Part shown: positions 1 through 64,000 of the stretch, in pieces | Numbering within the stretch: position 1 is the stretch's first letter | How the letters are laid out: each line of letters begins with the position of its first letter | Sequence record: MF158046 | Source: Shigella phage Sf23 | Strand: one strand, 5' to 3' | DNA: 64,000 nt | Program-made: the position numbers and the translations under genes | The notes under the pieces: generated by a model | Database searches by the model: none | What the model was told of the DNA's origin: nothing | The model's input: only the letters and a program-made list of their open reading frames with translations

Positions 1-144
1 TTAAGCGCTGAGCGCTCTAATTTCTTTTCTTGCTCAGCTTTAATCATAGATTTCATCCACTCTTCTGATTCATTCTGCATTTCTTTATTTGCTTGTTCAA
101 CCCAGCCATCATCAATATACATTGAGTTTGGTCGATTAAACCAT

Positions 145-642
145 TCAAATATTTTCTTTAGGACTTTCATTCATTTTACCTAAAACAATAGTAGGAGCAT
201 CGTCAAATTTATGAATTTTTAGCAAATTTGGAGTTAATTTATTCCATAAAGAAGTAATAAAATATGATAGCGCAATTTCTTCCGCAATTATGAATTTATT
301 TCCCTTATCTATTTTCCAGTCATGTACTGAATCATATGAATAGAAGGACAGCGGTTTATTGTTATAAAATGCTTCACCAACATCAATATAGTTAGATTTA
401 GTAAATGCTTGAATTGACGTAAATGGAGAATTTTGTACAGTTTCAATAATTCCGATCTTTTTAAGTTTTATTTCAACATCTTCTGGAACTGGCATTGAAA
501 TAAAATCTTCTACTAGATACATGCTATTGTCATATCTTTTGTCAATCATTACTGCTACAGTAATTGGAACATCCTTGACAAACGCCATACTAATACTATT
601 AATAAACATTTCAAACAAAATTGCTTCCATAATTTTCCTCAA
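145..642 (-). CDS. hypothetical protein (165 aa)
   Basis: Minus-strand ORF; start overlaps stop of upstream ORF 639..971 (ATGA-type coupling). No recognised motif. Confidence 0.5.
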
Positions 643-971
643 TCACAAGATGTAGATGAACAACTAGAATCACAAGAACTTCCGCATGAATCACTTGCCC
701 ATACGTGAACAGGAACATTTGTATCATATGAAGAATTAGAACTTTTAACTTCGTTAGAAGATGTAGGTACTGACCATCGCCAAGGATTTTTATAATATTC
801 TTGGGCTTCTTCATAAGTCATAGTAACTGCTTCTACTGTTCCATCTCCCATATAAACATACTCAACTACAGTTAAAGGAAGGTAGTCATTTGAAATAGGA
901 ACTACACCTTCCCCAGGAGTCGTAGAGAAAAAATCCGTAAAGAAACTTTTAAACCAATTAAAGATAAACAC
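639..971 (-). CDS. hypothetical protein with Cys/Ser-rich C-terminal tail
   Basis: 110-aa ORF coupled to both neighbours; C-terminus [18 protein letters not shown]. The overlapping 611..814 ORF is in another frame and is rejected. Confidence 0.5.
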
Positions 972-1177
972 TACAAAAAACCTCTCTTGAATTCAACTTG
1001 CTTCTCGCCATAATCATATCGAATCTCTGCATTAAATTCGACAGAACCATCTGCGTACATCATAAATGAATGCACAACAACTTCTGTGGACCATGGCTGC
1101 AGTTCATATTTCTTCATTACATGTCGTGAAATGATAATATCTAAATCTTCATTTGGTTTAATCCAACGATTTAACAT
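971..1177 (-). CDS. hypothetical early protein (68 aa)
   Basis: ORF directly downstream of an early-type promoter (1203..1240) and a terminator hairpin. Confidence 0.5.
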   Translation of the reverse strand: MLNRWIKPNEDLDIIISRHVMKKYELQPWSTEVVVHSFMMYADGSVEFNAEIRYDYGEKQVEFKRGFL

Positions 1178-1202
1178 AGTGCTCTCCTCTATAAGATAAT
1201 TT

Positions 1203-1240
1203 TATTATACCATACTCATTTTGGAAAGTAAACCGGTAAA
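1203..1240 (-). promoter_or_regulatory. T4 early-type promoter (sigma70-like)
   Basis: Minus strand reads GTTTAC-18nt-TATAAT (rc of 1228..1233 and 1204..1209); follows a terminator hairpin. Confidence 0.6.
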
Positions 1241-1243
1241 ATG

Positions 1244-1267
1244 AAAAAAGGACTCCCTAGGGAGTCC
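1244..1267 (-). terminator. rho-independent terminator after soc
   Basis: Palindrome GGACTCCCTAGGGAGTCC followed by T6 on the minus strand. Confidence 0.7.
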
Positions 1268-1275
1268 TTGAATTA

Positions 1276-1512
1276 TTAACCACCTATTTCTGTAGGCGTA
1301 AACATTGCAGCATTCTTAGTTTTCCAAGTTGCTGCATCGGAAACTACATCAGAATAAGCTGCTTTTTCTGACGGAAAGATTTGATAATGAGAATCTGCAA
1401 TACGGTGTTCATTTGAATATACATCAAATGCTACAGAAACTTCCATACCTTTAACTTCTTTGCCTTCACCTGCTGGATGAGTAAAGGTCTTGATGTTAAC
1501 GAAACCACCCAT
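1276..1512 (-). CDS. soc: small outer capsid protein Soc
   Basis: 78-aa product; similarity to recalled T-even Soc (VNIKTF...HYQ.FPSEKAAYS); late promoter TATAAATA just upstream; terminator downstream. Confidence 0.85.
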   Translation of the reverse strand: MGGFVNIKTFTHPAGEGKEVKGMEVSVAFDVYSNEHRIADSHYQIFPSEKAAYSDVVSDAATWKTKNAAMFTPTEIGG

Positions 1513-1543
1513 AATAAACTCCTTTATTGTTTAATTACAGGTG

Positions 1544-1551
1544 TATTTATA
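1544..1551 (-). promoter_or_regulatory. late promoter (gp55-dependent) for soc
   Basis: rc is TATAAATA, about 30 nt upstream of soc ATG. Confidence 0.65.
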
Positions 1552-1693
1552 ACTTACAATTTAGCGGCTTTCCAGAGTTGTTCAATAATCTCTTGGTCTA
1601 TTTCTTTAGTTATTTCATTACGTAATAAAGCAGTAAGGGCTTTCGCCCTTTTCTTATTCAACTTTTTGAGTTGACGTTTATTTAAACGAGACA

Positions 1694-2212
1694 TTAATAA
1701 CCTCGGTCCTGACGTGCGAAATTTTCAGCATTTTTCAGGTAATAAAGTTTAAAGATTTCTTCAGCTGTAAGACCAAGACCCTGGAACATATTCAGAACGA
1801 AATGAAGAATATCAATCATTTCAAATTTAATTTCTAACTGGTCTTGCGGAGACAAATCAGTAATCAGAGTTTCACGACGCTCACCATGCTGCGACTTCCA
1901 AGGTTTCCATACAGCAGATGCGTCTTTTTCACCATTACTCATACCACCAAGAGAAGTCAGAAGTTCACGGAATTCATCGTCAATATAATCTTTCTGATTA
2001 CGCAACCAATCAACAACTTCACCGGCAGTAGCCAAGTCATCAGGATGACGATTATATTCAGGTTTATCTTTAGCTAAACGAATTTGCAGAGATTTCTGCA
2101 TGTCAAGCATTACCTGCAGCGGGTCTTTTTCATCACCGAGAATATCCCAATATTCATTTTGAGCTTTATCAGCGCCTTCGATCAGTTGACTACATTCGTT
2201 GAAATGTGGCAT
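1694..2212 (-). CDS. 56: dCTP pyrophosphatase (dCTPase/dUTPase) gp56
   Basis: 172 aa, matches T4 gp56 size and position between soc and 61; MazG-like acidic motifs (EFRELL, EEIFKLY). Confidence 0.9.
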   Translation of the reverse strand: MPHFNECSQLIEGADKAQNEYWDILGDEKDPLQVMLDMQKSLQIRLAKDKPEYNRHPDDLATAGEVVDWLRNQKDYIDDEFRELLTSLGGMSNGEKDASAVWKPWKSQHGERRETLITDLSPQDQLEIKFEMIDILHFVLNMFQGLGLTAEEIFKLYYLKNAENFARQDRGY

Positions 2213-2244
2213 GTTATTTTTCCTTTCAATTCATGGGTTAGTAG

Positions 2245-2272
2245 ATTAATTATACAATAAATATATAAAGCA
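2245..2272 (-). promoter_or_regulatory. middle-promoter-like element upstream of gene 56
   Basis: Minus strand reads ATTGCTTTA-12nt-TATAAT with the same spacing as the 17652 element. Confidence 0.4.
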
Positions 2273-2285
2273 ATAAGGAGGACAT

Positions 2286-2486
2286 ATGGTACAAAAATTA
2301 ATGGCACTTGTTAATGCCATAAAAGGTAATAAAAAACGTATAGCTTTTACTATTTCTGCTATGGTAGGAATTTTACTCTGGAACTTTATTCTATCACCTG
2401 TTGCAATTGCGCATGGTATTAATATTCCAGTAGTTACTCTTGATACATTTGTAGATTTAGCATTTGCTTTAGTTGGGTTAATTTAA
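2286..2486 (+). CDS. candidate small hydrophobic protein encoded antisense to the gene array (66 aa)
   Basis: Plus-strand ORF exactly filling the 56-61 intergenic gap; AAGGAGG 6 nt before ATG; predicted TM segments. Overlaps a minus-strand middle-promoter-like element, so could be spurious. Confidence 0.3.
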   Translation: MVQKLMALVNAIKGNKKRIAFTISAMVGILLWNFILSPVAIAHGINIPVVTLDTFVDLAFALVGLI

Positions 2487-3511
2487 ATCTTAGCATATTT
2501 AGATAGCCGCATTTTAGCCATCAACCCCTGGGCAATATTATTTTTCATATATTCCATAATTTGTTCAGGGGTTGCACCTTCCTTTCTAATCATATCATTA
2601 ACATCTTTTGATTTCCAGGGAGATTTATCCCAAAACATAACCCTTTCTCCTGCATCAACTAATTTAGTCATTCGCTTAATAGTGTCAGGATGACGAGGTT
2701 CATTATCTAAGACCCACACACGCCTATCTTTAAATGGAACAACTTCTAGGTCTAATTGACCACCCGTAATAGCTATACCATTTTCAATAAAAAGCGAATC
2801 TATAGGTCCTTCTAGAACATATACATCACCATCTTTGACTCGTTCGACTCCATAGATTTTTGTTGCCTCAGGATAAGCTTTGATGGTGATATATTTTTGA
2901 GGAGCATCTTTCTTTAATGCACGTCCTTGAAAAGACTCAGCTTTTCCGTTAGCATTATAAATTGGAATAACAAGACGAGGCTCAGGTGTTTCCTTTTTAT
3001 ATGTTCCTGGAGCTATACTATTAACTAATTTAGGCCATTCAGTTGTAAACCAAAGATATTTCCATTTATCCTTTGGAATACAACGAGCTTTTACATATTT
3101 TATAATTGGATGGTCTTCCGCCAGTTTATCTAATCTAACACACGACGGAAGAGATTTAATTATTTTCTTCTCAGGTTGTTTAGGAAGTTCTTTAGGTTTT
3201 TCTACTGGACGACTTTTACCTTTTTCTTTTCTTATTTCAAAGATATACTCACGATATAAATCGGGTTCAAACTCCTTTAAATATATTCCGATTGGTGCAT
3301 GATAGTTACAGTTATAACAATGAATATTTCCTTCATTATTATCACCATAATACCATCCACGAGCTTTATTATGATCGGTTTTTGAATCTCCACAAACAGG
3401 GCATCTAAACCGCAATTTAAAAGTTGAACTATTGTTTACTTGTGTGAATTTAGGTAAATGAGCTAATGCACGATACGCAAACTCATTATCAATCCAAGGT
3501 ATTGATGACAT
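2483..3511 (-). CDS. 61: DNA primase gp61
   Basis: 342 aa as in T4 gp61; N-terminal zinc ribbon CPVCGDS...CYNCNYH; TOPRIM-like core; synteny with 41. Confidence 0.92.
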   Translation of the reverse strand: MSSIPWIDNEFAYRALAHLPKFTQVNNSSTFKLRFRCPVCGDSKTDHNKARGWYYGDNNEGNIHCYNCNYHAPIGIYLKEFEPDLYREYIFEIRKEKGKSRPVEKPKELPKQPEKKIIKSLPSCVRLDKLAEDHPIIKYVKARCIPKDKWKYLWFTTEWPKLVNSIAPGTYKKETPEPRLVIPIYNANGKAESFQGRALKKDAPQKYITIKAYPEATKIYGVERVKDGDVYVLEGPIDSLFIENGIAITGGQLDLEVVPFKDRRVWVLDNEPRHPDTIKRMTKLVDAGERVMFWDKSPWKSKDVNDMIRKEGATPEQIMEYMKNNIAQGLMAKMRLSKYAKI

Positions 3512-3513
3512 TT

Positions 3514-3678
3514 TTACTCTTCTTTTTCTTTAGATTCCTCTTTCTTCTTTTTAGGAATCTGTTCAGGACCTTTATTTACTACAGCGCCTGACGTTGTTCC
3601 AGTAGAGATATTTTCAGGATTACCACCTGAATCTCCAGCTACCATATCTTCTTTAATAAATTCTTTATATGTTTTCAT
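3514..3678 (-). CDS. small protein with internal-protein-like capsid targeting N-terminus (54 aa)
   Basis: Hand-translated ORF below the track cut-off: MKTYKEFIKEDMVAGDSGGNPENIST...KEESKEKEE; ATG 1 nt after the stop of ORF 3680..4036; N-terminus matches T4 IP capsid-targeting consensus MKTYQEFIAE. Confidence 0.45.
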   Translation of the reverse strand: MKTYKEFIKEDMVAGDSGGNPENISTGTTSGAVVNKGPEQIPKKKKEESKEKEE

Positions 3679-3724
3679 ATTAACCTCTATTCATAAAAGC
3701 ATTAAAAATTTGGTCATCAATAGA
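3676..3724 (-). repeat. 49-bp direct repeat copy A (gene 3' end + stop + next start)
   Basis: CATATTAACCTCTATTCATAAAAGCATTAAAAATTTGGTCATCAATAGA; 46/49 identical to copy B at 4034..4082. Confidence 0.9.
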
Positions 3725-4036
3725 TGGCACAGTAATATTTTCTGCATCATTTAGCAAATCATTAATTTCATCAGATAGCATAACACATGTGCCTTTATTT
3801 CCTGTAATTGTTACTGCACAATTACGAACGTTTTCTTTATCAAATTTTAGGTTAATATTTTCGTAGTGAAAATCCTTTAATGCCGAATATATCTTTAAAA
3901 TGAAATTGTCTTTTACTACAATAAACCCAACCTCACTATTAAAACGTGGTTCATGGAAACTGTAATAAACCTTTTCATCTATAAAATCGTATGAAATTTT
4001 TTCCATTTTTAAATATGAAAATTCAGAACTATACAT
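3680..4036 (-). CDS. hypothetical protein (118 aa), shares C-terminal tail with next gene
   Basis: ORF in the 61-41 accessory cluster; C-terminus SIDDQIFNAFMNRG encoded by a 49-bp repeat also found at the end of ORF 4038..4679. Confidence 0.55.
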   Translation of the reverse strand: MYSSEFSYLKMEKISYDFIDEKVYYSFHEPRFNSEVGFIVVKDNFILKIYSALKDFHYENINLKFDKENVRNCAVTITGNKGTCVMLSDEINDLLNDAENITVPSIDDQIFNAFMNRG

Positions 4037-4082
4037 ATTAACCTTTATTCATAAAAGCATTAAAAATTTGATCGTCAATAGA
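4034..4082 (-). repeat. 49-bp direct repeat copy B
   Basis: CATATTAACCTTTATTCATAAAAGCATTAAAAATTTGATCGTCAATAGA; encodes shared tail SIDDQIFNAFMN[KR]G. Confidence 0.9.
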
Positions 4083-4679
4083 AACATTTACTTTAGACTG
4101 TTTTTCTGATGGTAATTCATATCCACATATTACAATTTTGTGATCAATATCAAAATACACAGAAGCAATATGATTAATGATGTTTTCAGTAAAGTCTAAA
4201 TCAACATCAATATCTTTTTGACCACAGCCCAAAGGATAAATAATGCGAGTAATTCGATTATCTTTAACAAATATTCCACCGACATACTCTGTGCTGCGTT
4301 TAAAGTTTACACGTTTCCTAAATGAAAAATATTCAGGTTCTTTATGAGCCCGACTCATAGGACACAATGAGTAGCTAGAATAAGAGATGTCAAATCCTAC
4401 ACCTTCAATATGAGCCAACGCGTCATGATTAAACCAATTATAATCATATGCCAAATCCATTATATTGTAATATGTGAAAGGCACAGGATTAACATCATAT
4501 GTTGTACCTTTAAAATCTGCCCAGGCAACGATTTCGTTATCTTTAACAATTACAAAAATTACACCAATATGATATCCGTTATTATTTTCATTCGGCGTTA
4601 TATTATAACATTGTGCATCAGGAAATTTACCGTATTTAAACGGTGGATTTTTGTGCATATAATAAATCATATTATTCAC
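4038..4679 (-). CDS. hypothetical protein (213 aa), 61.2-position
   Basis: ORF in 61-41 cluster; C-terminus SIDDQIFNAFMNKG (repeat-encoded). Positional equivalent of T4 61.2; product identity not verified. Confidence 0.55.
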   Translation of the reverse strand: MNNMIYYMHKNPPFKYGKFPDAQCYNITPNENNNGYHIGVIFVIVKDNEIVAWADFKGTTYDVNPVPFTYYNIMDLAYDYNWFNHDALAHIEGVGFDISYSSYSLCPMSRAHKEPEYFSFRKRVNFKRSTEYVGGIFVKDNRITRIIYPLGCGQKDIDVDLDFTENIINHIASVYFDIDHKIVICGYELPSEKQSKVNVSIDDQIFNAFMNKG

Positions 4680-4965
4680 CTGTGATTTCGGTTACGATAT
4701 TTTTGTTATTAAAGTTTTTATCGCAATACAGAACATAATTATACTGCATTACACCACCAGACTTAAGTTGTTTTTGCACTTCAGCTTTCATTTTAGGACG
4801 ATCGCGCTCAACAATATTCATAATATCCGCTTCAATTTGAGTTTCAACTTCAGTCTGATCTGCAGTCATAGACCATTCACACAAGTCTTTATCATATCCT
4901 GCCATAGCAGGCTGAGCAGCACAAGAAGCCAAAGTAAAAATTGTAGCAAAAATAAATTTTTTCAT
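4672..4965 (-). CDS. sp: Spackle periplasmic protein (inhibitor of gp5 lysozyme, superinfection exclusion)
   Basis: 97 aa with signal peptide MKKFIFATIFTLASCAAQPAMA; size and position as T4 sp (61.3). Confidence 0.8.
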   Translation of the reverse strand: MKKFIFATIFTLASCAAQPAMAGYDKDLCEWSMTADQTEVETQIEADIMNIVERDRPKMKAEVQKQLKSGGVMQYNYVLYCDKNFNNKNIVTEITGE

Positions 4966-5025
4966 GATAATCTCCTCAGTAGTTTATGTTTATATAGTAT
5001 CTCAATTTCCAACAAAAGTAAACAG

Positions 5026-5325
5026 CTATTTTAAAACTTCTGCATAATCACATGTTACAAACTGTTTCTCTAGCTTAACGATCTTACGAAAGTATCTTTT
5101 GCATTGACGAATCTGCCGTTTCGTAGGACGTACAGCAAACTTAATAAATTCCACTCGACCAAATGGAGGGCTTTCTTCTGCCGGAATATCTAACACCAAT
5201 TCCCACGTATCCGCAATAAGTGCTTTGAATTGAGTATTTTTCCTGACGTTATACGGAGTAGGTTTAAATAAAACAATATGCATATTATCCTCGGCAATCC
5301 ACTTCGCACACTTTCTTGTCATCAA
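5026..5325 (-). CDS. hypothetical protein (61.4-like, 99 aa)
   Basis: ORF between sp and dmd; basic protein, no motif recognised. Confidence 0.5.
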   Translation of the reverse strand: MMTRKCAKWIAEDNMHIVLFKPTPYNVRKNTQFKALIADTWELVLDIPAEESPPFGRVEFIKFAVRPTKRQIRQCKRYFRKIVKLEKQFVTCDYAEVLK

Positions 5326-5467
5326 TGAAAGCTTTAACTAATGCTTTATTAACTTCAGCATATTGAGTAGTAGCCCATTGAACGTCATCTTTCATCATTG
5401 TGATTTCTTTAGTAAACATGCTTTCATTCTTAAACCACCCCATAAAAACTACCTTTACCAATTCCAT
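5285..5467 (-). CDS. dmd: Dmd, antitoxin against host RnlA/LsoA RNase toxins
   Basis: 60 aa, sequence matches recalled T4 Dmd (MELVKVVFMGWFKNESMFTKEI...); early promoter immediately upstream. Confidence 0.85.
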   Translation of the reverse strand: MELVKVVFMGWFKNESMFTKEITMMKDDVQWATTQYAEVNKALVKAFIDDKKVCEVDCRG

Positions 5468-5489
5468 AACAATCTCCTCATTTAACCAA

Positions 5490-5530
5490 CAAGACTACTA
5501 TACCATAGTCTTGTCAGTTTGTAAACTAAA
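5490..5530 (-). promoter_or_regulatory. early-type promoter upstream of dmd
   Basis: GTTTAC (rc 5521..5526) and -10-like TATAGT (rc ~5496..5504). Confidence 0.5.
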
Positions 5531-6953
5531 ATTTTAATTCATTTGCCAAAGCATCTAACTGAGCTCGAGTGGATTCATTTCTTTGATAGCGATTCTGTTC
5601 AGCCTGAATCTGTTGTGAACCTGCTACTTCACTCACTTCGGTTGGAGTAGAATCTTGTTCAATTTCTACCCATTTTTGATTTCCTTTTTGAACACCCATC
5701 AAAAACTTATTCCACTTATTCTTATCACCATATCGTGATTTGATTTGCTTAATAAGTTGTTGTTCAGCAGCTGCTAGCTCCTCGGTTTCAATGACCGCAA
5801 GCATAAAATCAGCTGTTGCTGGAAGACCAGCAGATTCTGCAATATCGCTCATGTTAACATCGGAAGAGTCCCAAGCTTGTTTACCGACCTGTGCTGCAGT
5901 CCAAAGAACAGTTTCGGTTTCAACAGCCAGAGCACGCAATTCCTCTGCGATAGCTTTAACAGTTGTGTAACTATTTTCTGAATAAACTCTAATGCGGCAA
6001 GATTTACAAATACCTAGATAGTCGACAATAATGATTGTTGGAACAAAATTCTTTTTGAGCTTTAATTCATTTAAAAGCGATCGAAATGTATTAGCGTCTG
6101 CCCCACCAGTAGGATACTGTTTAACGATTAAACGACCGAGAGTAGATTTCTCACGCCATTTTTCCATTTTTCCTTTATACTCAGCGTAAGAAATATGCCC
6201 ATCATCAATATCGTCAAGAGAAACATCGAGCATGTTAGCATCAATACGTTTAGCACAGACTTCTTCTGCCATTTCCATGGAGATATAAAGAACGTTATGA
6301 CCAAGCTGCAAATAATCTGCTGCTAATGAACAAAGTCCTAATGACTTACCAACGTTAACGCCAGCCATTAAAACGTTCAGTGTTCCTGTTTCAGCTCCGC
6401 CTTTAGTAATTTTGTTTAGAATTCTGAGTTTAAATGGAACTTTACGAGCTTTATTCATATAAGATAGCCAGCGTGCTTCGTAGTCATCCATCCAATCATG
6501 ACCAACGTAGCTATCAAATGAAATTGATAATGCTTGACGCATGATGTCAGGAATAGCACCAACATCCGGCATTTTCTTATTTCGTTTTTCCGGAGGAAGC
6601 TCAGCATTAGTTTGAATTTCGATTATTTTAGACGTAGCATTAAACATCGCCCTTTGCTGAACATATTTTTCTGTTTCTTTTACTAACCAACTGTGGTCTT
6701 CTGGAGAATCGGCTAGTTTTGAAATAAGTGTTTTTACACCAGAATATTCTGTTTCAGTAAATGAACTATTTTCTAATGCAACATTTAACGCATTAATAGA
6801 TGGAACGCTATGGTACTCATTAACGTGAGATTTAATTAATTTGAATGTATTTTTAGCTGGACCACTTTCAAAATATTCTGAATCCATATATGGCCAAACT
6901 TTTGAAAAATAAGCTTGATCAAATATGAGATGAGAAAGAATAATTTCTACCAC
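5526..6953 (-). CDS. 41: replicative DNA helicase gp41 (DnaB-like)
   Basis: 475 aa as in T4; Walker A GVNVGKS, DnaB-family motifs; synteny 61-41-40-uvsX. Confidence 0.95.
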   Translation of the reverse strand: MVEIILSHLIFDQAYFSKVWPYMDSEYFESGPAKNTFKLIKSHVNEYHSVPSINALNVALENSSFTETEYSGVKTLISKLADSPEDHSWLVKETEKYVQQRAMFNATSKIIEIQTNAELPPEKRNKKMPDVGAIPDIMRQALSISFDSYVGHDWMDDYEARWLSYMNKARKVPFKLRILNKITKGGAETGTLNVLMAGVNVGKSLGLCSLAADYLQLGHNVLYISMEMAEEVCAKRIDANMLDVSLDDIDDGHISYAEYKGKMEKWREKSTLGRLIVKQYPTGGADANTFRSLLNELKLKKNFVPTIIIVDYLGICKSCRIRVYSENSYTTVKAIAEELRALAVETETVLWTAAQVGKQAWDSSDVNMSDIAESAGLPATADFMLAVIETEELAAAEQQLIKQIKSRYGDKNKWNKFLMGVQKGNQKWVEIEQDSTPTEVSEVAGSQQIQAEQNRYQRNESTRAQLDALANELKF

Positions 6954-6962
6954 ACTTACTCC

Positions 6963-7307
6963 TTAAAAGAATTTAAATTTTTTCTTTGACCTTTTATTAA
7001 ATGCATCTTGTAGTTGCATTGTAATACATTTTTCTACATGAGGAGCTAACTCAGCTTTTCTTTCTTGGTCAAGAACAGCAAAGTCCATTACGACTTTTCC
7101 ATCAACCCAATCTAATTTTGTCACATACACAATGTGTGTAGAACCATCTTCTAGTTTAATGACAATCTCCTGGATAACATTTTCCATGGCAGATTTAATT
7201 ATCTTAAGAGATTCATTAAAAAGACGTTCTTTTCTTTCTTCTTCCCCCTCCGAAGAGGGGGATTCATCGATAATTTCTAGATCTAAATCTAAATCATCTT
7301 TATTCAT
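6963..7307 (-). CDS. 40: gp40 head vertex assembly chaperone
   Basis: Positional equivalent between 41 and uvsX; 114 aa from the internal ATG (track ORF extends to 7325); acidic N-terminus. Confidence 0.6.
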   Translation of the reverse strand: MNKDDLDLDLEIIDESPSSEGEEERKERLFNESLKIIKSAMENVIQEIVIKLEDGSTHIVYVTKLDWVDGKVVMDFAVLDQERKAELAPHVEKCITMQLQDAFNKRSKKKFKFF

Positions 7308-8481
7308 TAAATTCTTCCATATCACTTAACTGCTCGAGGTCAGTTTCTAAATCAGCAGCTGATTTACTTTTACTTTCTGGAGATTTAAATTTTTCAACCT
7401 TTGAGTTAATTAATTCATCAACTTCAGCTTCAACAATTTCATTACTATCAATAGCACCTAACTGATAAGCGCGTTTAATAGCATCTCGGAATGGTTGATG
7501 CTTAAATAAAGGACCCCAGAATGTAGTGCAATTGGTATCTTTTGCACGCCAAGATTTTTCTTCGCGAATCATCTCGCCGGTTTCTTCGTCAAGAAATTCA
7601 CGAGCATACCAACCATTCTTAGGTTTTACTACAAATCCTAATTCTAGAGCCATATCTAACAATCCAGAATAAGGATCGATACCACCGTCAAATTTAACAT
7701 CAATAAAGAATTTACTTTTTTCTTTAACGGTACGAGATTTTTCTACATTTAGAACAAATTGATACCCCTGAAGATCAGAACCATCTTTAATCTGACGCTT
7801 ACCGATAATGAATACGGTATCAGCCGAATACATTACGCCTGTACCACCTGTCATCACGGTTTTACTAAACATTTCAATTGTTTCAATTGTATGGTTAACC
7901 GCAACGCATGGAATATTTTTAATGCTAAAATAAGGAGTAACAATACGAAATAATGACTTCAGTGATTTAGCACGAGTCATATCTGCCACAGATTTTTCAT
8001 TCAAGGCGTCTTCCGTTTCTTTCTTAGAAGCCATATTACCGATTGAGTCGATGAATACAATAACCTTTTCACCACGCTCAATAGCTTCAAGCTGATTCAC
8101 CATATCAATTTTCAGCTGTTCAACTGACTGGATTGGCGTATGAATTACTCGTTCCGGGTCAACTCCCATGGATCGCAAATAAGCTGGAGTAATACCAAAT
8201 TCACTATCATAGAATAGACAAACCGCGTCAGGATATTTGTTCAAATATGCCGCAACCATAGTCAAAGACATATTTGATTTAAAGTGTTTAGAAGGCCCTG
8301 CGAAAATAGTTAAACCAGACTGCATACCGCCATCAATCGCACCAGAAATAGCAATATTCAGCATTGGAATTTTTGTACGGATTACATCCTTTTCATTAAA
8401 GAATTTAGATGTAGTCAGTTCAGCAGTCATTTTAGAAGTGGAAGCTTTAATCAAACGGGATTTTAAATCTGCAATAGACAT
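7300..8481 (-). CDS. uvsX: UvsX recombinase (RecA-like)
   Basis: 393 aa; Walker A GPSKHFKS, RecA-fold motifs; matches recalled T4 UvsX N-terminus. Confidence 0.95.
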   Translation of the reverse strand: MSIADLKSRLIKASTSKMTAELTTSKFFNEKDVIRTKIPMLNIAISGAIDGGMQSGLTIFAGPSKHFKSNMSLTMVAAYLNKYPDAVCLFYDSEFGITPAYLRSMGVDPERVIHTPIQSVEQLKIDMVNQLEAIERGEKVIVFIDSIGNMASKKETEDALNEKSVADMTRAKSLKSLFRIVTPYFSIKNIPCVAVNHTIETIEMFSKTVMTGGTGVMYSADTVFIIGKRQIKDGSDLQGYQFVLNVEKSRTVKEKSKFFIDVKFDGGIDPYSGLLDMALELGFVVKPKNGWYAREFLDEETGEMIREEKSWRAKDTNCTTFWGPLFKHQPFRDAIKRAYQLGAIDSNEIVEAEVDELINSKVEKFKSPESKSKSAADLETDLEQLSDMEEFNE

Positions 8482-8558
8482 TCATTTTTTCCATAGGCAT
8501 CATTATATTTTCCTCACTGGTTAAAGATAGAGTAATTATAACACAATAAATTTAGGCA

Positions 8559-9407
8559 TTAATCAACTGCTATTGGATGAATAGCATTAAACTTATGAAA
8601 TGCTTCTGATTTTTCTTTACGTGAAACGCACATGCGAAGAACCTTTAATGGCTCGTCTTCTTCACCCAACGATTTTCGTTTTTCAATATTCGACGTTTTC
8701 CAACGAGCTTGCTCTGGAAACTCTCTATTGATTTGCTCAAGCGCTCTATTATGTTTAGAATTACTACGAATTGAACTACACCCACCAGGAGCTTGCGCTT
8801 TTCCAGATACAACCAGATATTTGAACAAGGCCAAATGCGGATAACCTTGATTAATTAAATTGAGAAATGCATACATATCTTCGCACAAATCAATTTTTCC
8901 ATACCCAATTTGTTCTGTCGTAAGTTTTCCAAGGTCATACCATGTATTCGTGAATCCATATGAATTTTCACGATAATTACCCCAAGATGAAGTAATTTTA
9001 AAAATTGGTAGGCGAGCATGACCGTGATAATACCCGCAATCCATGGCATCTTCGACGTATTGAATCAATTCATAGAACTGTTCATGAGTCAATTGATTGA
9101 CTTTATCCACGCAACGACGGTCATCTCTTTTTCGCATTGAACTCATACGAATAGTAGTATCATCGTCAATCATCCAGATTCGTTGGCCTGCATACATATC
9201 AGTAATTGCTTTACGAGTACCGGCAATTCCATTTACGTCATCAGGAATAGTTATAATTTTAGCTCTAGACCCATAGGCATCATAATAAGCTTTTTCTTCA
9301 TGTTCACGCACTACAATATGGGGTTCATAATCAGTCGGAAACATATCAAGGGCAGAAACTGCCCCGACACGCTGATAACTTGGAATTACGAATTGAATCA
9401 TTTCCAC
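8559..9407 (-). CDS. DNA glycosyltransferase at the beta-gt locus (not T4 Bgt-like; T2/T6-type beta-glucosyl-HMC-alpha-glucosyltransferase is a candidate)
   Basis: 282 aa (T4 Bgt is 351 aa); DxD-type motif MIDDDTT; located between uvsX and 42 where T4 has beta-gt. Confidence 0.55.
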   Translation of the reverse strand: MEMIQFVIPSYQRVGAVSALDMFPTDYEPHIVVREHEEKAYYDAYGSRAKIITIPDDVNGIAGTRKAITDMYAGQRIWMIDDDTTIRMSSMRKRDDRRCVDKVNQLTHEQFYELIQYVEDAMDCGYYHGHARLPIFKITSSWGNYRENSYGFTNTWYDLGKLTTEQIGYGKIDLCEDMYAFLNLINQGYPHLALFKYLVVSGKAQAPGGCSSIRSNSKHNRALEQINREFPEQARWKTSNIEKRKSLGEEDEPLKVLRMCVSRKEKSEAFHKFNAIHPIAVD

Positions 9408-10138
9408 TCACCTTTATAGTCTTTTTTCACAATATGAGTTTCTCCAGTATTCCACCAATGATCAACCAAGTAAAAATGACGAGAATATACATGAAGACTT
9501 CCGACATTCCATATAATAGAACCTGCTTTATACTGACGAGTTGAATCGCCTGCATTCAAATCAGATACTAATTTATCTAATACGTATTTTTGCCATGCAT
9601 AATCATTACGGAATCCGAAGACCACGTCATTTGAGCGCATGCTTACTACTGCATTGACTTTCTTATCACGAATCAGGTACTGTACTGTATTAGTACACAT
9701 GAAATCTGACATACCATCTTTATTGTAATCAAATTGCATGGATGGACGAGTATAAATCATGATACCACGTCGAGAATCAGGATTTTGACCAAGTTCAGCT
9801 AAACACATATCATACTGGGCATAGTTATCTTCTGACCAAATAGCCCAACCATAATTCGAGTTAATTTCGCCTTTAGAAGATGCTACCTGCTGCCAAATCT
9901 TTGGTGTTTCACCTGGAATATCTTTAACAAACAAACTCTTAGATTTATACCATTCAAGTTCGCGCTGAATGTATTCATCATTAAGAGCGCCAAAAATAAA
10001 CGGTTCATCTGCTACAAATGATGCGCCAATAATTTCAATAGTTTTAACACCGGTTTTATCAACTACGAAATCTTTTTCTTTTAATGCAAGCCCCAAATGA
10101 AGACGGATTTCTTCAACTGTCATAGAGTCACTAATCAT
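9398..10138 (-). CDS. 42: dCMP hydroxymethylase gp42
   Basis: 246 aa as in T4 gp42; thymidylate-synthase-like fold motifs; synteny. Confidence 0.95.
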   Translation of the reverse strand: MISDSMTVEEIRLHLGLALKEKDFVVDKTGVKTIEIIGASFVADEPFIFGALNDEYIQRELEWYKSKSLFVKDIPGETPKIWQQVASSKGEINSNYGWAIWSEDNYAQYDMCLAELGQNPDSRRGIMIYTRPSMQFDYNKDGMSDFMCTNTVQYLIRDKKVNAVVSMRSNDVVFGFRNDYAWQKYVLDKLVSDLNAGDSTRQYKAGSIIWNVGSLHVYSRHFYLVDHWWNTGETHIVKKDYKGEWK

Positions 10139-10145
10139 TTAAACC

Positions 10146-10295
10146 TCAATTGATACATTCATATTTAACTTGTAACAGTAATAAGCTCCAACCTAAAATA
10201 ATAGTTGGAATCATAAGAGGAACCGTTACACTATAGTATATACTTATTATAATCATCAAGATTAAAAGCAACACTGTTATAATTTTGCTTTTCAT
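10146..10295 (-). CDS. small hydrophobic membrane protein (49 aa)
   Basis: Hand-translated ORF MKSKIITVLLLILMIIISIYY...; ATG overlaps imm stop (ATGA). Confidence 0.4.
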   Translation of the reverse strand: MKSKIITVLLLILMIIISIYYSVTVPLMIPTIILGWSLLLLQVKYECIN

Positions 10296-10543
10296 TCCTT
10301 CTCTCTGATGATAATTACCTGATTTGGTTGTGCAGACTTTTTAGTTTCACCCGCAATTGACCAAATAAATGTAATAAACCAACCAATAATTGACCAGTTA
10401 AACAGTAAAGATGTGAAAAAGATTCCTACTGTCGATTTTGACCCACGCATCAAGGCGATAAACCATGGAAGCATGTATATAATAATAGCCAACACACCTG
10501 AAACTAAAACCATAAAAATTGAACCTGCTACTAAAGTTTCCAT
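10292..10543 (-). CDS. imm: Imm, immunity to superinfection membrane protein
   Basis: 83 aa, two TM helices, position between 42 and 43 as T4 imm. Confidence 0.8.
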   Translation of the reverse strand: METLVAGSIFMVLVSGVLAIIIYMLPWFIALMRGSKSTVGIFFTSLLFNWSIIGWFITFIWSIAGETKKSAQPNQVIIIREKE

Positions 10544-10550
10544 GTTTTCC

Positions 10551-10931
10551 TCACTTAGTCAAATTTTTTACACATGAATTATAAGAATTCACTACATACT
10601 CCATCGGAGCATTTTTACCAGTACGCCATTGGTAATTATTAGCCCAATTAGCCCAAAGCTCGGCGCAGTAGTTTTCAATTTTTTCTTCGCGTGTAATTAC
10701 ATCCGAATTACGATATGCTTGAGCAGATTCATCTGGACGAATAGCTTCGTCAAAATTTGCCTGCATTTGTTCTACTGTTTGCTTTGGAGCTTCTTTATAA
10801 CACTTGACATTAGGATTATAAAACTTGCTTGAACAGTTTACAATTTTTCCTACATCAGACTGATTTACTACCGGTCCTTGAGCCACACAACCAGTAAGAC
10901 CTAATGCAATAACCAAAATAGCGATTTTCAT
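10551..10931 (-). CDS. predicted lipoprotein (126 aa)
   Basis: Signal peptide with lipobox LTGC; Cys-rich periplasmic domain. Confidence 0.55.
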   Translation of the reverse strand: MKIAILVIALGLTGCVAQGPVVNQSDVGKIVNCSSKFYNPNVKCYKEAPKQTVEQMQANFDEAIRPDESAQAYRNSDVITREEKIENYCAELWANWANNYQWRTGKNAPMEYVVNSYNSCVKNLTK

Positions 10932-10941
10932 AATAATTTCC

Positions 10942-11178
10942 TCAAATGCAAGTAGTAATTACTCCAGTAGTGCTTATGCAGGTATTACCCATTTGCACAC
11001 CTAAAGATCCATTTGTATTCACATGAAGATTATCATCAATTTTAACTGATATTTTACCATTAGTGTGAATAACGGTGCTAGATTCAATCACAGGTTGAGT
11101 ATCATTTTCAACACTAACAAATGGAACTGCTACTAATGCAACTAAACAAACTGCTAAACATCCCATAACAATTTTCAT
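10942..11178 (-). CDS. small secreted/membrane protein (78 aa from first ATG)
   Basis: Signal-peptide-like N-terminus MKIVMGCLAVCLVALVAVPFVS; early promoter upstream; track ORF start 11190 is a TTG. Confidence 0.5.
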   Translation of the reverse strand: MKIVMGCLAVCLVALVAVPFVSVENDTQPVIESSTVIHTNGKISVKIDDNLHVNTNGSLGVQMGNTCISTTGVITTCI

Positions 11179-11204
11179 TTTATTCTCCAAATCTGTATCA
11201 GTAG

Positions 11205-11250
11205 TTGATAGTTGTATAGTACCACAGAAGAACAGTCTTGTAAACAGTTT
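11205..11250 (-). promoter_or_regulatory. early-type promoter, conserved extended family
   Basis: GTTTAC...tggTACTATacaactatcaac; same ~50-bp consensus recurs at 36535, 37975, 53650 with flanking TTTTGTGAAAATTTT. Confidence 0.6.
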
Positions 11251-11327
11251 TGTGAAAATTTTTTAGGGAATTCTAAAGGTCCAGAATCATCTGTTTTTCA
11301 TAAGTATAGATTTATATTACTTGTATG

Positions 11328-11348
11328 AAAAAGGGACCCGGAGGTCCC
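11328..11348 (-). terminator. rho-independent terminator after gene 43
   Basis: GGGACCTCCGGGTCCC hairpin followed by TTTTT on the minus strand. Confidence 0.7.
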
Positions 11349-11361
11349 TAGATTTATTCTA

Positions 11362-14058
11362 TCAGCCAAACAGGAAGTCTAACGAAGCTTTTTCTTCATA
11401 GTCCATACCAGCCGATTCACACATGCCTGCAAGCGGTTTAACAAACGATTTTTGGAACAAAGTTGAGTAGTCAATCCAAGACAGTACGTCAGAACGAATT
11501 TCTTTTGGAAGTTCTGTACCCGACGGCCAAGCAATGCACTTATCACCAAATGGATTTCCTTCACGCAATGGAAGAACCATTACCTTATTTCCATCCAAAA
11601 TTGGAGCTACACCTAAACCGCTAACAGCTCGACGATAAGTTAACACACCACGAATATGGAACGGACATTTAAATCCTGGCCAACCTTTATCATCATATTT
11701 CGCTATATCGTTCGCAGTTTTTACTTCAGCAATAACTTTATAGTCGAGTTGACGATATTCTTTCTCGAAGTTCTTGTAATATTCTTGGACAGACTCTTCA
11801 CCTTCCTGAAGAATACGACGAATACTTTCTTCGAGAGCTTCTTGGACCGCTTTAGGCGTTGAACTCTGCTGAGTTTCCATACCCATGATTTTTAGATGCG
11901 GTTCAGCAAATCGCTTATCTTCCATATCATAAACGTTCAGAGCATAACGCTTTTTCGCTTTCCAAAATCCACCAACGCCCTTTGAACCAAGTGGAGGGCA
12001 AGAAATAGCTTCACGGTCCATATGCATCAGATGCTCGCGGTTATTCATATAATCACATAACTCACGATATGCAACATCAATCATAGGTTCCATCTTTTTC
12101 TTACCGAACTGATTCATGAATTCAACTAAATCGTTCTGCTCTTTGAATCGGTCAAGACCAACTTTTTCAATAACTTTATCTACACAAACATATACCGAAT
12201 CAGTATCACCTGCTGCGATGAAATCTTCGCCATTAGTTCCACATACTTTATTCAGATACTCATTAATTTTACGAGCAATCCACTGAATACCGACTTGACC
12301 AAAAATTGTAATAGCAGTAGCATTTCGCAAATCATAGTAGCGGAAATGAATATTACCAAGAGCACCGTAAAGGCTGTTAATAAGAATTTTACGGTTCAGC
12401 TGATTTGTATTAGCAAGTGTAGCCGCTTTTTCACATTCTTCAATCAAACTATTGAGAACAGATTCAGTATAATTCGATAGTTCATTTAAGAAATCATCAC
12501 TGAACTTAACATATCGTTCAACTTCAGGTTTAGTTGAACAAGACCCTGCGCCTTTCATAATAATCTTTTTAATAGCTTCGGCATTCATTTCTTCAGCGAA
12601 CATTTTCTTTTTCCAATCTTTACGCTGGAAAAATACTTTAGCGATTTCCTTTGGAATGATACCTTCTTGATGCTTATCATACATCCATCCATTCGGAGAA
12701 CAAGAATATTCATCACTCGGTTTAGGAGCTGTTCCTGCGATATATTCATGAATTGGATGAACTTTAAACTGACCACGAATAGTCTCAGGACTAATGTTAA
12801 CCTGACGAATAATGCTAGGATACAGAGACGTCAAGTCAAAACTCATAATATATCGACGAGCAATTGGTTTAGGTTCAAACACAAATGCACCCGGAAAACT
12901 TTGTTTAACGTGCGAACCTTGTTGAGGAATAACCTTATGTTCACCTTTCAATGAGTTAAAAATAATAGCATCCCAAGTTTTAATAGGACTCATTACACCA
13001 GAAAAAGGCATTTTAGCATAATAAGACATACTTAAAACTAGATCGATAAACCCGCGAATTTTATCAATTGCTTGAACTGATTCTACGTCAATGATGTTAT
13101 AACTAATGTATCGTTGATGATTAGTCTCACGAAGTTTATTAATAGGACCATCGTACGGTAATTTACCTTTTTTGGTTTCATGCTGAGCAACTGATTCCAA
13201 AGAGAATGACGGCAAATTAGTAAATGCGAATTTCTTATACAAATCTAAATAATCAAGAATAGATACGCCATCAATAGAATAAATTTCTTTGCTACCGTAC
13301 ATATTTTGAATTAGTTTAGATTTTACTCGACCGATTGGAGAGAAACGTTTCATACTGCGTTCACCGAGAACCATTTTAACGCGATTCATGATATACGGAA
13401 CGTCAAATCCCTCAATATTCCAACCAGTAAAAATAGCAGGTCGTTTCTGTTCCCAAAGATTGATATATTCCATGAGCATATCGCGCTCATTATCAAATGG
13501 CATATAAATTACTCGGTCAAGAATTTCTTGAGGAACTTCATCACCACCTTCACAGTCAAGCTTAGCAGCTAACTTTGCATCCCATTTTGATACTGAACCG
13601 TACATTGAATTCAACAAATCAAAGACGTAAAAACGATCGTCAATTGAATCATAATGAGTGATAGCATCAATTTCATATTCAGCTTTCATTGGGTCAGGAA
13701 ATTTATCACCAGTAACCTCAATGTCACAGTTAGCTACACGAACAAATTTTCGGTCATAAACAATTTCTGAACCGTATGTATCACTGATATAAGCGAGTTT
13801 AAAATCGTTCATACCGAGAGCTTCGAGACCGATGTCTTCCATTCGTTTCATCCAATCTCGAGCATCTTTCATTGATGGAAATTTTTGAGGAGCGCAGTTT
13901 TTACCATAAATGTCTTTGTACTTTGACTCTTCCTTACAATGCCTAAACATAGTTGGAAGATATTCTACTTCACGAGTACGTTCCTTTCCGTTTTCATCAA
14001 TATAACGTTCAACAATGTTATTTCCGACTGTTTCAATAGAGATATAAAATTCTTTCAT
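11362..14058 (-). CDS. 43: DNA polymerase gp43 (family B)
   Basis: 898 aa, identical in length to T4 gp43; exonuclease and polymerase motifs (DIE, SLYPS, DTDS); matches recalled T4 sequence. Confidence 0.97.
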   Translation of the reverse strand: MKEFYISIETVGNNIVERYIDENGKERTREVEYLPTMFRHCKEESKYKDIYGKNCAPQKFPSMKDARDWMKRMEDIGLEALGMNDFKLAYISDTYGSEIVYDRKFVRVANCDIEVTGDKFPDPMKAEYEIDAITHYDSIDDRFYVFDLLNSMYGSVSKWDAKLAAKLDCEGGDEVPQEILDRVIYMPFDNERDMLMEYINLWEQKRPAIFTGWNIEGFDVPYIMNRVKMVLGERSMKRFSPIGRVKSKLIQNMYGSKEIYSIDGVSILDYLDLYKKFAFTNLPSFSLESVAQHETKKGKLPYDGPINKLRETNHQRYISYNIIDVESVQAIDKIRGFIDLVLSMSYYAKMPFSGVMSPIKTWDAIIFNSLKGEHKVIPQQGSHVKQSFPGAFVFEPKPIARRYIMSFDLTSLYPSIIRQVNISPETIRGQFKVHPIHEYIAGTAPKPSDEYSCSPNGWMYDKHQEGIIPKEIAKVFFQRKDWKKKMFAEEMNAEAIKKIIMKGAGSCSTKPEVERYVKFSDDFLNELSNYTESVLNSLIEECEKAATLANTNQLNRKILINSLYGALGNIHFRYYDLRNATAITIFGQVGIQWIARKINEYLNKVCGTNGEDFIAAGDTDSVYVCVDKVIEKVGLDRFKEQNDLVEFMNQFGKKKMEPMIDVAYRELCDYMNNREHLMHMDREAISCPPLGSKGVGGFWKAKKRYALNVYDMEDKRFAEPHLKIMGMETQQSSTPKAVQEALEESIRRILQEGEESVQEYYKNFEKEYRQLDYKVIAEVKTANDIAKYDDKGWPGFKCPFHIRGVLTYRRAVSGLGVAPILDGNKVMVLPLREGNPFGDKCIAWPSGTELPKEIRSDVLSWIDYSTLFQKSFVKPLAGMCESAGMDYEEKASLDFLFG

Positions 14059-14110
14059 AGATATTCCTTAGTTTATAGCCCGAGTTATTAGGCTCTTGAT
14101 ATATTATACT

Positions 14111-14132
14111 CCAAATAAGGGGCCGAAGCCCC
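14111..14132 (-). terminator. hairpin terminator (UUCG tetraloop) upstream of gene 43
   Basis: GGGGCTTCGGCCCC then TTATTT on the minus strand. Confidence 0.55.
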
Positions 14133-14136
14133 TTGC

Positions 14137-14358
14137 TTAAATTAGTACTATTTGCCGGGTGAAAATTGTCAATCCATCTGCATTAATTGACTTAACGACT
14201 GCGGTAAAGTGTTTTTGTTCTGGATGAATTAATTTTTGAAATTCTACCTGAAATTTTAGTTGGAGGTTTTCTGGTAAATCAAAAAGTGTTTCTGTTGCAG
14301 AAAGATTATATTTTTCTTTAAGAGACGCCATGTATTCTTGTGGAGTTATAGCAGTCAT
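14137..14358 (-). CDS. hypothetical protein between regA and 43 (73 aa from internal ATG)
   Basis: ORF with ATG adjacent to regA stop; no motif. Confidence 0.4.
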   Translation of the reverse strand: MTAITPQEYMASLKEKYNLSATETLFDLPENLQLKFQVEFQKLIHPEQKHFTAVVKSINADGLTIFTRQIVLI

Positions 14359-14359
14359 A

Positions 14360-14728
14360 TTAATTACCAATCGTATATTTAGGAACGAGTTTCCATTCAT
14401 GTTTTTGTTTAAAAGAAATAACTCGGAAGTTATTAGTTAAATCTTTCATAAAAGTTCTTTGACCAGGAACGATTTCAATCAGTCCCCAATCTTCTAACAG
14501 CCATGCAATCGAATCACGACGAACTTCATCTTCTTCTGTCATTTCAACTTGACGGCCATCCATACGAAGCATTTCTTTAAAATGAACGATATAGTATAGT
14601 CCTTTTTTCTGAAGAATATGACAGGACTGATACAGAACTTTATCTTTATTATTAGCAATTCCCATACGAGTCAAAGTTTCTTTTACTTTCAGAAAATCTT
14701 CAGGTTTTTTAAGAGTAATTTCAATCAT
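14360..14728 (-). CDS. regA: RegA translational repressor of early genes
   Basis: 122 aa as in T4; matches recalled RegA sequence; synteny with 62. Confidence 0.9.
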   Translation of the reverse strand: MIEITLKKPEDFLKVKETLTRMGIANNKDKVLYQSCHILQKKGLYYIVHFKEMLRMDGRQVEMTEEDEVRRDSIAWLLEDWGLIEIVPGQRTFMKDLTNNFRVISFKQKHEWKLVPKYTIGN

Positions 14729-14729
14729 T

Positions 14730-15293
14730 TTACCATTCCAATGCTAGTTTTTTGAGTTGTTTCTGTTCTTTTACGTTCTTAGTCACTTCTTTCAAAAAAT
14801 CATCCGTGACTAATCCTTTAAGTTCTTTTAATACTAAAGGTAGTTTTCCATTTTTAGTAAGAATTGATTTATAGTTAATTGCATCATTTGTATTAACTTG
14901 ATAACGCTTAGCAAGTAACTTAATAATCAATACTTCGGTGGAATCTTCAACTAGTTTTGCCCATTTACCATATCTTTTACCACGAGGAACTGCAGCCATT
15001 AGATAATTAAAATGGGCTTCATCACTTAAGCCTGATCCAATTAAATTCATAGCATATACAGCTGGCATGCACTCTGGAAATTGTGATAATGCATTTTCAA
15101 CCATGAATTTTGAATAATCTTTTTGAGCAATAGAGCATTTAGTTTTATTATTAATAGCTCCAATTATTTCAAAAAACTCATTTTCAGCTTTTTCTTTAAA
15201 AGAATCAGCAGCGGATTGGACAGCCGTCCAATCTTTTGAATACCAAGCAACTTGATGCTCGTTTAATTGAATATCATCTTCAAATAAGCTCAT
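14730..15293 (-). CDS. 62: clamp loader small subunit gp62
   Basis: 187 aa from internal ATG (T4 gp62 is 187 aa); positioned between regA and 44. Confidence 0.85.
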
Positions 15294-15294
15294 A

Positions 15295-16254
15295 TCACTT
15301 CCACTGCATTTCACATGCTAACTGAATGAAAAGATAAGCTAAATGCAATTCAGTATTAGCTGCAATACCATGATACTGATTATTTTCGCCGACAATTTCG
15401 TACATACGAATAATACTCTGTGGAGTTACACGTGAATAGATTTCTTCGGCAAGTTTACCCACGAACCACGAATAATCGGCTGCATATTTTGGTGCTAAAG
15501 CTCTGAGTTGTTTAACATCTTTATTTTTGAGAGACTCAAGAACATCATCAATAGCACCACGATCGTTAGTAACCAGTGATAAAATACCAGCATCCAAAAC
15601 ACCTTTAGATGAATAACTATCGAGCTCGCCAATAGTTTTACGAAAATCAGGAAAATTCTTTTTAACCAAAGCTGCTACAACTTTCATATCAGCTATAGCA
15701 ATTCCTTCATGCTTACAGATTTCAGTCAATCGACGAATCATCTGCTTCATCATTTCAATTTTATCTTCATCGGTCGGTTGACCGAATGTAATAACTCGAC
15801 AGCGTGACTGAAGTGGTTTAATAATACCATCAATATTGTTAGCAGTAATAATAATACTACAGTTTGAACTATAAGCTTCCATAAAGGAACGAAGATGTCG
15901 CTGAGACTCTGCTAGCCCTGAACGGTCAAATTCATCAATAACGATTACTTTTTGACGACCATCAAATGAAGCGGCGCTGGCAAAATTAGTCAAAGGACCA
16001 CGAACGAAATCAATTTTACAATCTGACCCATTCACAAACATCATATCAGCATTTACATCATGACACAATGCTTTTGCTACAGTTGTTTTACCTGTTCCTG
16101 GAGAAGGAGAATGAAGAATAATATGTGGAATCTTACCTTTACTTGTAATAGATTTAAAGGTTTCTTTATCAAAGGCGGGAAGAATACACTCATCGATAGT
16201 AGATGGACGATATTTCTGTTCAAGAATGTGTTCTTTTTCATTTACGGTAATCAT
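15295..16254 (-). CDS. 44: clamp loader ATPase subunit gp44 (AAA+)
   Basis: 319 aa from first ATG; Walker [11 protein letters not shown], Walker B VIVIDEFD. Confidence 0.92.
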
Positions 16255-16280
16255 AATTTCCTCATTCAAGTTTTAGTGTA

Positions 16281-16302
16281 AATTATAAAGGGCCGAAGCC
16301 CT
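16281..16302 (-). terminator. hairpin terminator after gene 45
   Basis: AGGGCTTCGGCCCT then TTTATAATTT on the minus strand. Confidence 0.55.
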
Positions 16303-16305
16303 CTA

Positions 16306-16992
16306 TTAAAAATCGTGGGTAGAATCAGCTTCAAGAGCTACTACATAATTCGCGTGTTCACCTTCAAATTTAGCAGCACCTTGTTTACCTTTTGCCCAGA
16401 GCAGAAGTTTATAATTTCCTGGTTGCATTTTCATATTTGCCATATTGATAATAAAATTAAATGTATTTTCACCATCATAATCACCAAGAGTCAAAGAATA
16501 TTTAACACGGGTCAGAGCAGAATCTTCTACTTTATTAAAACCGTTAATTACGATTTTACCTTCTTTTACCGTGATAGCAATTGTATCAATTTGCAGACCA
16601 CGAGATACACGCAACAGTTGTTGAAGGTCTTCAGCTTTAATTTCAGTAACAACAGATGCTACCGGGAATGGAATTGGTTTATTAGGAGCAACTACTGTAC
16701 TCGGATCGGCTGCTGGCCAAAAAATTGTTGAACGAGCATCAGCAATTTTAATATTACCATCTTCTGACTGGGAAATTTCTGCATCATCATTAACTAGAGA
16801 CAGAATACCGAGAAAACCGTTCAAATCGTAAATTGCTACATCAAAATCAATAACGTCAGAAATATTCGCTTCTGCATAAGTTGTACCATTAACCGCACGA
16901 GTCATAATAAATTGACCGGATTTAAGCATAATACCAGAGTTAATAGTAGCGAAATTTTTCAGCAGAGCAGTAGTATCTTTAGACAGTTTCAT
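16306..16992 (-). CDS. 45: sliding clamp gp45
   Basis: 228 aa as in T4 gp45; synteny 45-44-62. Confidence 0.92.
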   Translation of the reverse strand: MKLSKDTTALLKNFATINSGIMLKSGQFIMTRAVNGTTYAEANISDVIDFDVAIYDLNGFLGILSLVNDDAEISQSEDGNIKIADARSTIFWPAADPSTVVAPNKPIPFPVASVVTEIKAEDLQQLLRVSRGLQIDTIAITVKEGKIVINGFNKVEDSALTRVKYSLTLGDYDGENTFNFIINMANMKMQPGNYKLLLWAKGKQGAAKFEGEHANYVVALEADSTHDF

Positions 16993-17047
16993 GTAATTTC
17001 CTTCAATTCAAATGAGATTTAATTTTATAACTAATTTAATAAAGCAA

Positions 17048-17437
17048 TTAACGATTAAAATCAGCCGCAATTGTTTCCGCAACAATTTGAGCAGCAACAA
17101 TTAGACGTTCATCTGCATTACCGCAATAATCATCTTCTAAACGTTCACCACATGAAGTCATAATAAATTTAGCACCGGCGTTTAGGGATTCTGTAGTATG
17201 TTTGCGCATTAGTTCAATCCATTTATTACTTACTTCACGATCGATAGCTTCATAATACGCATGACGAGCAGGTGCAGATTTAATTTTGTTCTGAATAACT
17301 TCCATTGCGTTATCAGAAAGAGACAAAACCCATGCGCGACGAATTTTATTTTGGTTTTGTGGATTTGAGTCAGAACGCACGTGTTTTGGCTGAATATCTT
17401 TTACATCAACAGTATAATTCACAGTAATTTTAGTCAT
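17048..17437 (-). CDS. rpbA: RNA polymerase binding protein RpbA
   Basis: 129 aa as in T4; located between 46 and 45. Confidence 0.75.
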
Positions 17438-17446
17438 AATACACCT

Positions 17447-17635
17447 TTAGTCATAATAATCAGTAACAGTCCAAGCTTCATTTCTATTGGACATTATTTT
17501 TGTATATTCTGCTTTAAATGCATTCCTAAGCATAGATTCAGTAACTATATGCTCTTCATTAGAAAAATTATTTCTCAGAATATATCGTTTTATTTCAGGA
17601 ATAGTTAATAGATGCTGTCCAGTTGAATATTCCAT
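17447..17635 (-). CDS. hypothetical protein (45.2-position, 62 aa)
   Basis: Small ORF with MotA-box middle-promoter-like element upstream. Confidence 0.5.
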   Translation of the reverse strand: MEYSTGQHLLTIPEIKRYILRNNFSNEEHIVTESMLRNAFKAEYTKIMSNRNEAWTVTDYYD

Positions 17636-17651
17636 GTTTTTCCTCCATAGA

Positions 17652-17677
17652 GATTATACTCTAATAAATTAAAGCAT
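17652..17677 (-). promoter_or_regulatory. middle-promoter-like element (MotA box + -10)
   Basis: Minus strand reads TTATGCTTTA-12nt-TATAAT, fitting the MotA box consensus (a/t)(a/t)TGCTT(t/c)A at about -30. Confidence 0.5.
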
Positions 17678-17690
17678 AATCTCTTATAAA

Positions 17691-19373
17691 TTAAACCATT
17701 ACAGTAAATCGACCAACTTTCTTCATTTGAAGATGCTGACCATATTCTTGCGGGTCATGGTCTTTATGCGAAATTATAAAGACATTAGTGTTTTTCATTG
17801 AATTTATAATATTAGCTACACCTTTAATACCTTCGGCATCAAATGACCCATCAAACACTTCATCGAGTATTAACGTACTAATACTAACACCAGATACAAT
17901 AGAAGCAATATCACGCCAAGTAAATAAAAGAGCAATATCAATTCGTGCTTTTTCACCTTCACTAAATGAAGCATAACTAAAATCTTCACGACCACGGGAT
18001 TTAATTGTCTCATTAAATTCTTCATCTAATGTAAACACATAATCCGCTTCCATTATTTTAAGATAATGGTTAATCTGCTTATTAAATAATGGAATGTACT
18101 TTTTAATAATAGCACCTTTAATACCAGAATCTTTGAGCATATCAGTCAAAATTCCTCGGTGGTATTTTTCCATTACTAAATTAGTTTTTGTCTTAACAAT
18201 TTTATCAAGTTCTTCTTGAAGCAGTGCTATTTCATCAGCATGGTCAATAAACTCAGAAGATGCTTTTTCTATAGCTGCTTTAACTTTTTTAGCTTTATCT
18301 ACCGTCGTGATTAGAGATTGCTTTTTATTGCGAATATCATTTGCCAACGACTGTTGGGTTTTAATATTATCTCGGTATTCATCAACAAGAACTTTTAAAT
18401 TATCACGATGTGTTGAAAGCTGTTCAAACGAATGCGTACATTCAGAAACTTTATCTTTAATTTTAGAAACAACTTTATCACCGGAACTTAATTGTGACAA
18501 ACAGGTTGGACATAATCCACCTTCGTGATACATATTAATGACTTTATTATACGAGTCAATTTTTGATTTAATTAAAACTGCTTCTTGACCGATTTTATTA
18601 AATGCATCAGTCGGGTCTTCGTCTAAAACAATATTAACTAATCTTTCATTAGCTTCTTCTATTTCCGATTTTAGCGTTCTAGCTTCTTTTGCCAAATCAT
18701 CATACATATTTTGCAGACGAGTAAGGTTGTCACCCGTTAATTTTTTCTGGCGTTCAACGTTATCATTATATATTTTAATTTGTTGGATAATACTATCTTT
18801 TTTAACGTCAAGCACTTGGTTTTGTGAATTTAATTCACGTATTAGTGCTTTATTAAGCTTATCCATTTCAGCTAATGTTCCTACCTCGAGCAGGTCTTCC
18901 ACAAGCTTTCTTCGCGCGGGGGTCGACAAACCCATGAAAGGGGTATACCCTGCTGTACCAAGGACAACAATCTGCTTGAAACTGGCATATGACATTCCGA
19001 TAAGCTGTTCAAATTCTGCTTGGAAATCTTTACTGCTGGCAGATTCATTAAGACGTGTACCGTTAACGGTGATTTCGAAAACGTTTGGTTTTTGTCCTCT
19101 TTTGATATAGTACTTTTTCTCATCATATTCCATCCACAGTTCAACTAAAAGTTCTTTCTTATTTGTGCTGTTTATTAATTGACCTTTCTTTACATCACGA
19201 AATGGCTTGCCAAAAAGCCCAAATGTGATGGCTTCTAACATAGTAGACTTACCACCGCCATTTCGGCCAGTAATAAGAGTTTTTTGAACCTTATCTAATT
19301 GAATGTCAATAGGATTTCCACCTACTGACATTATATTTTGATACCTAACTCGGTTTAGTTTAAAATTCTTCAC
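17691..19373 (-). CDS. 46: recombination endonuclease subunit gp46 (Rad50/SbcC-like ATPase)
   Basis: 560 aa as in T4; Walker A GRNGGGKST, zinc hook CPTC, signature FSEGE, Walker B LILDEVFD. Confidence 0.93.
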   Translation of the reverse strand: MKNFKLNRVRYQNIMSVGGNPIDIQLDKVQKTLITGRNGGGKSTMLEAITFGLFGKPFRDVKKGQLINSTNKKELLVELWMEYDEKKYYIKRGQKPNVFEITVNGTRLNESASSKDFQAEFEQLIGMSYASFKQIVVLGTAGYTPFMGLSTPARRKLVEDLLEVGTLAEMDKLNKALIRELNSQNQVLDVKKDSIIQQIKIYNDNVERQKKLTGDNLTRLQNMYDDLAKEARTLKSEIEEANERLVNIVLDEDPTDAFNKIGQEAVLIKSKIDSYNKVINMYHEGGLCPTCLSQLSSGDKVVSKIKDKVSECTHSFEQLSTHRDNLKVLVDEYRDNIKTQQSLANDIRNKKQSLITTVDKAKKVKAAIEKASSEFIDHADEIALLQEELDKIVKTKTNLVMEKYHRGILTDMLKDSGIKGAIIKKYIPLFNKQINHYLKIMEADYVFTLDEEFNETIKSRGREDFSYASFSEGEKARIDIALLFTWRDIASIVSGVSISTLILDEVFDGSFDAEGIKGVANIINSMKNTNVFIISHKDHDPQEYGQHLQMKKVGRFTVMV

Positions 19374-19585
19374 AAAAGATTCCTTTTAATGTATCTTTTA
19401 GACCATTCTATCATATCATCATAATCTAAAAAGTATTCATCAAATTCAGCCATGCAAACAACACCTTGTGCTGCTTTTGATGTGATATAAATTATTCCAA
19501 CATATCTAGAATCTTCTTCGGTATAATCAATATTTGCTATGAATTCATCATTAATGTCAAATGTCGAAAACTTCACAGTATGCAT
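19370..19585 (-). CDS. hypothetical protein (46.1-position)
   Basis: ORF coupled to gp46 start (ATGA); start chosen at internal ATG with AAGG upstream. Confidence 0.45.
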   Translation of the reverse strand: MHTVKFSTFDINDEFIANIDYTEEDSRYVGIIYITSKAAQGVVCMAEFDEYFLDYDDMIEWSKRYIKRNLL

Positions 19586-19820
19586 CCTTAATACAAGATA
19601 CAGCCATATCTCGTAATGATTTAGGTGTGTCATTATCTAAAATGTTGAAGTTAAAAGATACAGCCCAGTCAGTGCAGACTGTAACCTTTTTAATACAATT
19701 ATCTTCAACCTCTAGCGGTTCAAACCAATATTCAATAATTTCTTTATGACCAATATCATCTTTTACTTCGCATTCAAAATGCTGACTCATCATAACATTT
19801 TTAAATTCATCAAAAGTCAT
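19557..19820 (-). CDS. hypothetical protein (46.2-position, 87 aa)
   Basis: ORF coupled to gp47 stop. Confidence 0.5.
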   Translation of the reverse strand: MTFDEFKNVMMSQHFECEVKDDIGHKEIIEYWFEPLEVEDNCIKKVTVCTDWAVSFNFNILDNDTPKSLRDMAVSCIKDAYCEVFDI

Positions 19821-20836
19821 TGTGTTGCCTCTACATATAGCTGATTCGCATATTGAATAAGTGCTTCACGGTCAGAATCAGTGATGTCTGGAATTGCATT
19901 AATGTATTCTTCCATCAACGTCTGAAGAGATTGAACTTCAACTTCTTCACTTTCATCTGACTCGACAGAGTTATCAATTTTTGACACAACTCGTAATGAA
20001 TGCACAACTTTCTCTAGTTCAGATTCGAACTTCGTCAGATTTTTGTCTACTTCAGTTACTATAACACGTACTGATAGATTTGTAAAATCTTTATAGTCAA
20101 TTTTTCCTTTAAATGGATAATGAATTCTACGATGCCAGGTAGTATTGTTTGGAATAAATTCCATTCGTTCTGTTTCTGTATCAAACATCCAGAACCCACG
20201 AGGGTCATTCTCGTCACCTGCAGTTAGTGTCCATGGTGTCCCAATATATCTAACGTTAGCAGCCTCAGAGATAGTATGGAAGTGACCAGACCACACTTCT
20301 TTATAAGTCTTAAGGAAATCAGGTTCAAGACCATGAGATTTCATTCCTTTATAAAAATAAAATCCATTCAGTTCCCAGTGACCAACACAAAAAGAAGCAG
20401 ATGAAGTTTTGATGTGTTCAAGAATTTCACCAGTATTTTCTTCACACATCCAAGGAATTAAATCAATTAAACATCCGTCAAAATCTACTGTAGTAGGCTT
20501 ATCATATACTTTAACATTAGGATATTTAGCCAAAAGCTCAGTAGAAGCATTTGGATGCATTACATTTTTGTAGTGAAGATCGTGATTTCCTACAATAGTA
20601 TGTAGGGTAATACCAGCATCATCAAGCATTTGAACTATTTCACGAGCAAACTCCATAGTTTTATGCGTGATCGCTTTTCGCACATCAAAAATATCACCGT
20701 ATTGAATCCATACCGTAATTCCATTTTTCTTAGAATATTCTATCGCTTGCTTAATTCCATCAATTTGAATACCGCGAATCCACTCATCATCAGCTTTAAC
20801 GCCTAAATGCCAATCACCTAAATTTAAAATTTTCAT
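19817..20836 (-). CDS. 47: recombination nuclease subunit gp47 (Mre11/SbcD-like phosphoesterase)
   Basis: 339 aa as in T4; calcineurin-like motifs (DWH, GDIFD, GNHD, GHFH). Confidence 0.93.
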   Translation of the reverse strand: MKILNLGDWHLGVKADDEWIRGIQIDGIKQAIEYSKKNGITVWIQYGDIFDVRKAITHKTMEFAREIVQMLDDAGITLHTIVGNHDLHYKNVMHPNASTELLAKYPNVKVYDKPTTVDFDGCLIDLIPWMCEENTGEILEHIKTSSASFCVGHWELNGFYFYKGMKSHGLEPDFLKTYKEVWSGHFHTISEAANVRYIGTPWTLTAGDENDPRGFWMFDTETERMEFIPNNTTWHRRIHYPFKGKIDYKDFTNLSVRVIVTEVDKNLTKFESELEKVVHSLRVVSKIDNSVESDESEEVEVQSLQTLMEEYINAIPDITDSDREALIQYANQLYVEATQ

Positions 20837-20993
20837 ATATCAAGAACCGTCATTGAAATGCAAAATAAAATTATTGAAATAAACCCATCTGGTGTGCTAA
20901 AGAACCCAATCCAACATGCTCTAGTGAATAGATAAAATGCGAGAAAAAGTATCACATATCCAAGAAATATCATTATATCAAACTCCGTATAAA

Positions 20994-21016
20994 GCTAAAG
21001 GGCCGAAGCCCTTTAT
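20994..21016 (-). terminator. hairpin terminator after a-gt
   Basis: AAAGGGCTTCGGCCCTTT overlapping the a-gt stop. Confidence 0.55.
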
Positions 21017-22215
21017 TTTGTAATAATGTCAAACTGTTCTTTAAAGCAGAAGCTTGAATCTTGGTGCTGATACAAAAATTCATATGCTTTTTCTCGCTCA
21101 CGGTCATAAAGAGTTCGGTCAGATGACAGTTCTTTAATACGTTCAAATGTTGATTCCATGTCATTTTCATCAAACCAAATGATACCGCTATCATGCGAGG
21201 TCAAAGGAGTATTATCAACACGGAATTTTAAATTTTCGCCAGTAGATTTCCAAAATACTGGAATTGTTCCACATGCACCAAGCTCGAGATGAGTATATTC
21301 TAAAGAACGTTGTAGATATTTTTTATCCAACTTACTCAACTGATAACCAAAACCGGATTTACTCATACGTTCAAGCATTTCGCTATTTACATAACGGTCA
21401 AGAATTTGCGTTGGCAAATTAGGAGCAATTTTAATTTGGTCTACTTGATGAAGACGATAATACTCGTATGGAATTCCTTTTTCTTTAATAGGAATGAACG
21501 CTGGAGAACGTTCCAGACCTTCCATAATAGTACTTAGTCCTGCAGGTTTAAGATGTTTTTCGTGAAAATCAAACATCTGATAAAAACCTTTCCATGTAGT
21601 CGTACGACCAATCCAACGGTTGATATTCATGTTAATTTCAGAAACATCTTTCCAGTAAGTTGACCGAACCTTCGCAATATCCATAGGAGGCTGAAAGTTA
21701 TATACGGTCGGTGCTTCTTCAATATCATCAAACAGAGAAACAGTTTCTGGATACCACTCTTTCATCAGAACTTTATTAAAATCACCATTATCAGAATGGC
21801 TAAAAATAACATCAGCTCGACGAACAGTTTCTTCTAATCCCAAATTTCGACGCAAAGAAAGAGAAGAATGGTCATGTTGATAAACTACAACACGAACAGA
21901 AGGTTTAATGTTATCAATAATTTTTTTATAGTTATTAATAGTGTCTTCTTCAACCGAAGTAGCAGGAACTGAATTGATAATTAGAATATCACAATCATTT
22001 ACCAGCTTAAATGTTTTATCATATTCTTTTGCCAATAAAACCGGAATTGAAAATGATTTATAATCATGCGCGCAATTACGAGTAAATGATTTATCTTTAG
22101 CATAAACCAAAGTTACTTCATGACCATTTTTAATAAACCAATCACGTTGCTCGAGTGAGAATTTTGTTACACCACAACCTTCAAGACCTCGAGCCATAAA
22201 AATACATACTTTCAT
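21013..22215 (-). CDS. agt: DNA alpha-glucosyltransferase
   Basis: 400 aa as in T4 a-gt; N-terminus matches recalled T4 AGT (CIFMARGLEGCGVTKFSLEQRDWFIKNGH). Confidence 0.9.
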   Translation of the reverse strand: MKVCIFMARGLEGCGVTKFSLEQRDWFIKNGHEVTLVYAKDKSFTRNCAHDYKSFSIPVLLAKEYDKTFKLVNDCDILIINSVPATSVEEDTINNYKKIIDNIKPSVRVVVYQHDHSSLSLRRNLGLEETVRRADVIFSHSDNGDFNKVLMKEWYPETVSLFDDIEEAPTVYNFQPPMDIAKVRSTYWKDVSEINMNINRWIGRTTTWKGFYQMFDFHEKHLKPAGLSTIMEGLERSPAFIPIKEKGIPYEYYRLHQVDQIKIAPNLPTQILDRYVNSEMLERMSKSGFGYQLSKLDKKYLQRSLEYTHLELGACGTIPVFWKSTGENLKFRVDNTPLTSHDSGIIWFDENDMESTFERIKELSSDRTLYDREREKAYEFLYQHQDSSFCFKEQFDIITK

Positions 22216-22268
22216 TTAATATCCTCTTTGTTTTGGTTTATTTTACCAAAAATTTATAAAGCAATATA

Positions 22269-22282
22269 GGAGCCGAAGCTCC
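22269..22282 (-). terminator. hairpin (UUCG loop), possible terminator/RNA stability element
   Basis: GGAGCTTCGGCTCC; weak T tract. Confidence 0.4.
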
Positions 22283-22458
22283 TATCCACATAATACGCCA
22301 TACAGAGGCTCATTAGAACTTTTAAATTTTATGCGCTTATATGTTATAGTTCCTTCTGCTTTAGCTTTATCATGAGACTCTTTAAAGCGTCTCATCATTT
22401 CCTCTTTAGAGGAACGAATTTTATTATAATCTATTTCAGAAGTCTGGGTGTTCATCTT

Positions 22459-22665
22459 TCATAATTGCCACCATTTTTTGACTTGATAAGAATCAACCCA
22501 CACTTTCATATTAGGGTCTGCTCTTACAATAGGAGGATTAACTTCTTTAATTGAACTATCATGGTATTCTTTTTCAGAAATTTTCACACAAAGATGACCA
22601 TTCAAAGATTCAGTAAATCCTGCATTAATTTTAAGACGCTTGAATTTTACGTGTGTAAGCATCAA
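22459..22665 (-). CDS. hypothetical protein (68 aa)
   Basis: ORF in a-gt/55 interval. Confidence 0.4.
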   Translation of the reverse strand: MMLTHVKFKRLKINAGFTESLNGHLCVKISEKEYHDSSIKEVNPPIVRADPNMKVWVDSYQVKKWWQL

Positions 22666-22948
22666 TCATATCCTCAATCTGCGATCTAGTAGTCTTCCAA
22701 AGAATACTGATGAGTTCATCGTTATATGGCTGTTTTAGAATATCCCGACTTTTCTTGATAGCATATTCGTATTGAGCAAAATTATTATTTTCAGCTGCGA
22801 TCTGAGCGTGCTTATAAAGACGATTCAGTTCGCGTTTGTTTTTAGACAATAACTTATTTGCTTTTCTTTCTGCTTCAAGACGGTTCTTTTCTTCAATAGA
22901 AGAAATAAGCTTTTCCACTTCATCATTAATTTCGGGTTTATCAGTCAT
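22631..22948 (-). CDS. hypothetical protein (105 aa)
   Basis: ORF in a-gt/55 interval, predicted helical. Confidence 0.5.
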   Translation of the reverse strand: MTDKPEINDEVEKLISSIEEKNRLEAERKANKLLSKNKRELNRLYKHAQIAAENNNFAQYEYAIKKSRDILKQPYNDELISILWKTTRSQIEDMIDAYTRKIQAS

Positions 22949-22949
22949 A

Positions 22950-23168
22950 TTATTTCTCTAATATAAAATAAAAATCATCATCTGTTAAATGATACCGATA
23001 GTTTAATTCTACACCATTAGATTTAAAAGCGGTATCATACGGATTTTCTGGATCAATATCAATGTCAAGAGCTAAAACTTCCCTGAGATACATTTTAAGT
23101 AAATAGGGAATAGCTTCAACTTCAGGTATTTCTTCCAAGAATCCGGAGAGGTTAATCGTTAGCCTCAT
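22950..23168 (-). CDS. hypothetical protein (72 aa)
   Basis: ORF immediately downstream of 55. Confidence 0.5.
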
Positions 23169-23709
23169 ATAAAAAATCCAAACTAGGAGAATCGTCTACA
23201 ACACTTTTCTTTTCAGCCCCCGGTGTTCTATAGGTTGATTCTTCGTAATGCGTCATTTTATCGTAGATGTCTTGAATAAAAGTTTCATCTACTAACGCAA
23301 CCATATCGTCGTCACGGCTGTCATAGACATTGTGAACGAAGTAACTATATTTCTTTGCAACTTCCTTACGTTCTTTTTTAATACGCTGGACGAATGCATT
23401 AAAACAAGCTTGAGTTATATATGCATGTGGGTTTTTATATTTCGTTTCATCAAAATTGTGAAGCCCCTTAATAGAAGCTTCTATACCATCTGCAATCATT
23501 TCTTGTTTCCAAGACTGGGTGTATCCTGAAAAGTTGAAACGCTTAGATAAGCCTTCTGCAATAAGCATAATGGCTAATCCGATAGTATCATTCTGACGAA
23601 CTACTTTATTTGGATCTTTATTATTTGCTAATTCTGTTTTCCAATCAATAATAGCTTGTAAAAGCTCTTTATTGTTTACGTAATTATATTTAGGCTTAGT
23701 TTCTGACAT
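23152..23709 (-). CDS. 55: late sigma factor gp55
   Basis: 185 aa from ATG MSETKPK (T4 gp55 is 185 aa); sigma region-2-like segment. Confidence 0.9.
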
Positions 23710-23787
23710 TTTCACCTCTTAGCTCAATTCATAGATCTATTATATCATAATATTTGAAGATCTATCTTAAAGCATAGAGGATATCAG

Positions 23788-24057
23788 TTATCTAAGTAAA
23801 CAGTATGCTTGGAATACTTTTTCCATCATCTTTTTAAATTCATGAATATCTATATAATGACTAGTTAGATCAGCATGATATAAAAAGTCTAAAAACTTTT
23901 CATGTGTACTAACATATTCGCTTTCATTTAATTCAGAAACATGGCTTTCCCAATATCCAACACCAGTCTTATTTGGGAAAAATGAAATTTTCATGTATTG
24001 GTCAACATAGAAAATGCCATAATTTTCAATAGTAATAGAAATATTAATAAATTTCAT
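23788..24057 (-). CDS. hypothetical protein (89 aa)
   Basis: ORF in 55-nrdH accessory block. Confidence 0.45.
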   Translation of the reverse strand: MKFINISITIENYGIFYVDQYMKISFFPNKTGVGYWESHVSELNESEYVSTHEKFLDFLYHADLTSHYIDIHEFKKMMEKVFQAYCLLR

Positions 24058-24269
24058 ACATTCATCAACTTAGCCGCTTCAAGAGCTGCATCTAGTGAAT
24101 CAAATTGGTCAACATATTCAATCAATTCGCCATAATTGGCATATAACCACCATTGGCTAAATTCATACTCAAGGATGAATCCATTTCCTTCAATTTGAGT
24201 TAAACCATTGCCGTTTGTATTTACTTCATATCCGGCAAGACGCAAATCGTTAATAAGAGCTTCGTTCAT
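24054..24269 (-). CDS. hypothetical protein (71 aa)
   Basis: ORF coupled to neighbours. Confidence 0.5.
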   Translation of the reverse strand: MNEALINDLRLAGYEVNTNGNGLTQIEGNGFILEYEFSQWWLYANYGELIEYVDQFDSLDAALEAAKLMNV

Positions 24270-24271
24270 AA

Positions 24272-24598
24272 TTATACCTTAGTAATTTTCAGGTCTGCAA
24301 ATTTTTTCTTGCGTTGATTTTTCATGCGACGAATAGTTTTATCGGAAATTTCATGCTTTTGATAAGCTTTAGATTCTACACCAAAAGCTTTAACATCAAA
24401 TTCTGACAAGATATATTGAACCAACAATTCACGGACAGTATTGCGTCCAATCTTCTGATCATTCTGTTTCATCGTCTGATGAAGCTCTTTTTCCCATTTA
24501 TCCAAAATTTGAGGAGTTACAATATCGCCTTTTTCTAGCAAAGAAATTACTTTATCATATGCGTAAGAATTAATGACGTTTTTAATTTGAATAGTCAT
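24272..24598 (-). CDS. hypothetical protein (108 aa)
   Basis: ORF with terminator hairpin (24634..24650) upstream. Confidence 0.5.
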   Translation of the reverse strand: MTIQIKNVINSYAYDKVISLLEKGDIVTPQILDKWEKELHQTMKQNDQKIGRNTVRELLVQYILSEFDVKAFGVESKAYQKHEISDKTIRRMKNQRKKKFADLKITKV

Positions 24599-24633
24599 AC
24601 ATTATCCTCAATTACGTTAAAATTTTATTATCC

Positions 24634-24650
24634 AAAAAGGGCCGAAGCCC
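24634..24650 (-). terminator. rho-independent terminator
   Basis: GGGCTTCGGCCC followed by TTTTT on the minus strand. Confidence 0.65.
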
Positions 24651-24851
24651 TTAGCTAAACTTTTTGGCACCCTTCCAGCCTTCATACATCATTGCGGCTG
24701 ATATTAATATTGCTCCTGAGCAACTTGAATATTTGTGATTCCAAAACCAGTTTAGAAAAACTTCATCATCAATACCTTGGGCTATCATATTTTCAAAGAA
24801 CTGACGACGAGATTCGGCAATTCGTTGTGATAATTTAGATTCAGGATTCAT
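24651..24851 (-). CDS. hypothetical protein (66 aa)
   Basis: ORF ending just before the GGGCCGAAGCCC terminator. Confidence 0.45.
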   Translation of the reverse strand: MNPESKLSQRIAESRRQFFENMIAQGIDDEVFLNWFWNHKYSSCSGAILISAAMMYEGWKGAKKFS

Positions 24852-24990
24852 TTAAATTTTCCAGTTACCATTTTCATCAATAAATTTAATCCAGTCATTT
24901 ACTGACCACTTAGTTGTATCGCCTTTTGGAGTAACATTTAAAGTATATAGCCCTTGCTTAAAAAGCATTCGTTTGATATTCATATTTTCC

Positions 24991-25323
24991 TCAGCTGTAA
25001 CGATAACACTCGTTTGATTTACGTTTAGCAACTCGTTGAGAAGTATTATAATCAAAATCATCGTCAATGTAAACTGATTTTTTCAACTTTCTTACTTCAC
25101 CACGTAATTGGCGATTTAGCTCATCTTTAACTTCTGAATCAATGCCTTTCATTCTACGCCATTTATCTGAGCGAAAAATGTTTTCAACCATATCTTTATG
25201 ACTTACCCCATCAGGAGCTTTACGCTTTCCGAAATAGTCATAATCACGCACTTTTAAGTCTTTACGACGATACGTTTTACCCATGGAGTTTAATTTCCTT
25301 AGCAACTGAACTAAATGCAGCAC
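24991..25323 (-). CDS. hypothetical basic protein (110 aa)
   Basis: ORF; Lys/Arg-rich. Confidence 0.45.
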   Translation of the reverse strand: MLHLVQLLRKLNSMGKTYRRKDLKVRDYDYFGKRKAPDGVSHKDMVENIFRSDKWRRMKGIDSEVKDELNRQLRGEVRKLKKSVYIDDDFDYNTSQRVAKRKSNECYRYS

Positions 25324-25459
25324 GATCGCAAATCATGCGTTTATGTAACTTGAGTATAATATAGCAAACTTCAAAACTATTTACATGAGTAACACGAACA
25401 GCATTACTATTAATGAGATAATACTGTCCCTTTTTAATTTCTTTATCAACCACAACCAT
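25277..25459 (-). CDS. hypothetical protein (60 aa)
   Basis: Small ORF overlapping the start of the next ORF. Confidence 0.35.
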   Translation of the reverse strand: MVVVDKEIKKGQYYLINSNAVRVTHVNSFEVCYIILKLHKRMICDRAAFSSVAKEIKLHG

Positions 25460-25600
25460 ATCAAATCCTCAAAGGTAATTCATATGTTAATAATACCACG
25501 GTTTGAACTTGTTGTAAACAACTTTGTGAAAAATATTTCAGGGAATGATAAGAAAGGAACGATAGCTTAGAATGGTAATATACAGAATGTAAGAAAGAAA

Positions 25601-25614
25601 GGCCCAGAGGGCCC
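25601..25614 (-). terminator. hairpin after nrdH
   Basis: GGGCCCTCTGGGCC followed by a T-rich stretch. Confidence 0.45.
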
Positions 25615-25617
25615 ATC

Positions 25618-25929
25618 TTAGTCTTCTATGATATCTCTATCATATCCAAGTGAAATGAGAGTTTCTTTGAAGTGTTTAATGTTCTTTTGTCTGGAATCAT
25701 TAATGAAAATGACTGGATAACGAATGTTAAGAGATGCGAATCCAGCGCGTTTAGCAAGAGATACAATCAGTTGACGATCATACTCAATCTTACCATTATT
25801 TGTAAGAACTTTATAGAAAGTAAAAGGAGCATTGAGCTCCTTTAGAAGTTTTGTAACTGATTGACATCCAGGACAACGACCAACTTCATCTGGAATTCCG
25901 TAGACTTCAATCTTATTCTTTAAGTTCAA
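25618..25929 (-). CDS. nrdH: glutaredoxin-like protein NrdH
   Basis: Redox motif CPGCQS; located upstream of nrdG-nrdD as in T4. True start probably a TTG near 25929; track ORF extends to 26070 through a non-ATG start. Confidence 0.7.
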   Translation of the reverse strand: MNLKNKIEVYGIPDEVGRCPGCQSVTKLLKELNAPFTFYKVLTNNGKIEYDRQLIVSLAKRAGFASLNIRYPVIFINDSRQKNIKHFKETLISLGYDRDIIED

Positions 25930-26224
25930 GTTTTGTTCCACGAGAAATAATTCCTTGGTAAGCCCAATAAGGAGGATTAACAGAATCCTCACCAGAGTTT
26001 TCTTCAGGAAAATAAACCTGGATAACGAAGCCGGATTCATCAAAGGTAAAATAAACCGTAGGCAGTTCACCTAACAAATCGGCACGAGCGTTGATTTCTT
26101 CGAGGTCTTGTTCACGTCCAGCCCAGAAGCTTGGGTTCAGACTACATTCATAGAAATAATAGTCATTACCGAACATATCAAAACCATTCCAACTCTCTAC
26201 TACATACCGCTCAAAACTAATCAT
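25913..26224 (-). CDS. hypothetical protein (103 aa)
   Basis: ORF between nrdG and nrdH. Confidence 0.5.
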   Translation of the reverse strand: MISFERYVVESWNGFDMFGNDYYFYECSLNPSFWAGREQDLEEINARADLLGELPTVYFTFDESGFVIQVYFPEENSGEDSVNPPYWAYQGIISRGTKLELKE

Positions 26225-26226
26225 AA

Positions 26227-26442
26227 TTAATCCTTTTTATCAAGAACCGCATTCAGCTTGTTAGTAATTTTATCCAGACGCTCATTGAACTCACTAGAAG
26301 ATAAGCCCTTTTCTGGAGAAATTAAACTAATCACGAAAAATACAACAATAAAAGGAATAAGAAAAATAGCTCCAACTGCCATAAACAGAAAGAGCGTTAC
26401 AGTTGTAAGAAAATCAGCTAAACCTTTACGAAATTTATACAT
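26227..26442 (-). CDS. small membrane protein (71 aa)
   Basis: Predicted TM helix FLFMAVGAIFLIPFIVVFFVISLI. Confidence 0.5.
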   Translation of the reverse strand: MYKFRKGLADFLTTVTLFLFMAVGAIFLIPFIVVFFVISLISPEKGLSSSEFNERLDKITNKLNAVLDKKD

Positions 26443-26557
26443 ATTTTACCCTTAATTGATTAACCAAGCATTGATAAGCACTAAACTATATTGCGAATAA
26501 AATTCTGGACCAAAATGAAAAATCATATCATTTATAGTGTCCATAATATAATTCAAT

Positions 26558-27028
26558 TTAATCATGTTTCCACACCCCATCGGTATTTGACCAAAGTCGC
26601 TGATTATCTGATCCTCGCCACAGCTTTTTAGTCGGAAGATTTTTCTCATACTTCCCATCAATAATAACATCAACATATTTAAGCATTTCTAGTTGTTTAA
26701 TATCTTCAAACTTATATCCTGTCCACAACCAAATGCTTTTATTGGGATAAAGATTTTTTACTGTTTGAACCACAGAGTGAATCACGTCTCTGTTATCAGG
26801 ATAAAGAGGGTCACCTCCGGTTATAGTTAATCCTTCTATATAATCATTATTCAAACATTCAATTAATTGTTCTAGTGTTTCACCAGTGAATGGAATACCA
26901 TTTCTAGCATTCCATGTTGATTTATTATAACACCCTTCGCATTTATGCAAACAACCTGTAACGAAAAGAACGACCCTGCATCCAGGGCCATTCACAAAAT
27001 CGCAAGGATAAAATCTATCATAATTCAT
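26558..27028 (-). CDS. nrdG: anaerobic ribonucleotide reductase activating protein NrdG (radical SAM)
   Basis: 156 aa as in T4; Cys cluster CLHKCEGC. Confidence 0.9.
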   Translation of the reverse strand: MNYDRFYPCDFVNGPGCRVVLFVTGCLHKCEGCYNKSTWNARNGIPFTGETLEQLIECLNNDYIEGLTITGGDPLYPDNRDVIHSVVQTVKNLYPNKSIWLWTGYKFEDIKQLEMLKYVDVIIDGKYEKNLPTKKLWRGSDNQRLWSNTDGVWKHD

Positions 27029-28842
27029 TGGTGTTTAACCCTATGCATGATTTCTTTATTTTTACCGAGATTAAATCCGCGTTCGTTCGGATTTCCCAAA
27101 TAACCACATGTTCTTCTTATTGTGTTCATCTTTTTAGGATCAGTTTCTCCACAAATAGAACAAACAAATCCGTTTTCAGTAGGAGTCATTTCATGGGTAC
27201 TTCCACACGTAAAACATTTATCTACTGGCATATTAACACCAAAATAATCTAAATGTTGTGCAGCATAATCCCATACGGCCTCAAGACCCTTTAAGTTATT
27301 TTTCATATCAGGAAGTTCAACATAAGAAATGTGACCACCTGTCGCAATGAAATGATATGGCGCTTCACGAGAAATCTTTTCAAACGGAGTAATATTTTCT
27401 TCTACTGAAACATGGAAACTGTTAGTGTACCAGCCTTTATCGGTAACATCTTTTACGCTTCCATATTTTTCTGTATCGAGTTTACAGAAGCGATAGCAGA
27501 GGTTTTCAGCAGGAGTCGAATATAAACTAAAAGCAAATCCGGTTCTTTCAGTCCACTGTTTAAGATGAGCATTCATTTTAGTTAAAATTTCTTGTCCAAT
27601 ATCACGACCGACAAGAATATTTAATTCGTGAATACCAATGTATCCTAGGGACACTGAACTTCTACCGTTTTTAAATAACTCAATTATGTCATCGTCAGGT
27701 TTAAGACGAACCCCGAATGCACCTTCTTGGTAAAGAATAGGAGCAACAGTTGCTTTAACTCCTTTTAAGGAACTAATTCTACACATCAAAGCTTCAAAAC
27801 ATAAATCCATTCGTTCATTGAACAATTCAACAAATTTCTGTTCATTGAATTGTGTTCCAATATAAGAATCTAATGCAATACGAGGAAGATTCAGTGTTAC
27901 AACGCCAAGATTATTACGTCCATCAAGAATTTCATTACCAGTCGAATCTTTCCATACGCTCAAGAAACTGCGGCAACCCATTGGAGAAACAGGAATAGAT
28001 GAACCTGTGATAGCTTTATTGTTCTTAGCTGAAATAATATCAGGATACATTCTTTTGCTTGCACACTCTAGAGCAAGCTGCTTAATATCATAGTTCGGAT
28101 CGTCTTTATAAAGATTAACACCTTCTTCAACGAACATAACAAGCTTAGGGAAAATAGGAGTTATCCCATCGCGACCAAGGCCTTTAATACGATTTTTCAG
28201 AATTGCTTTCTGAATCATTCGTTCAGTCCAGTCAGTTCCCGTGCCAAATGTAATTGTTACAAAAGGCGTTTGTCCATTTGAACTAAAGAGAGTATTTACT
28301 TCATATTCATAAGCTTGGAACGCATCGTATACGTCTTTTTCTGTTTTAGATTGGGCATAATTCAACGCATCAGCGATTTGCCATTTTTCTGCATCCTCAA
28401 TATGTTTTGCATAGGTGCGTTTAACATAAGGAGAAAGTACTTTATCTACATTAGCAAAAGTCGTTCCGCCATATTGATGGGAAGCAACTTGCGCAGTAAT
28501 TTGTGCCATAATTGCAGTAGCAACGCCAATTGATTTAGGAGTTTCAATCTGTGCATTACCAAGCTTAAATCCGTTCTCAAGCATTCCTTTTAAATCTACT
28601 AAACAGCAATTAGTAAATGGAAGAGCAGGGGAATAATCAATATCATGGAAATGAATAATTCCGCTTTCATGCGCTTTCATAATAAAAGACGGGACCATAT
28701 TTTTGGCAATGTGTTTAGACACAATACCAGCCATAAGGTCCCGTTGAGTTGGAAAAACACGAGAATCTTTATTAGCATTCTCGTTTAAAAGGTCTTTATT
28801 AGTTTTATGAATCAATCCTTCAATTTCTTTTTCAATTGTCAT
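27025..28842 (-). CDS. nrdD: anaerobic ribonucleoside-triphosphate reductase NrdD, uninterrupted
   Basis: 605 aa continuous ORF; C-terminal zinc ribbon CFTCGS...CSICG and glycyl-radical motif RTCGYLG. Confidence 0.95.
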   Translation of the reverse strand: MTIEKEIEGLIHKTNKDLLNENANKDSRVFPTQRDLMAGIVSKHIAKNMVPSFIMKAHESGIIHFHDIDYSPALPFTNCCLVDLKGMLENGFKLGNAQIETPKSIGVATAIMAQITAQVASHQYGGTTFANVDKVLSPYVKRTYAKHIEDAEKWQIADALNYAQSKTEKDVYDAFQAYEYEVNTLFSSNGQTPFVTITFGTGTDWTERMIQKAILKNRIKGLGRDGITPIFPKLVMFVEEGVNLYKDDPNYDIKQLALECASKRMYPDIISAKNNKAITGSSIPVSPMGCRSFLSVWKDSTGNEILDGRNNLGVVTLNLPRIALDSYIGTQFNEQKFVELFNERMDLCFEALMCRISSLKGVKATVAPILYQEGAFGVRLKPDDDIIELFKNGRSSVSLGYIGIHELNILVGRDIGQEILTKMNAHLKQWTERTGFAFSLYSTPAENLCYRFCKLDTEKYGSVKDVTDKGWYTNSFHVSVEENITPFEKISREAPYHFIATGGHISYVELPDMKNNLKGLEAVWDYAAQHLDYFGVNMPVDKCFTCGSTHEMTPTENGFVCSICGETDPKKMNTIRRTCGYLGNPNERGFNLGKNKEIMHRVKHQ

Positions 28843-29312
28843 TTTAAACTCTTTCTAAGCTGCTTCTTAAATGAAGCTATTAATTGTGTTTTAGTGTCAG
28901 ATTCATTATATTCAAATCCTCTTTGAAGCATCTCAGCCATCATTTCCTCTTTTCCTAAACGAGAAAATTCCTTTGATTTATCTCCAACAAAGTTAGGATG
29001 AATATTATTTTGGGTGTAATCGGATTTTAAATAAGTAAGTAAATTTTCTAACCATTCAAGATAATCAACACCTTGCCCCTTTAAGCCAGAACGATTAAAT
29101 TTATGTTTCATTTGACCTTCTGCGGCATTGCAGAGATTACAAAGCAATCCACGCACCTTTCCTGCTTTTGGTCCATTTAATTCATGGTCATGATCAAGAT
29201 GATTAGCTTGAACATCAGGATTTAGTTCTCGTTGGCAAATTAAGCATTTACCGTTTTGTGCATCATAAAATTTCTGTTTTTCTTCTTTGTATAATTTGCC
29301 AGTCAATAACAT
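28839..29312 (-). CDS. 49: endonuclease VII (Holliday junction resolvase) gp49
   Basis: 157 aa as in T4; zinc and His-Me motifs (CLICQ...HLDHDHE...CNLCN). Confidence 0.92.
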   Translation of the reverse strand: MLLTGKLYKEEKQKFYDAQNGKCLICQRELNPDVQANHLDHDHELNGPKAGKVRGLLCNLCNAAEGQMKHKFNRSGLKGQGVDYLEWLENLLTYLKSDYTQNNIHPNFVGDKSKEFSRLGKEEMMAEMLQRGFEYNESDTKTQLIASFKKQLRKSLK

Positions 29313-29353
29313 AATAAACCCTTACCTTAAATAGATAAGGGTATTTATTATTT

Positions 29354-29839
29354 TCAAGTATTGTAAAACATTTGATTCAATCGCTTATATTGCCGAATCT
29401 TTTGGTCAGAAAAAGAAATTTGGGTTTCAAGCCATTCAATATATTCTGCCGCAGCTTGCATCAAATTTCCTTCATAGCCATCGTTATTTTCTTGTGCAGC
29501 TAATTTAGCTAATGCGTATGAAATACGTTCACCTTGAAAATCAGCTTTAGGCTTCTGAACAACTTGATTAGTTCTATCTACAACTTCTTCAATTTCGCCA
29601 TTTTCTACTGATTCAGTATTCCACAAGCACCAATACGTAATTGGCTTATCGTAGATGTTAATAATCTTTCCATCAGAAAGTTCAATTTCAATAATTCCAG
29701 TATCAGGCTCTATATCATCTTCACATTCTTTTGCAAGTTCACGAACTTTAAAGACAGTACCTGCACTAAGTTCCGGCCAGTAATTACACAGCCCTGTATC
29801 AGCACGATTAATTCTAAACCACTTATCTACTGTAATCAT
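29354..29839 (-). CDS. pin: Pin, inhibitor of host Lon protease
   Basis: 161 aa from internal ATG (T4 Pin is 161 aa); position between 49 and nrdC. Confidence 0.65.
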   Translation of the reverse strand: MITVDKWFRINRADTGLCNYWPELSAGTVFKVRELAKECEDDIEPDTGIIEIELSDGKIINIYDKPITYWCLWNTESVENGEIEEVVDRTNQVVQKPKADFQGERISYALAKLAAQENNDGYEGNLMQAAAEYIEWLETQISFSDQKIRQYKRLNQMFYNT

Positions 29840-29962
29840 GTCCCATCTCCATATCAATTAAGTCATTTATCGTTGGTTCATTATATATTGTTTCTTCATC
29901 AGTGTAAACCGGTTCTTCCGGCTCTGGCTCTACAGTTTCCCATCTAGCCGCCCACCAAGGTT

Positions 29963-30283
29963 TTATAGCGTAATCCATTCTCGTACTGTCTGAGTTACTA
30001 CACGTTCATGGGGCTCGACTAGTTCAACAGTCGGAACTGCATAATACCAGTCAGAATGATAAGAACCTGACCGAGATTCATTTACAGCCACATGTACATT
30101 ATGTTTTGGACTAAAGTAAACACACTGACGATATTGACATTTACCATCTTGCACCCAGTCTTCTATTTCGACAGGTTTAAGATAATCGGAAAAATCGAAA
30201 TCATAGTTTTCCGAAAATGCATCATGGTCTTCAATGATTTCGCTCAGAACTGCATCAACATCTAATTTATTTTCAATAGTCAT
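29963..30283 (-). CDS. hypothetical protein (106 aa)
   Basis: ORF in pin-nrdC interval. Confidence 0.5.
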   Translation of the reverse strand: MTIENKLDVDAVLSEIIEDHDAFSENYDFDFSDYLKPVEIEDWVQDGKCQYRQCVYFSPKHNVHVAVNESRSGSYHSDWYYAVPTVELVEPHERVVTQTVREWITL

Positions 30284-30293
30284 TTTTCACCAA

Positions 30294-30503
30294 TTAATTT
30301 CGCAATTTATTAAGTTCTTCATAATCAATCCAGGATTCTAGTCCTGATGGCAAATCAGATTCAATTTCCCAAAGAAGTTCTTCAATTTTCTGAAGACGAT
30401 CTAATTCTTCAGCTGGAATAGTAACCATTGACGGAGTTCTTGATACGCTAATATCGTAAATCATATTTACCCCAGTTTGACCATGCAATCGCCATATTTC
30501 CAT
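30294..30503 (-). CDS. hypothetical protein (69 aa)
   Basis: ORF in pin-nrdC interval. Confidence 0.45.
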   Translation of the reverse strand: MEIWRLHGQTGVNMIYDISVSRTPSMVTIPAEELDRLQKIEELLWEIESDLPSGLESWIDYEELNKLRN

Positions 30504-30682
30504 TTAGAAATAGACTTTTCACCGTTAGAATAATAAACTTCGAGTTTAGCACGATTATTTTTAATTTGAATAACCTTTGCTGTCATCAAAGTTCCATACC
30601 CATAATAAACTGCAACCTCATCACCTACATATACCGCGCTTCCGCGGTAATCATGGATATAATCAGTTCCTTCGAGCATCAT
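30467..30682 (-). CDS. hypothetical protein (71 aa)
   Basis: ORF immediately upstream of nrdC. Confidence 0.45.
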   Translation of the reverse strand: MMLEGTDYIHDYRGSAVYVGDEVAVYYGYGTLMTAKVIQIKNNRAKLEVYYSNGEKSISKWKYGDCMVKLG

Positions 30683-30942
30683 TTAAAGTATTCCCGCAAT
30701 TGGTCAAATCCACCAATATGACTTCCATCAGGAGCAAATACTTGTGGCATTGTCAAACCAATTTGAGTATCACGACCTAGTTTCGTCAGAAGCTCAGCGA
30801 TTTTCTCATCATCAAAAACACCTTTTTCCGGCATAATGTTGATAAATTCAAACGGCTGTTTCTTCACGGTCAAAAGACGTTTTGCATTATCGCAATACAC
30901 ACATTTATGAATGTTGCTATCATAACCATATACTTTAAACAT
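30679..30942 (-). CDS. nrdC: thioredoxin/glutaredoxin NrdC
   Basis: 87 aa; redox motif CVYC; matches recalled T4 NrdC sequence. Confidence 0.92.
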   Translation of the reverse strand: MFKVYGYDSNIHKCVYCDNAKRLLTVKKQPFEFINIMPEKGVFDDEKIAELLTKLGRDTQIGLTMPQVFAPDGSHIGGFDQLREYFK

Positions 30943-30943
30943 A

Positions 30944-31186
30944 TTATTCCTTAATTCCTAATACTTGTTTAAAAGTCTCGTCGTAATCAAGACTTTGGCC
31001 CGTTTGTTCTTTATGTTTGTATATAATATCACTTACTTCTGATAGCATATTTTTATATGAACGAGTTAAAGCAGATTTAAGCACGCTGTATCTATCAGGA
31101 AATTTACCATGTTCATTATAATAAGCTATTGCTAATTCACGGACTGCCTTTTCAGCAGCCTCCATATATTCTTTACGCTTGGTCAT
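30944..31186 (-). CDS. hypothetical protein (nrdC.1-position, 80 aa)
   Basis: ORF coupled to nrdC. Confidence 0.5.
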
Positions 31187-31188
31187 TT

Positions 31189-31578
31189 TTAATCCAAAAT
31201 ATTATTAGGCATTGGTTGAACACTCACAAGTTCTTTAAAGAACTCAGTAGAGTCAGGCAATTTAACCATTTCCGGAGCATGCTTACTGAATTTATGTTTA
31301 CATTGACGGCATTTATATTCAAGCTCTGGTTTACGCCAGTTAATCAATTGAACTTGTTCAGTACCGCATTCAGGGCAATTAGGAACGTTTTTAGAAGCTC
31401 TTTCACGTCGTTCAACCATAGCCATAATAGCATCCCATGCTGGAGGTTTAAAATCTAAATCGTCGCAGCCGTGAATCTTTCCACGCATTTCCATATCATC
31501 TTCCTCACCAGCCATAATAATTTTAATTAAACTAGAATTACTTGAAGCTGCAATGTCTTCTAATAAACGCTTTTTCAT
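31189..31578 (-). CDS. zinc-ribbon protein (129 aa)
   Basis: Cys pairs CPECG...CRQCKHKF. Confidence 0.5.
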
Positions 31579-32504
31579 TTCAATACCTCAATAGCATTAC
31601 GTAAACCATTTGCTTTTGCATTAAGAGCTTTTAACAATTTAGTGTGTTCGGCAATCTGAGCTTCAACTTCAACTAGTCGAGATTTGAGGTATTCACGTTC
31701 TTCGCTCAAGTTATCAATCTTTTCTACTTTAGGCTCTTTTACAACTGTCTTATATGTATTAGGGTTCTTCAGTTTAATTAAAATGCGTGAACTGTATAAC
31801 ATTGAACCATTATCTTCGGTTTCGTCATACATTTCAACTACGTCCATCATCTCCACCATCGTGCAGAGTTTATAAGACAACGAACGAATAATTTTGTTGT
31901 GCTTATTAATTTCTCTAGCTGTCATGGTGCCGAGATTACGTGAGTAATAATAAGGAACCTGGATATTAATTAATACTGATGAACCACCTGGCTTGTGTGT
32001 TACTTCATCAGCAATAACCCAATCCTTAACATGAACTGTATTTGTACGGTCATCGCCCGCGGTAAATAGTTTGCGAGCATGCTTAAAAAGCATATTCACT
32101 TGGTCATTGAATTGACAAGCAAATTTATCAGCAAATTTAGTTTCAGGAATGGTAGAAAACCAATCAGCCAAATGAGTCTTTTTAACATCATTAACAATAG
32201 TAAATTCAACCAAATCGGTTATAGATGTCTCAGATTTAATGAAGCTCGGCTTCATAAAGTTTTTAATGTTCTCATGAGCTACAGTAGAAGATAACATACG
32301 AGAACGTTTAAACCATTCAAGCAAATTGCCTAACGAATGAGAATAAGCGTTTTGAGTATCTTTACAGATATGATTTTCCTGACCAACATATTGAAGGAAA
32401 TCACGAAGAATATTATTGATTACTGCTCTGTGTCCTATCTGATAATTACGATGTTTAGTAATAAGACTGTCAAAATAATCAATATAATGTTTACGAGTTT
32501 TCAT
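31575..32504 (-). CDS. member A of tandem paralog family with C-terminal coiled coil (309 aa)
   Basis: First of four adjacent 300-340 aa ORFs with Pro-containing linker followed by ~40-aa heptad-like C-terminus. Confidence 0.55.
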   Translation of the reverse strand: MKTRKHYIDYFDSLITKHRNYQIGHRAVINNILRDFLQYVGQENHICKDTQNAYSHSLGNLLEWFKRSRMLSSTVAHENIKNFMKPSFIKSETSITDLVEFTIVNDVKKTHLADWFSTIPETKFADKFACQFNDQVNMLFKHARKLFTAGDDRTNTVHVKDWVIADEVTHKPGGSSVLINIQVPYYYSRNLGTMTAREINKHNKIIRSLSYKLCTMVEMMDVVEMYDETEDNGSMLYSSRILIKLKNPNTYKTVVKEPKVEKIDNLSEEREYLKSRLVEVEAQIAEHTKLLKALNAKANGLRNAIEVLK

Positions 32505-32556
32505 ATTCTTCTCACTTGGTTAATGGTTTATACTCCGAGCCATCCTTGGCTTTAAA

Positions 32557-33588
32557 TTACTTAATTAACTGTAAAGCTTGTTCAAGACGATCAAGACGAT
32601 TAACGGATTCTTCCCAAATCTTTTTAGCCTGCTCATATTCTTTCTGCGCTTTATTAGAAATTTCTAGAACTTCTTTATAAGCTTTTTCTAATGCAATAAC
32701 TTCTGGACGAATTTCTACCGGTTCAGGTGAATCATCAAGACATTCCATTAGTTCCTCAAGGGTAGTTTCTTCTTTAGGAGTATTCACAATTTCCTCACAT
32801 TTTTGTTGATAAATTTCTTTATCAGTAGGTGAATAAGCACATTTCACTTCACGAAGACTAATTACAATTTTATATCCTTCCCATCCGCATATATTCTTAA
32901 AAGGATATGTATGAATATTTTCTACTGTTTCCATACAAAGTAATGCAGTCTCTAACTGACGAGTTATAGTGCTAGCAATTGAGAAAAATTTATTAATATT
33001 CTTTTGGTTAGCGTTTGGTGTAAAAAATCCATAATTCACAAAAATAGCTACTTTATTTTCATCAAGCTCATATTCTTTTACGATAATCATATCAGAAGCC
33101 AAAGGATGAATTTGACGATAATCGCCATAACATAATTTAGAAGCTGATTTTAGAATTTGTCCTTTGAAAAGTCTGAAATTACTAATCCAACGACGAGTAA
33201 AAATATTCTCAGGGTCTTCTTTATTATTAAGATGATAAGAATTAACATCACCGAACCAATTATATCCTACTACATCTTTGGTTCGTTTAATTTCTTTCCC
33301 AAAATTACCAAGAATATCCCGATTAACCAAATATGAAAGAAGACGAGACTCTTTAAAAGTTTTTTTGATAACATCTTTATCTACACGGCTAGAAATTTTA
33401 CGAATTTCATGAATAAATTTAGTAGAAGAAACAATACTTGCATCAACACTATTGAGCCATTGATTGATAATAGAAAGAACGATATTTTGACCAAACATCG
33501 GTATAGCTTTATCATCAATAACGCTGTTGAACGATTTAATATATTCGTTGCGAGTCATATTAATCTCCTCAGTAGAAAGTAAGAACAT
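32557..33588 (-). CDS. member B of tandem paralog family with C-terminal coiled coil (343 aa)
   Basis: Same architecture; C-terminus ...PEPVEIRPEVIALEKAYKEVLEISNKAQKEYEQAKKIWEESVNRLDRLEQALQLIK. Confidence 0.55.
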   Translation of the reverse strand: MFLLSTEEINMTRNEYIKSFNSVIDDKAIPMFGQNIVLSIINQWLNSVDASIVSSTKFIHEIRKISSRVDKDVIKKTFKESRLLSYLVNRDILGNFGKEIKRTKDVVGYNWFGDVNSYHLNNKEDPENIFTRRWISNFRLFKGQILKSASKLCYGDYRQIHPLASDMIIVKEYELDENKVAIFVNYGFFTPNANQKNINKFFSIASTITRQLETALLCMETVENIHTYPFKNICGWEGYKIVISLREVKCAYSPTDKEIYQQKCEEIVNTPKEETTLEELMECLDDSPEPVEIRPEVIALEKAYKEVLEISNKAQKEYEQAKKIWEESVNRLDRLEQALQLIK

Positions 33589-33620
33589 TATACCACATCC
33601 TTGTGGCGAAGTAAACTAGT
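33585..33620 (-). promoter_or_regulatory. early-type promoter
   Basis: GTTTAC (rc 33611..33616) and TATAAT (rc 33588..33593). Confidence 0.5.
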
Positions 33621-34620
33621 TTAGTGCATTTAGTGCGTTGTTCAGTTTAGAACGTTGCTTCGTGAGATTTTTGACTTTTTCTTGTGCTTTTTCTAGCATC
33701 TTTTCAGCTTCTAACACTTCATTGGTCGCTTTAACGAGTTCATCATCTACTGCCTTAAGAGACTTCTCAATCGCATCCGCGTGCCATTTTTCAACAGGTT
33801 TAAGACTCGGATTTTCAATAGGAAGAAAATTCACTTTATTGAATTTCCATGCATCATTATTACCTGAACTATACATCCAAAATTTAGGATCGTTTGATGA
33901 GTAATTAGTTTGGGGTTCAGGTTTTTTCTCTTGTGTAACTTCGTCCTTTCTCAAAAAATCATATTTAAATGAAACGATCATATCAAGTTCATATGTTGTC
34001 GTATCTAATTTAAATCGTTCGAAATGCTGCGAAATCTTAGACTGAACAGCAGAAACAACATCCATATACTTAAATGCTTCTGTCAGCTGTGATTTAAGAC
34101 ATTCACAAATTGAAAGAGAATTTTTAGTACTAGGTTTAAAGCTAATTCGTGCAGTTCTATTATTTTCTTTTAATGGTCTTACTTCCATCTGAAGAGTATA
34201 ACCATCAAATTTCAGATTCTTTAAGTTAATATCAGAGCCCTTTAATCGACTAGCAGTAGACAAAATTTGCTTTAATTGTTTACGAAATAGAGCAATAAAT
34301 CTCCATTCAATACGATAATGATTTGGATTAAAAAATCCTGTTGATAAATCAACCTTACTCTGACCAACGCCTTGAACAAATAGAGGATTTTTATAATCAA
34401 TAGTTTTACAGAAATCGGTGAGCTGCTCACGAGCAGTCATTTGAGTAATATACCCTGCTTCATTAAAATGACGTAACCATTCACTGCTATTCATATATTT
34501 AAAGTGAATATCACGATTAACTTTATCAGGGTCTAAATTATTTTGGCACAAAAATGTCATAACATCACGAGTATAGCTGGCATTACGAACCATATCTTCA
34601 ATTTGAGAACGAGTTTTCAT
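33616..34620 (-). CDS. member C of tandem paralog family with C-terminal coiled coil (334 aa)
   Basis: Same architecture; early promoter-like element at 33585..33620 just downstream of its stop. Confidence 0.55.
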   Translation of the reverse strand: MKTRSQIEDMVRNASYTRDVMTFLCQNNLDPDKVNRDIHFKYMNSSEWLRHFNEAGYITQMTAREQLTDFCKTIDYKNPLFVQGVGQSKVDLSTGFFNPNHYRIEWRFIALFRKQLKQILSTASRLKGSDINLKNLKFDGYTLQMEVRPLKENNRTARISFKPSTKNSLSICECLKSQLTEAFKYMDVVSAVQSKISQHFERFKLDTTTYELDMIVSFKYDFLRKDEVTQEKKPEPQTNYSSNDPKFWMYSSGNNDAWKFNKVNFLPIENPSLKPVEKWHADAIEKSLKAVDDELVKATNEVLEAEKMLEKAQEKVKNLTKQRSKLNNALNALN

Positions 34621-34628
34621 AGTGTTCC

Positions 34629-35537
34629 TTAAGATTTAAGTAAATCAACAATTTTAATTAACTTTTCACGCTCAGATTTAGCTTTACTACTCAGTCCAGA
34701 TAGTCTGAAAATTTCATCGTCATACTGTTGAATAGAAATATTCAGCTCTTCAATTTGCTTATTAAAATAATCAATTTGCTCAGAATGTTTTTCATTACTG
34801 CGAACTGGTACAGGTTTTGTAGGCAATTTAGTTAAACTGGATTCATCCGGGCGATAAATTAAAATACAACTTGAACCAATCGGGCATTTAGCACCAGACA
34901 CATATTCTAATGTTCCGGCTTCTTTTAAAACTTCAAAAGCTAAACAGAGATGATGCCCCATATTAACATAATCTGTAGAGCGAGCTCTGACGTAATAATC
35001 ATCGCCGCGAATACTAAATTTAAAGCATTTAAGGTCTTCTGTATTATTGGTCTTAAAAATCATTTGTTTATCTAGACCTTTAGCTAATCGAGCGCCTAAT
35101 GCTAATAATCGTCGTTGATTTTCCCACAAATCTGCGATCATTTGGTCAAATGATAATTTCGGCATTAGTCGACCATAAAGGTCGTATCCTTTATTATAAT
35201 TGCGAAGGATTTCACTCGCATTAATACGAGACAATGCTCCAATTTTATTAAGGGCTTTCATAATGCGATTAGATAAATCCATTCCAGACTCGTGTGTTCG
35301 CTGCAAATGTTTTTCTAATCCAAATCCAATATCAACTTTAAATTTATCTAAAATTTCAGCATGAACATCTTTGTCAATAACATTCAAATTCAGAGTTAGA
35401 TTAAATCTATGAAAAAATTTATCTGGCTCTCCACGACGAAGTACAGTCCATTCATTCATTTTTTTATTAACTAAAGATTTAATTACTGCATTGACATTAT
35501 TAATTACTACTGACATATTTTCCTCACTCAATTTCAA
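34629..35537 (-). CDS. member D of tandem paralog family with C-terminal coiled coil (302 aa)
   Basis: Same architecture; C-terminus ...EQIDYFNKQIEELNISIQQYDDEIFRLSGLSSKAKSEREKLIKIVDLLKS. Confidence 0.55.
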   Translation of the reverse strand: MKLSEENMSVVINNVNAVIKSLVNKKMNEWTVLRRGEPDKFFHRFNLTLNLNVIDKDVHAEILDKFKVDIGFGLEKHLQRTHESGMDLSNRIMKALNKIGALSRINASEILRNYNKGYDLYGRLMPKLSFDQMIADLWENQRRLLALGARLAKGLDKQMIFKTNNTEDLKCFKFSIRGDDYYVRARSTDYVNMGHHLCLAFEVLKEAGTLEYVSGAKCPIGSSCILIYRPDESSLTKLPTKPVPVRSNEKHSEQIDYFNKQIEELNISIQQYDDEIFRLSGLSSKAKSEREKLIKIVDLLKS

Positions 35538-35931
35538 TTTTACTAAATACGCAGAATATGATGGAAAAGACTATATAAGCACCGCATACAGATTGAACTA
35601 ATACCATTCCAAAGAACCAAACAATATTATCAAACAATGTCTGTTTTACGTCGAAAGGACGTAAACTTACAGTAATATTATCACCTTTTTCTATTGACGA
35701 ATACATCTCTGGTGAAATATATTCGCTAAATCTATAACCGTCTTTGAGTTCATATACGGCAATAAACGATAAACTAGACCCCTTTCCTTGAGTTCCTGTA
35801 ATGGTATTAACTACAGTAACATCATAATCTTTATAATGCATATAATCATTAATAGCATAATAACCATATGCAATTACTATACATAAACAACATATCAATA
35901 AATTCAATCTTTTAATTATCAACTGTTTCAT
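35524..35931 (-). CDS. membrane protein (135 aa)
   Basis: N- and C-terminal hydrophobic helices flanking a beta-rich middle. Confidence 0.5.
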   Translation of the reverse strand: MKQLIIKRLNLLICCLCIVIAYGYYAINDYMHYKDYDVTVVNTITGTQGKGSSLSFIAVYELKDGYRFSEYISPEMYSSIEKGDNITVSLRPFDVKQTLFDNIVWFFGMVLVQSVCGAYIVFSIIFCVFSKIEIE

Positions 35932-35986
35932 AATAATCTCAATTAAAAGGGCTTAGAACCATTATACCATCCTTGGTATAAAGCGG

Positions 35987-36514
35987 TTATGCGAGTACCG
36001 TCTTTAACCGTTCTTCAAACTTCCGAAGAGTATTTTGGCGTTCAGCTCTTTGCTTTTTGTAAGTTTCAATACGCTCTGAAATGAGAGTGTATCGTTCATT
36101 TACTGATTCTTTCATAAAATCAGGAATTTCACGAGAAGCTTTAATCTCGTCAAATTTATCAATAACAGCTTGCTCTTCAGCAATTAAGTTATCATACATC
36201 AAAATATCTTTCTTGATGAACTCAATATCTTCTTGAGTTACACGAGATAATTTAGATGCTTTATCCTTTTTGTACTGTTCGTTAGTATCACGAGACCAGT
36301 GTAATGTACGATTTTTATTCGTATTCTTGTAAATTTCTACAATACCGATCTCGTCAATAATAACGATCCAATTCCAACGGGATTTGTAAATTTGTCCTCC
36401 ATCAACAGTGATTTCACCTCCAATTGAGATGTCATTAAAGAACTTGCTTTGTGCTTCTGATTTAAATTTACCATCGTTGTAATTTACCAGGTTGAAAATA
36501 TCTTTAGCGTTCAT
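35987..36514 (-). CDS. hypothetical protein (175 aa from first ATG)
   Basis: Track ORF extends to 36574 by reading through the early promoter (artefact MFTRPFLCGTIQLSTT); true start taken as MNAKDIF. Confidence 0.5.
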   Translation of the reverse strand: MNAKDIFNLVNYNDGKFKSEAQSKFFNDISIGGEITVDGGQIYKSRWNWIVIIDEIGIVEIYKNTNKNRTLHWSRDTNEQYKKDKASKLSRVTQEDIEFIKKDILMYDNLIAEEQAVIDKFDEIKASREIPDFMKESVNERYTLISERIETYKKQRAERQNTLRKFEERLKTVLA

Positions 36515-36534
36515 TTTGTGTTCCTCCGTAGTTG

Positions 36535-36575
36535 ATAGTTGTATAGTACCACAGAGGAACGGTCTTGTAAACAAC
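36535..36575 (-). promoter_or_regulatory. early-type promoter, conserved extended family
   Basis: rc of GTAAAC at 36567..36572 and TATAGTACC at 36542..36550. Confidence 0.55.
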
Positions 36576-36889
36576 TAAAAGAAACTTCTTTCACAATTTT
36601 TTCCACTGAACCACGCACTCACTGCTTTCTTAGTCTCAGGAGCAGTGTTATCCATAAACCATTCAAAGGCAGCCTTTTTATGATTCTGGAGGGCTTCTCG
36701 GGCTTTAATCTGCTCACGGTCTATTAACACTAACATATGAGCCTTTCTTGTCACCATGGGCTTCTTATGATTTTTTGAATACTCCCAATCATTTGTCCAT
36801 CGCATCGTTGTTGCGAACTGAAATACTGCTTCTTTAATTTTAGTTTCGTAAATTTCACGAGCCTTTGAGTATAACATCACTACCTCCAT
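36575..36889 (-). CDS. hypothetical protein (104 aa)
   Basis: ORF, no motif. Confidence 0.5.
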   Translation of the reverse strand: MEVVMLYSKAREIYETKIKEAVFQFATTMRWTNDWEYSKNHKKPMVTRKAHMLVLIDREQIKAREALQNHKKAAFEWFMDNTAPETKKAVSAWFSGKNCERSFF

Positions 36890-36978
36890 TTACCAGTTTA
36901 ATTCTAGTCATCTTTTTGATGGCAGTCCATATAATCTATTTCTGAACTGCCTTTTTGTCTTAGAAGTCCTCTTATGAA

Positions 36979-37947
36979 TTATTTCAGAAGAGTAACCTCA
37001 GCAATTTCTTCCCAACCATTTTTGTCGGTCATAATAAAGTCAGCAAGATAAAGAGCAGTACGCAGTGAAACATTGCGTAAACGATTAACATTGACTTTCA
37101 TCCATGATAATGCTCTATAAGTTTCTTCATCAGAAAGACCACGCTTTTGCATCATGTCGGTTGAAAGAATAACATCTTCAACCCTGACCATAATTTCTTC
37201 ATTAGTGTGAACACCCAAATCTAAATAAACTGAGCGGGAAACTAATGCTTGTAAATGTGGAGCAAGTTTAGTACCACGGTCTAATTCGCGGTCAATGTCA
37301 ACGTTTGTGATAAAAACAATCGTTCCTTTAAATTCAAACTCACGCTCAATGCCTTTTTCTTCTAAGTAAGAAGATGCAGTGCTCCAGCAGACTTTACGGG
37401 TCTCTCCAGTGTCCAGAGCAGCTTTCAGAAGATTAAGAATGTCCATATCAGAGAAAACATCCACATCATCAATCAAAAGGACAGAATTCTCTTCACGATT
37501 ATTCCAAAGCTGCTCATAAAGACCAATACCAGAGATTTTACCATTAATGCTTTTATACTCAATGTATCCAATATCATTTGCTTTATTTAAAGCTTTATCT
37601 AAAGAATACGTTTTACCAATACCTGCTGCTCCCGAGATAATTAATGAACGAATGTTTCCGTTAATAATACCATTCGTCATCATTCCCATAACATTAAATC
37701 TTTTATTAATGCGGGTTTTCATATCTTCATACGATTCTTTAACTTCTTCAACTTTTACACCATCATATGAAATGTCTGATTTGTAAACCCAAACACCGCG
37801 ACGCTTACCGTCAATTTCAACAAAAACTTTACCATCTCCTTGTGCATCTACCGGAGCATTATCTGGGAACCATTCACCTAAGAGCTCAAAAGTTCCAGAG
37901 ATTTCTTTACCGAAGTAGATACCCTTATTGATAGTTACAGTTTTCAT
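36979..37947 (-). CDS. AAA+/P-loop ATPase (322 aa from first ATG)
   Basis: Walker A GAAGIGKT, Walker B LLIDDVD; early promoter upstream; track start 37959 is a TTG. Confidence 0.6.
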   Translation of the reverse strand: MKTVTINKGIYFGKEISGTFELLGEWFPDNAPVDAQGDGKVFVEIDGKRRGVWVYKSDISYDGVKVEEVKESYEDMKTRINKRFNVMGMMTNGIINGNIRSLIISGAAGIGKTYSLDKALNKANDIGYIEYKSINGKISGIGLYEQLWNNREENSVLLIDDVDVFSDMDILNLLKAALDTGETRKVCWSTASSYLEEKGIEREFEFKGTIVFITNVDIDRELDRGTKLAPHLQALVSRSVYLDLGVHTNEEIMVRVEDVILSTDMMQKRGLSDEETYRALSWMKVNVNRLRNVSLRTALYLADFIMTDKNGWEEIAEVTLLK

Positions 37948-37974
37948 TTTATTCTCCAAATCCGTATCAGTTGA

Positions 37975-38015
37975 TAGTTGTATAGTACCATAAAGCTTTA
38001 TGCTTGTAAACCGTT
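37975..38015 (-). promoter_or_regulatory. early-type promoter, conserved extended family
   Basis: Same consensus (GTTGATAGTTGTATAGTACCA...GTAAACCGTTTTGTGAAAAATTTTT on plus); follows a terminator hairpin. Confidence 0.55.
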
Positions 38016-38025
38016 TTGTGAAAAA

Positions 38026-38050
38026 TTTTTGAAATAAAAAAGGGAGCCCG
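38026..38050 (-). terminator. rho-independent terminator
   Basis: GGGAGCCTTCGGGCTCCC followed by TTTTTT on the minus strand. Confidence 0.7.
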
Positions 38051-38061
38051 AAGGCTCCCTA

Positions 38062-39075
38062 TCATTTATAATAACTTCGGTGGTTTTCAAGATAGACCTT
38101 CTCAAGGAAGTCATCCCAGAAACCCATGTCTACTTTTTGCTGCATACCGTTCTTAGAAGCTTCAGTAGATGCTGCTTCTACTTGATCGACCACATCTTCC
38201 AAAAACTCTTGAACTGTTTTAAATGGATGTTTACCCAACTTCACGTCGAGAATAAATGGAGCATCTTGGAGTGGATAAACCAAGTCACCAGTTTTGTAAA
38301 TTTCCAATAGTTGGAGTCCACCACGACAAGCATGACTCAGAGCTTTCCAGTCAATGCCTTCATTAGCTTCGGCTTTACGAGCACGTTCACCATATTCAGC
38401 ATCTAATTTATTCAGTGACTGCTTAAGCTCAATAAGAGAAAGTGTTGTCTGATATTTACGACCCAACACAGTGTAGAACGTTTGCGGGCCTGTTTTCTCG
38501 TGATTATGGAACACCCATTCACAGAATTCGTTTTCTGGAAGACGATGCTTAATATCTTCAACTTTAGTACGACGTTGCTTAATGGAACCGTCTTCTTGAT
38601 AATCAACCCACTGATCGGGGATTTGATTAACTACTTTCAATACATCGCGTAATGCAGCCAAACGAGAACCTTTAACACCATATTTAGAGGCTTGTTTACG
38701 AACATATCCTAAATAGGATTTCATGTTAGTCGTATAAAAACGAGAACGGTTGTCTTGAATAAACTTCCACACATCAGGCAAATCAGATTTAACCACCAGT
38801 TCAGGCGGAGTGTGAAGCATATCCAATGCTACAGTTTCACCATCTGCTGCTAATTTAAAGAAATATTTAAGACTGTATAGTTCATGGTCAATATCATCTT
38901 TAGTGTTTTTAGATGATGTGTTGTTGGTGTTTTTACTCATGTGCTCTTTGACATTTCCGATAAGAATATCGCGAGCAGGAGGAACAAAGATTTCTTTAAA
39001 ATCTACATCAGATTCTGGAGTAGAAGTTCCATAAAGATGACTACCAAAATAACTTTTCATTACTGTTTTCATCAT
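38062..39075 (-). CDS. predicted nucleotidyltransferase-fold protein (337 aa)
   Basis: N-terminal GSHLYGTSTPESDVDF fits the pol-beta-like NTase signature G[SG]...D.D; remainder helical. Confidence 0.5.
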   Translation of the reverse strand: MMKTVMKSYFGSHLYGTSTPESDVDFKEIFVPPARDILIGNVKEHMSKNTNNTSSKNTKDDIDHELYSLKYFFKLAADGETVALDMLHTPPELVVKSDLPDVWKFIQDNRSRFYTTNMKSYLGYVRKQASKYGVKGSRLAALRDVLKVVNQIPDQWVDYQEDGSIKQRRTKVEDIKHRLPENEFCEWVFHNHEKTGPQTFYTVLGRKYQTTLSLIELKQSLNKLDAEYGERARKAEANEGIDWKALSHACRGGLQLLEIYKTGDLVYPLQDAPFILDVKLGKHPFKTVQEFLEDVVDQVEAASTEASKNGMQQKVDMGFWDDFLEKVYLENHRSYYK

Positions 39076-39533
39076 TCAGCCTTATATTCAATAACAGGAC
39101 ATACTTTAGCTTTACGAGCTTTTAAAAATTCAACGATAATCGATTTCTTGGGTTGAATAGGAGGTAAACCTTTATACGCCCTATCAATATTTTCTACGTG
39201 TAAAGCATAATCCTTTTTCCATTTATAATCTTTATATTTTTCACGCAAATGTGCAGGAATAACAAATGAACCGATAATAAGTAAAACAACCAAAAGCGCA
39301 AGTATAAATGATGATGGAAGCAAAGTCCATAAACTGCCAAAAATAAACCAACGCTGTAGGCTTTCTGCACAAATAATTGTTAGTCCTACGAGTATAGCAC
39401 ATCCAAAAATAGAAACGAAAAATGTAGGAATAACAATAGACCAAAAATACGCGCATAGTGTCTTAGGTCGTTGCCATTCATCGTTAAACAATTTGAATAA
39501 TTTATAGTGCCAAGAGTTTTCATTAATAATCAT
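39072..39533 (-). CDS. membrane protein (153 aa)
   Basis: Multiple TM helices; stop overlaps the NTase-fold ORF start. Confidence 0.5.
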   Translation of the reverse strand: MIINENSWHYKLFKLFNDEWQRPKTLCAYFWSIVIPTFFVSIFGCAILVGLTIICAESLQRWFIFGSLWTLLPSSFILALLVVLLIIGSFVIPAHLREKYKDYKWKKDYALHVENIDRAYKGLPPIQPKKSIIVEFLKARKAKVCPVIEYKAE

Positions 39534-39535
39534 AA

Positions 39536-40057
39536 TTATCCTTTCATTGAAGGCGTAACGGTTGTTAAATACTTAATCATAGCTTCAGCTTCTGATTTTG
39601 ATAATGAAATTTCTTCATTGTTTTGACGAATAGAAATAAAATCCGGATGACGGTCACCACCAGCTTTTAAAACACACATATAAGTATCAACTTCGCCTTC
39701 AATATTTGAAATGATTGAAGCAGTTCCGCATGAATGTGGTTTTTGATAAATCAATACAGCTTTTCTTCCACCGTTTGACTGTTCATAGGCTTTTAATACA
39801 TCAAGCAAATCAGTTCTTTTATCAATAGCTAAAATGTTATTTTCATCTTCAATGTTAAATCCTTCGGATACTTCATAAAGTGTTACCCATAAATCACCGA
39901 TGTCAATAACAGCATTTACTTTTCCACGACTTTCAAGAGTATGACAAATTTTCTTGATTTCGTCATAACTCATTTTAATAATATCATCTCCTTGACTAAG
40001 GAAGATGTCATTTTTAAATTCAACACGAATTAAACCGCTTCCACTTGAAATAAACAT
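39536..40057 (-). CDS. hypothetical protein, paralog pair member (173 aa)
   Basis: Shares SIRQ and C-terminal KYLTTVTPSM motifs with ORF 40064..40618. Confidence 0.5.
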   Translation of the reverse strand: MFISSGSGLIRVEFKNDIFLSQGDDIIKMSYDEIKKICHTLESRGKVNAVIDIGDLWVTLYEVSEGFNIEDENNILAIDKRTDLLDVLKAYEQSNGGRKAVLIYQKPHSCGTASIISNIEGEVDTYMCVLKAGGDRHPDFISIRQNNEEISLSKSEAEAMIKYLTTVTPSMKG

Positions 40058-40063
40058 ATTTCC

Positions 40064-40618
40064 TCACTTTGAAATCATAGTTGGAATAACAGAATCAAGA
40101 TAAGTCTTTAGTGCAATAGCTTCGTCTTTGGTAAATGTGACAATATGTGATCGAAAATCGGCAATTTGACGAATAGATACTATATCTCCCTCTTCATAGC
40201 ATTTTGAAACATTTAAAATAGTTTCATCATTCTGATTACAGGAGTTAGTAATAATAGCATTACATTTTTTAAACCATTTTAAATTATGTTTTCTTTTAGT
40301 AGAATCATAAAAATATTTAATGTTAGTTATAAAATTATCCCAATTATTAATTGATAAGCACATTGACTCGCTTTTAATATTAAATCCTGGACATGAAGAA
40401 TAAAAATGAATTTTATGCTCATCATTAATGCTTACAATTTTATCAGTGTAAGCATATTCAATTTGGGTTAAACGAACAATTTCACTAGGCGTAAAATATA
40501 ACATATCATCTTCTTGCGTCAAACGATACATGTTATTTACTTTTTCGATCGCTAATTCACCAAAAAGCACACTATCTTCTAATACTAATCGTTTCATATT
40601 AATCCTTTTTATTGGCAC
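40064..40618 (-). CDS. hypothetical protein, paralog pair member (184 aa)
   Basis: Shares motifs (SIRQ..., TYLDSVIPTM) with ORF 39536..40057. Confidence 0.5.
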   Translation of the reverse strand: MPIKRINMKRLVLEDSVLFGELAIEKVNNMYRLTQEDDMLYFTPSEIVRLTQIEYAYTDKIVSINDEHKIHFYSSCPGFNIKSESMCLSINNWDNFITNIKYFYDSTKRKHNLKWFKKCNAIITNSCNQNDETILNVSKCYEEGDIVSIRQIADFRSHIVTFTKDEAIALKTYLDSVIPTMISK

Positions 40619-40877
40619 GAATTTGTTCTAAAATTTTAGAGTATTCCTTTGTATCAGATTTACGTACAATCGATACACTATACGGCATACTATCGGTGTC
40701 TTTTATAAAGCGTTCCAAATGACACTCTAATAAAATTTCTGGATTATAAATCGTGTACATCAAATTACCTGTTGCTCCACGATATTGACAGATTTCTACT
40801 GATTGAACATCATTCCATAATTTTGTTAAGACCAAATCACCTACTTCTAATTTAGGAAAGCCCATGTTATTCACCAA
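40599..40877 (-). CDS. hypothetical protein (92 aa)
   Basis: ORF coupled to neighbours. Confidence 0.45.
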   Translation of the reverse strand: MVNNMGFPKLEVGDLVLTKLWNDVQSVEICQYRGATGNLMYTIYNPEILLECHLERFIKDTDSMPYSVSIVRKSDTKEYSKILEQIRANKKD

Positions 40878-41052
40878 TTAAAGTTTCAATATAAGAATCA
40901 AGATTTACTTTAGCTTCTTCCATAAGAGTTTTGTATTTAATCTTGTTGGCATGTCCGGAGAAAGCTGATTCATCAATAATTGTTGATGTATGAACAGCTT
41001 TACTATACGTCTCAATTAATTCTCTTAATTTAAAAGCCTGCTCACTTGTCAT
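40867..41052 (-). CDS. hypothetical protein (61 aa)
   Basis: Small ORF. Confidence 0.4.
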   Translation of the reverse strand: MTSEQAFKLRELIETYSKAVHTSTIIDESAFSGHANKIKYKTLMEEAKVNLDSYIETLIGE

Positions 41053-41216
41053 TACATACTCCTTTGAATAATATCAATAATGTTGTTCACCAAATTATAA
41101 GTAAACATTGGGTAATTATATTGAATCATCACATACACAACAAACAAAACTTTCATTCTCTTCTCCTTGACAGTTGGCAAGATTACTATACCATAACCTT
41201 GCCAACTTGTAAACCA

Positions 41217-41390
41217 TTAAATGACGTTTTCGATAAAATTCTGAAGCTTTGTATGAGCATCAACCATGATTTTCAATTCTTCTTTAGCGAAAACTGTGCC
41301 TCTTTCACGAGAAGAGCATTCATAGTCAGAAACTGCATTAGCATATTCTTCAATTAGTTTCATTAAAAACATCTGCTTTTCAGTTTTCAT
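41217..41390 (-). CDS. small hypothetical protein (57 aa)
   Basis: Hand-translated ORF MKTEKQMFLMKLIEEYANAV...; ATG overlaps stop of the upstream ORF; below track cut-off. Confidence 0.35.
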   Translation of the reverse strand: MKTEKQMFLMKLIEEYANAVSDYECSSRERGTVFAKEELKIMVDAHTKLQNFIENVI

Positions 41391-41574
41391 TATTCCACCT
41401 AATCATTTCAAGATATTGAACTAACTTAGCTTTAGATTTATCCAAATCCTTTTTAGCTGTTTCTATACCGTCGTATGAATATCCTTCACAATGCTCAACT
41501 GCTAATTGATATGAATCTATTTCAATATCACGTGCTAATTTAATGATTTTTTCAAACTGTTCATGTGTTAGCAT
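41380..41574 (-). CDS. hypothetical protein (64 aa)
   Basis: Small ORF. Confidence 0.4.
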   Translation of the reverse strand: MLTHEQFEKIIKLARDIEIDSYQLAVEHCEGYSYDGIETAKKDLDKSKAKLVQYLEMIRWNNEN

Positions 41575-41576
41575 AC

Positions 41577-41816
41577 TTAAACTCTCGTATTATGATCGAT
41601 AATTTCATCAAGAAACATATCTAACGCTTCTAAAGCATTATCAACTTTAGTTTCAAAGTCTTTAATGCCTTTATTCGAAATACCCGATGAATACCAAGCA
41701 AAGTCAATCAGCTCTTCATCTGCTTTACGAATTGAAGCCACTAATTCCTTGATTTTATCTGCTTGCTCTATACTAATCATTATTCCACCACATATGACAG
41801 AGAGAATATTGCACAC
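41577..41816 (-). CDS. hypothetical protein (79 aa)
   Basis: ORF. Confidence 0.45.
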
Positions 41817-41968
41817 GCCATGTGAGTTGCAACTTCATCACACATATTATAACGTTTCTTAAGAAATTCTACAAGTTCTTCACTAGTAACTTCATCCATG
41901 TCGACGAAAAAATCACCATTAATGATGACGTAGATATTTCCTTCTTGATTAAGTGCTTCAATTTTCAT
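41780..41968 (-). CDS. hypothetical protein (62 aa from first ATG)
   Basis: Track ORF start 42013 reads through the early promoter (TIQLS artefact); true start taken as [10 protein letters not shown]. Confidence 0.4.
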
Positions 41969-41984
41969 GATGTTCTCCTCTTTA

Positions 41985-42030
41985 TCCGATAGTTGTATAG
42001 TATCACAGCTCAAACGGAAAGTAAACCGGT
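41985..42030 (-). promoter_or_regulatory. early-type promoter
   Basis: Consensus variant GATAGTTGTATAGTATCAC...GTAAACC; follows terminator 42035..42058. Confidence 0.55.
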
Positions 42031-42034
42031 AAAA

Positions 42035-42058
42035 TGAAAAAAGTCTCCCGAAGGAGAC
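42035..42058 (-). terminator. rho-independent terminator
   Basis: GTCTCCTTCGGGAGAC followed by a T run on the minus strand. Confidence 0.65.
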
Positions 42059-42063
42059 TAATG

Positions 42064-42450
42064 TTATTCGAGGGAAAGAAGATACTTACTCTGGTAAAAC
42101 ATTCCAGTAATATCATCTATCGTGCTTTGAATGGCTGGAGGCATTTCTTTATAAATGCTGTTAGATTGGTCTAGTATGCGATCAATCATTTTAATTGTGT
42201 CGGTAGGAAGTTTACTGGCATCTGGAATTGAAGGCGTGTATTTTCTACCAGAATACCCCAAATATTGCTCACCAAATTTATCAATCAAATCTGGCAATTC
42301 GGAGAAAATAAAATCGTATGCTTTGTGTCTAGCATAACTTTTAGTTTCAAAATGCGCAGAATGAAAATAAGCTTGTGCAGCCATTAATAAACCTAAGTAT
42401 TCATCTGCCTTTGAAGGTTTTCCACTTTGTGAAAAGTCGCTGAATTTCAT
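42064..42450 (-). CDS. hypothetical protein (rI.-1 position, 128 aa)
   Basis: ORF immediately downstream of rI. Confidence 0.5.
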
Positions 42451-42740
42451 TCAGTCTCCAATTTAATGTTCATAATTCTAGCGTATGATTGTGCCATCTC
42501 CGCGCCTCGTTCTATACATTCAAAATCAGAAGAGCACGGGTCATTTTTATAGGTCGTTCTCATAAAACTATAGAACTGTTCAGATGATTCTACGCTTTTA
42601 TTTTCAAAAAGCATATAAACATGTCTAATACCAGATTCCATAAATTTATCAAAATGAGGATCGACATTCGCTTCAATTGGTGGAGATAAAGCAAATGACA
42701 ATCCTAGCATGGCAAATAGTGCCGTTGCTTTTAAGGCCAT
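42447..42740 (-). CDS. rI: lysis inhibition regulator RI (antiholin)
   Basis: 97 aa with N-terminal signal-anchor MALKATALFAMLGLSFALS; matches recalled T4 RI; position next to tk. Confidence 0.85.
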   Translation of the reverse strand: MALKATALFAMLGLSFALSPPIEANVDPHFDKFMESGIRHVYMLFENKSVESSEQFYSFMRTTYKNDPCSSDFECIERGAEMAQSYARIMNIKLETE

Positions 42741-42752
42741 AAAGGCCTCCTA

Positions 42753-42965
42753 TCATTTTTGTCCTGTATTTACTTTATGCCGATGCACGGCCTTAACTTT
42801 ATCAAGGTATTTTTCAAAATTTCGCAATCTAGTATAGTCTGCCGGAGATTGGTTGAGTGATACTTCTCGACGCAAAGCTGAAATGATATTTCCAACTTCC
42901 CTACGAATTTCATCTAATTGAAGCACAGTAAGATTGCGAAGTTGCTTTTCAGTTAATTGTAGCAT
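42753..42965 (-). CDS. hypothetical protein (rI.1 position, 70 aa)
   Basis: ORF between tk and rI. Confidence 0.45.
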
Positions 42966-43007
42966 ATATACCCCTTTAGTTAGATAAACCTATTTATAAC
43001 TTTTGCA

Positions 43008-43589
43008 CTAACCGAGCTTTTTAGTTAATTCGTTCCAGTGTTTTCTACACAAAGAAACATAAATTTCATCACCAATACAGATTTGATTACCTTCTTTAAC
43101 TGGTGTTCCATCTTCCATTAATCGAGCTGTCATAATCGCTTTTTTGCCGCAATGACAAACTGCCTTTAGTTCAATAAGTTTATCTGCAATCGCCAAAAGT
43201 TCTTTAGAACCTTCAAACAATTTTCCAGCGAAATCAGTCCTTAATCCATAAGCCATAACAGGAACATTATATGTATCAACAATTCGGCTTAATTGGTGCA
43301 CCTGTTCAGTTTTTAAAAACTGAGCTTCATCTACAAATACGCAATGAATATCTTTTTGTGCTTCAGCCCATTTATAGAACTCGAAAATATCCATATCATC
43401 TGTAATAATATTCGCTTCCTGTTTAATTCCAATGCGAGAAACAACTTCACAGACAGAATCGCGAGTATCAATAGCAGGCTTAAGAACTAATACACTCATT
43501 CCACGTTCTTTATAATTATGTGCAGCAGTCAAAAGAGAAGCAGATTTTCCAGCATTCATTGCTGCATAAGTAAAAATTAAACTCGCCAT
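43008..43589 (-). CDS. tk: thymidine kinase
   Basis: 193 aa as in T4 Tk; P-loop AAMNAGKS, zinc ribbon CHCG...C. Confidence 0.95.
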   Translation of the reverse strand: MASLIFTYAAMNAGKSASLLTAAHNYKERGMSVLVLKPAIDTRDSVCEVVSRIGIKQEANIITDDMDIFEFYKWAEAQKDIHCVFVDEAQFLKTEQVHQLSRIVDTYNVPVMAYGLRTDFAGKLFEGSKELLAIADKLIELKAVCHCGKKAIMTARLMEDGTPVKEGNQICIGDEIYVSLCRKHWNELTKKLG

Positions 43590-43598
43590 ATCACCTTC

Positions 43599-43784
43599 TT
43601 AAAGCGTATTCACATAAGCTATTAATTCATTTTCTTTCTTATCAAACCGATCAGCAAATTCTTCCTGCTGTTCGGGAGATAGCGGGCCGTATTCATCATA
43701 AAAGGTGTTTGCTTCTGTATGCTCATCTAGAAGTTCATGGATAAGCTCAAACAATTTATCTTTTTGTTCTTTACTCAGACTCAT
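43599..43784 (-). CDS. hypothetical acidic protein (tk.1 position, 61 aa)
   Basis: Small ORF upstream of tk. Confidence 0.45.
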   Translation of the reverse strand: MSLSKEQKDKLFELIHELLDEHTEANTFYDEYGPLSPEQQEEFADRFDKKENELIAYVNTL

Positions 43785-43955
43785 ATATTAATTTCCAGAA
43801 GTTTTAAAATAATTCGCTTTTGCTTAAATATTTCCATAGTTAAATGACCAGTATCTTTTTGACCGATTCCAATAGCAAAACCTTTATTAACAGCGAGTTC
43901 AATTAAATTATCAAGCTCACGTAACACTTCGTATTGTAACTCAAAACTATTCATT
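43781..43955 (-). CDS. small hypothetical protein (57 aa)
   Basis: Hand-translated ORF MNSFELQYEVLRELDNLIELAVNKGF...; stop overlaps tk.1 ATG (ATATGA). Confidence 0.35.
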
Positions 43956-44178
43956 TTGGTTTACCTTCTTTAACGAAATCTGGATAAGGATAAAATCCCG
44001 AATAAAATCCTTCACCTTTATGATTGATACATCCTTTATTAGAACAATAGCACCAATAATCGAAATCACAAGCCATTTCATCATTACATAAAGCAAAAAC
44101 AACCGGCCATTTACACTTTTCACAATGAGCATTTTTAAGAATACTAGTTTGGCTCATAACCATGTCACCTTTAAGCAA
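43951..44178 (-). CDS. Cys-rich small protein (75 aa), probable zinc binding
   Basis: Eleven Cys including CEKCKW, CNDEMACDFDYWCYCSNKGC. Confidence 0.45.
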   Translation of the reverse strand: MLKGDMVMSQTSILKNAHCEKCKWPVVFALCNDEMACDFDYWCYCSNKGCINHKGEGFYSGFYPYPDFVKEGKPK

Positions 44179-44366
44179 TATTCTTCTACGTGCTGTTTAC
44201 GACCTTTCTTATCAATAAAGGTATATTCAACGAATGTTCCAATGTAGTCTTTATCTACATCATGTGGACTATTAATTGGACATTTAGTACGGCAAATGCG
44301 TTCCCATTGACGAATAATTACTGCTTTGTTTTTAGGATCAAACGGATGCGGGTAATGTACTTTCAT
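44154..44366 (-). CDS. hypothetical protein (70 aa)
   Basis: ORF. Confidence 0.45.
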   Translation of the reverse strand: MKVHYPHPFDPKNKAVIIRQWERICRTKCPINSPHDVDKDYIGTFVEYTFIDKKGRKQHVEEYCLKVTWL

Positions 44367-44817
44367 AATCCACCACTATTAAATCAATATCAGGAGTAAA
44401 CATGTCGATTAATTTAGAAACCTTATCCCAATCACCGCCAGCAATACCACAACCTATGCGTGGAATGTAAATTACTGGTTTAAACAAAAGGGTTTCTGCC
44501 TGTAGATTTAATTCTATCATGCAGTTTACTAAAGCACCATAATCAAGATTAGGACCCGGTTCGTATTGCGTATACAGGTTATAGCATATACCAAATCCCG
44601 TAGGACTATGTTTAAAAACAATAGACATATCGCCTAATTTATCACGAGAACCGTACTCGGTAGTAGTTTTATCTATTTCTAAAATTTTGGGATAGGCTCT
44701 TGCTAATTGACCTGCTACGCCAGAGCCCATTGTATGAAAACAGTTGCACCCGTGTGCAATAATATTACCTTGAAGAAATAGGGCGACAATATCGCCCTTG
44801 ATATATTTTACAATCAT
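44338..44817 (-). CDS. macro domain protein (ADP-ribose binding/hydrolase fold)
   Basis: 159 aa; motif HGCNCFHTMGSGVAGQL and later GCGIAGG resemble macro-domain ADP-ribose pocket signatures. Confidence 0.6.
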   Translation of the reverse strand: MIVKYIKGDIVALFLQGNIIAHGCNCFHTMGSGVAGQLARAYPKILEIDKTTTEYGSRDKLGDMSIVFKHSPTGFGICYNLYTQYEPGPNLDYGALVNCMIELNLQAETLLFKPVIYIPRIGCGIAGGDWDKVSKLIDMFTPDIDLIVVDYESTLPASV

Positions 44818-45155
44818 CTAGTACTCAATCCTCGATTATAAGAATCTACCAAACGGTCAACCATTGAATGACAAGCGGCTTTATCTTTCTCCTCCGCAAC
44901 TGAACATTCTAAGGTATTCCACTTTTTAGCATATCGTTTTAACAATGTATCATTTTTATATCTGCTTGATTTATCTCTTTCTCCGTCTTTATATGCATAT
45001 ATTAATTTCTGCGCAAATTCAGCTTGGCATGCTTTATTTTTCCCACAATAATCCGCGGCAGTACGGTTTACATACTCTCTAATTTCAGTATATGATGTAT
45101 CTGCTAACGCAGAAAATGAAATTAATCCTATACATAAAACCAAAATTTTAGTCAT
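44814..45155 (-). CDS. secreted/periplasmic protein with signal peptide (113 aa)
   Basis: Signal peptide MTKILVLCIGLISFSALA; four Cys. Confidence 0.5.
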   Translation of the reverse strand: MTKILVLCIGLISFSALADTSYTEIREYVNRTAADYCGKNKACQAEFAQKLIYAYKDGERDKSSRYKNDTLLKRYAKKWNTLECSVAEEKDKAACHSMVDRLVDSYNRGLSTR

Positions 45156-45693
45156 TTACTATTTCCAAAAGTTTATTATTTTTAAGGTAATTAGCCTTTT
45201 CTAGGACTTCAGAAGCATATTTAGAACCTGCTTTAACATTCCATCCCGAATTATAAGAGGATATTGCTTTTCTTATATCGCCCTTATGTATATTTAACCA
45301 ATAAGAAAGTTCAATGTACGCCCAGGAAGCTGAATTGGACCGTTTATTCAACATTCTTTTTATTTCAGCATCGGTCATATTATAACCAAGTTCCTTAACT
45401 CTTGCTCGCATAGTAGGCAAATAATTTTGGAACATTCCGTAGGCGTGATGCTTTGGTTTAGATTTTAAATTAACTCCGCCAGAGCTTTCTTGCCATAAAA
45501 TAGCAGCCATTATATGACCTAATCCGCTCTTGTGGATATTTTTATGTGTTTTATATTTTCCATCCTTAGAAAATTGTTCCCCGAATTGATACGCGTAACG
45601 CATGTTATCGAGTTGGACATTACTGAAAGTATGCTCGGAGCTATGTGCCATCATAGAAATGGCCAATAGACCAGCGAGTAGTGCTTTTCTCAT
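45148..45693 (-). CDS. periplasmic lytic-transglycosylase-like protein (181 aa)
   Basis: Signal peptide MRKALLAGLLAISMMAHS; WQESSG and SYNSGW motifs resemble SLT-domain. Confidence 0.55.
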   Translation of the reverse strand: MRKALLAGLLAISMMAHSSEHTFSNVQLDNMRYAYQFGEQFSKDGKYKTHKNIHKSGLGHIMAAILWQESSGGVNLKSKPKHHAYGMFQNYLPTMRARVKELGYNMTDAEIKRMLNKRSNSASWAYIELSYWLNIHKGDIRKAISSYNSGWNVKAGSKYASEVLEKANYLKNNKLLEIVND

Positions 45694-45700
45694 GCTTACC

Positions 45701-46162
45701 TCATTGAGTTTTAATTACTGCTTTAGAAGCCTTTCCTGGTAAACGACGACTGTTGATAATTGCCATCCTGCACTGAAGTGACGGGTCTTTGAACTTCTCG
45801 TTAGGTTTACAAACTGTAAATCCAAGCCAAAGATTTCCATCTGTGATTTCTAAACGCCCAGGACGATATTCAACCCCATCAATAAAATCCTCATCAATAT
45901 CAGGGCGTGGAGGCATACTCAGGAATTCATTAACTTCTAAAACATGGTCTTTTATTTTATGGAATAATTCAAAAACATATGTCTCATCAATCTCCCGTTG
46001 AATTGCACGATCAAGAAGATGCTGAGAATATTTTAGATGAAACGATGAGACCCCTGCTGCTTTTGATGCCTCACGAATCTCATTGTTAATTTGACGAAAC
46101 TCCGACTCAAAGTGACGACGGAGCTTATTTCGACGGATAAAAACTTCTGTATTGATAGTCAT
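45701..46162 (-). CDS. regB: RegB site-specific endoribonuclease
   Basis: 153 aa as in T4; strong early promoter directly upstream. Confidence 0.88.
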   Translation of the reverse strand: MTINTEVFIRRNKLRRHFESEFRQINNEIREASKAAGVSSFHLKYSQHLLDRAIQREIDETYVFELFHKIKDHVLEVNEFLSMPPRPDIDEDFIDGVEYRPGRLEITDGNLWLGFTVCKPNEKFKDPSLQCRMAIINSRRLPGKASKAVIKTQ

Positions 46163-46184
46163 GTTATTCTCCTCTTAACTGATA

Positions 46185-46222
46185 GAAAAATTATACCACA
46201 GTCAAGAGGAAAAGTAAACAGT
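46185..46222 (-). promoter_or_regulatory. early promoter upstream of regB
   Basis: GTTTAC (rc 46214..46219) and TATAAT (rc 46190..46195). Confidence 0.6.
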
Positions 46223-46500
46223 TATTCTTTAAATCTAATCAATTTATTCATAGACTTTGAAACTTCTGCACGAACCTCATGTAGATTTTTGAGCTGTTCA
46301 AGACGCTGCGTATAGTAAGCAATTTCATCTTCTTCGAGACAGTCCTGTGAATCTTCTTTAAGATAACGCGCATAATCCTGGAAAGCTTTACGGACTACTT
46401 CCTGGAAGTCATCAAGACTTTGAATTTTCTTAGGAGCGGCAGATACACGACGAGGTGCAGTATAATACTCATAACCAAACCCTGCGCTTAATTGAGCCAT
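46222..46500 (-). CDS. hypothetical protein (vs.3 position)
   Basis: ORF; start trimmed to internal ATG abutting upstream stop. Confidence 0.45.
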
Positions 46501-46802
46501 TAGTATTTTTCCTCTGGTTGGAACACTGCGCGACAAGCCCACATACTAGCTTCTTTGAGTTTCGTTTTAGCAATAGTTAACTGATCGAGGCTTTCAGCAT
46601 AATTCTTCGCGAGTTCATCATCTTCACAGCTATCGAATGCTTCCCAGAATTCATCGTATAAAGCATCAAAGATAAGTCCTAAACGAACTTCAGCGTCTTT
46701 GATAGCATTCACTTTACCGATTTTCTCTTCAGTATGCGGCTTATAACCTTTAATGTCTTCAATCATATTTGACTTCCTCACCAGTACATAAATCATATTC
46801 AA
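46500..46802 (-). CDS. hypothetical small helical protein (vs.4 position; candidate Acb2-type cyclic-nucleotide sponge by synteny only)
   Basis: ORF at the position of T4 vs.4; true start may be the internal ATG (~88 aa). Confidence 0.45.
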
Positions 46803-46980
46803 CTAAACGAATAGGTTCATGAATGCCATATCCTTGAACAGAAATTTCTGTCGTAGGATAAATTCCATCAATATCACCCATATTCCAGGCTTCATTAAAT
46901 TGCTGTTCGCCTGAATTACTAAACCACTCGGCGAAAGCATTTAGCACATCTTTAGAACCTTCAATAATTATCTTTGCCAT
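46759..46980 (-). CDS. hypothetical protein (73 aa)
   Basis: ORF coupled to neighbours. Confidence 0.45.
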   Translation of the reverse strand: MAKIIIEGSKDVLNAFAEWFSNSGEQQFNEAWNMGDIDGIYPTTEISVQGYGIHEPIRLVEYDLCTGEEVKYD

Positions 46981-47342
46981 TACAAACTCTCAGTAAAGGT
47001 ACGAGCGATAACGTCGCGCTGCTGTTCCGGAGTCAGAGAGTTAAAGCGAACTGCATATCCGGATACACGGATGGTCAGCTGCGGATATTTTTCCGGATGC
47101 TTAACTGCATCTTCCAGAGTTTCGCGACGCAGAACGTTAACGTTCAGGTGTTGACCACCTTCAATTTTAACTGTAGGCTGTGGCTCAATTTCAATTTCAC
47201 GGGCATGCAAACCATAGAAAATTTCTGGGTCTACAAAAGAGTCCTCTTTAAAGGTTTTAGAAACGATAATTCGTGCTTGAATACCATCTTCAAAATAAAT
47301 AGTACCTTTATGTGTGCCTTCAAGAATTTGATATGCTTTCAT
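46980..47342 (-). CDS. autonomous glycyl radical cofactor (GrcA/YfiD-like)
   Basis: 120 aa; C-terminal half [60 protein letters not shown] carries the glycyl radical motif RVSGY and matches E. coli GrcA as recalled. Confidence 0.85.
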
Positions 47343-47349
47343 ATAAACC

Positions 47350-47679
47350 TCAATTAGAAAATAAATTTATCCAAGATTGTTCTTTAATTAAAAACGGCTC
47401 AGAATCATATGCCATTAAACTTTGGGTAATTAATCCTTTAAAAGGTCCATCAATAAATTCCATGGTAAAATATGGAATTTTATTCATTAACTGCGCGTTA
47501 GGAGCAGTGCACAAAACTCTGCATCCTTTGAATACGCCTTTTTGTAATTTGTATTGCTTGGGATAAAATTCGCTCAAAATGTTATTATTTGCCAAAATTT
47601 CAAAATGATTCACCAATTTATTTTTAATAGTTTTTGGCGAAAAATAAAGATATTCGAAAAGCTGTGTGTCTGTCATCAT
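47350..47679 (-). CDS. hypothetical protein (109 aa)
   Basis: ORF. Confidence 0.45.
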
Positions 47680-48266
47680 TGCATTCCAACCACAAAAAAT
47701 TGAGGACGAACTGTTTCACCTGTTTCAGCATTATAGCTTCGACAACAGTGTTGTACCGTTTTAATATGGATATTGTAAATCTTATCCATATCAGGAGCTT
47801 TAATAGGTTCGTCAATTATGTACAAGATACGAGAAAGCGATAACCCACGGAATTTATGACCTTCATTACCGATAAAACTACGGACAGAATCAGTAAATAA
47901 ACGGAATCGAATATCATCATTAGAATAACGCGAAAATTCCTTTTTAATGTTATTTGCAGAAATTTTAGCGTAAGCTGAAGTATTAGAAAGAACAATAACT
48001 GTTCCGCCATCATACAGCCAATTAGCAGCAAAGTTAGTCACAGCAATTGATTTACCGGATTGACGTCCACCATCTATACGAAGTGTGCAGTACTGTTTGA
48101 GCACATCTTCCATTGGTGGAAGATAATCATTCTTACAAATTTCTTCTACTCTAGCATCAGAATGGTGTGTAAAAGCATTCATCAGGGATAGATAAGGACC
48201 AGTTAAAAATGTTCTCATTTTATTCTCTCTAAGTTTGGGCCATTCCGTGGCGCATGAATTGTCCAT
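47676..48266 (-). CDS. P-loop NTPase-like protein (196 aa)
   Basis: Walker A-like GGRQSGKS and Walker B-like ILYIIDEP. Confidence 0.5.
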   Translation of the reverse strand: MDNSCATEWPKLRENKMRTFLTGPYLSLMNAFTHHSDARVEEICKNDYLPPMEDVLKQYCTLRIDGGRQSGKSIAVTNFAANWLYDGGTVIVLSNTSAYAKISANNIKKEFSRYSNDDIRFRLFTDSVRSFIGNEGHKFRGLSLSRILYIIDEPIKAPDMDKIYNIHIKTVQHCCRSYNAETGETVRPQFFVVGMQ

Positions 48267-48359
48267 TTCTGTATTTACCCATTACCGCACTTGGGCTCGA
48301 CCTTATCACAGGTTGGCGGGAATCCCTCACAGAATCATGAGGTCCAGGTTGTTCCCATA

Positions 48360-48833
48360 TTATTTGAACGATTTAACGTACTGAATAGAACCCTTACTAT
48401 TCACAAAGGCAATTTTACCATTTTTATTATACATGGTAGCAGTACGCTGATAACCATAGGTTTGTTTACCAGATTGATAACCAACTAATGCAAAATTATC
48501 TTCACCCATTTTATTCTGTTTAGCGCGAATGCGTTCATGACCATGTGCCATAAGAACCTTAGCATCACCAGTTGCAATGGATCGACGAGTTTTTTCATCT
48601 TCAACTGCATTAACAAAGTCGTCAAATGAATCAAATTTAGCATGAGATTTATTATACAATTTTCCATCTACTGCATAATTATATCCCTGTACATCCATTT
48701 CAACTTCTGTACCATCATCCAATACAGCAGTAATTTTTTGACCTTTTTTAAATTTCAAAAGATCAGTAAAAGATTCAGCAATAATTTGAGAATTAATAGC
48801 TGCTTCAGTGATAAATTCTTGATATGTTTTCAT
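48360..48833 (-). CDS. internal-protein-like capsid protein with capsid targeting sequence (157 aa)
   Basis: N-terminus MKTYQEFITE matches T4 IP capsid-targeting consensus with I-x-E prohead-protease site; basic body. Confidence 0.6.
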   Translation of the reverse strand: MKTYQEFITEAAINSQIIAESFTDLLKFKKGQKITAVLDDGTEVEMDVQGYNYAVDGKLYNKSHAKFDSFDDFVNAVEDEKTRRSIATGDAKVLMAHGHERIRAKQNKMGEDNFALVGYQSGKQTYGYQRTATMYNKNGKIAFVNSKGSIQYVKSFK

Positions 48834-48842
48834 GGGTTTCCT

Positions 48843-49259
48843 TTAAATGTAAATATTTTTACCGTAATACTTATACCAATGTGGTTTCATTAAAATTTTT
48901 TCATCAAGTCGTTGTTGACTCAATTTAATAGCTGATTTGCATGGATTATAATCATTTTTCCATTCTATTGGAATATCGCTGATGTCAGGAACTTCAGTAT
49001 CTTTTATACTGAACCCGCGTTTTAAGCATTCCGTTATAATGTCTAATTGACGCTTTCGCAAAAATTCTAACTTATCGTAAAAGAACGTAACATGACCAGA
49101 ACCTAAAATAAACTCGGAAGATATTTTAAAATCTTTAACGCGCTTACCGTTTGCCACATGCTTACGAACTATACCAAAAACACGCGGCAATTCACGGTAT
49201 TCTGCGATTAAATGTTGATCAGCAAGTTCAGATACTAAAGTCAAATTAATACGAGTCAT
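48843..49259 (-). CDS. denV: endonuclease V (pyrimidine dimer DNA glycosylase) DenV
   Basis: 138 aa; N-terminus [28 protein letters not shown] matches recalled T4 endoV. Confidence 0.92.
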
Positions 49260-49277
49260 TTTATCCCTCCAAGTAAC

Positions 49278-49318
49278 TGTGAATATACTATCACAATTCT
49301 AGGAGAAAGTAAACAACT
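49278..49318 (-). promoter_or_regulatory. early-type promoter upstream of denV
   Basis: GTTTAC (rc 49309..49314) with -10-like element near 49283..49291. Confidence 0.45.
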
Positions 49319-50287
<969 letters not shown>

Positions 50288-50306
<19 letters not shown>

Positions 50307-50776
50307 TCAGTGATAAAGTTATTTAAATTTTGAGTATATTTCTTTTCATCAAAAATCTTTTGTTGTCTGCGTAGCCGCCATGGCATTTCAATGAACGTGT
50401 ACCATATCCCAGATAATATTGCTGCAGTAAAAATATTAACAAGTATGGTTAAAAGAATCCAATCTCCTATTCTGTCCATTGGATTTTTTATAAAAAAGTA
50501 AAATACGAATGATGTCACAGGAAGACTAATAATATACCACAGAATCATAATTTTATCTGTGAACCAATCAGCGTTCGTTAACTTAGCGCGACCATTATGA
50601 ATACACACGAATTTATCATCTGTTATAATAGATGGCTTAGCTGCTTGATATCCCATTCTAAACTCCCTAATCAACAAATTTTTCATATCTTCGGAACAAC
50701 CATTCCAGTCAACTCTATCAACTGAAATGCCATCATCCCCATCATCTAAATCATACCAGCGAGTTTTTAAAATCAT
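50288..50776 (-). CDS. membrane protein, CRK[IL]K-tail paralog (162 aa)
   Basis: TM helices; C-terminus NFITECRKLK. Confidence 0.5.
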
Positions 50777-51147
50777 TTAATTTTCCTACAATCACTCACA
50801 AACTCTTCCATTGATTCTTTTTCAATATAAGACATGTAGCTATTATATTCCTTTAATTGTATTTTGTAATCCTTTTTTCTTTGCCAATTTATTTTAAAAT
50901 TATCATAATGAAAATATAACATTGTACCAAAGAATGAAAATAATGAAATCGCTATAGTATAATGAAGTTCACTCCAAACTTCTATTATATCTATTATACC
51001 GCTGACGTTACTACGGATGTTTAAAATAAGACAGTCAATTAACAATCCAAAAAGACTACCCGCAAGAGCTGCAGCCAACGCTACAGCAAAAATTAAAAAT
51101 GACTCAGGAAGAGAATATTTGACTTTATTTAGTTTTGGCTTTTGCAT
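50773..51147 (-). CDS. membrane protein, CRK[IL]K-tail paralog (124 aa)
   Basis: TM helices; C-terminus EEFVSDCRKIK. Confidence 0.5.
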   Translation of the reverse strand: MQKPKLNKVKYSLPESFLIFAVALAAALAGSLFGLLIDCLILNIRSNVSGIIDIIEVWSELHYTIAISLFSFFGTMLYFHYDNFKINWQRKKDYKIQLKEYNSYMSYIEKESMEEFVSDCRKIK

Positions 51148-51542
51148 CGTGATTCCTTAACAAATTTCATAATTTCATCAAATTCATGCGCAGCAAGTTT
51201 AAGCTGATGTTCCTTTTTAATCTTTTTACACTGAGCTTTCCAATCACGTACACGTTTACGATAGTGTCTTCCTTGATACCAATATCCTATCCAATTTATA
51301 GGTACTAATAAAAGCGGAACTACCAACGGAAGAATTAGTGTTGCTCCAAATATTGCACCAGATTCAATATCAGTCATAACGTCTATAACCATTCCAGCAA
51401 TCACCAGAATCACAAATGATACAACTACCACAGGACCTATTAACACATCAGTAGAAATTATCTGACGCTTTAATTCATACTTCAACGGTTTACTTGGAAG
51501 GTATAGTGATGGTTTTGACATATTCTCTACATTCCTTAACAA
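51129..51542 (-). CDS. membrane protein, related paralog (137 aa)
   Basis: TM helices; C-terminal region WKAQCKKIKKEH... Confidence 0.5.
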   Translation of the reverse strand: MLRNVENMSKPSLYLPSKPLKYELKRQIISTDVLIGPVVVVSFVILVIAGMVIDVMTDIESGAIFGATLILPLVVPLLLVPINWIGYWYQGRHYRKRVRDWKAQCKKIKKEHQLKLAAHEFDEIMKFVKESRCKSQN

Positions 51543-52095
51543 ATTTTTCTAATAATAAATCGCTTTCAAAATTGGGATTTTCTACGAATTTATCAAAAAG
51601 ATCATCGACAATAGTTAAGATATTCTTTTTACTAAGAATACGTTTATTTTCATGCTTCGTTTCAGAATCAACTATAAGAGTAAAGAAATATTTCTTGCCC
51701 TGAAATTTTACAGTAGTATCAATATAGAATAAATTTGACTTTTGTAAATTACGTTTAAACCATGCATCACTTAAACTATAAACGCCAAGATAATCATAAT
51801 CGTCGTTTAAATAACAGACCGTCCATTCAGGAGAAACAAAATCAGTAAATTCAACGTCAAAATCGCATGTTAATAAATGAATTGATTCAATACTGTTAAT
51901 AAGTATTCCAGGACGTATTAAAGACTTTTTACCTTTATAAAATCCAGAAAGACTTTCATCAGTTTCATATGAAGAACCCCAATAATAATTACGTCCTTCT
52001 GCCATACGTTTAAGAGCATTTAATAATTGGTCTGGAACATCAACCTGTCTTTGGAACTCTTCAAACATTGAATTGAAATCACTTTGCATTTTCAT
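51490..52095 (-). CDS. hypothetical protein (201 aa)
   Basis: ORF; C-terminus EKFVKECREYVK resembles tail motif of downstream membrane paralogs. Confidence 0.5.
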   Translation of the reverse strand: MKMQSDFNSMFEEFQRQVDVPDQLLNALKRMAEGRNYYWGSSYETDESLSGFYKGKKSLIRPGILINSIESIHLLTCDFDVEFTDFVSPEWTVCYLNDDYDYLGVYSLSDAWFKRNLQKSNLFYIDTTVKFQGKKYFFTLIVDSETKHENKRILSKKNILTIVDDLFDKFVENPNFESDLLLEKFVKECREYVKTITIPSK

Positions 52096-52116
52096 TCCTA
52101 CTTACTCCAAGTAATA

Positions 52117-52130
52117 GGGGCCGAAGCCCC
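52117..52130 (-). terminator. hairpin (UUCG loop) after ORF 52137..52730
   Basis: GGGGCTTCGGCCCC followed by TATTACTT. Confidence 0.5.
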
Positions 52131-52136
52131 TTATCA

Positions 52137-52730
52137 TTATTTCAGAGAATTAATATATTCCTGAACATCGGCAGAGGTAGTTTCAACCCCAGAAATATTA
52201 CCATTAAAGGTTTCAACTCGAGCAAGAGTATCTTCAATATCAACCTTAGTCAGTGCTGCAATTTCAACTACATCATCAGCAGTACTAATTCCAAGGGCAT
52301 TCGCGGCGCGAGTTTCACGGATATATTCCAATTTAACTGCAAGTTCTTGGCGAGCATCATCTAACTCAACTACTTTCTTGGCGATTTCAATTCGCATTTC
52401 AGCATAACCATCAGCTTTAGTAGTCAACTGCTCAGCTGTTCGACGATATAGTAAACCAAGTTTAGCATGCATTGTTACATCTTGACCTTCCGAAAGGAGC
52501 TTGCGAATTTCACGCTCTTTTGATTCGGCCTGCTTATTCTTTTCAACAATAAGTTCACGAATACGCTTTTCTTCATTAATAGATTTAACAGAAGCAGTTT
52601 TTAGATCTTTAATTTTATCAAGCAATTTTGCTGCTGCGGCAGTATACTGCTCTTCAACAGATAGATTTTTAGCCATAGCAGAACCAAGTTTAGTGCGAAT
52701 AAACTCAACAATTTTCTTCAGTGTGTTCAT
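52137..52730 (-). CDS. coiled-coil protein, weak PspA/IM30-like (197 aa)
   Basis: Long heptad-like helices; DTLARVE segment resembles PspA. Tentative. Confidence 0.45.
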
Positions 52731-52773
52731 AGTATTTCCTTAGGTTGATTAGAAATTAAAATCTGCAGAAGAA

Positions 52774-53307
52774 TTATATCATGCTACTTAAGAGATGTAA
52801 ACTATTTTTAATTTTACAAATTCGTTCAGCTTCTTCAACAGCGGCAGTGATAATGCTTTTAGCTATAGGAGTACTAATACTAGTAGCTTTTACACTTAAC
52901 ACGATTTCTTTATCTTTACCAGGCCAACCCCACGATTTTTCACCATGGGTGCCTTTAATTACAGCAGACACCTCAAGTGAGCATCCATTATCGCATGTTT
53001 TTACATTAACAACCCAAGTGTCACTTTTCTCAACCGGTTTATCCCAGTAAATATTAAGAATACGTGGAACATCAAATTTAGCAGGGCAAATCTTAACCGT
53101 AAGACCTTCGCTTTCTAGCCAATTAATAAGAGGGCGTTCATACATGCGGCGATGTGGGCTTTGAACTCGACAAGCTTTGTACCCATTGCTTGCGGCTTCA
53201 CTAAGCTCTTCTAATACCTGCTTTTGCATTATTGATAAGATACCATCAAAAGATTTTTCGGAAGTTTCATTCAGTTCGGTATAAAGAGACATAACAGTTT
53301 TCCTCAA
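52774..53307 (-). CDS. hypothetical protein (177 aa)
   Basis: ORF, no motif. Confidence 0.5.
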   Translation of the reverse strand: MRKTVMSLYTELNETSEKSFDGILSIMQKQVLEELSEAASNGYKACRVQSPHRRMYERPLINWLESEGLTVKICPAKFDVPRILNIYWDKPVEKSDTWVVNVKTCDNGCSLEVSAVIKGTHGEKSWGWPGKDKEIVLSVKATSISTPIAKSIITAAVEEAERICKIKNSLHLLSSMI

Positions 53308-53348
53308 ATTATAGGCTCATAATATCTCAATCATGAGCCTATGTAAAC

Positions 53349-53612
53349 TTATTTCATATTATTGAAATATTCTTCTGCGATTTCGTCGTTATCATGGTAA
53401 ACTTTAGAAGACAGTTTAACATAACCTTCAGCAGTGAACATGTTAATCACAACCTTTACAGTATACCACTGACCATCTTCATTACCCATTACTGCATAGG
53501 TTTCAAACATCGGATGATCAGGACCGATAACTTTAATATCATTCACCGTACGACCGAAATCTTCTGAAACACATTTCATAAAGAAGTTGAACAGTTCGCC
53601 GTAATTATCCAT
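53349..53612 (-). CDS. hypothetical protein (87 aa from first ATG)
   Basis: Track ORF reads through early promoter (TIQLSTT artefact); true start taken as MDNYGELF. Confidence 0.45.
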   Translation of the reverse strand: MDNYGELFNFFMKCVSEDFGRTVNDIKVIGPDHPMFETYAVMGNEDGQWYTVKVVINMFTAEGYVKLSSKVYHDNDEIAEEYFNNMK

Positions 53613-53649
53613 TTCATTCTCCAAGTTGTTTTCTGTATCAGTAGTTGAT

Positions 53650-53690
53650 AGTTGTATAGTACCATGGAAGGACAAGGATGTAAACCGTTT
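53650..53690 (-). promoter_or_regulatory. early-type promoter, conserved extended family
   Basis: GTAAACCGTTTTGTGAAAAAATTTTTT and GTTGATAGTTGTATAGTACCA on plus; near-identical to the 11205 copy. Confidence 0.55.
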
Positions 53691-53820
53691 TGTGAAAAAA
53701 TTTTTTAAAAAGTTTTAGGGAATTCTAGGGCAGGGAGGGGCAATTAAAAGATAGGATAATATATTATAAAGGGTAGAAACTAAATGATGCCTAGAGAGGC
53801 CTGGAAAGGCCTAGATACCA

Positions 53821-53847
53821 AAAAGCCCCAACCTTTCGGCTAGGGCT
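53821..53847 (-). terminator. rho-independent terminator after internal-protein-like gene
   Basis: AGCCCTAGCCGAAAGGTTGGGGC followed by TTTTT; near-duplicate of the 54375..54402 copy. Confidence 0.65.
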
Positions 53848-53854
53848 AAGAATG

Positions 53855-54328
53855 TTATTTGATTTGTTTAGCAGACCAAATGCGGTCTTTAATAATTTTT
53901 TGAATGTCTTCAACATACTCAAGAGAGTGAGCATGTGGGTTATCTTTGAAACTATAAGCACGAGCTAGTTTTTGGCCTTCAGTTTTGATTACTAAAAGCT
54001 CTTTAAGGATAGCTTCATATTTGGAGATAATTCCTTTAACGATATTTTTCTCTTGTGTGACTTTAGGATCTGCTTTAGGAGCAGGTTTACCCGAAGCCTT
54101 TGCAAAAGCAGCGCCAGTAGCAACTAAACTTTTCCAGGCCATACTAACTGCATTTCCCGTAAATCCTTCCGCTTTCATGTCACGTGCGAACTGGAATCGT
54201 GATTCATCAGAAGCATCTTTGTAAGAATATTTACCCGCTGCAATGGCTGCTTTTGCGACAGCTTGAATTTCGGTGCTAGACGCTTCATTTAACACCGCTT
54301 CATTTAAAAATTGAGTATATGATTTCAT
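53855..54328 (-). CDS. internal-protein-like capsid protein with capsid targeting sequence (157 aa)
   Basis: N-terminus MKSYTQFLNE (CTS-like, L-x-E site); own late promoter (54365..54372) and flanking twin terminators. Confidence 0.6.
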   Translation of the reverse strand: MKSYTQFLNEAVLNEASSTEIQAVAKAAIAAGKYSYKDASDESRFQFARDMKAEGFTGNAVSMAWKSLVATGAAFAKASGKPAPKADPKVTQEKNIVKGIISKYEAILKELLVIKTEGQKLARAYSFKDNPHAHSLEYVEDIQKIIKDRIWSAKQIK

Positions 54329-54364
54329 CTTATTTCCTGTTTTAATTTGTAGATTTAATATACT

Positions 54365-54372
54365 TATTTATA
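54365..54372 (-). promoter_or_regulatory. late promoter for internal-protein-like gene 53855..54328
   Basis: rc is TATAAATA, about 36 nt upstream of the ATG, just downstream of a terminator hairpin. Confidence 0.6.
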
Positions 54373-54374
54373 CT

Positions 54375-54402
54375 AAAAAGCCCCAACCTTTCGGCTGGGG
54401 CT
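54375..54402 (-). terminator. rho-independent terminator closing the tRNA/stable RNA operon
   Basis: AGCCCCAGCCGAAAGGTTGGGGC followed by TTTTT. Confidence 0.65.
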
Positions 54403-54718
54403 AAGCCTTGCGGCAACCTTGTCGGGGTTCCACCTGCTAAGGCAAGTGTTTGTACGAAACGCCGGGATTCGAACCCGGTTATCAAGCAGTTGACGCTACT
54501 CAATATTTTTAAAAGGCCATATCTCGACCATATCCGAACGTTCCGTCAAAAACGCTACTCGGCTTACGGCAAAGATATTTCCTCGAATCGATAATTCGGT
54601 GCGCCGTTTCTGCTGTGATGTAAGGGGGCATTAACCGATCGTAAAGATTTGTTAATGCCAGTCCTTACCCAGGGAACATCAGTCCGACGACTTACCGGTA
54701 GCGACCCGGCTTCTTGTT
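54403..54718 (-). ncRNA. candidate small stable RNA region (T4 species 1/2 rnaC/rnaD-like)
   Basis: ~316 nt non-coding stretch between tRNA-Arg and a terminator, GC-richer than surroundings, with a tRNA-like T-arm CCGGGTTCGAATCCCGG (rc of 54460..54476). Ends not determined. Confidence 0.35.
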
Positions 54719-54794
54719 TGGTCGAGGCAGTAGGGATCGAACCTACGACCTAGGACTTAGAAGGTCCTTGCTCTTCCTTCTGAGCTATGCCTCG
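54719..54794 (-). tRNA. tRNA-Arg (anticodon UCU)
   Basis: Hand-folded cloverleaf: acceptor CGAGGCA/TGCCTCG, anticodon loop CTTCTAA, T-loop GGTTCGATCC, CCA encoded. Confidence 0.8.
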
Positions 54795-54798
54795 TATT

Positions 54799-54873
54799 TG
54801 GCGGACGTGATAGGATTCGAACCTATAACCAATCGCTTAACAGGCGATCGCTCTGCCATTGAGCTACACATCC
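54799..54873 (-). tRNA. tRNA-Asn (anticodon GUU)
   Basis: Hand-folded: acceptor GGATGTG/CACGTCC, anticodon stem ATCGC/GCGAT with loop CTGTTAA, T-loop GGTTCGAATCC, CCA encoded. Confidence 0.75.
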
Positions 54874-54877
54874 AAAT

Positions 54878-54964
54878 TGGTGGGGAGTGATGGAGTCGAA
54901 CCACCCGAGTCGCAATGACAATGGATTTACAGTCCACACCGCTACCTCTACGGGATAACTCCCC
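54878..54964 (-). tRNA. tRNA-Tyr (anticodon GUA), class II with long variable arm
   Basis: Hand-folded: acceptor GGGGAGT/ACTCCCC, anticodon loop CTGTAAA, long variable arm GTCATTGCGACTCGG, T-loop TTCGACT, CCA encoded; resembles E. coli tRNA-Tyr. Confidence 0.75.
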
Positions 54965-54976
54965 TAATTCATAATT

Positions 54977-55051
54977 TGGTGGCCCTGGGTGGAATTGAAC
55001 CACCATCTGGCGATTATGAGTCGCTTGCTTGAACCTTCCAGCTACAGGGCC
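54977..55051 (-). tRNA. tRNA with CAU anticodon (Ile2/Met type; T4 tRNA-Ile position)
   Basis: Hand-folded: acceptor GGCCCTG/CAGGGCC, anticodon loop CTCATAA, T-loop GGTTCAATTCC, CCA encoded; 1 nt from tRNA-Thr. Confidence 0.75.
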
Positions 55052-55052
55052 T

Positions 55053-55128
55053 TGGTGCTGATTGACGGAATCGAACCGCCGACCTTCTCATTACAAGTGA
55101 GTTGCTCTACCTACTGAGCTAAATCAGC
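55053..55128 (-). tRNA. tRNA-Thr (anticodon UGU)
   Basis: Acceptor GCTGATT/AATCAGC, anticodon loop CTTGTAA, T-loop GGTTCGATTCC, CCA encoded. Confidence 0.8.
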
Positions 55129-55133
55129 AAAAC

Positions 55134-55223
55134 TGGCGGAGGCGATAGGATTTGAACCTATGAGTCGCCGGAGCGACTGCCGGTTTTCAAGACCGGTGCA
55201 TTAAACCACTCTGCCACGCCTCC
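55134..55223 (-). tRNA. tRNA-Ser (anticodon UGA), class II
   Basis: Acceptor GGAGGCG/CGCCTCC, anticodon loop CTTGAAA, long variable arm, T-loop GGTTCAAATCC, CCA encoded. Confidence 0.8.
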
Positions 55224-55225
55224 AG

Positions 55226-55299
55226 TCTCCATACAAGGATTTGAACCTTGGACCTCCTGATCCCAAATCAGGCGCTCTACCAAACTGAGCTACACGGAG
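55226..55299 (-). tRNA. tRNA-Pro (anticodon UGG)
   Basis: Acceptor CTCCGTG/TATGGAG, anticodon loop TTTGGGA, T-loop GGTTCAAATCC; no encoded CCA; 2 nt from tRNA-Ser. Confidence 0.8.
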
Positions 55300-55309
55300 T
55301 AAATTAAAT

Positions 55310-55383
<74 letters not shown>

Positions 55384-55388
55384 AAATT

Positions 55389-55475
55389 TGGTGCGAGAAG
55401 TGGGACTCGAACCCACAAGGAAATCATTCCGCAGCATTTTAAGTGCTGTGCCTTTACCAATTTGACCATTCTCGC
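55389..55475 (-). tRNA. tRNA-Leu (anticodon UAA), class II
   Basis: Acceptor GCGAGAA/TTCTCGC, anticodon loop CTTAAAA, long variable arm, T-loop GGTTCGAGTCC, CCA encoded. Confidence 0.8.
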
Positions 55476-55476
55476 G

Positions 55477-55549
55477 CTGGGAATAAAGGACTCGAACCTT
55501 TGCATCCTGGAATCAAAATCCAGTGCCTTACCAACTTGGCTAATTCCCA
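55477..55549 (-). tRNA. tRNA-Gln (anticodon UUG)
   Basis: Acceptor TGGGAAT/ATTCCCA, anticodon loop TTTTGAT, T-loop GGTTCGAGTCC; no encoded CCA; 1 nt from tRNA-Leu. Confidence 0.8.
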
Positions 55550-55635
55550 ATTATTAACAAAGGCTCTCAAGCAAGAACCCTTGATGATAGAGGGTATTAA
55601 TCAGTGCGGTATGAGTTAATAATAACAAATAATTC

Positions 55636-56160
55636 TTAAAGCAAATTAAACATTTTAACAGTCGGCAAAACAATTTCTTTTTCTATATAAGAGTATTTAA
55701 CACTCTCAACTACACGCAAAAAATCATAATCATAATACTCAGAAGCATTACCTAAAATATTAATAAGTCCTTCAAGCACTTTATTACCGTTCACAAAGAA
55801 TAAGTCAAATACACGTTCTTCATCTTCTTCGGATTTATTACCAAGGTCAACTTCTATATCAAAGACCTTTTTAATGAATTCTGGATAAAGTTGTTCTGAG
55901 AACAGTCCTTCAACCAAGTATTCATAAATAAAAAGCGATTGCTCGCTGAACAAGCCATTACCACAATAACGTTCAACTTTTGTGCTAGAATGTCTGCTTT
56001 TAAACTTCTTTAAAAGATATTGGAATTGTAAGATTTCATGCTCTTCTACACCAAACAGTGTTTTAGTTTTATAGTTGTCACCATCATTTTCCCAGGTAGT
56101 GACATCAATTACGTAACCCTGCGGAATTGTAGTACCTAAACAAATATTCATTTTCACCAC
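55636..56160 (-). CDS. hypothetical protein (174 aa)
   Basis: ORF upstream of tRNA cluster. Confidence 0.5.
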   Translation of the reverse strand: MVKMNICLGTTIPQGYVIDVTTWENDGDNYKTKTLFGVEEHEILQFQYLLKKFKSRHSSTKVERYCGNGLFSEQSLFIYEYLVEGLFSEQLYPEFIKKVFDIEVDLGNKSEEDEERVFDLFFVNGNKVLEGLINILGNASEYYDYDFLRVVESVKYSYIEKEIVLPTVKMFNLL

Positions 56161-56444
56161 GCTGCATTAATATAAGTATATTTAATACATTCAAGACTTA
56201 AAGGATTCTTGAAAATATCATATTCAAGAGGACCTTTTTCTGTTTCAATAAAGAAATCAAAATTTACTGTATTAAATTTACGGTCTTCCTTCACTAATTT
56301 AACCTGAGAAGATGAACGGTCAATGTAAACCTTTTCAACTTCAAAACATGTTAAAATGCCATAATCATCAATCAAGGCTTTAGCTGCTTCTTGATCATAT
56401 TTATATCCATTTTCAATGGACGATACTTTAGCATAAAGAATCAT
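56154..56444 (-). CDS. hypothetical protein (96 aa)
   Basis: ORF coupled to neighbour. Confidence 0.5.
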   Translation of the reverse strand: MILYAKVSSIENGYKYDQEAAKALIDDYGILTCFEVEKVYIDRSSSQVKLVKEDRKFNTVNFDFFIETEKGPLEYDIFKNPLSLECIKYTYINAAW

Positions 56445-56446
56445 TA

Positions 56447-56827
56447 TTACCCTTCATCAACAATAGTATGAGTGTGGGCATTTACAATTTGCCACCAATC
56501 AAAGCGATTAGAACCATACATTGGTTTGTTCTCATTTTCTTTGATAATGTCACGGAGTTCATCTTCGGTAGCGGCTTTCGCGATTAAATCAGCATATCCA
56601 CCGCGAGGATAATAATTATCACCTGCAAAAAGTAAAAAGTTTGGTTTAATGTTATTGAACTCTTCAAGAGTAATAACTGTTCCACCAGGTTGAACAATAT
56701 CTACATAACTATATCCTAATTTTTGAGCAGCATCTACTGCTTCAAGCAAGGTATCATGAGCCCATCCAATTTGGCAATCTGGCTTTTCAGATGGATTAGC
56801 CTGATAATCTGCATATACTTTATACAT
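56447..56827 (-). CDS. hypothetical protein (126 aa from first ATG)
   Basis: Start trimmed to MYKVYADYQ, which abuts the upstream stop. Confidence 0.5.
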   Translation of the reverse strand: MYKVYADYQANPSEKPDCQIGWAHDTLLEAVDAAQKLGYSYVDIVQPGGTVITLEEFNNIKPNFLLFAGDNYYPRGGYADLIAKAATEDELRDIIKENENKPMYGSNRFDWWQIVNAHTHTIVDEG

Positions 56828-56828
56828 T

Positions 56829-57014
56829 TTACTCACCTTTAGAAATTTTATCCATAACGATAGCAATTAAACCAATTAAAAATGCTACTACAAGTGAAAA
56901 TACATTTTCTGCTGTAGTTAATAATCCGCATATAAATCCAACAAACATTGAAAAACTAAAAGCGGAAGCAGAAATTGCAATAGCAACATTTCGAATTAAT
57001 TCACAGCGTTTCAT
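56829..57014 (-). CDS. small membrane protein (61 aa from first ATG)
   Basis: Two TM helices; track ORF extension to 57074 is promoter read-through (TITLSTT artefact). Confidence 0.45.
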   Translation of the reverse strand: MKRCELIRNVAIAISASAFSFSMFVGFICGLLTTAENVFSLVVAFLIGLIAIVMDKISKGE

Positions 57015-57019
57015 TTTAT

Positions 57020-57075
57020 TCTCCTCAGTAGTTGATAGGGTAATAGTATCACTACTAAAACCCCGTGTAAACAAC
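57020..57075 (-). promoter_or_regulatory. early-type promoter
   Basis: GTAAACAACTTTGTGAAATTATTTT and TAATAGTATCAC on plus; twin of the 57375 copy. Confidence 0.5.
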
Positions 57076-57084
57076 TTTGTGAAA

Positions 57085-57342
57085 TTATTTTAAATCTTCT
57101 AATCGTTTCTTCATCTTAGAACCATTTTTAGCGATTTCTCCTGCGTCAGAGCATAATGCTAAAAGTGCTTTAACTTTAGTTTGGTCTCCTTTAAAAGACG
57201 AAGGATCGACTGCAGCAGCAAGTTCTTTAATACGAGAGAAAAGACGCTCAGCTTCAGCTAAAGCCATTCCAAGCTTTACTTCCATACCATGAGAAGATTC
57301 AGTGATAATAGTTTCTGTAGCAAACTCTTTATAAGTTTTCAT
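57085..57342 (-). CDS. internal-protein-like capsid protein at the ipI locus (85 aa)
   Basis: N-terminus MKTYKEFATETIITE (CTS-like, I-x-E site); adjacent to 57B where T4 carries ipI. Confidence 0.6.
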   Translation of the reverse strand: MKTYKEFATETIITESSHGMEVKLGMALAEAERLFSRIKELAAAVDPSSFKGDQTKVKALLALCSDAGEIAKNGSKMKKRLEDLK

Positions 57343-57372
57343 TTTATTTTTCCTAATTAATTTTGATGAGGT

Positions 57373-58112
<740 letters not shown>

Positions 58113-58113
<1 letters not shown>

Positions 58114-58838
58114 TATAGTACCTTTAGTGTATTTTTAATTTTAGAAAAAAGTTCTTCAAGAGAACCATCGTTTGTAATTACTAAATCACCATCACGAATT
58201 GGCAATCCAGCTTCTGTAATATGTGTATCATTGGATTTTTGACCAGGACGAACTACATGAATTACTGTAGCACCCATCGCCCTAGCCGCATCCATTTCAT
58301 GATCTTGACGAGTATCAGGAACGATATAATAATCATAACCTGAGTTAAATTTATCAAGATAATCTAAAGCAAATAATTTTACCCAGTACATGCGGTCGAA
58401 GTTATTAACAATCAAATCCGTACCTAGGGCTTGCATCAGACGACGGACTGACCATTGATCTTCAATATTATTTATAACGTCAATAATCTTGTTAAATGCT
58501 ACGGAATTAACTGATTCTTCTCCTTCGTCATCAAAAACAAACACACCTTTAATTGGGCTTTTACCATTAAGATAGCAAAATGCTTGTTCCATAATCGCGA
58601 TTACTTCTGATTTAGTCAGATTTAAATTAGTCTCACGATCATAGTCAATTCCTTCAAACTCTTTACGAGTTAAGCAAGGATAGTCAGTGTTTGCTGCAAA
58701 TACTCCCCATGCATAAGCCAATGCATCCTTAATAGGACCAGCAAGTTGGTATTTAACTGCAGAATAATTGCTCATGATAAAATCAGCAGTAGTATCTTTT
58801 CCACTACGCTTTACACCGCTTAAAAAGATTAGTTTCAT
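58113..58838 (-). CDS. 1: deoxynucleoside monophosphate kinase gp1
   Basis: 241 aa from ATG MKLIFLSG (T4 gp1 is 241 aa); P-loop GVKRSGKDT; track ORF has an upstream non-ATG start. Confidence 0.9.
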
Positions 58839-58887
58839 GTGTTTCTCCTCAAATTTAATTAAGATTATAACACACAAAACTGAAGCA

Positions 58888-59418
58888 TTAAACTTCTGCT
58901 ATAATTTTTCCATCTTTTTCTACTTGAAAATAGGTGTAAGGAATCGTTGCAGTACATACTAACGCCGGGTCTGAATCTTCTGTGTAGCTAAATTCTACTT
59001 CAGATAGGTCAGAAACCCAAGGCTTATAAAAATTTATTGACATCACGATTTCAGTTTTGCTATTATCTAAGATGTAAAGCGTAATGTACTCAGGACCTGT
59101 TTTTTGGGCAGTATTTTCACCTGTAAGATAGTTGCTAGTTCCTAGCATCCATTCATACATTCCTATCCACGACTTAAGTTCTTCATCAACTATAAATCTC
59201 ACAATGAGTGGATCATACTCAAATGTAACACCTGGACGTTGTGCTCGGCCCAGTCCAAACGGCCCAGTCACGGTATCAGTAACAGGTATTCTAATTCCTG
59301 GAATAGGAACTGACTGAGCATTTAAAGTAAAAGCAGATGTAGTATTACTATGTGGTATTGATACTACAAAGTTAGTTGTATTTGCTTGGTTAAAAATTTG
59401 TTGCAGAGCTTGCGACAT
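58888..59418 (-). CDS. 3: gp3 tail completion/sheath stabilizer
   Basis: 176 aa from internal ATG MSQALQQ (T4 gp3 is 176 aa); synteny 1-3-2-4. Confidence 0.75.
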   Translation of the reverse strand: MSQALQQIFNQANTTNFVVSIPHSNTTSAFTLNAQSVPIPGIRIPVTDTVTGPFGLGRAQRPGVTFEYDPLIVRFIVDEELKSWIGMYEWMLGTSNYLTGENTAQKTGPEYITLYILDNSKTEIVMSINFYKPWVSDLSEVEFSYTEDSDPALVCTATIPYTYFQVEKDGKIIAEV

Positions 59419-59524
59419 ATATTCCTCATAATGCTTTATAACTGTTGGTGGTATAATGGGTCTAAGTCCCTTCCATTCAATTCCATTTAGAACAAACAAT
59501 AGAAAAGAATGGAAGATAATAGAA

Positions 59525-60349
59525 TTAGATATTTGACCAGACTTTGTTTGCAGAGAAACGTTTTCCTTTTGAAACGAACTGCTGAAGTGGCATTAATACA
59601 ACGTTCGCCCAGTCTTTCGGGGCGATTTCAACAAGGCTACCCATAATATTACCGGGTATATATGCCTTAATCATTTGGTCTGCACCCCTAAATCCTTTCA
59701 CTTGACTCCAATCAATTTTTAATTTCGTTTTATTAGTAATAGTAGGTGTATTTGCATATTGCTTTAAAAGCTCTTCTAGGAATTGCTGACGAGCTTTAGG
59801 TGGAATATAGTGCAAGTTCAATCCGTACATTAAGTTATGCTTACCTAAACCAAGGTAAATTATTAAAGGAAATTTATCCCAGTAAGGAAGAGTTTCCTTG
59901 TGTTTAGCATCATAAGCAAAAGCATATATTCGCCCCGGCTGCGGGCGAACAACTTTATGTCCTTTTACTTGCTTAATAGTTTCGGCAAACCATTTTCTGG
60001 TTTTATTATTAATTGCTGCACCTTCATTACGAATTTTATCGCGCAATGTTTGTCTGAATGAATTTATCATAAGCAGTTGTCTTTCTTGCTTATTGAGCTT
60101 ATTCATTGGTTTTGATTCAAGCTTTTGAATCTTTTCAGCCGTTTTAATTCCTGAAGCATATTTTGACATTGCCGAAGTAAACGTAGAGTATTTGATTCCT
60201 CTTTCTTCAGCAAATTGCTTTCCTGTCATTCCTTTTGCTTTGGCCTTTTTATATTCAAGACCTATTTGAATCCATTTCTTTTCGTTTAATGATTGCTTAA
60301 CCTTTGGAACTTGGGGAGTGCTTTCATTAATTATTTGAAAAATAGCCAT
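59525..60349 (-). CDS. 2: gp2 DNA end protector protein
   Basis: 274 aa as in T4 gp2; basic; synteny. Confidence 0.8.
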
Positions 60350-60801
60350 TATGCCCCCTTAAAGCCAAGAGCTCGTAATCCATCTTCTGTTAGAATTCTA
60401 AATTTTATTCCACGCTTTTCAGCTAAAGCTTGCGCTGCTTTCCATTTGTCGGTATTAACGGAATATGTATAAATTTCATTCATAAATCTTTTCTTCGCTG
60501 CAGTTGTTAGATGTGCTGGTTTAACTGGTGGTTGTGTTTCTTTTTTAGGTTTTATTTCAATAAAAAATTCTTGTCCAGAAGAATCTTTCATCCAAATATC
60601 CATGAAGTATCTACGTTTTTTCCCTTCTGCATTACAAAAATAAGGAATTACTGCTGTTTCACTACCCCATGCAATAATTTCTGGATTTTTATCTAACCAT
60701 TCAAAAAAGAATTTTTCCCAATTTGATCTATACGTAATTTTTTTAGGGTCACCTCTATACTTTGATATATTTTTAGGAACCCATTTTCCAGAATATGCCA
60801 T
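60349..60801 (-). CDS. 4: gp4 head completion protein
   Basis: 150 aa as in T4 gp4; late promoter upstream. Confidence 0.8.
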
Positions 60802-60812
60802 TGGATTCTCCT

Positions 60813-60820
60813 TATAAATA
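60813..60820 (+). promoter_or_regulatory. late promoter for gene 53 (plus strand)
   Basis: TATAAATA on plus, about 28 nt upstream of gp53 ATG. Confidence 0.65.
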
Positions 60821-60827
60821 GATAATA

Positions 60828-60835
60828 TATTTATA
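60828..60835 (-). promoter_or_regulatory. late promoter for gene 4 (minus strand), divergent from the gene 53 promoter
   Basis: rc is TATAAATA, about 27 nt upstream of gp4 ATG; the two late -10 boxes sit back-to-back within 25 bp. Confidence 0.6.
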
Positions 60836-60848
60836 AACAGGAGGGCCC

Positions 60849-61439
60849 ATGCTCTTTACATTTTTTGATCCGATTGAATATGCGGCCAAAACGGTGAATA
60901 AAAACGCGCCGACTATTCCTATGACAGATATTTTTAGAAACTATAAAGACTATTTTAAACGCGCTCTTGCGGGATACCGCTTACGTACTTATTATATCAA
61001 AGGTTCACCACGCCCGGAAGAATTAGCAAATACTATATATGGAAATCCACAGTTGTATTGGGTTTTATTGATGTGTAATGATAATTATGATCCATATTAT
61101 GGATGGATTACTTCGCAAGAAGCTGCTTATCAAGCATCTATACAAAAATACAAAAACGTAGGTGGAGACCAAATAGTATATCATGTGAATGAAAACGGTG
61201 AAAAATTTTACAATTTAATATCATACGATGATAATCCATATGTTTGGTATGATAAAGGCGATAAAGCTAAAAAATATCCTCAATATGAAGGAGCGCTTGC
61301 TGCTGTTAATACGTATGAAGCTGCTGTTCTTGAAAATGAAAAACTTCGTCAAATAAAAATAATAGCAAAATCAGACATCAATTCATTTATGAACGACCTT
61401 ATACGTATAATGGAGAAATCTTATGGAAATGATAAGTAA
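60849..61439 (+). CDS. 53: gp53 baseplate wedge protein
   Basis: 196 aa as in T4 gp53; late promoter TATAAATA 28 nt upstream; overlaps gene 5 start. Confidence 0.8.
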   Translation: MLFTFFDPIEYAAKTVNKNAPTIPMTDIFRNYKDYFKRALAGYRLRTYYIKGSPRPEELANTIYGNPQLYWVLLMCNDNYDPYYGWITSQEAAYQASIQKYKNVGGDQIVYHVNENGEKFYNLISYDDNPYVWYDKGDKAKKYPQYEGALAAVNTYEAAVLENEKLRQIKIIAKSDINSFMNDLIRIMEKSYGNDK

Positions 61440-63471
61440 TAACCTCAATTGGTTTGTTGGTGTTGTTGAAGATAGAATGGACCCATTGAAATTAGGTCGT
61501 GTTCGTGTTCGTGTTGTTGGTCTGCATCCACCTCAAAGAGCACAAGGTGATGTAATGGGTATTCCAACTGAAAAATTACCATGGATGTCAGTTATTCAAC
61601 CTATAACTTCTGCAGCAATGTCTGGAATTGGAGGCTCCGTTACTGGACCGGTAGAAGGAACTAGAGTTTATGGTCATTTTTTAGACAAATGGAAAACCAA
61701 CGGAATTGTTCTTGGCACGTATGGTGGAATAGTTCGCGAAAAACCGAATAGACTTGAAGGATTTTCTGATCCAACTGGACAATATCCTAGACGTTTAGGA
61801 AATGATACTAACGTACTAAACCAAGGCGGAGAAGTAGGATATGATTCGTCTTCTAACGTTATCCAAGATAGTAACTTAGACACCGCAATAAATCCCGATG
61901 ATAGACCACTATCAGAGATTCCAACTGATGATAATCCAAATATGTCAATGGCTGAAATGCTTCGCCGTGATGAAGGATTAAGACTAAAAGTTTATTGGGA
62001 TACTGAAGGATATCCGACAATTGGTATTGGTCATCTTATCATGAAACAGCCAGTTCGTGATATGGCTCAAATTAATAAAGTTTTATCAAAACAAGTTGGT
62101 CGTGAAATTACTGGAAATCCAGGTTCTATTACAATGGAAGAAGCGGTAACTTTATTTGAACGTGATTTAGCTGATATGCAACGTGACATTAAATCACATT
62201 CTAAAGTAGGACCAGTCTGGCAAGCTGTCAACCGTTCTCGTCAAATGGCATTAGAAAATATGGCATTTCAGATGGGTGTTGGCGGTGTAGCTAAATTTAA
62301 CACAATGTTAACTGCTATGTTAGCAGGAGATTGGGAAAAAGCATATAAAGCTGGTCGTGATTCGTTGTGGTATCAACAAACAAAAGGCCGTGCATCCCGT
62401 GTTACCATGATTATTCTTACCGGAAATTTGGAATCATATGGTATTGAAGTTAAAACACCAGCTAGGTCTTTGTCGGCAATGGCTGCTACTGTGGCGAAGT
62501 CTTCTGATCCAGCTGACCCTCCTATTCCAAATGACTCAAGAATTTTATTCAAAGAACCAGTTTCTTCATATAAAGGCGAATATCCGTATGTTCACACAAT
62601 GGAAACTGAAAGCGGTCATATTCAGGAATTTGATGATACCCCTGGGCAAGAACGATATAGATTAGTTCATCCAACTGGAACTTATGAAGAAGTATCACCG
62701 TCAGGAAGAAGAACAAGAAAAACTGTCGATAATTTGTATGATATAACCAACGCTGATGGTAATTTTTTGGTAGCCGGCGATAAAAAGACTAACGTCGGTG
62801 GATCAGAAATTTATTACAACATGGATAATCGTCTTCACCAAATAGATGGAAGCAATACGATATTTGTGCGTGGAGATGAAACTAAGACAGATAAAGGCGA
62901 ATATCCGTATGTTCACACAATGGAAACTGAAAGCGGTCATATTCAGGAATTTGATGATACCCCTGGGCAAGAACGATATAGATTAGTTCATCCAACTGGA
63001 ACTTATGAAGAAGTATCACCGTCAGGAAGAAGAACAAGAAAAACTGTCGATAATTTGTATGATATAACCAACGCTGATGGTAATTTTTTGGTAGCCGGCG
63101 ATAAAAAGACTAACGTCGGTGGATCAGAAATTTATTACAACATGGATAATCGTCTTCACCAAATAGATGGAAGCAATACGATATTTGTGCGTGGAGATGA
63201 AACTAAGACAGTTGAAGGTAATGGAACTATCCTAGTTAAAGGTAATGTTACTATTGTAGTTGAAGGTAATGCTGACATTACAGTTAAAGGAGATGCTACC
63301 ACTTTAGTTGAAGGAAATCAAACTAATACAGTAAATGGAAATCTTTCTTGGAAAGTTGCTGGGACAGTTGATTGGGACGTTGGTGGTGATTGGACAGAAA
63401 AAATGGCATCTATGAGTTCTATTTCATCTGGTCAATACACAATTGATGGATCGAGGATTGACATTGGCTAA
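61423..63471 (+). CDS. 5: gp5 baseplate hub/tail lysozyme with internal 107-aa tandem duplication
   Basis: 682 aa vs 575 aa in T4; OB domain, lysozyme domain similar to gpe (EGLRLKVYWDTEGYPTIGIGHL), C-terminal VxGxxxxx beta-helix repeats; exact 321-bp tandem repeat accounts for the extra length. Confidence 0.9.
   Translation: MEMISNNLNWFVGVVEDRMDPLKLGRVRVRVVGLHPPQRAQGDVMGIPTEKLPWMSVIQPITSAAMSGIGGSVTGPVEGTRVYGHFLDKWKTNGIVLGTYGGIVREKPNRLEGFSDPTGQYPRRLGNDTNVLNQGGEVGYDSSSNVIQDSNLDTAINPDDRPLSEIPTDDNPNMSMAEMLRRDEGLRLKVYWDTEGYPTIGIGHLIMKQPVRDMAQINKVLSKQVGREITGNPGSITMEEAVTLFERDLADMQRDIKSHSKVGPVWQAVNRSRQMALENMAFQMGVGGVAKFNTMLTAMLAGDWEKAYKAGRDSLWYQQTKGRASRVTMIILTGNLESYGIEVKTPARSLSAMAATVAKSSDPADPPIPNDSRILFKEPVSSYKGEYPYVHTMETESGHIQEFDDTPGQERYRLVHPTGTYEEVSPSGRRTRKTVDNLYDITNADGNFLVAGDKKTNVGGSEIYYNMDNRLHQIDGSNTIFVRGDETKTDKGEYPYVHTMETESGHIQEFDDTPGQERYRLVHPTGTYEEVSPSGRRTRKTVDNLYDITNADGNFLVAGDKKTNVGGSEIYYNMDNRLHQIDGSNTIFVRGDETKTVEGNGTILVKGNVTIVVEGNADITVKGDATTLVEGNQTNTVNGNLSWKVAGTVDWDVGGDWTEKMASMSSISSGQYTIDGSRIDIG
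62570..63211 (+). repeat. perfect tandem direct duplication, 2 x 321 bp, inside gene 5
   Basis: 62570..62890 is base-for-base identical to 62891..63211; in frame (107 codons); junction encodes ...RGDETKT-DKGEYPYV... Confidence 0.95.
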
Positions 63472-63481
63472 TATACTTCCA

Positions 63482-64000
63482 ATGAGCGCTGATTTAGGAG
63501 AATCCATGGAAGGTTCTTCTATCGACGTCACCTTTACCGCTCAATTAGAAACAGGTGAAACGTTAGTATCTATAAATATAACTAGTTACGAAGAAACTCC
63601 TGGGGTTTTAGTAGAAGAAAATCGCTTATACGGAACATATGAATCTGTGTTTGGTTTTGGAAATGACGCGTTGAAATATCGTTTAGGCGATGAATTTAAA
63701 ACTGCTGCTTCATGGGAAGAACTTCCAACTGATTCTAATACTCAGTTGTATTTGTGGAAAGCTCCCCAAAACCTCCAGAAGACATTCACTTACGAAGTAA
63801 CATTAATATATGACTATCAAGAACAAAGTGAATCTGGAGGTTCTGGCAGTAATTCTAGGTCATCTTCTGATACTACTGAACCGACAGATCCTCCTGCTCC
63901 AGTAAGAAAAACTCTCGTTAAAAATTATACTAAAACTATAGTTGGAAATTGGAGTCGTTGGGCTAATAAGCTGAGAAGCTATGTGTATGAGAGGCCATAA
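63482..64000 (+). CDS. hypothetical protein (5.1 position, 172 aa from first ATG after gene 5 stop)
   Basis: ORF downstream of gene 5, ending at the last base of the window; Ser/Gly-rich acidic segment. Confidence 0.5.
   Translation: MSADLGESMEGSSIDVTFTAQLETGETLVSINITSYEETPGVLVEENRLYGTYESVFGFGNDALKYRLGDEFKTAASWEELPTDSNTQLYLWKAPQNLQKTFTYEVTLIYDYQEQSESGGSGSNSRSSSDTTEPTDPPAPVRKTLVKNYTKTIVGNWSRWANKLRSYVYERP

Follow-up and report, generated by a model that had tools for sequence, protein, structure and literature searches.

On the evidence of profile alignments, the four genes corresponding to nrdC.3, nrdC.4, nrdC.5 and nrdC.6 of phage T4 are tandem duplicates that belong to one small superfamily, and since nrdC.5 disarms the defence system Dsr1, its paralogs nrdC.3, nrdC.4 and nrdC.6 make good candidates for counter-defence genes yet to be recognised. 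The anti-Dsr1 role of nrdC.5 is already known, and what we propose here is the NrdC.3-6 superfamily. T4 is the best-studied phage, yet no function for nrdC.3, nrdC.4 or nrdC.6 is reported in the literature searched, and if their products are full-length paralogs of NrdC.5, the one anti-Dsr1 protein known, and the genes lie between four other experimentally supported counter-defence genes, 49.2, nrdC.1 and nrdC.8 among them, they are specific candidates rather than anonymous ORFs.

The window, i.e. the whole stretch of 64,000 nucleotides that was analysed, is by DNA comparison that of a Tequatrovirus, a T4-like phage, with 97-98% identity to Tequatrovirus genomes. The four adjacent ORFs pointed out in the earlier note are indeed found, on the minus strand (31575-32504, 32557-33588, 33616-34620 and 34629-35537; paralogs A to D), and are by protein identity (Table 1) the orthologues of T4 nrdC.3, nrdC.4, nrdC.5 and nrdC.6, the gene order nrdC.2-.3-.4-.5-.6-.7 being identical to that of T4. 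The lengths of 309 and 334 aa given for them hold, but those of 343 and 302 aa are of maximal ORFs with probable true sizes of 333 and 295 aa. The nrdC.4 gene probably starts at Met11 (33558), given the placement of a promoter-like site and of a GAGGAG Shine-Dalgarno sequence 6 nt upstream of this ATG, and T4 NrdC.4 begins at residue 11 of the maximal ORF of paralog B. Similarly nrdC.6 probably starts at Met8 (35516), since a GAGGA Shine-Dalgarno sequence precedes that ATG, the maximal ORF reaching 35537 with a TTG start, and both revised starts are consistent with the T4 proteins as well as with alignments of the family. Promoter-like sites are no more numerous across the region than in shuffles. 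The stop codon of nrdC.3 overlaps the nrdC.2 start (ATGA).

Table 1. Features of the nrdC.3-nrdC.6 locus and of neighbouring genes, in window coordinates
Feature	Position	Strand	Basis
Gene 49.2 orthologue, 106 aa	29963..30283	-	Length and position as T4 49.2
nrdC.1 orthologue, 80 aa	30944..31186	-	Mean identity of 99% to five orthologues (T4 plus four related Tequatrovirus loci)
nrdC.3 orthologue, paralog A, 309 aa	31575..32504	-	60% full-length identity to T4 NrdC.3; phrog_1435
C-terminal heptad helix, paralog A, residues 265-309	31578..31712	-	10/13 a/d positions L/I/V/M, p=0.001
nrdC.4 orthologue, paralog B (probable start)	32557..33558	-	96.7% identical to T4 NrdC.4; phrog_1435
Pro-rich linker and C-terminal helix, paralog B, residues 288-343 of maximal ORF	32560..32727	-	Ends RLEQALQLIK
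Promoter-like site, sigma-70/early-type, nrdC.5-nrdC.4 gap	33587..33615	-	TTTACT-17-TATAAT, TG upstream of -10; consensus match only
nrdC.5 orthologue, paralog C, 334 aa	33616..34620	-	90% full-length identity to T4 NrdC.5; DUF7235
C-terminal helix, paralog C, residues 274-334	33619..33801	-	Ends QRSKLNNALNALN; AF2, heptad p<0.0005
nrdC.6 orthologue, paralog D (probable start)	34629..35516	-	95% identical to T4 NrdC.6; phrog_2257
C-terminal helix, paralog D, residues 252-302	34632..34784	-	AF2; heptad p=0.005
nrdC.8 orthologue, 175 aa from Met21	35987..36514	-	phrog_2274 aligns from residue 21

That the four genes are paralogs, as had been claimed, is borne out by BLASTP, by hhalign and by shuffle controls. 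Paralogs A and B are the closest pair (BLASTP E 1.7e-6; hhalign 98% probability, E 5e-14), the combined A+B profile matches paralog C collinearly over the full length (93% probability, E 3.8e-7, z=14 against column shuffles), and the profile of all three matches paralog D with E 5e-4 (z=8.5 against column shuffles), rising to 99.1% probability and E 9.6e-19 when intermediate representatives are added (null maximum 12.7). In addition, the left-out representative P0257 matches both sides (98.5% and 96.3%), and the MAFFT alignment displays shared blocks of motifs in collinear order, the four proteins having in common three conserved N-domain blocks, the linker and the C-terminal motif in the same order. 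It might be argued that such likeness is an artefact of AT-rich, Lys- and Glu-rich composition and generic coiled-coil similarity, since most pairwise BLASTP comparisons among the four are non-significant and tests with HMMs of the C-terminus alone are weak. This explanation is however hardly tenable, as it is refuted by column shuffles, which keep the composition and reach at most 12.7-22 against observed values of 52.6, 34.9 and 137.9, and as the alignments run collinearly over about 260 columns that mostly lie outside the helix; structural matches found independently by Foldseek with paralog D likewise speak against it.

The proteins consist of an alpha/beta globular domain of about 230-280 residues, a flexible Pro-containing linker and an amphipathic heptad helix of 45-60 residues. 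A linker followed by a heptad-like helix, earlier put at about 40 residues, is thus present in all four, and all share one heptad register when it is counted from the C-terminal end, the C-terminus of paralog B aligning end-to-end with the other three. Enrichment of L/I/V/M at a/d positions over composition-preserving shuffles is significant in three of the four (Table 1), the exception being paralog B (p=0.12, for the 343-aa ORF). For paralog C, AF2 predicts a single long helix at 274-333 (pLDDT 73-92) even without an alignment. In the AF2 model of paralog D, a linker of low confidence at 236-248 (KLPTKPVPVRSN) leads into a helix at 252-301. The last 12 or so residues carry the motif [QE]R..L..A[IL]..L[KN] in the superfamily. 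Similarity among the C-termini taken alone, which the earlier note had put forward as its test, is found, if weakly: an HMM of the last 45 residues built by leaving one family out does not recover the omitted family, but one built from remote relatives only has the nrdC.5 C-terminus as its top match (E 2.7e-5), with nrdC.6 in register but non-significant (E 0.34) and nrdC.3 and nrdC.4 not convincingly found. Of the proposed shared oligomerisation or docking module, the common helix therefore stands, and a role in oligomerisation or docking is plausible from its periodicity and from the AF2 monomer models.

These features also bear on a model that spells out the earlier reading of the locus, in which a conserved C-terminal coiled-coil module for docking or oligomerisation has been fused by domain shuffling to unrelated N-terminal effectors. 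All four proteins end in a linker and a helix in the same register, few positions in the superfamily are as well conserved as the terminal L/A/L, and in every orthologous group conservation is somewhat higher over the last 45 residues than elsewhere (0.83/0.71, 0.72/0.56, 0.56/0.50 and 0.72/0.66), all of which would agree with such a module. The N-terminal regions are however homologous and collinear in full-length profile alignments, the strongest pairwise signal (A against B) falls in residues 1-227 and hence outside the C-terminus, and similarity confined to the C-terminus is weak, so that shuffling is a highly improbable explanation. The notion of one module carrying different effector domains is contradicted by this collinear homology, and the claimed N-terminal divergence is real in extent (12-25% identity) but not in kind, since the regions are related and their conserved blocks follow one another in a common order.

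This is a small superfamily, of which 1.84 billion proteins contain 36 representatives, and all members with a traceable source come from T4-like phages (Straboviridae), in which the copy number is 4, 3 or 1 depending on the genus. Pfam and PHROGs split it into three families (PF23882, PF26897 and PF26899; phrog_1435 and phrog_2257). Paralog C, which is 90% identical to T4 NrdC.5 over 334/340 residues, matches DUF7235 (PF23882) over residues 1-334 with 385.6 bits (cut-off 30); the Pfam scan gave no PF23882 match for the nrdC.3, nrdC.4 or nrdC.6 ORFs, which are therefore not DUF7235 members at the Pfam level, and PF26897 and PF26899 are carried by homologues of paralogs A and D, respectively. 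As to the view of a diversifying family, the four genes evolve faster (dN/dS 0.12-0.28) than their neighbours endoVII, nrdC, nrdC.8 and nrdC.10 (0.01-0.07), the gene-wide values all being below 1 and hence no sign of positive selection. Between genera, the identity of nrdC.5 orthologues drops to 21-27%.

The AF2 model of paralog D, the only usable one among the four proteins, has a pLDDT of 79.7, against 40 for the single-sequence model of paralog C. With the former, Foldseek retrieves proteins of 304-335 aa from other Straboviridae (E 4e-7 to 2e-3), TM values being 0.4-0.5 for the relatives with E down to 4e-7, and an nrdC.3 orthologue is matched with E 2e-3 and probability 0.93 but with a TM of only 0.21. 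Searches of the PDB with the nrdC.6 model and of PDB sequences with nrdC.5 gave no relatives among solved structures. Neither a thioredoxin-fold domain nor a CxxC motif is seen that would mark the proteins as thioredoxin or NrdC: none of the four has a thioredoxin or glutaredoxin Pfam match and the nrdC.6 model has no thioredoxin-fold match; the widespread annotation of nrdC.3-nrdC.6 as thioredoxin in GenBank records, which we flag as mistaken, appears to have been propagated from the locus name nrdC.N. It has to be considered whether the proteins are enzymes, acting for instance on a defence signal or an NAD-related metabolite to alter it or break it down, rather than stoichiometric binders, seeing that block 2 shows very strong conservation among nrdC.6 proteins (NQRRLLALGARLA.G.DKQM.FKTN) and that other anti-NADase strategies, such as the NARP pathways, are enzymatic. 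Across 19 clades, however, the conserved positions are hydrophobic or structural apart from two basic residues and include no constellation of acidic, His, Cys or Ser residues, and no enzyme family is matched by Pfam, PDB sequence or fold, which makes an enzymatic function very improbable.

Turning to function, T4 nrdC.5 restores infection on cells carrying Dsr1, a NAD-depleting sirtuin defence (PMC9391042; Srikant, Guegler and Laub 2022), so that the statement that none of the four has a known function is outdated for this gene, and the accompanying guess of an action against host defence fits the published role. T4 nrdC.5 has been described as an early gene, and nrdC.3-6 are non-essential accessory genes that can be deleted in the laboratory. 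With 10% of its residues unlike those of the T4 protein that was tested, the copy in the window could have another specificity, and the literature searched holds no published mechanism for NrdC.5 against Dsr1. Among the four, nrdC.5 alone has an experimental link to defence, and the other three are candidates; in the available part of the transposon-screen tables the orthologues of nrdC.3, nrdC.4 and nrdC.6 are non-significant, bas37_0201 coming closest (log2FC -0.73, q 0.81).

The explanation we favour, with some confidence, is that of a family, duplicated in tandem, whose members inhibit host immune proteins by non-enzymatic means, differ in specificity and are oligomerised by the C-terminal helix. 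All four proteins would be stoichiometric binders, the diverged globular domain would set the target, so that no two paralogs would neutralise the same defence protein or allele, and the helix would make the inhibitor oligomeric and lend it avidity for oligomeric targets. That the same family instead comprises accessory regulators or scaffolds in processes of phage or host, such as transcription, nucleotide metabolism or replication, the effect of nrdC.5 on Dsr1 being indirect, seems unlikely. As an extension of the inhibitor explanation, and one we regard as a decidedly long shot, the paralogs could co-assemble into a multi-specific counter-defence complex or the family could target a single class of Dsr1-type sensors. 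Such co-assembly may be made possible by the C-terminal helix, in which all the paralogs keep one heptad register and one terminal motif, R..L..A[IL]..L[KN], and mixed oligomers may then display several different recognition domains at once; alternatively each paralog may be tuned to a different variant of one sensor, an idea that derives from the report that the sensor domain of Dsr1 is common to Avs7 and other systems (PMC13581612).

Inhibitors of host defence are known from the same accessory block, which extends from gene 49 to nrdC.11. T6 Gp49.2 is a reported inhibitor of OLD (PMC13096335), and T4 nrdC.1 and bas37_0203 (NrdC.8), to which the nrdC.8 orthologue of the window corresponds by position and length, are reported to inhibit Septu and Druantia III, respectively (bioRxiv 10.1101/2025.11.20.689424). 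Like the four paralogs these genes are non-essential and without known domains, and each acts against a single host defence system, but they are small (80-175 aa), single-copy and unrelated to the paralogs in sequence, the hhalign comparison of nrdC.8 with the superfamily profile being non-significant, so that it is not a family member. Single-copy, uncharacterised structural relatives are encoded by other Straboviridae: Acj9p122, CPT_Merlin91, Klebsiella phage F48 gp057 and Escherichia phage EcS1 gp091, for example, are of like length (300-350 aa) and have the same N-domain, linker and helix ending in QR..L..A[IL]..L, although they are only 12-16% identical to the proteins of the window. Acj9p122 and CPT_Merlin91 furthermore occupy the same neighbourhood, between gene 49/nrdC and nrdC.10, but a single copy is seen in the block in Acj9 and Merlin rather than three or four. 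Compared with T4 NrdC.5 itself, the only one of these proteins in DUF7235, the products of nrdC.3, nrdC.4 and nrdC.6 are remote full-length paralogs of the same architecture that fall in PF26897 and PF26899, and in phrog_1435 and phrog_2257. Outside the superfamily, neither DSAD1 nor chains of DSR2 complexes are among the PDB matches of the nrdC.6 model or the nrdC.5 sequence. DSAD1 of phage SPbeta is, like NrdC.5, encoded by a phage and counteracts a SIR2-type NADase. As far as the accessible part of its description goes, it suppresses the sirtuin defence DSR2 in competition with the tail tube protein that activates this defence, and would therefore be the nearest mechanistic analogue for the way in which NrdC.5 could block Dsr1.

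The region 31000-36600 of this T4-like phage, a Tequatrovirus, is matched over at least 80% of its length by more than 460 phage genomes, the best of them at 98% identity, and the flanking ORFs are recognisable as T4 endonuclease VII, Pin and NrdC. By position as well as by sequence the four minus-strand ORFs, here called A to D, correspond to four T4 genes, and the region is ordinary insofar as this block of genes is known from T4 and one of its members has a published counter-defence role. The earlier note's observation of four tandem paralogs is largely right and its interpretation partly so, the lengths of 343 aa (nrdC.4) and 302 aa (nrdC.6) being those of maximal ORFs from which the proteins are likely shorter. 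Judged from the nucleotide sequence, the likeliest start of nrdC.4 is Met11, the ATG at 33558, for a protein of 333 aa; this ATG has a GAGGAG Shine-Dalgarno before it, and the upstream ATG falls inside the -10 element of a promoter-like site, TTTACT-17-TATAAT. The likeliest start of nrdC.6 is Met8, the ATG at 35516 behind a GAGGA, for a protein of 295 aa. T4 and every homologue in the family alignments agree with both revised starts. The site directly upstream of nrdC.4, the sole promoter-like site mentioned here, is a consensus match only, and the promoter scan gave 25 sites against 27±5 in shuffles, that is, no excess. Translation of the nrdC.2 orthologue is coupled to that of nrdC.3 by an ATGA overlap, and elsewhere in the window a local G+C peak of 0.43 is explained by a cluster of ten tRNA genes.

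Coordinates of the four paralogs and of other features in the window and in comparison loci
Feature	Position	Strand	T4 counterpart	Remarks
ORF A	31575-32504	minus	nrdC.3	60% identity to T4
ORF B	32557-33588	minus	nrdC.4	96.7% identity to T4
ORF C	33616-34620	minus	nrdC.5	90% identity to T4
ORF D	34629-35537	minus	nrdC.6	95% identity to T4
nrdC.2 orthologue	31189-31578		nrdC.2	129 aa; CxxC...CxxC zinc-ribbon (sub-threshold Pfam Zn_ribbon_8, E 7e-6)
nrdC.8 orthologue	35987-36574 (likely 35987-36514)		nrdC.8	charged terminal helix too, unrelated to the four paralogs
tRNA cluster	54719-55549	minus		Arg, Asn, Tyr, Met, Thr, Ser, Pro, Gly, Leu, Gln
Window stretch corresponding to the P0057 fusion	~34186 down to ~31575			
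nrdC.6 deletion, T4 reference NC_000866 (L001)	10067-10140		nrdC.6	opposite window 34629-34700
Split nrdC.4, one Tequatrovirus contig (L005)	8950-10003		nrdC.4	two ORFs, 200 and 158 aa
NAD-related gene pair, Acinetobacter phage Acj9 (L015)	4691-7345			

The notion of variable effector domains presented on one conserved module is not supported, since the profile alignments are collinear over the full length and the proteins share blocks throughout; they are instead whole-length paralogs of 12-25% identity. The sole significant BLASTP pair is A and B (residues 3-224, 24% identity, E 1.7e-6), which both belong to phrog_1435 in PHROGs and which hhalign, with family alignments drawn from three database searches, pairs at 98% probability (E 5e-14). 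The combined A and B families align with C over 257 collinear columns (93%, E 3.8e-7), and using divergent nrdC.5 orthologues of other genera the match persists at 90% and E 1.5e-6, with a score of 52.6 against a column-shuffle maximum of 21. The joint ABC profile matched D at E 5e-4 before intermediates were included (score 34.9, highest null score 19.5), which is suggestive only. A joint-profile search of 1.84 billion representative proteins returned 36 matches, among them about 15 further members of full length (285-364 aa), several of which fit more than one family model: P0257 matches C at 9e-8, D at 4e-5, B at 3e-4 and A at 7e-4, and P0252 matches D at 5e-14, B at 8e-5 and C at 4e-4. With these intermediates the ABC side aligns with the D side over 260 columns at 99.1% probability (E 9.6e-19, score 138, null maximum 12.7), and P0257, when left out of both profiles, matches the two sides at 98.5% and 96.3%, respectively. 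A plain MAFFT alignment furthermore displays five common blocks in conserved order, namely F[KN]..g.LS...A...L..F.K, Q..[IL]L...A[SR][RK]L..G.D, L..A...M[DE].V, a kP.PV linker and the C-terminal motif. Sequence searches of Pfam, PHROGs and PDB with the proteins revealed no functional domain, the window holds no further paralog, and nrdC.8, nrdC.7 and nrdC.2, considered as extra family members, gave nothing significant in the profile test. Pfam and PHROGs divide the superfamily, a literature search on the family Pfam accessions yielded nothing and no paper in the searched literature states the unification of nrdC.3-6 with their relatives from other T4-like phages, which appears to be new.

The proposed Pro-containing linker and heptad helix are real, as each of the four proteins ends in a helix behind a stretch that contains Pro, AF2 predicts the helix for C and D, and leucine, isoleucine, valine and methionine are enriched at heptad a/d positions relative to composition-preserving shuffles in A (p=0.001), C (p<0.0005) and D (p=0.005), the value for B (p=0.12) not being significant. 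Counting back from the C-terminus, all four have the same best register. In the nrdC.5 orthologue, modelled from single sequence at an overall pLDDT of 40, one helix at 274-333 (pLDDT 73-92) is the only confident part, and in the nrdC.6 orthologue a helix at 252-301 follows a low-confidence linker at 236-248. C-terminal similarity beyond composition, which the note had also implied, is weak when the C-termini are taken alone. BLASTP among the four proteins gave no significant C-terminal match, and since an HMM of the last 45 residues of three families never recovered the fourth among the window's 193 ORFs, we do not claim that the C-termini by themselves are significantly similar. When 13 remote relatives alone supplied the C-termini for an HMM, its top match was the nrdC.5 C-terminus (E 2.7e-5); nrdC.6 was matched in register (E 0.34), nrdC.3 had an E of 0.92, and nrdC.4 was absent from the top ten. 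What the proteins do share is a pattern in the last dozen residues, [QE]R..L..A[IL]..L[KN], exemplified by EREKLIKIVDLLKS and in remote members by QRDKLMKALKVLKS and QRGKLLRAIQALK, whose L, A and L rank with the best-conserved positions of the superfamily across 19 clades.

The AF2 model of the nrdC.6 orthologue (pLDDT 79.7, pTM 0.65), built on a 48-sequence alignment covering all four families, begins with a helical part and continues with a sheet of four strands and its packing helix, the low-confidence linker and a terminal helix of 50 residues. A Foldseek search with this model as its only query against predicted viral structures recovered nrdC.6 orthologues, as expected, together with uncharacterised proteins of about 304-335 aa (12-16% identity, E 4e-7 to 2e-3, TM up to 0.5) from T4-like phages of Pectobacterium, Enterobacter, Acinetobacter, Klebsiella, Citrobacter and Yersinia. 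One match is a 308-aa nrdC.3 orthologue; that in Acj9 is Acj9p122, between gene 49 and nrdC.10, and that in Merlin is CPT_Merlin91, which lies between an nrdC.7-like gene and an nrdC.10-like ATPase, also matches the ABC profile (E 1.9e-4) and ends in KLASAVEALNE. Judged from the model, the superfamily fold would seem to be without relatives among solved structures.

Tblastn retrieved 652, 577, 600 and 740 phage records for nrdC.3 to nrdC.6, respectively, and nearly all entries in the listed records and in the tallies by organism are T-even-type phages whose hosts are Escherichia, Shigella, Yersinia, Salmonella and Citrobacter; named sources among the traceable remote representatives are Klebsiella phage F48-like phages and Escherichia phage EcS1, the others coming from contigs, three of them 167-173 kb in length. 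Nine more distant T-even loci (170-kb genomes, e.g. VR7, JS98 and IME281) have nrdC.4, nrdC.6 and a highly divergent nrdC.5, nrdC.3 being absent from them, and one copy each was found in the equivalent gene block of Acj9 and Merlin. Among six Tequatrovirus genomes dN/dS is 0.28, 0.17, 0.20 and 0.12 for nrdC.3 to nrdC.6 and 0.01-0.07 for endonuclease VII, nrdC, nrdC.8 and nrdC.10, with no gene-wide value above 1. The nrdC.3 gene is strongly polymorphic within the genus, its identity to T4 contrasting with 90-99% for its neighbours. Its tblastn identities fall into bands (95-99% in 224 records, 90-95% in 130, 60-80% in 206 and below 60% in 86), and these bands together with a mean dS of 0.69, as against about 0.1-0.2 in flanking genes, suggest old alleles exchanged by recombination.

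The 299-aa protein P0057, encoded on a contig of 167,058 bp, is a natural in-frame fusion of nrdC.5 ~145-266 to nrdC.3 ~129-309 across a short FN(K/DQ)VN microhomology, with nrdC.4 and the nrdC.5 helix deleted, and it follows that the paralogs recombine with one another in the wild. Two nrdC.6-like proteins of unusual length or intermediate character, one of 378 aa (P0059, BFVD A0A2K9VMF6, Shigella phage Sf25) and one of 323 aa with 30% identity to nrdC.6 (A0A6B9WW03, Escherichia phage moha), may represent additional fusions or hybrids in the family, and the split nrdC.4 is probably a frameshifted pseudogene. In the T4 reference a 1-nt deletion in nrdC.6 (gagctg-atatt against gagctgaatatt) puts 16 unrelated residues in place of the entire C-terminal helix, giving 275 aa, and the +1 frame still codes for the helix perfectly. 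Because nrdC.6 is full length in another T4 record, KJ477685, and in the T4 annotation on which HIDEN-SEQ relied (891 nt), the deletion is due either to a mistake in sequencing or to a mutation of a particular stock. In GenBank the label 'thioredoxin' is widespread for nrdC.1-nrdC.9, also as 'putative thioredoxin', with as many as nine occurrences in a genome, and nrdC.5 appears in one T6 record under the name 'tail sheath stabilizer and completion protein'. A thioredoxin domain is absent from all four nrdC.3-6 proteins, and the thioredoxin label seems to have been propagated from the nrdC locus name.

As to function, T4 nrdC.5 gave a deletion mutant back its ability to plate on cells with Dsr1 of ECOR17, a defence protein with a SIR2 domain and a presumed effect on NAD+ levels (PMC9391042). 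The sensor domain of Dsr1 is common to Avs7 and of a class that recognises phage major capsid proteins (PMC13581612), and mimicry of the capsid protein was considered for this reason; the PDB matches of the nrdC.6 model, the one model searched for this, include no capsid fold. Other genes of the block likewise counter defences, Gp49.2 being an OLD inhibitor (PMC13096335), nrdC.1 a Septu inhibitor and bas37_0203, which is the nrdC.8 orthologue by position and length, a Druantia III inhibitor (bioRxiv 10.1101/2025.11.20.689424). Transposon insertions in nrdC.3-6 are tolerated and en bloc deletion is possible, and the transposon-screen tables examined list no significant phenotype for the nrdC.3, nrdC.4 and nrdC.6 orthologues. 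The conserved positions of the superfamily are hydrophobic, with two basic residues, and do not form a plausible catalytic set. From the anti-Dsr1 activity, the anti-defence neighbours, the dispensability and the lack of a catalytic set we infer that the nrdC.3-6 products, those of nrdC.3, nrdC.4 and nrdC.6 by extension from nrdC.5, are probably non-enzymatic inhibitors of host immune proteins, in which the diverged globular domain would confer specificity and the C-terminal helix would mediate oligomerisation. The unification of the superfamily yields specific predictions, open to test, for three T4 genes that are still uncharacterised. In Acj9 a nicotinamide phosphoribosyltransferase adjoins a ribose-phosphate pyrophosphokinase, a pair resembling the phage NAD+ reconstitution pathways that act against NAD-depleting defences.

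What the first reader, a model, noticed from the sequence alone, without database searches (positions are those of the whole stretch)
44338..44817. Phage-encoded macro domain protein
The 159-aa ORF carries macro-domain-like ADP-ribose pocket motifs (NCFHTMGSGVAGQ, GCGIAGG). T-even phages ADP-ribosylate host proteins (Alt, ModA, ModB), and hosts use ADP-ribosylation (for example DarT) or ADP-ribose-derived signals (Thoeris) in defence, so a phage macro domain could reverse modifications or degrade signals.
Basis: partly seen in the sequence, partly recalled or inferred. Interest (0 to 1): 0.5.

Follow-up and report, generated by a model that had tools for sequence, protein, structure and literature searches.

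The report
T4-type phage macrodomain (Tk.4/AdfM)
This is a real macrodomain gene in a T4-like coliphage, the counterpart of T4 tk.4 (adfM), which was recently shown to protect T4 from the bacterial DNA-ADP-ribosylating defence DarTG2; the call is correct but the gene is already known.

Summary

The window is a Tequatrovirus. The ORF sits between tk.3 and vs, the position of T4 tk.4. A 2025 preprint (HIDEN-SEQ) showed that a tk.4 knock-out makes T4 sensitive to DarTG2 and renamed the gene adfM. Nothing supports the Thoeris idea.

Three details go beyond that:
- **Catalytic type.** The family has an invariant Gln (Q84, 254 of 254 homologues) where DarG and TARG1 have their catalytic Lys. That matches SCO6735, a Gln-type enzyme shown to cleave thymidine-linked ADP-ribose from DNA.
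- **Two lineages, one name.** PhiKZ "AdfM" is a separate, Lys-type, DarG-like lineage.
- **Divergent allele.** This protein is only 58% identical to T4 Tk.4, while flanking genes are 96-100% identical. It looks like a swapped cassette.

Novelty is low: the gene is annotated in hundreds of phage genomes.

The parts
44338..44817 (-). Macrodomain gene. It is the positional orthologue of T4 tk.4 / adfM and encodes 159 aa.
44713..44754 (-). Residues 22-35, HGCNCFHTMGSGVA: the conserved His/Asn and the first ADP-ribose-binding (Gly-rich) loop.
   Evidence: H22 is kept in 248 of 254 homologues, N25 in 253, G33 in 254 and A35 in 252. In the profile alignment H22 aligns with SCO6735 H24 and N25 with SCO6735 N27. 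N25 also aligns with the conserved DarG Asn and with PhiKZ AdfM N23.
44566..44580 (-). Residues 80-84, NLYTQ: a strand-end motif with Gln84 at the position of the catalytic Lys of DarG (K80) and TARG1 (K84), and of SCO6735 Gln85.
   Evidence: Profile alignments agree on this position. Q84 and Y82 are kept in 254 of 254 homologues and N80 in 253. SCO6735 Q85A is inactive on thymidine-ADPr DNA (PMC9411070).
44428..44463 (-). Residues 119-130, PRIGCGIAGGDW: the second (diphosphate-binding) loop. Ala126 sits where TARG1 has catalytic Asp125, and G124 aligns with SCO6735 G128.
   Evidence: Read from the sequence. Alignments. P119, G122 and G124 are each kept in 252 of 254 homologues and W130 in 248.
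44814..44817 (-). ATGA overlap between the stop codon of vs and the start codon of the macrodomain gene. This suggests translational coupling within one co-directional gene block running from regB to tk.
   Evidence: Read from the sequence. T4 has the same arrangement.
44340..44780 (.). Divergent allelic cassette. This is the only stretch of the tk.3-regB region that differs strongly from T4.
   Evidence: In 60-nt windows, identity to T4 is 38-78% inside this stretch (85% in the window overlapping its right edge) and 88-100% in the windows beyond it, mostly 97-100%. Flanking proteins are 96-100% identical, against 58% for this one.

Best explanation
The ORF is the tk.4/adfM gene of a T4-like coliphage: a stand-alone macrodomain of the ALC1/TARG1/DarG structural class. 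It most likely acts as an orphan 'antitoxin'.

Proposed sequence of events:
1. The host toxin DarT2 attaches ADP-ribose to thymidine in single-stranded phage DNA, which blocks replication.
2. The phage macrodomain binds the ADP-ribose through its two Gly-rich loops.
3. It hydrolyses the ribose-thymine bond, so replication can proceed.

Catalysis probably follows the SCO6735 route: a Gln (Q84 here) positions the distal ribose and a water molecule. It probably does not follow the Lys route of DarG or TARG1, because the family has an invariant Gln at that position and Ala at the position of TARG1 Asp125.

**Shown:** the macro fold, the class, the residue equivalences, the positional orthology, and (for T4 only, from the literature) the anti-DarTG2 phenotype.
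**Inferred:** that this 58%-identical allele has the same phenotype, that the action is enzymatic, and that it uses the Gln mechanism.
For: **Fold and class**
- Pfam Macro; confident model.
- Profile-profile matches: SCO6735+BT1257 at 99.2% probability, E 3.5e-19; DarG set at 98.8%, E 9e-17; TARG1 at 98.6%.
- The DarG model is the only PADLOC hit and the best of two weak NCBIfam hits.

**Orthology**
- Gene order matches T4: tk, small ORFs, tk.3, macrodomain, vs, vs.1, regB. Identity to T4 Tk.4 is 58%.

**Function of the T4 gene**
- tk.4 was the single significant hit in a DarTG2 screen, and a clean knock-out was sensitised (10.1101/2025.11.20.689424).
- T2 and T4 are DarTG2-resistant independently of AdfN (PMC11825919).

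**Gln mechanism**
- Q84 aligns to DarG K80, TARG1 K84 and SCO6735 Q85 and is kept in 254 of 254 homologues.
- SCO6735 cleaves thymidine-ADPr DNA and protects against DarT, and its Q85A mutant is dead (PMC9411070; PMC9967889).

**Precedent**
- An unrelated phage macrodomain, PhiKZ gp104, removes DarT2 marks from DNA in vitro (PMC13309987).
Against: - No biochemical data exist for any T4-type Tk.4 protein. The preprint only calls enzymatic removal 'likely'.
- This allele is 58% identical to the tested one and was acquired as a separate cassette, so its specificity could differ.
- The two DNA-contacting lysines of SCO6735 (K34, K89) and its longer mobile loop are not conserved here. S32 aligns with K34, and the loop is about 6 residues shorter.
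- The family-specific invariants D49 and Y82 have no counterpart in SCO6735 or DarG, so the chemistry may differ.
- Scores to the DarG models are far below membership level: 27.7 bits against a cut-off of 250.
- By sequence, the best PDB hits include yeast Poa1p, an ADP-ribose-1''-phosphate phosphatase.
Confidence: 0.65

Rival explanations
1. The protein neutralises DarT2 without catalysis, by binding the toxin or its ADP-ribosylated DNA product (inhibition by interaction or sequestration).
For: Catalytically dead SCO6735 Q85A, DarG K80A and TARG1 K84A all still inhibit DarT activity in vitro, and SCO6735 does so most strongly (PMC9411070). DarG K80 mutants retain part of their antitoxin effect (PMC9967889). 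No catalytic mutant of T4 Tk.4 has been tested.
Against: The protein is a bare 159-aa macrodomain. No family member examined carries the C-terminal DarT-binding domain of DarG, and longer homologues match only the macro half of the DarG model. Strict conservation of active-site-type residues (H22, N25, Q84, both Gly loops) in 248-254 of 254 sequences is what a working enzyme would show.
Confidence: 0.1
2. Its main substrate is a small ADP-ribose derivative (ADP-ribose-1''-phosphate, O-acetyl-ADP-ribose, or a toxic or signalling ADPr metabolite) rather than modified DNA. This is the historical 'A1pp phosphatase' annotation.
Against: The only phenotype on record for the T4 orthologue is DarTG2-specific. 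T29 is poorly conserved in the family (138 of 254). No Tpt1/KptA-type source of ADPr-1''-phosphate was noticed in the window. The two activities are not mutually exclusive.
Confidence: 0.15
3. It reverses or tunes the phage's own ADP-ribosylation of host proteins (Alt, ModA, ModB), or ModB-type RNAylation.
For: T-even phages encode three ADP-ribosyltransferases (established knowledge, also stated in PMC9503650). A transferase-eraser pair would be logical.
Against: Alt and Mod enzymes modify arginine, a linkage that macrodomains are not known to cleave (general knowledge, not tested here). The gene is not next to any ADP-ribosyltransferase gene in the window, and the 682-aa ORF at 61423 is gp5, not Alt. 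tk.4 is dispensable on plain K-12 and matters only with DarTG2.
Confidence: 0.05
4. It degrades Thoeris (gcADPR or His-ADPR) or other ADPr-derived immune signals.
Against: No direct evidence was found. The closest relatives are all glycohydrolases acting on macromolecule-linked ADPr, or Poa1p, not signal-binding domains. The papers read here do not mention a Thoeris phenotype for tk.4.
Confidence: 0.03

Closest known systems
T4 Tk.4 = AdfM (anti-DarT factor Macrodomain), bioRxiv 10.1101/2025.11.20.689424
   Same: Same genomic slot between tk.3 and vs, with the same ATGA coupling to vs. Similar length (159 vs 155 aa). Identity is 58% with no gaps. Every family-invariant residue is shared, including NLYTQ and the HGCNC motif.
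   Different: The allele is strongly divergent: 38-78% nt identity within otherwise 97-100% identical DNA. It has four extra C-terminal residues. It has never been tested against DarTG2.
Streptomyces coelicolor SCO6735 (PDB 5E3B) and Bacteroides BT1257 (2AFC/2FG1): Gln-type ALC1-like macrodomains
   Different: Only about 25-29% identical. The 5-6-residue longer mobile loop with K89 is missing, as is K34. It has its own invariants, D49 and Y82. It is phage-borne rather than chromosomal.
DarG antitoxin macrodomain (T. aquaticus 5M31, M. tuberculosis 5M3I) of DarTG2
   Different: The catalytic Lys80 is replaced by Gln. The FPTKxxWR motif, including W83, is absent. There is no C-terminal DarT-binding domain and no adjacent DarT. 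The score is 27.7 bits against the equivalog cut-off of 250.
PhiKZ gp104, also named 'AdfM' (Cell Rep 2026, PMC13309987)
   Same: A phage-encoded stand-alone macrodomain of similar size that counters DarTG2. For gp104 this was shown biochemically.
   Different: It belongs to a different lineage. gp104 is a true DarG-like Lys-type protein: 133 bits to the PADLOC DarG model against 27.5 here, and E 1e-24 to M. tuberculosis DarG. BLASTP between the two proteins aligns significantly only over 23 residues, at E 0.001.
Human TARG1/OARD1 (4J5S) and yeast Poa1p (6LFR)
   Different: TARG1 K84 and D125 are Q84 and A126 here. Poa1p is a phosphatase of a small molecule, and only its N-terminal half aligns well.

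Membership tests
Macro domain superfamily (Pfam PF01661) | Sequence match above the Pfam gathering score | tested here: met
   32 bits against a cut-off of 22, E 1.3e-7, profile positions 2-117 of 118.
Macro domain superfamily (Pfam PF01661) | Three-layer alpha/beta/alpha macro fold with two Gly-rich ADP-ribose-binding loops | tested here: met
Macro domain superfamily (Pfam PF01661) | Binds ADP-ribose | not testable with these tools
   Needs ITC, a thermal-shift assay or a co-crystal structure.
ALC1/TARG1/DarG-like macrodomain class | Closest structural neighbours are members of this class rather than MacroD or PARG types | tested here: met
TARG1/DarG (Lys-type) hydrolases | Catalytic lysine (TARG1 K84, DarG K80); for TARG1 also Asp125 | tested here: not met
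   The equivalent positions are Q84 and A126. Gln is present in 254 of 254 family members.
DarG antitoxin (NCBIfam NF048014 equivalog; PADLOC DarG) | Full-length two-domain protein (macro domain plus C-terminal DarT-binding domain) scoring above the equivalog cut-off | tested here: not met
   27.7 bits against a cut-off of 250. Only profile positions 2-142 of 338 are matched, and the protein is 159 aa.
DarG antitoxin (NCBIfam NF048014 equivalog; PADLOC DarG) | Encoded next to a DarT toxin gene | tested here: not met
   The neighbours are tk.3 (DUF7202) and vs; there is no ADP-ribosyltransferase among them.
SCO6735/BT1257-type (Gln-type) DNA ADP-ribosylglycohydrolases | Gln at the catalytic position, together with the conserved His, Asn and Gly of the phosphate loop (SCO6735 H24, N27, Q85, G128) | tested here: met
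   H22, N25, Q84 and G124 align to these residues in the profile-profile alignment. SCO6735 numbering was checked against the mutants named in PMC9411070.
SCO6735/BT1257-type (Gln-type) DNA ADP-ribosylglycohydrolases | Extended mobile loop after the Gln, with DNA-contacting lysines (K89, and K34 in loop 1) | tested here: not met
   A six-residue gap lies opposite the SCO6735/BT1257 loop. S32 stands in place of K34.
SCO6735/BT1257-type (Gln-type) DNA ADP-ribosylglycohydrolases | Hydrolyses thymidine-linked ADP-ribose on ssDNA | not testable with these tools
   Needs a DarT2-modified oligonucleotide assay.
T4 Tk.4 / AdfM (T4-type) | Same locus and clear sequence orthology to T4 tk.4 | tested here: met
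   The gene lies between tk.3 and vs as in T4. Identity is 58% over 155 aa, E 1e-70.
T4 Tk.4 / AdfM (T4-type) | Required for phage growth on DarTG2-carrying hosts | not testable with these tools
   Shown only for T4 itself.
PhiKZ-type AdfM (gp104) | Close DarG-like sequence with the FPTK(D/K)xW motif | tested here: not met
   BLASTP gives significant similarity only over 23 residues, at E 0.001. The motif is absent, whereas gp104 scores 133 bits to the DarG model.

The most novel reading that the evidence does not exclude
T-even phages keep several deeply diverged tk.4/adfM alleles (window-type, T4-type and at least one intermediate class) and exchange them as precise gene-sized cassettes. This could reflect an arms race in which the alleles differ in specificity. 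They might target different DarT2 variants or other base-linked ADP-ribose marks, or they might evade a host factor that recognises or inhibits the macrodomain. The Gln-type T4 family and the Lys-type PhiKZ family would then be two independent phage acquisitions of anti-DarT2 macrodomains with different chemistry.
Probability: 0.25. Interest if true: 0.45.

Novelty: already known. Interest (0 to 1): 0.2.

Why it matters
The gene belongs to the counter-defence set of T-even phages, and this window also carries Acb1 (anti-CBASS). Knowing that most sequenced Tequatroviruses carry one or another allele of an anti-DarTG2 macrodomain helps predict phage host range on DarTG2-carrying E. coli, which include pathogenic strains.

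Two modest additions come from this work. The T4-type family looks like a Gln-type (SCO6735-like) enzyme rather than a DarG-like Lys enzyme. The locus is also a hot spot of allele exchange. Both points are cheap to test and would refine how 'AdfM' proteins are classified.

Tried and rejected
- **Is the 682-aa ORF at 61423-63471 Alt?** No. It is gp5, the baseplate hub with lysozyme domain, so no ADP-ribosyltransferase gene was noticed in this window.
- **NADAR partner (AdfN).** The literature places it at T4 gene 30.3. I did not search the window for it.
- **Hairpin at 44780-44798.** I tested whether it is a significant RNA structure. The fold z-score is -1.43 and 19 of 200 shuffles fold as well, so it is not significant.
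- **Longer homologues (204-350 aa).** None has a DarG-like second domain; all match only the macro half of the DarG model.
- **A bacterial homologue (Pelagimonas).** It does not sit next to DarT or in a prophage. It is a stand-alone gene among housekeeping genes.
- **Direct phmmer alignments around the catalytic position.** A single-sequence alignment to BT1257 mis-registered the NLYTQ motif. Profile-based alignments resolved it consistently.
- **Poa1p literature.** A search found no open-access structural paper, so the Poa1p comparison rests on PDB titles and alignments only.
- **Promoter and terminator scan.** It gave no more sites than shuffled sequence.

Full report
**Observation**

The ORF exists exactly as described. 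It runs 44338..44817 on the minus strand, starts with ATG and encodes 159 aa. NCFHTMGSGVAGQ is residues 25-37 and GCGIAGG is residues 122-128.

The protein passes Pfam's Macro model at 32 bits (cut-off 22, E 1.3e-7) over nearly the whole profile. By plain phmmer it finds solved macrodomains:

| Solved structure | E-value |
|---|---|
| Bacteroides BT1257 | 4e-10 |
| Yeast Poa1p | 2e-9 |
| Streptomyces SCO6735 | 9e-8 |
| M. tuberculosis DarG | 5e-5 |
| Human TARG1 | 0.01 |

**Context**

The window is a Tequatrovirus. The 3.2 kb around the ORF is 100% identical to Escherichia phage ECML-363 and about 98% identical to hundreds of T4-like phages.

All genes here are on the minus strand and tightly packed:
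- regB (45701-46162)
- vs.1, an SLT-domain protein (45148-45693)
- vs (44814-45155)
- the macrodomain gene
- a DUF7202 gene that is 96% identical to T4 tk.3 (44154-44366)
- three small ORFs
- tk (43008-43589)

In T4 the gene between tk.3 and vs is tk.4, which is 155 aa and annotated 'phosphatase; contains A1pp phosphatase motif'. The vs stop codon and the macrodomain start codon overlap as ATGA, as in T4. The window protein is 58% identical to T4 Tk.4 with no gaps.

**What is known about the T4 gene**

A transposon-sequencing study of T4 (HIDEN-SEQ, bioRxiv 10.1101/2025.11.20.689424) found tk.4 as the single significant hit when the library was grown on E. coli expressing DarTG2. A clean knock-out became sensitive to DarTG2. 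The authors renamed the gene adfM (anti-DarT factor Macrodomain). They considered enzymatic removal of ADP-ribose from DNA 'likely', but tested no enzyme or catalytic mutant.

Earlier work had shown that T2 and T4 resist DarTG2 independently of the NADAR protein AdfN (PMC11825919). Separately, the PhiKZ macrodomain gp104, also called AdfM, was shown biochemically to remove DarT2-installed ADP-ribose from DNA and to rescue DarT2 toxicity (PMC13309987).

Phage macrodomains are common. One survey found them in 41% of myoviruses (PMC9503650). Here, tblastn finds relatives in 2788 of 50,697 phage records. phmmer finds 6116 cluster representatives at E<=1e-3 among 1.84 billion proteins.

**Mechanism**

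I aligned a 56-sequence family profile to three references. All alignments agree on the key positions.

| Reference | Probability | E-value |
|---|---|---|
| DarG set (Thermus, Mycobacterium, Thermosipho, PhiKZ gp104) | 98.8% | 9e-17 |
| TARG1 | 98.6% | 1e-15 |
| SCO6735 + BT1257 | 99.2% | 3.5e-19 |

The family motif N80-L-Y-T-Q84 lies on DarG N-F-P-T-K80, on TARG1 Y-L-I-T-K84 and on SCO6735 N-M-I-G-Q85. A HMMER profile search places it the same way. A126 lies on TARG1 Asp125.

The catalytic Lys of DarG and TARG1, and the catalytic Asp of TARG1, are therefore absent. Gln occupies the Lys position. In 254 family members down to about 38% identity, the conservation is as follows:

| Residue | Kept in (of 254) |
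|---|---|
| Q84 | 254 |
| Y82 | 254 |
| D49 | 254 |
| N25 | 253 |
| H22 | 248 |

SCO6735 provides the precedent. It has Gln85 at this position, cleaves thymidine-linked ADP-ribose from DNA, protects against DarT, and is inactivated by Q85A. The proposed mechanism uses Gln to hold the distal ribose, with a water molecule positioned by the backbone of residue 25 (PMC9411070; PMC9967889). H22, N25 and G124 of the window protein align with SCO6735 H24, N27 and G128. I checked the SCO6735 numbering against the mutants named in that paper. The PRIGCG(I/L)AGGxW loop is nearly identical.

There are differences from SCO6735. Its longer mobile loop with K89, and its K34, are not present. D49 and Y82 are invariants peculiar to the phage-type family.

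My best reading is a Gln-type DNA ADP-ribosylglycohydrolase that acts as an orphan antitoxin to DarT2. The fold, the residue equivalences and the orthology are shown here. The substrate and the chemistry are inferred.

**Family membership**

The protein is not a DarG:
- It scores 27.7 bits against the NCBIfam equivalog cut-off of 250, and only the macro half of the model matches.
- It has no C-terminal DarT-binding domain.
- It has no adjacent DarT.
- It has no catalytic Lys.

It is also not in the same lineage as PhiKZ AdfM. gp104 scores 133 bits to the PADLOC DarG model, against 27.5 for the window protein and 36 for T4 Tk.4. gp104 hits M. tuberculosis DarG at E 1e-24. BLASTP between gp104 and the window protein aligns significantly only over 23 residues. 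The name AdfM thus covers two independent macrodomain lineages with different catalytic residues.

Longer homologues of the window protein carry no DarG-like second domain. A bacterial homologue in Pelagimonas is a stand-alone chromosomal gene with no DarT beside it, like SCO6735.

**Allelic cassette**

Compared with T4, the neighbouring proteins are nearly identical: tk 99.5%, tk.3 95.7%, vs 97.4%, vs.1 100% and regB 100%. The macrodomain is 58%.

In 60-nt windows, DNA identity to T4 is mostly 97-100% on both sides. It falls to 38-78% only between about 44340 and 44780. The first dozen codons of the ORF are still T4-like.

Both alleles are common. The window type is at least 90% identical in about 311 phage records. 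The T4 type is at least 90% identical in about 224 records and 80-90% identical in another 159. Intermediate classes of 73-82% identity also exist.

This pattern points to gene-sized recombinational exchange of old alleles, which fits a gene under conflict-driven selection. It also means the DarTG2 phenotype measured for the T4 allele cannot simply be assumed for this one.

**Rival explanations**

- **Non-catalytic DarT2 inhibition** is possible, because dead SCO6735, DarG and TARG1 still inhibit DarT in vitro. The strict conservation of active-site residues argues for catalysis.
- **A small-molecule role** (ADPr-1''-phosphate or O-acetyl-ADPr) is the historical annotation. It is consistent with the Poa1p similarity and could coexist with the DNA role. 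It does not explain the DarTG2-specific phenotype.
- **Reversal of Alt/ModA/ModB marks** and **degradation of Thoeris signals** have no support in anything examined.

**Verdict**

The gene is already known and widely annotated. The residual points of interest are the Gln-type active site, the two-lineage use of the name 'AdfM', and the allelic cassette. Interest is 0.2.

Noticed in passing
window 44340-44780 against T4 (L001 about 4926-5355): The macrodomain gene is a sharply bounded divergent cassette. Its nt identity to T4 is 38-78%, inside DNA that is otherwise 97-100% identical. Several discrete allele classes circulate among Tequatroviruses.
   Followed up: partly
window 43599-44178: The tk.1/tk.2 interval also differs from T4. 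The 61-aa ORF matches T4 tk.2 at only 54%. The 57-aa ORF has no T4 match in this interval. An extra 75-aa 'Phage zinc binding domain' gene (PF23895, 43951-44178) is absent from the T4 tk-tk.4 interval.
   Followed up: partly
window 44780-44798 (- strand): An 8-bp GC-rich hairpin (AGGGCGAU AUU GUCGCCCU) lies in codons 7-13 of the macrodomain ORF, at the right edge of the divergent cassette and within the stretch shared with T4. Its folding energy is not significant (z -1.43).
   Followed up: yes
window 44338-44366: The 3' end of the macrodomain ORF overlaps the start of the tk.3-like gene by 29 nt. In T4 the overlap is 4 nt. The window protein has four extra C-terminal residues, which are modelled with low confidence (pLDDT<50 for residues 156-159).
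   Followed up: no
window 49851-50306 (-): A Nudix hydrolase gene (Pfam NUDIX, 49 bits) sits next to the lysozyme gene, in the position of T4 e.1. It could dispose of the free ADP-ribose released by the macrodomain.
   Followed up: no
window 57416-57871 (-): An Acb1 anti-CBASS gene (Pfam PF23474, 203 bits). This is a second counter-defence gene in the same window.
   Followed up: no
literature: PMC13309987 versus bioRxiv 10.1101/2025.11.20.689424: The name AdfM has been given independently to two unrelated macrodomain lineages. PhiKZ gp104 is Lys-type and DarG-like. T4 Tk.4 is Gln-type and SCO6735-like.
   Followed up: yes
family alignment, residues D49 and Y82 (window 44671-44673 and 44572-44574): Two residues are invariant in all 254 homologues but have no counterpart in the SCO6735, DarG or TARG1 alignments. 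Their role is unknown.
   Followed up: no
hit H75 (Microbacterium phage record with a masked name): A distant macrodomain match (30% identity) lies under a CDS annotated as ADP-ribosyltransferase. This may be a transferase-macrodomain fusion or an adjacent pair.
   Followed up: no
L002 6001-6459 (Pelagimonas phthalicica chromosome): A 40%-identical bacterial homologue is a stand-alone gene among housekeeping genes, with no DarT or prophage genes nearby.
   Followed up: partly

Follow-up and report, generated by a model that had tools for sequence, protein, structure and literature searches.

The glycyl radical domain of a T-even phage spare-part gene, vs.6, matches Escherichia coli grcA almost base for base and was probably acquired by homologous recombination with the host gene

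The DNA analysed here, a stretch of 64,000 nt from Shigella phage Sf23 (sequence record MF158046; hereafter the window), belongs to a T-even phage of the genus Tequatrovirus. It carries a gene of the vs.6/Y06I type whose stop codon overlaps, in TAATG, with the start of the ORF that follows, and this 73-aa ORF is apparently translationally coupled to vs.6. The features of the locus, together with the one distant gene that bears on its interpretation, are as follows.

47350–47679, minus strand: 109-aa ORF upstream of vs.6, at the position of T4 ORF 63.4; no family match.
46980–47342, minus strand: vs.6 (Y06I-type gene), ATG start, encoding a 120-aa autonomous glycyl radical cofactor homologous to GrcA/YfiD.
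47165–47342, minus strand: 5′ half of vs.6; 45.5% nucleotide identity to E. coli grcA, GC 0.345, GC3 0.20.
46990–47164, minus strand: putative host-derived tract (gene nt 179–353, residues ~60–118); glycyl radical domain attributed to E. coli grcA.
47055–47069, minus strand: RVSGY glycyl radical motif, residues 92–96, located by translation and alignment.
47058–47060, minus strand: Gly95 codon of vs.6, GGA (GGT in E. coli).
46980–46989, minus strand: final 10 nt of vs.6 (..G AGT TTG TAA), phage-type.
46759–46980, minus strand: 73-aa ORF downstream of vs.6, its ATG overlapping the vs.6 stop; no family match.
27025–28842, minus strand: anaerobic ribonucleotide reductase NrdD (NCBIfam NF006732, 909 bits).

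The gene lies in the early region among densely packed small ORFs, with denV/ipIV-like genes on one side and regB, vs and tk on the other. Both the gene order (denV - ... - vs.6 - ... - regB - ... - tk) and the overlapping neighbour ORFs are those of T4 and T2. The vs.6 gene region is 100% identical to that of Escherichia phage vB_EcoM-Sa45lw and, over 363 nt, the gene shares 98.1% identity with T4 ORF 63.1 (X04567) and 98.3% with T2 vs.6; a single residue separates the window protein from T4 Y06I (R73 in the window, H in T4). Orthologues are annotated as vs.6 in T2, as ORF 63.1 in T4 (X04567) and as "autonomous glycyl radical cofactor" in many of the more recent entries. The window protein is matched by the Pfam profile Gly_radical with 66.8 bits (cut-off 22.2) and by the NCBIfam GrcA profile TIGR04365 with 153.3 bits, residues 20–120 aligning with profile positions 25–126. 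The latter score falls below the equivalog cut-off of 170 (E. coli GrcA scores 234) because the N-terminal half has diverged. Among PDB structures, E. coli YfiD (6OWR) gives the best match (E 9e-42). The gene is, accordingly, an allele of T4 vs.6/Y06I, an element that is already known, as is its function. A 127-codon ORF with a TTG start on the plus strand (46974–47357) covers the entire gene; the composition of the coding strand is its most likely cause, and it is not supported as a gene.

Residues E61–L120, which include R92-V93-S94-G95-Y96, are 100% identical (60/60) to residues 68–127 of E. coli GrcA, as an earlier sequence-only reading of this DNA had suggested for the last ~60 residues and the RVSGY motif. 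The likeness extends to the DNA, where gene nt 179–363 agree with E. coli grcA at 181 of 185 positions, a match present in all 5426 of 5426 complete E. coli genomes. Between nt 179 and 353 the agreement with K-12-type grcA reaches 174/175, synonymous sites included, so that the ordinary divergence from the host gene that would have spoken against a host origin was not seen. Within the tract only gene nt 285 is mismatched, in the third position of the Gly95 codon (GGA vs GGT); the other three mismatches fall in the last three sense codons (GAG AGT TTG vs GAA AGC CTG) and are synonymous. Upstream, the first 178 nt of vs.6 are just 45.5% identical to E. coli grcA. MaxChi locates the breakpoint between gene nt 178 and 179 (window positions 47165/47164; chi2 123.7), and none of 2000 permutations reached the observed value (permuted maximum 20.2). 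The sharp nucleotide boundary that had been predicted near 47160 is therefore borne out. In a megablast comparison with all E. coli genomes, the tract is the only segment of the 64-kb window common to all E. coli chromosomes. Elsewhere in the window, positions 37993–38044 show a 52-nt match of 96% to two places on one E. coli chromosome (BE104), with no annotated feature there, and positions 54875–54967, in the phage tRNA region, show a match of ~91% to a tRNA-Tyr annotated on E. coli plasmids; the search with this tRNA region returned 264 plasmid places in all, with most plasmid records at 80–90% identity.

The composition changes at the same point. GC3 rises at the breakpoint from 0.20 in the 5′ half to 0.45 in the tract, and GC from 0.345 to 0.51. 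The long ORFs of the window have a mean GC3 of 0.24 (sd 0.06), which places the tract at z = 3.3; only 0.3% of 58-codon windows reach a GC3 of 0.45. Leucine is encoded by CTG in 5/5 codons of the tract (8% in phage ORFs) and proline by CCG in 3/3 (16% in phage ORFs). The comparison of codon usage across the boundary that had been proposed thus finds host-type codons inside the tract.

To place the donor, the last 183 nt of the gene were compared with 81 bacterial grcA genes from species-representative genomes. Identity was highest with E. coli (179/183), followed by another Escherichia sp. (176), Citrobacter amalonaticus (166) and Salmonella (153), and no grcA nearer than that of E. coli was found for the T-even phages in this set. 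These alignments identify E. coli as the donor of the T-even tract. In E. coli, grcA is complete, keeps its syntenic place between ung and eamB, resembles the genes of other Enterobacteriaceae from end to end and shows host codon usage. The composition of the tract, in contrast, is foreign to the phage, and the direction of transfer is accordingly from host to phage. The genes pflB and tdcE were rejected as donors: the places in E. coli besides grcA, presumably pflB and tdcE, are only ~60–80% identical. The corresponding tract of a Klebsiella phage is 83.5% identical to E. coli pflB and 85.7% to E. coli grcA. Among the bacterial records, the grcA of Klebsiella aerogenes NCTC10006 (LR134122; L177:200-600) carries a frameshift shortly ahead of the radical motif and bears the annotation of a truncated "pyruvate formate-lyase"; a sequencing error may lie behind this, or the gene may be a pseudogene. 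The plasmid collection contains several multi-megabase chromosomes filed as plasmids, and in Klebsiella sp. WOUb02 (L025) a full-length grcA lies on a replicon of 276 kb that carries the label of a plasmid (unnamed4).

The N-terminal half of Vs.6 is itself a strongly diverged GrcA N-terminal half, with alignments beginning at residue 20 (NCBIfam profile) or 22 (YfiD), and its DNA is ~80% identical to the 5′ half of vs.6 in Jiaodavirus, a genus of Klebsiella T4-like phages. The description of this half as phage-specific does not hold as regards its origin; the half is diverged from the host gene (45.5% nucleotide identity). At the other end, the gene finishes with GAG AGT CTA TAA in Pseudotevenvirus, Slopekvirus and one of the two groups of T-even alleles described below (group B), and with GAG AGT TTG TAA in the window. 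The flank 3′ of the tract comprises only 10 nt, which carry three synonymous differences from E. coli and resemble outgroup phages. From the GrcA-like 5′ half common to other T4-like genera and the phage-type last 10 nt, we favour, on this sequence evidence, a gene conversion patch inside an older full-length phage grcA homologue over a captured 3′ fragment. The right end is less certain because its evidence consists of 10 nt in which the ribosome-binding site of the following ORF probably also lies (X04567, the T4 record, annotates a potential one); if selection for this downstream site had later fixed three point mutations, they could mimic the end of a patch. The suggestion that the host sequence had entered by capture or gene conversion agrees with the near-identity at synonymous sites, the sharp breakpoint and the host-type codons, with gene conversion the favoured form.

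Ten T-even alleles were compared to assess the timing and number of such events, and they form two groups by their 5′ half: group A (the window, T4 and loci L096–L099) and group B (Mosigvirus SF, Tequatrovirus JK45, L100 and L101). The synonymous divergence (dS) between the groups is 0.35–0.54 in the 5′ half of vs.6 and 0.07–0.30 in the 3′ half (gene nt 181–363, which contains the tract). Seven synonymous codon differences are fixed between the groups in the 5′ half and none in the tract (Fisher p = 0.004); a plain count of segregating synonymous sites, 5′ half against tract, is not significant (p = 0.18). DNA identity between the groups is 48–85% in the upstream gene, 82–95% in the 5′ half of vs.6, 95–98% in the tract and 65–73% in the downstream gene. 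By these comparisons, the tract is of far more recent date than the divergence of the phage DNA around it.

The tracts of L098 (group A) and L101 (group B) are both identical at 175/175 positions to grcA of E. coli SK1144, and the 5′ halves of the same two alleles differ at 19/180 nt. The sole tract site that separates SK1144-type from K-12-type grcA is phage nt 219 (C or T). In E. coli this polymorphism divides the genomes roughly in half (2904 vs 2522, by identity band); among the phages, C is found in the window and L096, and T in most others. The window thus carries the K-12-type C, and the T4 tract has T at nt 219 plus one non-synonymous change. All ten T-even alleles have the same left junction, nearly all have 354G and 357T at the right end, and the group-B 5′ allele occurs in both Mosigvirus (SF) and Tequatrovirus (JK45). 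The shared left end is uninformative on whether there was one event or several, since homology to host grcA ends at this point. Taken at the level of these alignments, host sequence probably entered the T-even lineages, or was refreshed in them, more than once.

We then considered vs.6 in other phages, covering 80 IMG/VR loci and 14 GenBank phages, among which long runs near-identical to host grcA were confined to T-even phages and Jiaodavirus. In Jiaodavirus, represented by the loci of KPV15 (KY000080, L121), L178, L179, L180 and L086, a closely related 5′ half (GC 0.36) is followed, from the same left junction, by a GC-rich tract (0.56–0.59; in KPV15, 0.58 against 0.36 in the 5′ half). Over 158 nt, this tract agrees with K. 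pneumoniae grcA at 157 positions in KPV15, 155 in Roth16, 154 in OU509536, 148 in W1W2-10 and 147 in KP179; its identity to E. coli grcA is ~86%. It ends on the right at ~nt 338, compared with ~353 in T-even phages. By donor and extent, the Jiaodavirus conversion from K. pneumoniae grcA is an event independent of the T-even one. The Jiaodavirus phages differ from one another at 4–15/158 positions in the tract and at 1–6/178 in the 5′ half, the latter comparison excluding KPV15, and this higher diversity of the tract suggests several donors. Two metagenome scans yielded no nearer donor for the W1W2-10 and KP179 tracts; the second returned two Enterobacter-like alleles that are no closer to these tracts than K. 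pneumoniae. In KPV15, a 1-nt deletion frameshifts the 5′ half of vs.6, which prevents its comparison.

A swap of the radical-domain cassette at the same junction is also indicated by the alignment of two Krischvirus alleles, TB34 (L092:267-683) and JSE (L093:267-683), which show 1 difference in 234 nt ahead of the EGGQH codons and 48 in 183 nt beyond them (p = 4e-18). In JSE, a homing endonuclease gene lies directly downstream of vs.6. Ordinary divergence was found in Pseudotevenvirus, Slopekvirus, Karamvirus, T5-like phages, a Vibrio phage and Serratia phage BF, which show 72–88% DNA identity to the best bacterium even with a nearly identical protein. Among the matches listed for the GenBank phages examined, none to Salmonella or Enterobacter grcA was near-identical or exceeded ~84–86%; the Enterobacter-grcA query placed one further GenBank phage record in the 90–95% band. 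A further set of contigs, L116 (IMG/VR 3300008607_000007) with its sisters L114–L119 and L126, carries a grcA-like gene of 130–137 aa whose closest bacterial grcA is that of Haemophilus. In L116 (401-790), no more than one mismatch to Haemophilus grcA occurs over a run of 74 nt, where the sister contigs show many; this run may be a short conversion patch, although the evidence is only suggestive.

As regards function, Andorfer et al. (PMC8683613), in reporting the work of Wagner et al. (2001), describe YfiD and T4 Y06I as spare-part proteins of ~14 kDa, in which the PFL activase installs a glycyl radical and which restore the activity of pyruvate formate-lyase that oxygen has cleaved at Gly734; both activation and rescue by T4 Y06I were, according to the same account, demonstrated in vitro. 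They further describe YfiD residues 1–60 as disordered and helpful for binding and activation, and residues 61–127 as folded like PFL 693–759 (PMC8683613). In the window protein, residues 58–120 align with PflB 697–759 (E 5e-26), and by this alignment the limits of the phage tract and of the folded radical domain nearly coincide. The equivalence of the phage N-terminal half to that of YfiD would depend on the published T4 experiment. A role as a spare part for a glycyl radical enzyme damaged by oxygen, which the sequence-only reading had put forward, is established for the T4 orthologue Y06I, and by analogy it may be extended to the window protein, which differs from it by one residue. The accompanying idea that such a part fits with the phage's own anaerobic NrdD finds no support in the sequences and is at most contextual: the radical motif of NrdD is RRTCGYLG, and a BLASTP comparison of Vs.6 with the window NrdD detected no NrdD-type glycyl radical domain, which is marked by an RxCGY motif after a zinc-ribbon (E = 3.9). 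Because Vs.6 has no detectable similarity to NrdD, whose radical site differs, the most likely client, as far as the alignments go, is host PflB, perhaps also TdcE, with host PflA as the activase.

The gene and its biochemical role are known from T4, and the window adds no new system. T4 Y06I (vs.6, ORF 63.1, X04567) is also 120 aa long and flanked by the same neighbours, with allelic differences only. E. coli GrcA (YfiD, 6OWR) is likewise a stand-alone protein of ~14 kDa with an N-terminal half followed by a folded radical domain; in the phage protein the N-terminal half is shorter by 7 residues and shares an identity of about one-third with it. The E. coli gene lies between ung and eamB, whereas the phage gene is part of an early-region operon with overlapping ORFs. 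The glycyl radical domain of PflB (1H16, 2PFL), which aligns with phage residues 58–120, is the piece that the spare part replaces; in PflB it is embedded in an 85-kDa enzyme, while the phage protein is small and separate. The Jiaodavirus gene (KPV15, Roth16, KP179) is an orthologue with the same left junction, and differs in its donor, K. pneumoniae, and its right end at ~nt 338. A comparable case is psbA of cyanophages, in which intragenic recombination between host and phage has left host-identical patches and a mosaic with host-like composition. It is likewise a phage-borne host metabolic gene with a mosaic structure, in another gene, other hosts and another context of phage lifestyle; unlike in psbA, the vs.6 patch coincides with one structural domain and has the same junction in several enterobacterial phage genera. 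We found no published account of the vs.6 mosaic in the literature searched, which did not cover key T4 papers.

We consider it highly probable (roughly 90%) that vs.6 is a T-even spare-part gene, an old grcA homologue whose radical segment was overwritten from E. coli grcA. Gene nt 179–353 of the diverged phage homologue would have been replaced by homologous recombination with the chromosomal gene. The left end of the patch would lie at the EGGQH codons, where the likeness between phage and host stops, and the right end ~10 nt before the stop codon. That vs.6 alone was converted may be explained by its conserved radical domain, which would keep phage and host DNA similar enough for homologous recombination; each conversion would then restore full homology and so could enable the next one. 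After infection, host PflA would install the radical on Gly95, and the C-terminal domain of Vs.6 would dock into host pyruvate formate-lyase whose C-terminal radical fragment oxygen had removed. Fermentative production of acetyl-CoA and formate could be restored in this way while the phage shuts off host gene expression, and the benefit to the phage would presumably be that fermentative energy metabolism is kept up during microaerobic infection.

Several other explanations have to be weighed against this one. The radical domain is highly conserved at the protein level in all phage and bacterial homologues, so an ancient phage grcA could have kept its C-terminal half unchanged under extreme purifying selection, with no recombination at all. 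Selection on the protein leaves synonymous sites free, yet the tract matches in DNA at 174/175 positions; phages of other genera that encode these 60 residues unchanged or almost so reach just 72–88% DNA identity to any bacterium, and host codons and GC3 begin abruptly at the breakpoint. We regard this explanation as extremely improbable. Identity alone gives no direction, and a transfer from phage to E. coli, or contamination with host DNA or an assembly chimera, would also produce it; nothing specific speaks for these alternatives. E. coli grcA is a complete, syntenic gene that groups with the grcA genes of Enterobacteriaceae and uses host codons; the composition of the tract is foreign to the phage, and hundreds of phage genomes sequenced independently, T4 (X04567) among them, contain the tract with substitutions private to phages. 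The probability of either is practically negligible. As to the client, the encoding of NrdD in the same window and the role in nucleotide metabolism speculated on in an earlier comparative paper (PMC1524935) would suit a spare part for phage NrdD rather than for host pyruvate formate-lyase. The C-terminal domain is, however, identical to that of host GrcA and matches PflB 697–759 without detectable similarity to the NrdD site, and the rescue that has been published is that of PFL by Y06I (PMC8683613), which makes NrdD a very unlikely client.

The overwriting of an old phage homologue by E. coli grcA may have happened once or repeatedly. A single capture in the common ancestor of Tequatrovirus and Mosigvirus, followed by persistence or spread from phage to phage, would mean that conversion from E. 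coli is not ongoing. The left junction shared by the ten T-even alleles, with 354G and 357T in nearly all, accords with this, and T-even phages recombine freely with one another, which could also have brought the group-B 5′ allele into both Mosigvirus SF and Tequatrovirus JK45; one recurrent C/T mutation would account for both states of nt 219. Against a single capture stand the identity of 95–98% between the groups in the tract compared with 48–90% in the flanks, the absence of fixed synonymous differences in the tract against seven in the 5′ half, the exact agreement (175/175) of alleles of both groups with a present-day E. coli allele, and the presence in phages of both states of an E. coli polymorphism. 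The common left end would be expected in any case, as homology with the host gene ends there. We find a single capture doubtful, though it deserves serious consideration. Repeated conversion would make the radical-domain half of phage grcA-like genes such as vs.6 a cassette that is overwritten time and again by the grcA allele of the current host, in an ongoing concerted evolution that links a strictly virulent phage, one that degrades host DNA, to the chromosome of its host. Homologous recombination at a fixed junction, the EGGQH codons, would drive this process, which would also be self-reinforcing. This reading is supported by donors in E. coli and K. pneumoniae (at least two independent) and by the Krischvirus swap, and in our view it stands at about even odds.

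The noteworthy part of vs.6 is the origin of its radical domain: a stretch of 175 bases in a virulent phage that is, in sister phages, letter-identical to a current E. coli allele. Such a tract would offer a clean natural marker for homologous recombination from host to phage in phages that destroy the DNA of their host.

Follow-up and report, generated by a model that had tools for sequence, protein, structure and literature searches.

The Ip4 (ipIV) gene next to denV in Shigella phage Sf23 encodes a predicted packaged, and possibly anti-defence, internal protein

Between denV and vs.8, on the minus strand of the window analysed here (a 64,000-nucleotide stretch of Shigella phage Sf23, sequence record MF158046), lies a gene whose 157-residue product is identified by homology as Ip4 (ipIV), a T-even internal protein (IP) that already bears a name. 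The best explanation overall, to which we would give a probability of roughly 0.7, is that Ip4 is packaged in the head, cleaved and injected, and that it would block a host defence. Gene, name and family are already on record, as is the variability of the locus, and the finding itself adds little to this. As for why Ip4 deserves attention, work from 2022 to 2025 has shown that Ip1, Ip2, Ip3 and an ipI-locus protein of phage Bas37 each counter one particular type IV restriction enzyme, and Ip4, which is commoner than IPII and IPIII in the phage collection searched and as conserved as lysozyme, is a sensible candidate for target hunting. This bears on the host range of phages of the T2/RB51/wV7 type, a group that includes several phages for O157 typing or biocontrol.

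The gene and its neighbours

A preliminary description of this DNA had pointed to a 157-aa ORF with the N-terminus MKTYQEFITE on the regB side of denV, had called it internal-protein-like, and had set the short distance between denV and e (about 60 bp, with neither ipII nor ipIII in it) against a T4 layout in which these two genes sit between denV and e. All of these points were borne out, as can be seen from the genes concerned:

48833..48360, minus strand: Ip4 (ipIV) coding sequence, precursor of 157 aa (ORF list; Pfam DUF7412; PHROG 3155; annotation of RB51, wV7 and T2)
48843..49259, minus strand: denV (endonuclease V), 138 aa, immediately upstream of Ip4 (78% identity to T4 DenV; Pfam Pyr_excise)
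49319..49813, minus strand: e (lysozyme), 164 aa (97% identity to T4 e)
47676..48330, minus strand: vs.8 region, in which the T4-type first 33 codons (48330..48229) are severed by a stop (tblastn with T4 vs.8)

Read along the minus strand, the order is nudE (50306..49851), e, denV, Ip4, vs.8 (from 48218 or 48266 to 47676) and regB (46162..45701). The Ip4 ORF opens with an ATG, has the N-terminus MKTYQEFITEAAINSQ and starts 9 nt past the denV stop, preceded by AAAGGAAACCC, whereas the gap between denV and e is a mere spacer of 59 nt (49260..49318). In the annotated T4 record (NC_000866), the order is vs.8-denV-ipII-ipIII-e, in agreement with that layout.

The flagged ORF is a genuine gene rather than a chance reading frame, because (i) it matches Pfam DUF7412 at E 9.4e-96 (318.7 bits, where the cut-off is 27, with residues 1-157 on profile positions 1-158), (ii) it matches PHROG 3155, 'internal virion protein', at E 1.2e-101, and (iii) it differs from its T2 counterpart by 12 synonymous changes and a single non-synonymous one. 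Over 47600-50400, megablast gives about 99.9% identity to Escherichia phage wV7 and 99.1% to RB51, and the ORF is labelled 'Ip4' in both of these records (that of RB51 adds 'similar to T2, RB70 Ip4 and e IG'), 'ipIV internal head protein' in T2 and Ip4 in K3 (UniProt Q38388). The Ip4/ipIV of T2, K3, RB51, RB14 and wV7 is thus the same protein, of the same length and at the same locus, with the difference that in T2 and Bas43 ipIV comes straight after e, with no annotated denV, whereas the copy in the window follows denV.

The gene is widespread. When the mature part was used in tblastn, Ip4 was found in 469 of 50,697 phage records, as compared with 261 for T4 IPIII and 198 for T4 IPII in the same collection; 305 of these records are at least 95% identical (220 at 99-100%), while 160 fall at 60-80%, a group made up mainly of Klebsiella and Salmonella phages. 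Jiaodavirus and Gelderlandvirus are other genera in which it was seen, and a protein from a Serratia phage shows 61% identity. Since as many as 410 records cover at least 80% of the 2.8-kb vs.8-Ip4-denV-e-nudE segment in one place, the arrangement is a common one and not special to Sf23.

Downstream of Ip4, T4 vs.8 matches in tblastn as two pieces in different frames, with the main vs.8 ORF starting at 48266 or 48218, and RB51 annotates a shorter vs.8 gene. The T2 homolog of vs.8 looks disrupted too, with no more than a 110-aa ORF in the annotation. The segment 48229..48359 (minus strand) has a GC content of 0.50 against about 0.33 in its surroundings, and is kept in T4, T2 and Solly regardless of whether the frame is continuous. 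The idea of a structured RNA or terminator near Ip4 was dropped, since a search of Rfam with 47500-50500 (E up to 1) returned no match, the fold stability of the GC-richer 151 nt downstream of Ip4 is nothing unusual (z +0.59), and a scan of the minus strand, including the stretch from e to vs.8, yielded no terminator.

A family of its own

Exhaustive HMMER searching of 1.84 billion representative proteins returned only five clusters, all of them Ip4-like, and no annotated bacterial relative. Every full-length cluster has an N-terminus that resembles the targeting signal (the 100-aa P0018 matches over its C-terminal ~35 residues only), including three remote ones that start MNF(E/K)(Q/D)FLNE↓S or similar (here and below, the arrow marks a predicted cut). 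The family therefore appears, from these searches, to be confined to proteins with such a signal. Among the remote homologs, P0015 sits on a 2.8 kb contig, and P0016 had no match when the phage collection was searched by tblastn. Searches of NCBIfam, PADLOC and PDB sequences with Ip4 gave nothing above sub-threshold noise.

The preliminary description had itself raised the possibility of a straightforward IPII or IPIII ortholog, relocated by annotation convention only. That Ip4 might be such an ortholog, displaced across denV or renamed, has the shared first 10 residues and the shared locus in its favour, as well as a tblastn match with T4 IPII at E 1.7e-4 over 79 residues, targeting sequence included. 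The similarity is nevertheless limited to those first 10 residues, and once the targeting sequence is removed it is gone, with BLASTP E values of 0.46 against IPII and 5.3 against IPIII, which led us to reject the idea. Tblastn of the window with T4 IPII and IPIII likewise picked up only the first 10-15 codons of three signal-bearing ORFs (the first 13 of IPIII on Ip4), and the PHROG families of other IPs match only the N-terminal part of Ip4, from residues 1-13 up to 1-66, at E 1e-3 or worse, while Ip4 has a Pfam family to itself. Furthermore, Ip4 and IpII are found side by side in the Jiaodavirus K65PH164. An orthologous origin can therefore be as good as dismissed, and these similarities place Ip4 in a separate family.

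What Ip4 does share with T4 IPII and IPIII is the targeting sequence, the I-x-E↓A motif, the leader, the e-to-vs.8 locus, a basic mature protein and, presumably, the route of packaging and injection. It differs from them in its mature sequence, which is unrelated, and in that GmrSD targets are established for IPII and IPIII (PMC12373910).

Targeting sequence and mature domain

The precursor can be divided into three parts:

48804..48833, minus strand: capsid-targeting sequence, aa 1-10, MKTYQEFITE, with a predicted prohead-protease site I-T-E↓A (identity to T4 IPII/IPIII)
48774..48803, minus strand: linker, aa 11-20, with a second conserved [ILVM]-x-E-[S/A] motif at its end, I-A-E↓S (family alignment; motif scan)
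48363..48773, minus strand: folded domain, aa 21-157, with a beta-rich core and a three-helix insert

Nine of the 10 residues of the targeting sequence are identical to the MKTYQEFIAE of T4 IPII and IPIII, whose precursors are numbered 'AA -10 to ...' in GenBank X04567, and M1, K2, F7 and E10 are near-invariant in the family alignment. The predicted gp21 site (cleavage motif L/I-x-E, cut after the glutamate) is I8-T9-E10↓A11. A second protease site is possible at the motif formed by residues 18-21, in which E20 is at least 90% conserved across the family alignment and followed by S or A; the remote homolog P0016 likewise has two LNE↓S motifs. Together with its position between denV and vs.8, in one of the two variable IP loci (e to vs.8, the other being next to 57B), these features make it very likely that Ip4 is a packaged and processed internal protein.

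Cut after E10, the mature protein would have 147 aa, a mass of 16.5 kDa and a pI of 9.1 (9.6 for IPII and 9.65 for IPIII). The structural model is confident (pLDDT 91) and depicts a small barrel with a helical insert, for which the search for structural relatives gave no informative or enzyme match, the only significant match in BFVD being 'Ip4 [phage K3]' (Q38388). Fold and profile searches thus offered no functional lead. The family alignment has 49 invariant columns, and dN/dS is 0.02-0.035 within Tequatrovirus and 0.11-0.13 to the Gelderlandvirus copy, which is about as for lysozyme e and gives no sign of arms-race evolution at the sequence level.

Cassette exchange and expression

The origin of the arrangement is best appreciated from its junctions and promoter elements:

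48836..48861, minus strand: ip leader with Shine-Dalgarno, TAAAAATATTTACATTTAAAGGAAAC, overlapping the last denV codons (leader identity to T4 ipII)
49260..49318, minus strand: e-denV early-promoter and stem-loop cassette, GTTTAC...N18...TAGTAT, arms AATTGTGA/TCACAGTT (T4/T2 comparison)
48331..48359, minus strand: downstream junction after the Ip4 stop, GGGAACAACCTGGACCTCATGATT (T4/T2 comparison)
49847..49840, minus strand: TATAAATA, T4-type late promoter motif before e (pattern search)

All 26 nt of TAAAAATATTTACATTTAAAGGAAAC are identical to the leaders of T4 ipII and of an extra ip gene in Solly. This conserved leader encodes the last five denV codons (K-N-I-Y-I-stop; 48843..48861), whereas T4 denV ends in K-A-I-Y-A-stop with a different DNA sequence, and the recombination joint therefore appears, from this comparison, to lie inside the 3' end of denV. 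The cassette between e and denV has the same sequence as that found after e in T4 (where it precedes ipIII) and in T2 (where it precedes ipIV), and it is of the type called PeSL-like for the IP loci (PMC2839356). GGGAACAACCTGGACCTCATGATT recurs unchanged immediately behind the stop codons of T4 denV and T2 ipIV. Variants of the locus include e-ipIII-ipII-denV in T4, e-ipIV in T2 and Bas43, e-denV-Ip4 in the window, e-denV-ipX-Ip4 in Solly, e-x-denV-Ip4-ipY in CGG4-1 and e-Ip4-IpII in K65PH164, and they differ exactly at the early-promoter/stem-loop elements. Judged by these shared junctions, the locus differs between phages by exchange of whole cassettes at the conserved ip leader and targeting codons.

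Such behaviour has precedents. In the part of PMC2839356 that recounts Repoila et al. (1994), the two T-even IP loci are said to be hypervariable and flanked by early promoters and stem-loops, with more than 30 IP variants, and the difference between the window and T4 is a polymorphism of the IP locus already described. Similarly, in the PeSL-type cassettes (Arbiol et al., 2010; PMC2839356), as at the IP loci, repeated early-promoter and stem-loop elements flank genes, here those of ip. The T-even IP-locus elements were described as analogues, not homologues, of the PeSLs of RB49 and phi1 (PMC2839356), and the window departs from that pattern in that the shared ip leader and targeting codons act as junctions too. 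The claim of a rearranged IP repertoire made in the preliminary description was thus half right: the set is unlike that of T4, but this is not peculiar to the phage, and it reflects common replacement of cassettes, not relocation.

Several of the other variants have features of their own. Solly carries, between denV and Ip4 (L010, 1542-1859), a 105-aa signal-bearing gene whose product starts MKTYQEFIAE↓SAAGQRVEGG..., and in Salmonella phage CGG4-1 (L011, 3021-3284) Ip4 is followed by an 87-aa protein starting MKTYEEFITE↓SVKAPKG.... In Klebsiella phage vB_Kte_K65PH164 (L009, 2450-3050), the annotation splits the Ip4 homolog into two overlapping CDS, and tblastn matches it in two pieces, which suggests a frameshifted and possibly inactivated copy. 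In Bas43, which is TadeuszReichstein, no denV is annotated between e and ipIV, as in T2.

As for expression, denV and Ip4 are probably co-transcribed. No copy of TATAAATA was found on the minus strand between e and Ip4, and because the one before e is the nearest upstream and no terminator was detected from e to vs.8, Ip4 probably has two sources of transcript, the early promoter before denV and late read-through that starts at e. Early-promoter leaders of this kind also precede T4 ipII and ipIII.

What Ip4 might do

What is known of other IPs provides the framework: the targeting sequence directs packaging of what is a diverse set of defence proteins (PMC3012670), which enter the prohead core, have their signal removed by the prohead protease and exit with the DNA (PMC3012670, PMC9391042). 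Ip1, Ip2 and Ip3 act as inhibitors of GmrSD enzymes, a different one in each case (PMC12373910), the ipI-locus internal protein of Bas37 (Bas37_0260) inhibits McrBC (10.1101/2025.11.20.689424), and IPIII without its targeting sequence functions from the host cytoplasm (PMC9391042). Going by this T4 biology, the Ip4 precursor, made from the early promoter of denV and by read-through from the late promoter of e, would be brought by its targeting sequence into the scaffolding core of the prohead, where gp21 would trim 10, or possibly 20, residues from its N-terminus. What is left, a basic mature protein, would stay with the packaged DNA and be injected along with it. By analogy only, it would then bind and block one of the host's first lines of defence, and this would most likely be a type IV (modification-dependent) restriction enzyme, a target that we favour because every T-even IP with a known target blocks one.

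The model for protection of incoming DNA by an injected protein is T4 IPI*, an inhibitor of the GmrSD of E. coli CT596, which is likewise small, compact and packaged, and which has its own fold (PMC3012670). IPI* differs from Ip4 in its locus (the one next to 57B), its sequence and its size (76 aa against ~137-147 aa), and inhibition of GmrSD is demonstrated for IPI*, whereas for Ip4 inhibition is an analogy only. In a literature search, we came across no report of Ip4 in virion proteomes or of its injection, its sole mention being in a supplementary legend (PMC12373910); going by Supplementary Fig. 9 of that paper, ip4-10 gave no reproducible inhibition on a panel of GmrSD variants. Both points weigh against the favoured explanation, as do the lack of a TATAAATA motif directly before Ip4, which leaves late expression dependent on read-through from e, the dN/dS values without signs of an arms race, and the fold and profile searches.

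Confidence accordingly falls as the claims become more specific. That Ip4 is an anti-defence protein is, by analogy with its better-known counterparts, slightly better than an even bet, while the narrower proposition that it would inhibit a type IV restriction enzyme is, on the same analogy, doubtful. A little short of even odds, we would place the reading in which Ip4 is an injected inhibitor of a host defence not yet matched to any phage counter-measure, perhaps a type IV variant that the GmrSD panel did not include, or else some other first-line system. If this were true, the defence in question would be conserved across Escherichia, Shigella, Salmonella, Klebsiella and Yersinia, and it would be clear why Ip4 is the commonest cassette at its locus and under such strong purifying selection.

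Other roles can be envisaged for a protein of this kind. Instead of hitting a specific host target, Ip4 could act structurally and in a general way, as a basic protein packaged to neutralise the charge of the DNA or to assist packaging or ejection, in keeping with a mature pI that makes it basic like IPII and IPIII, a very low dN/dS, its presence in several genera with different hosts and the lack of a GmrSD target in the published panel. Such a role is hard to reconcile with the fact that T4 and many relatives do without Ip4, that all four IPs of known function have specific enzyme targets, and that Ip4 is predicted to be a compact folded domain and not a low-complexity polycation, all of which makes it unlikely. 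Injection of an enzyme (a hydrolase or modifying enzyme) in place of an inhibitor was suggested by H64, D79, D90, H99, E111 and D112, which are invariant in the close family, but this invariance is lost once remote homologs are added, and we dropped the idea as very improbable. The combination of a barrel fold without an enzyme match and no invariant catalytic-looking residues fits a binding protein.

The role of the signal itself might also be questioned, since Ip4 follows the early gene denV at a distance of just 9 nt and has no late promoter to itself, and since a host-expressed IPIII that lacks the targeting sequence works (PMC9391042): the signal could be vestigial and Ip4 a cytoplasmic early protein only, made after infection from the denV early promoter. 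Yet the targeting sequence and cleavage motif are conserved family-wide, remote members with a variant signal included, which would not be expected of a signal no longer in use, and T4 ipII and ipIII have the same early-promoter leaders although their products are packaged. This makes a purely cytoplasmic Ip4 a distant outsider when compared with a packaged, injected protein that would block a host defence.

Other signal-bearing genes

Ip4 is not alone in the window. A back-translated MKTY[Q/K]EF pattern, ATGAARACNTAYMARGARTTY, occurs three times, against 0.05 expected, and two further genes have a signal or signal-like N-terminus:

57342..57085, minus strand: IP5, 85 aa, N-terminus MKTYKEFATETIITE↓S, at the ipI locus next to 57B (wV7 'putative internal head protein IP5')
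3678..3514, minus strand: gp61.1, 54 aa, homolog of T4 gene 61.1, with the signal-like MKTYKEFIKE↓D

IP5 is present in 495 phage records. The rest of the genome to which the window belongs is inferred from wV7 and not seen, and the window is not identical to wV7 throughout, since two coordinate offsets differ by 224 bp. No copy of ATGAARACNTAYMARGARTTY was found in the other 102 kb of wV7, with up to two mismatches allowed, nor is any ipII or ipIII annotated in this phage, so that its lack of further IP genes is to be read as the outcome of a pattern search (at most two mismatches) and annotation, not of tblastn.

Unlike IP5, gp61.1, which has matches in 1395 phage records, is labelled only as hypothetical in the records seen. 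Over residues 2-38, it can be aligned with residues 57-93 of wV7 gp23, the major head protein (43% identity, E 1e-8), in such a way that E10 of gp61.1 is aligned to E65 of gp23, which we take to be the site at which gp23 is cleaved during maturation. The C-terminal tail of gp61.1 is rich in lysine and glutamate.
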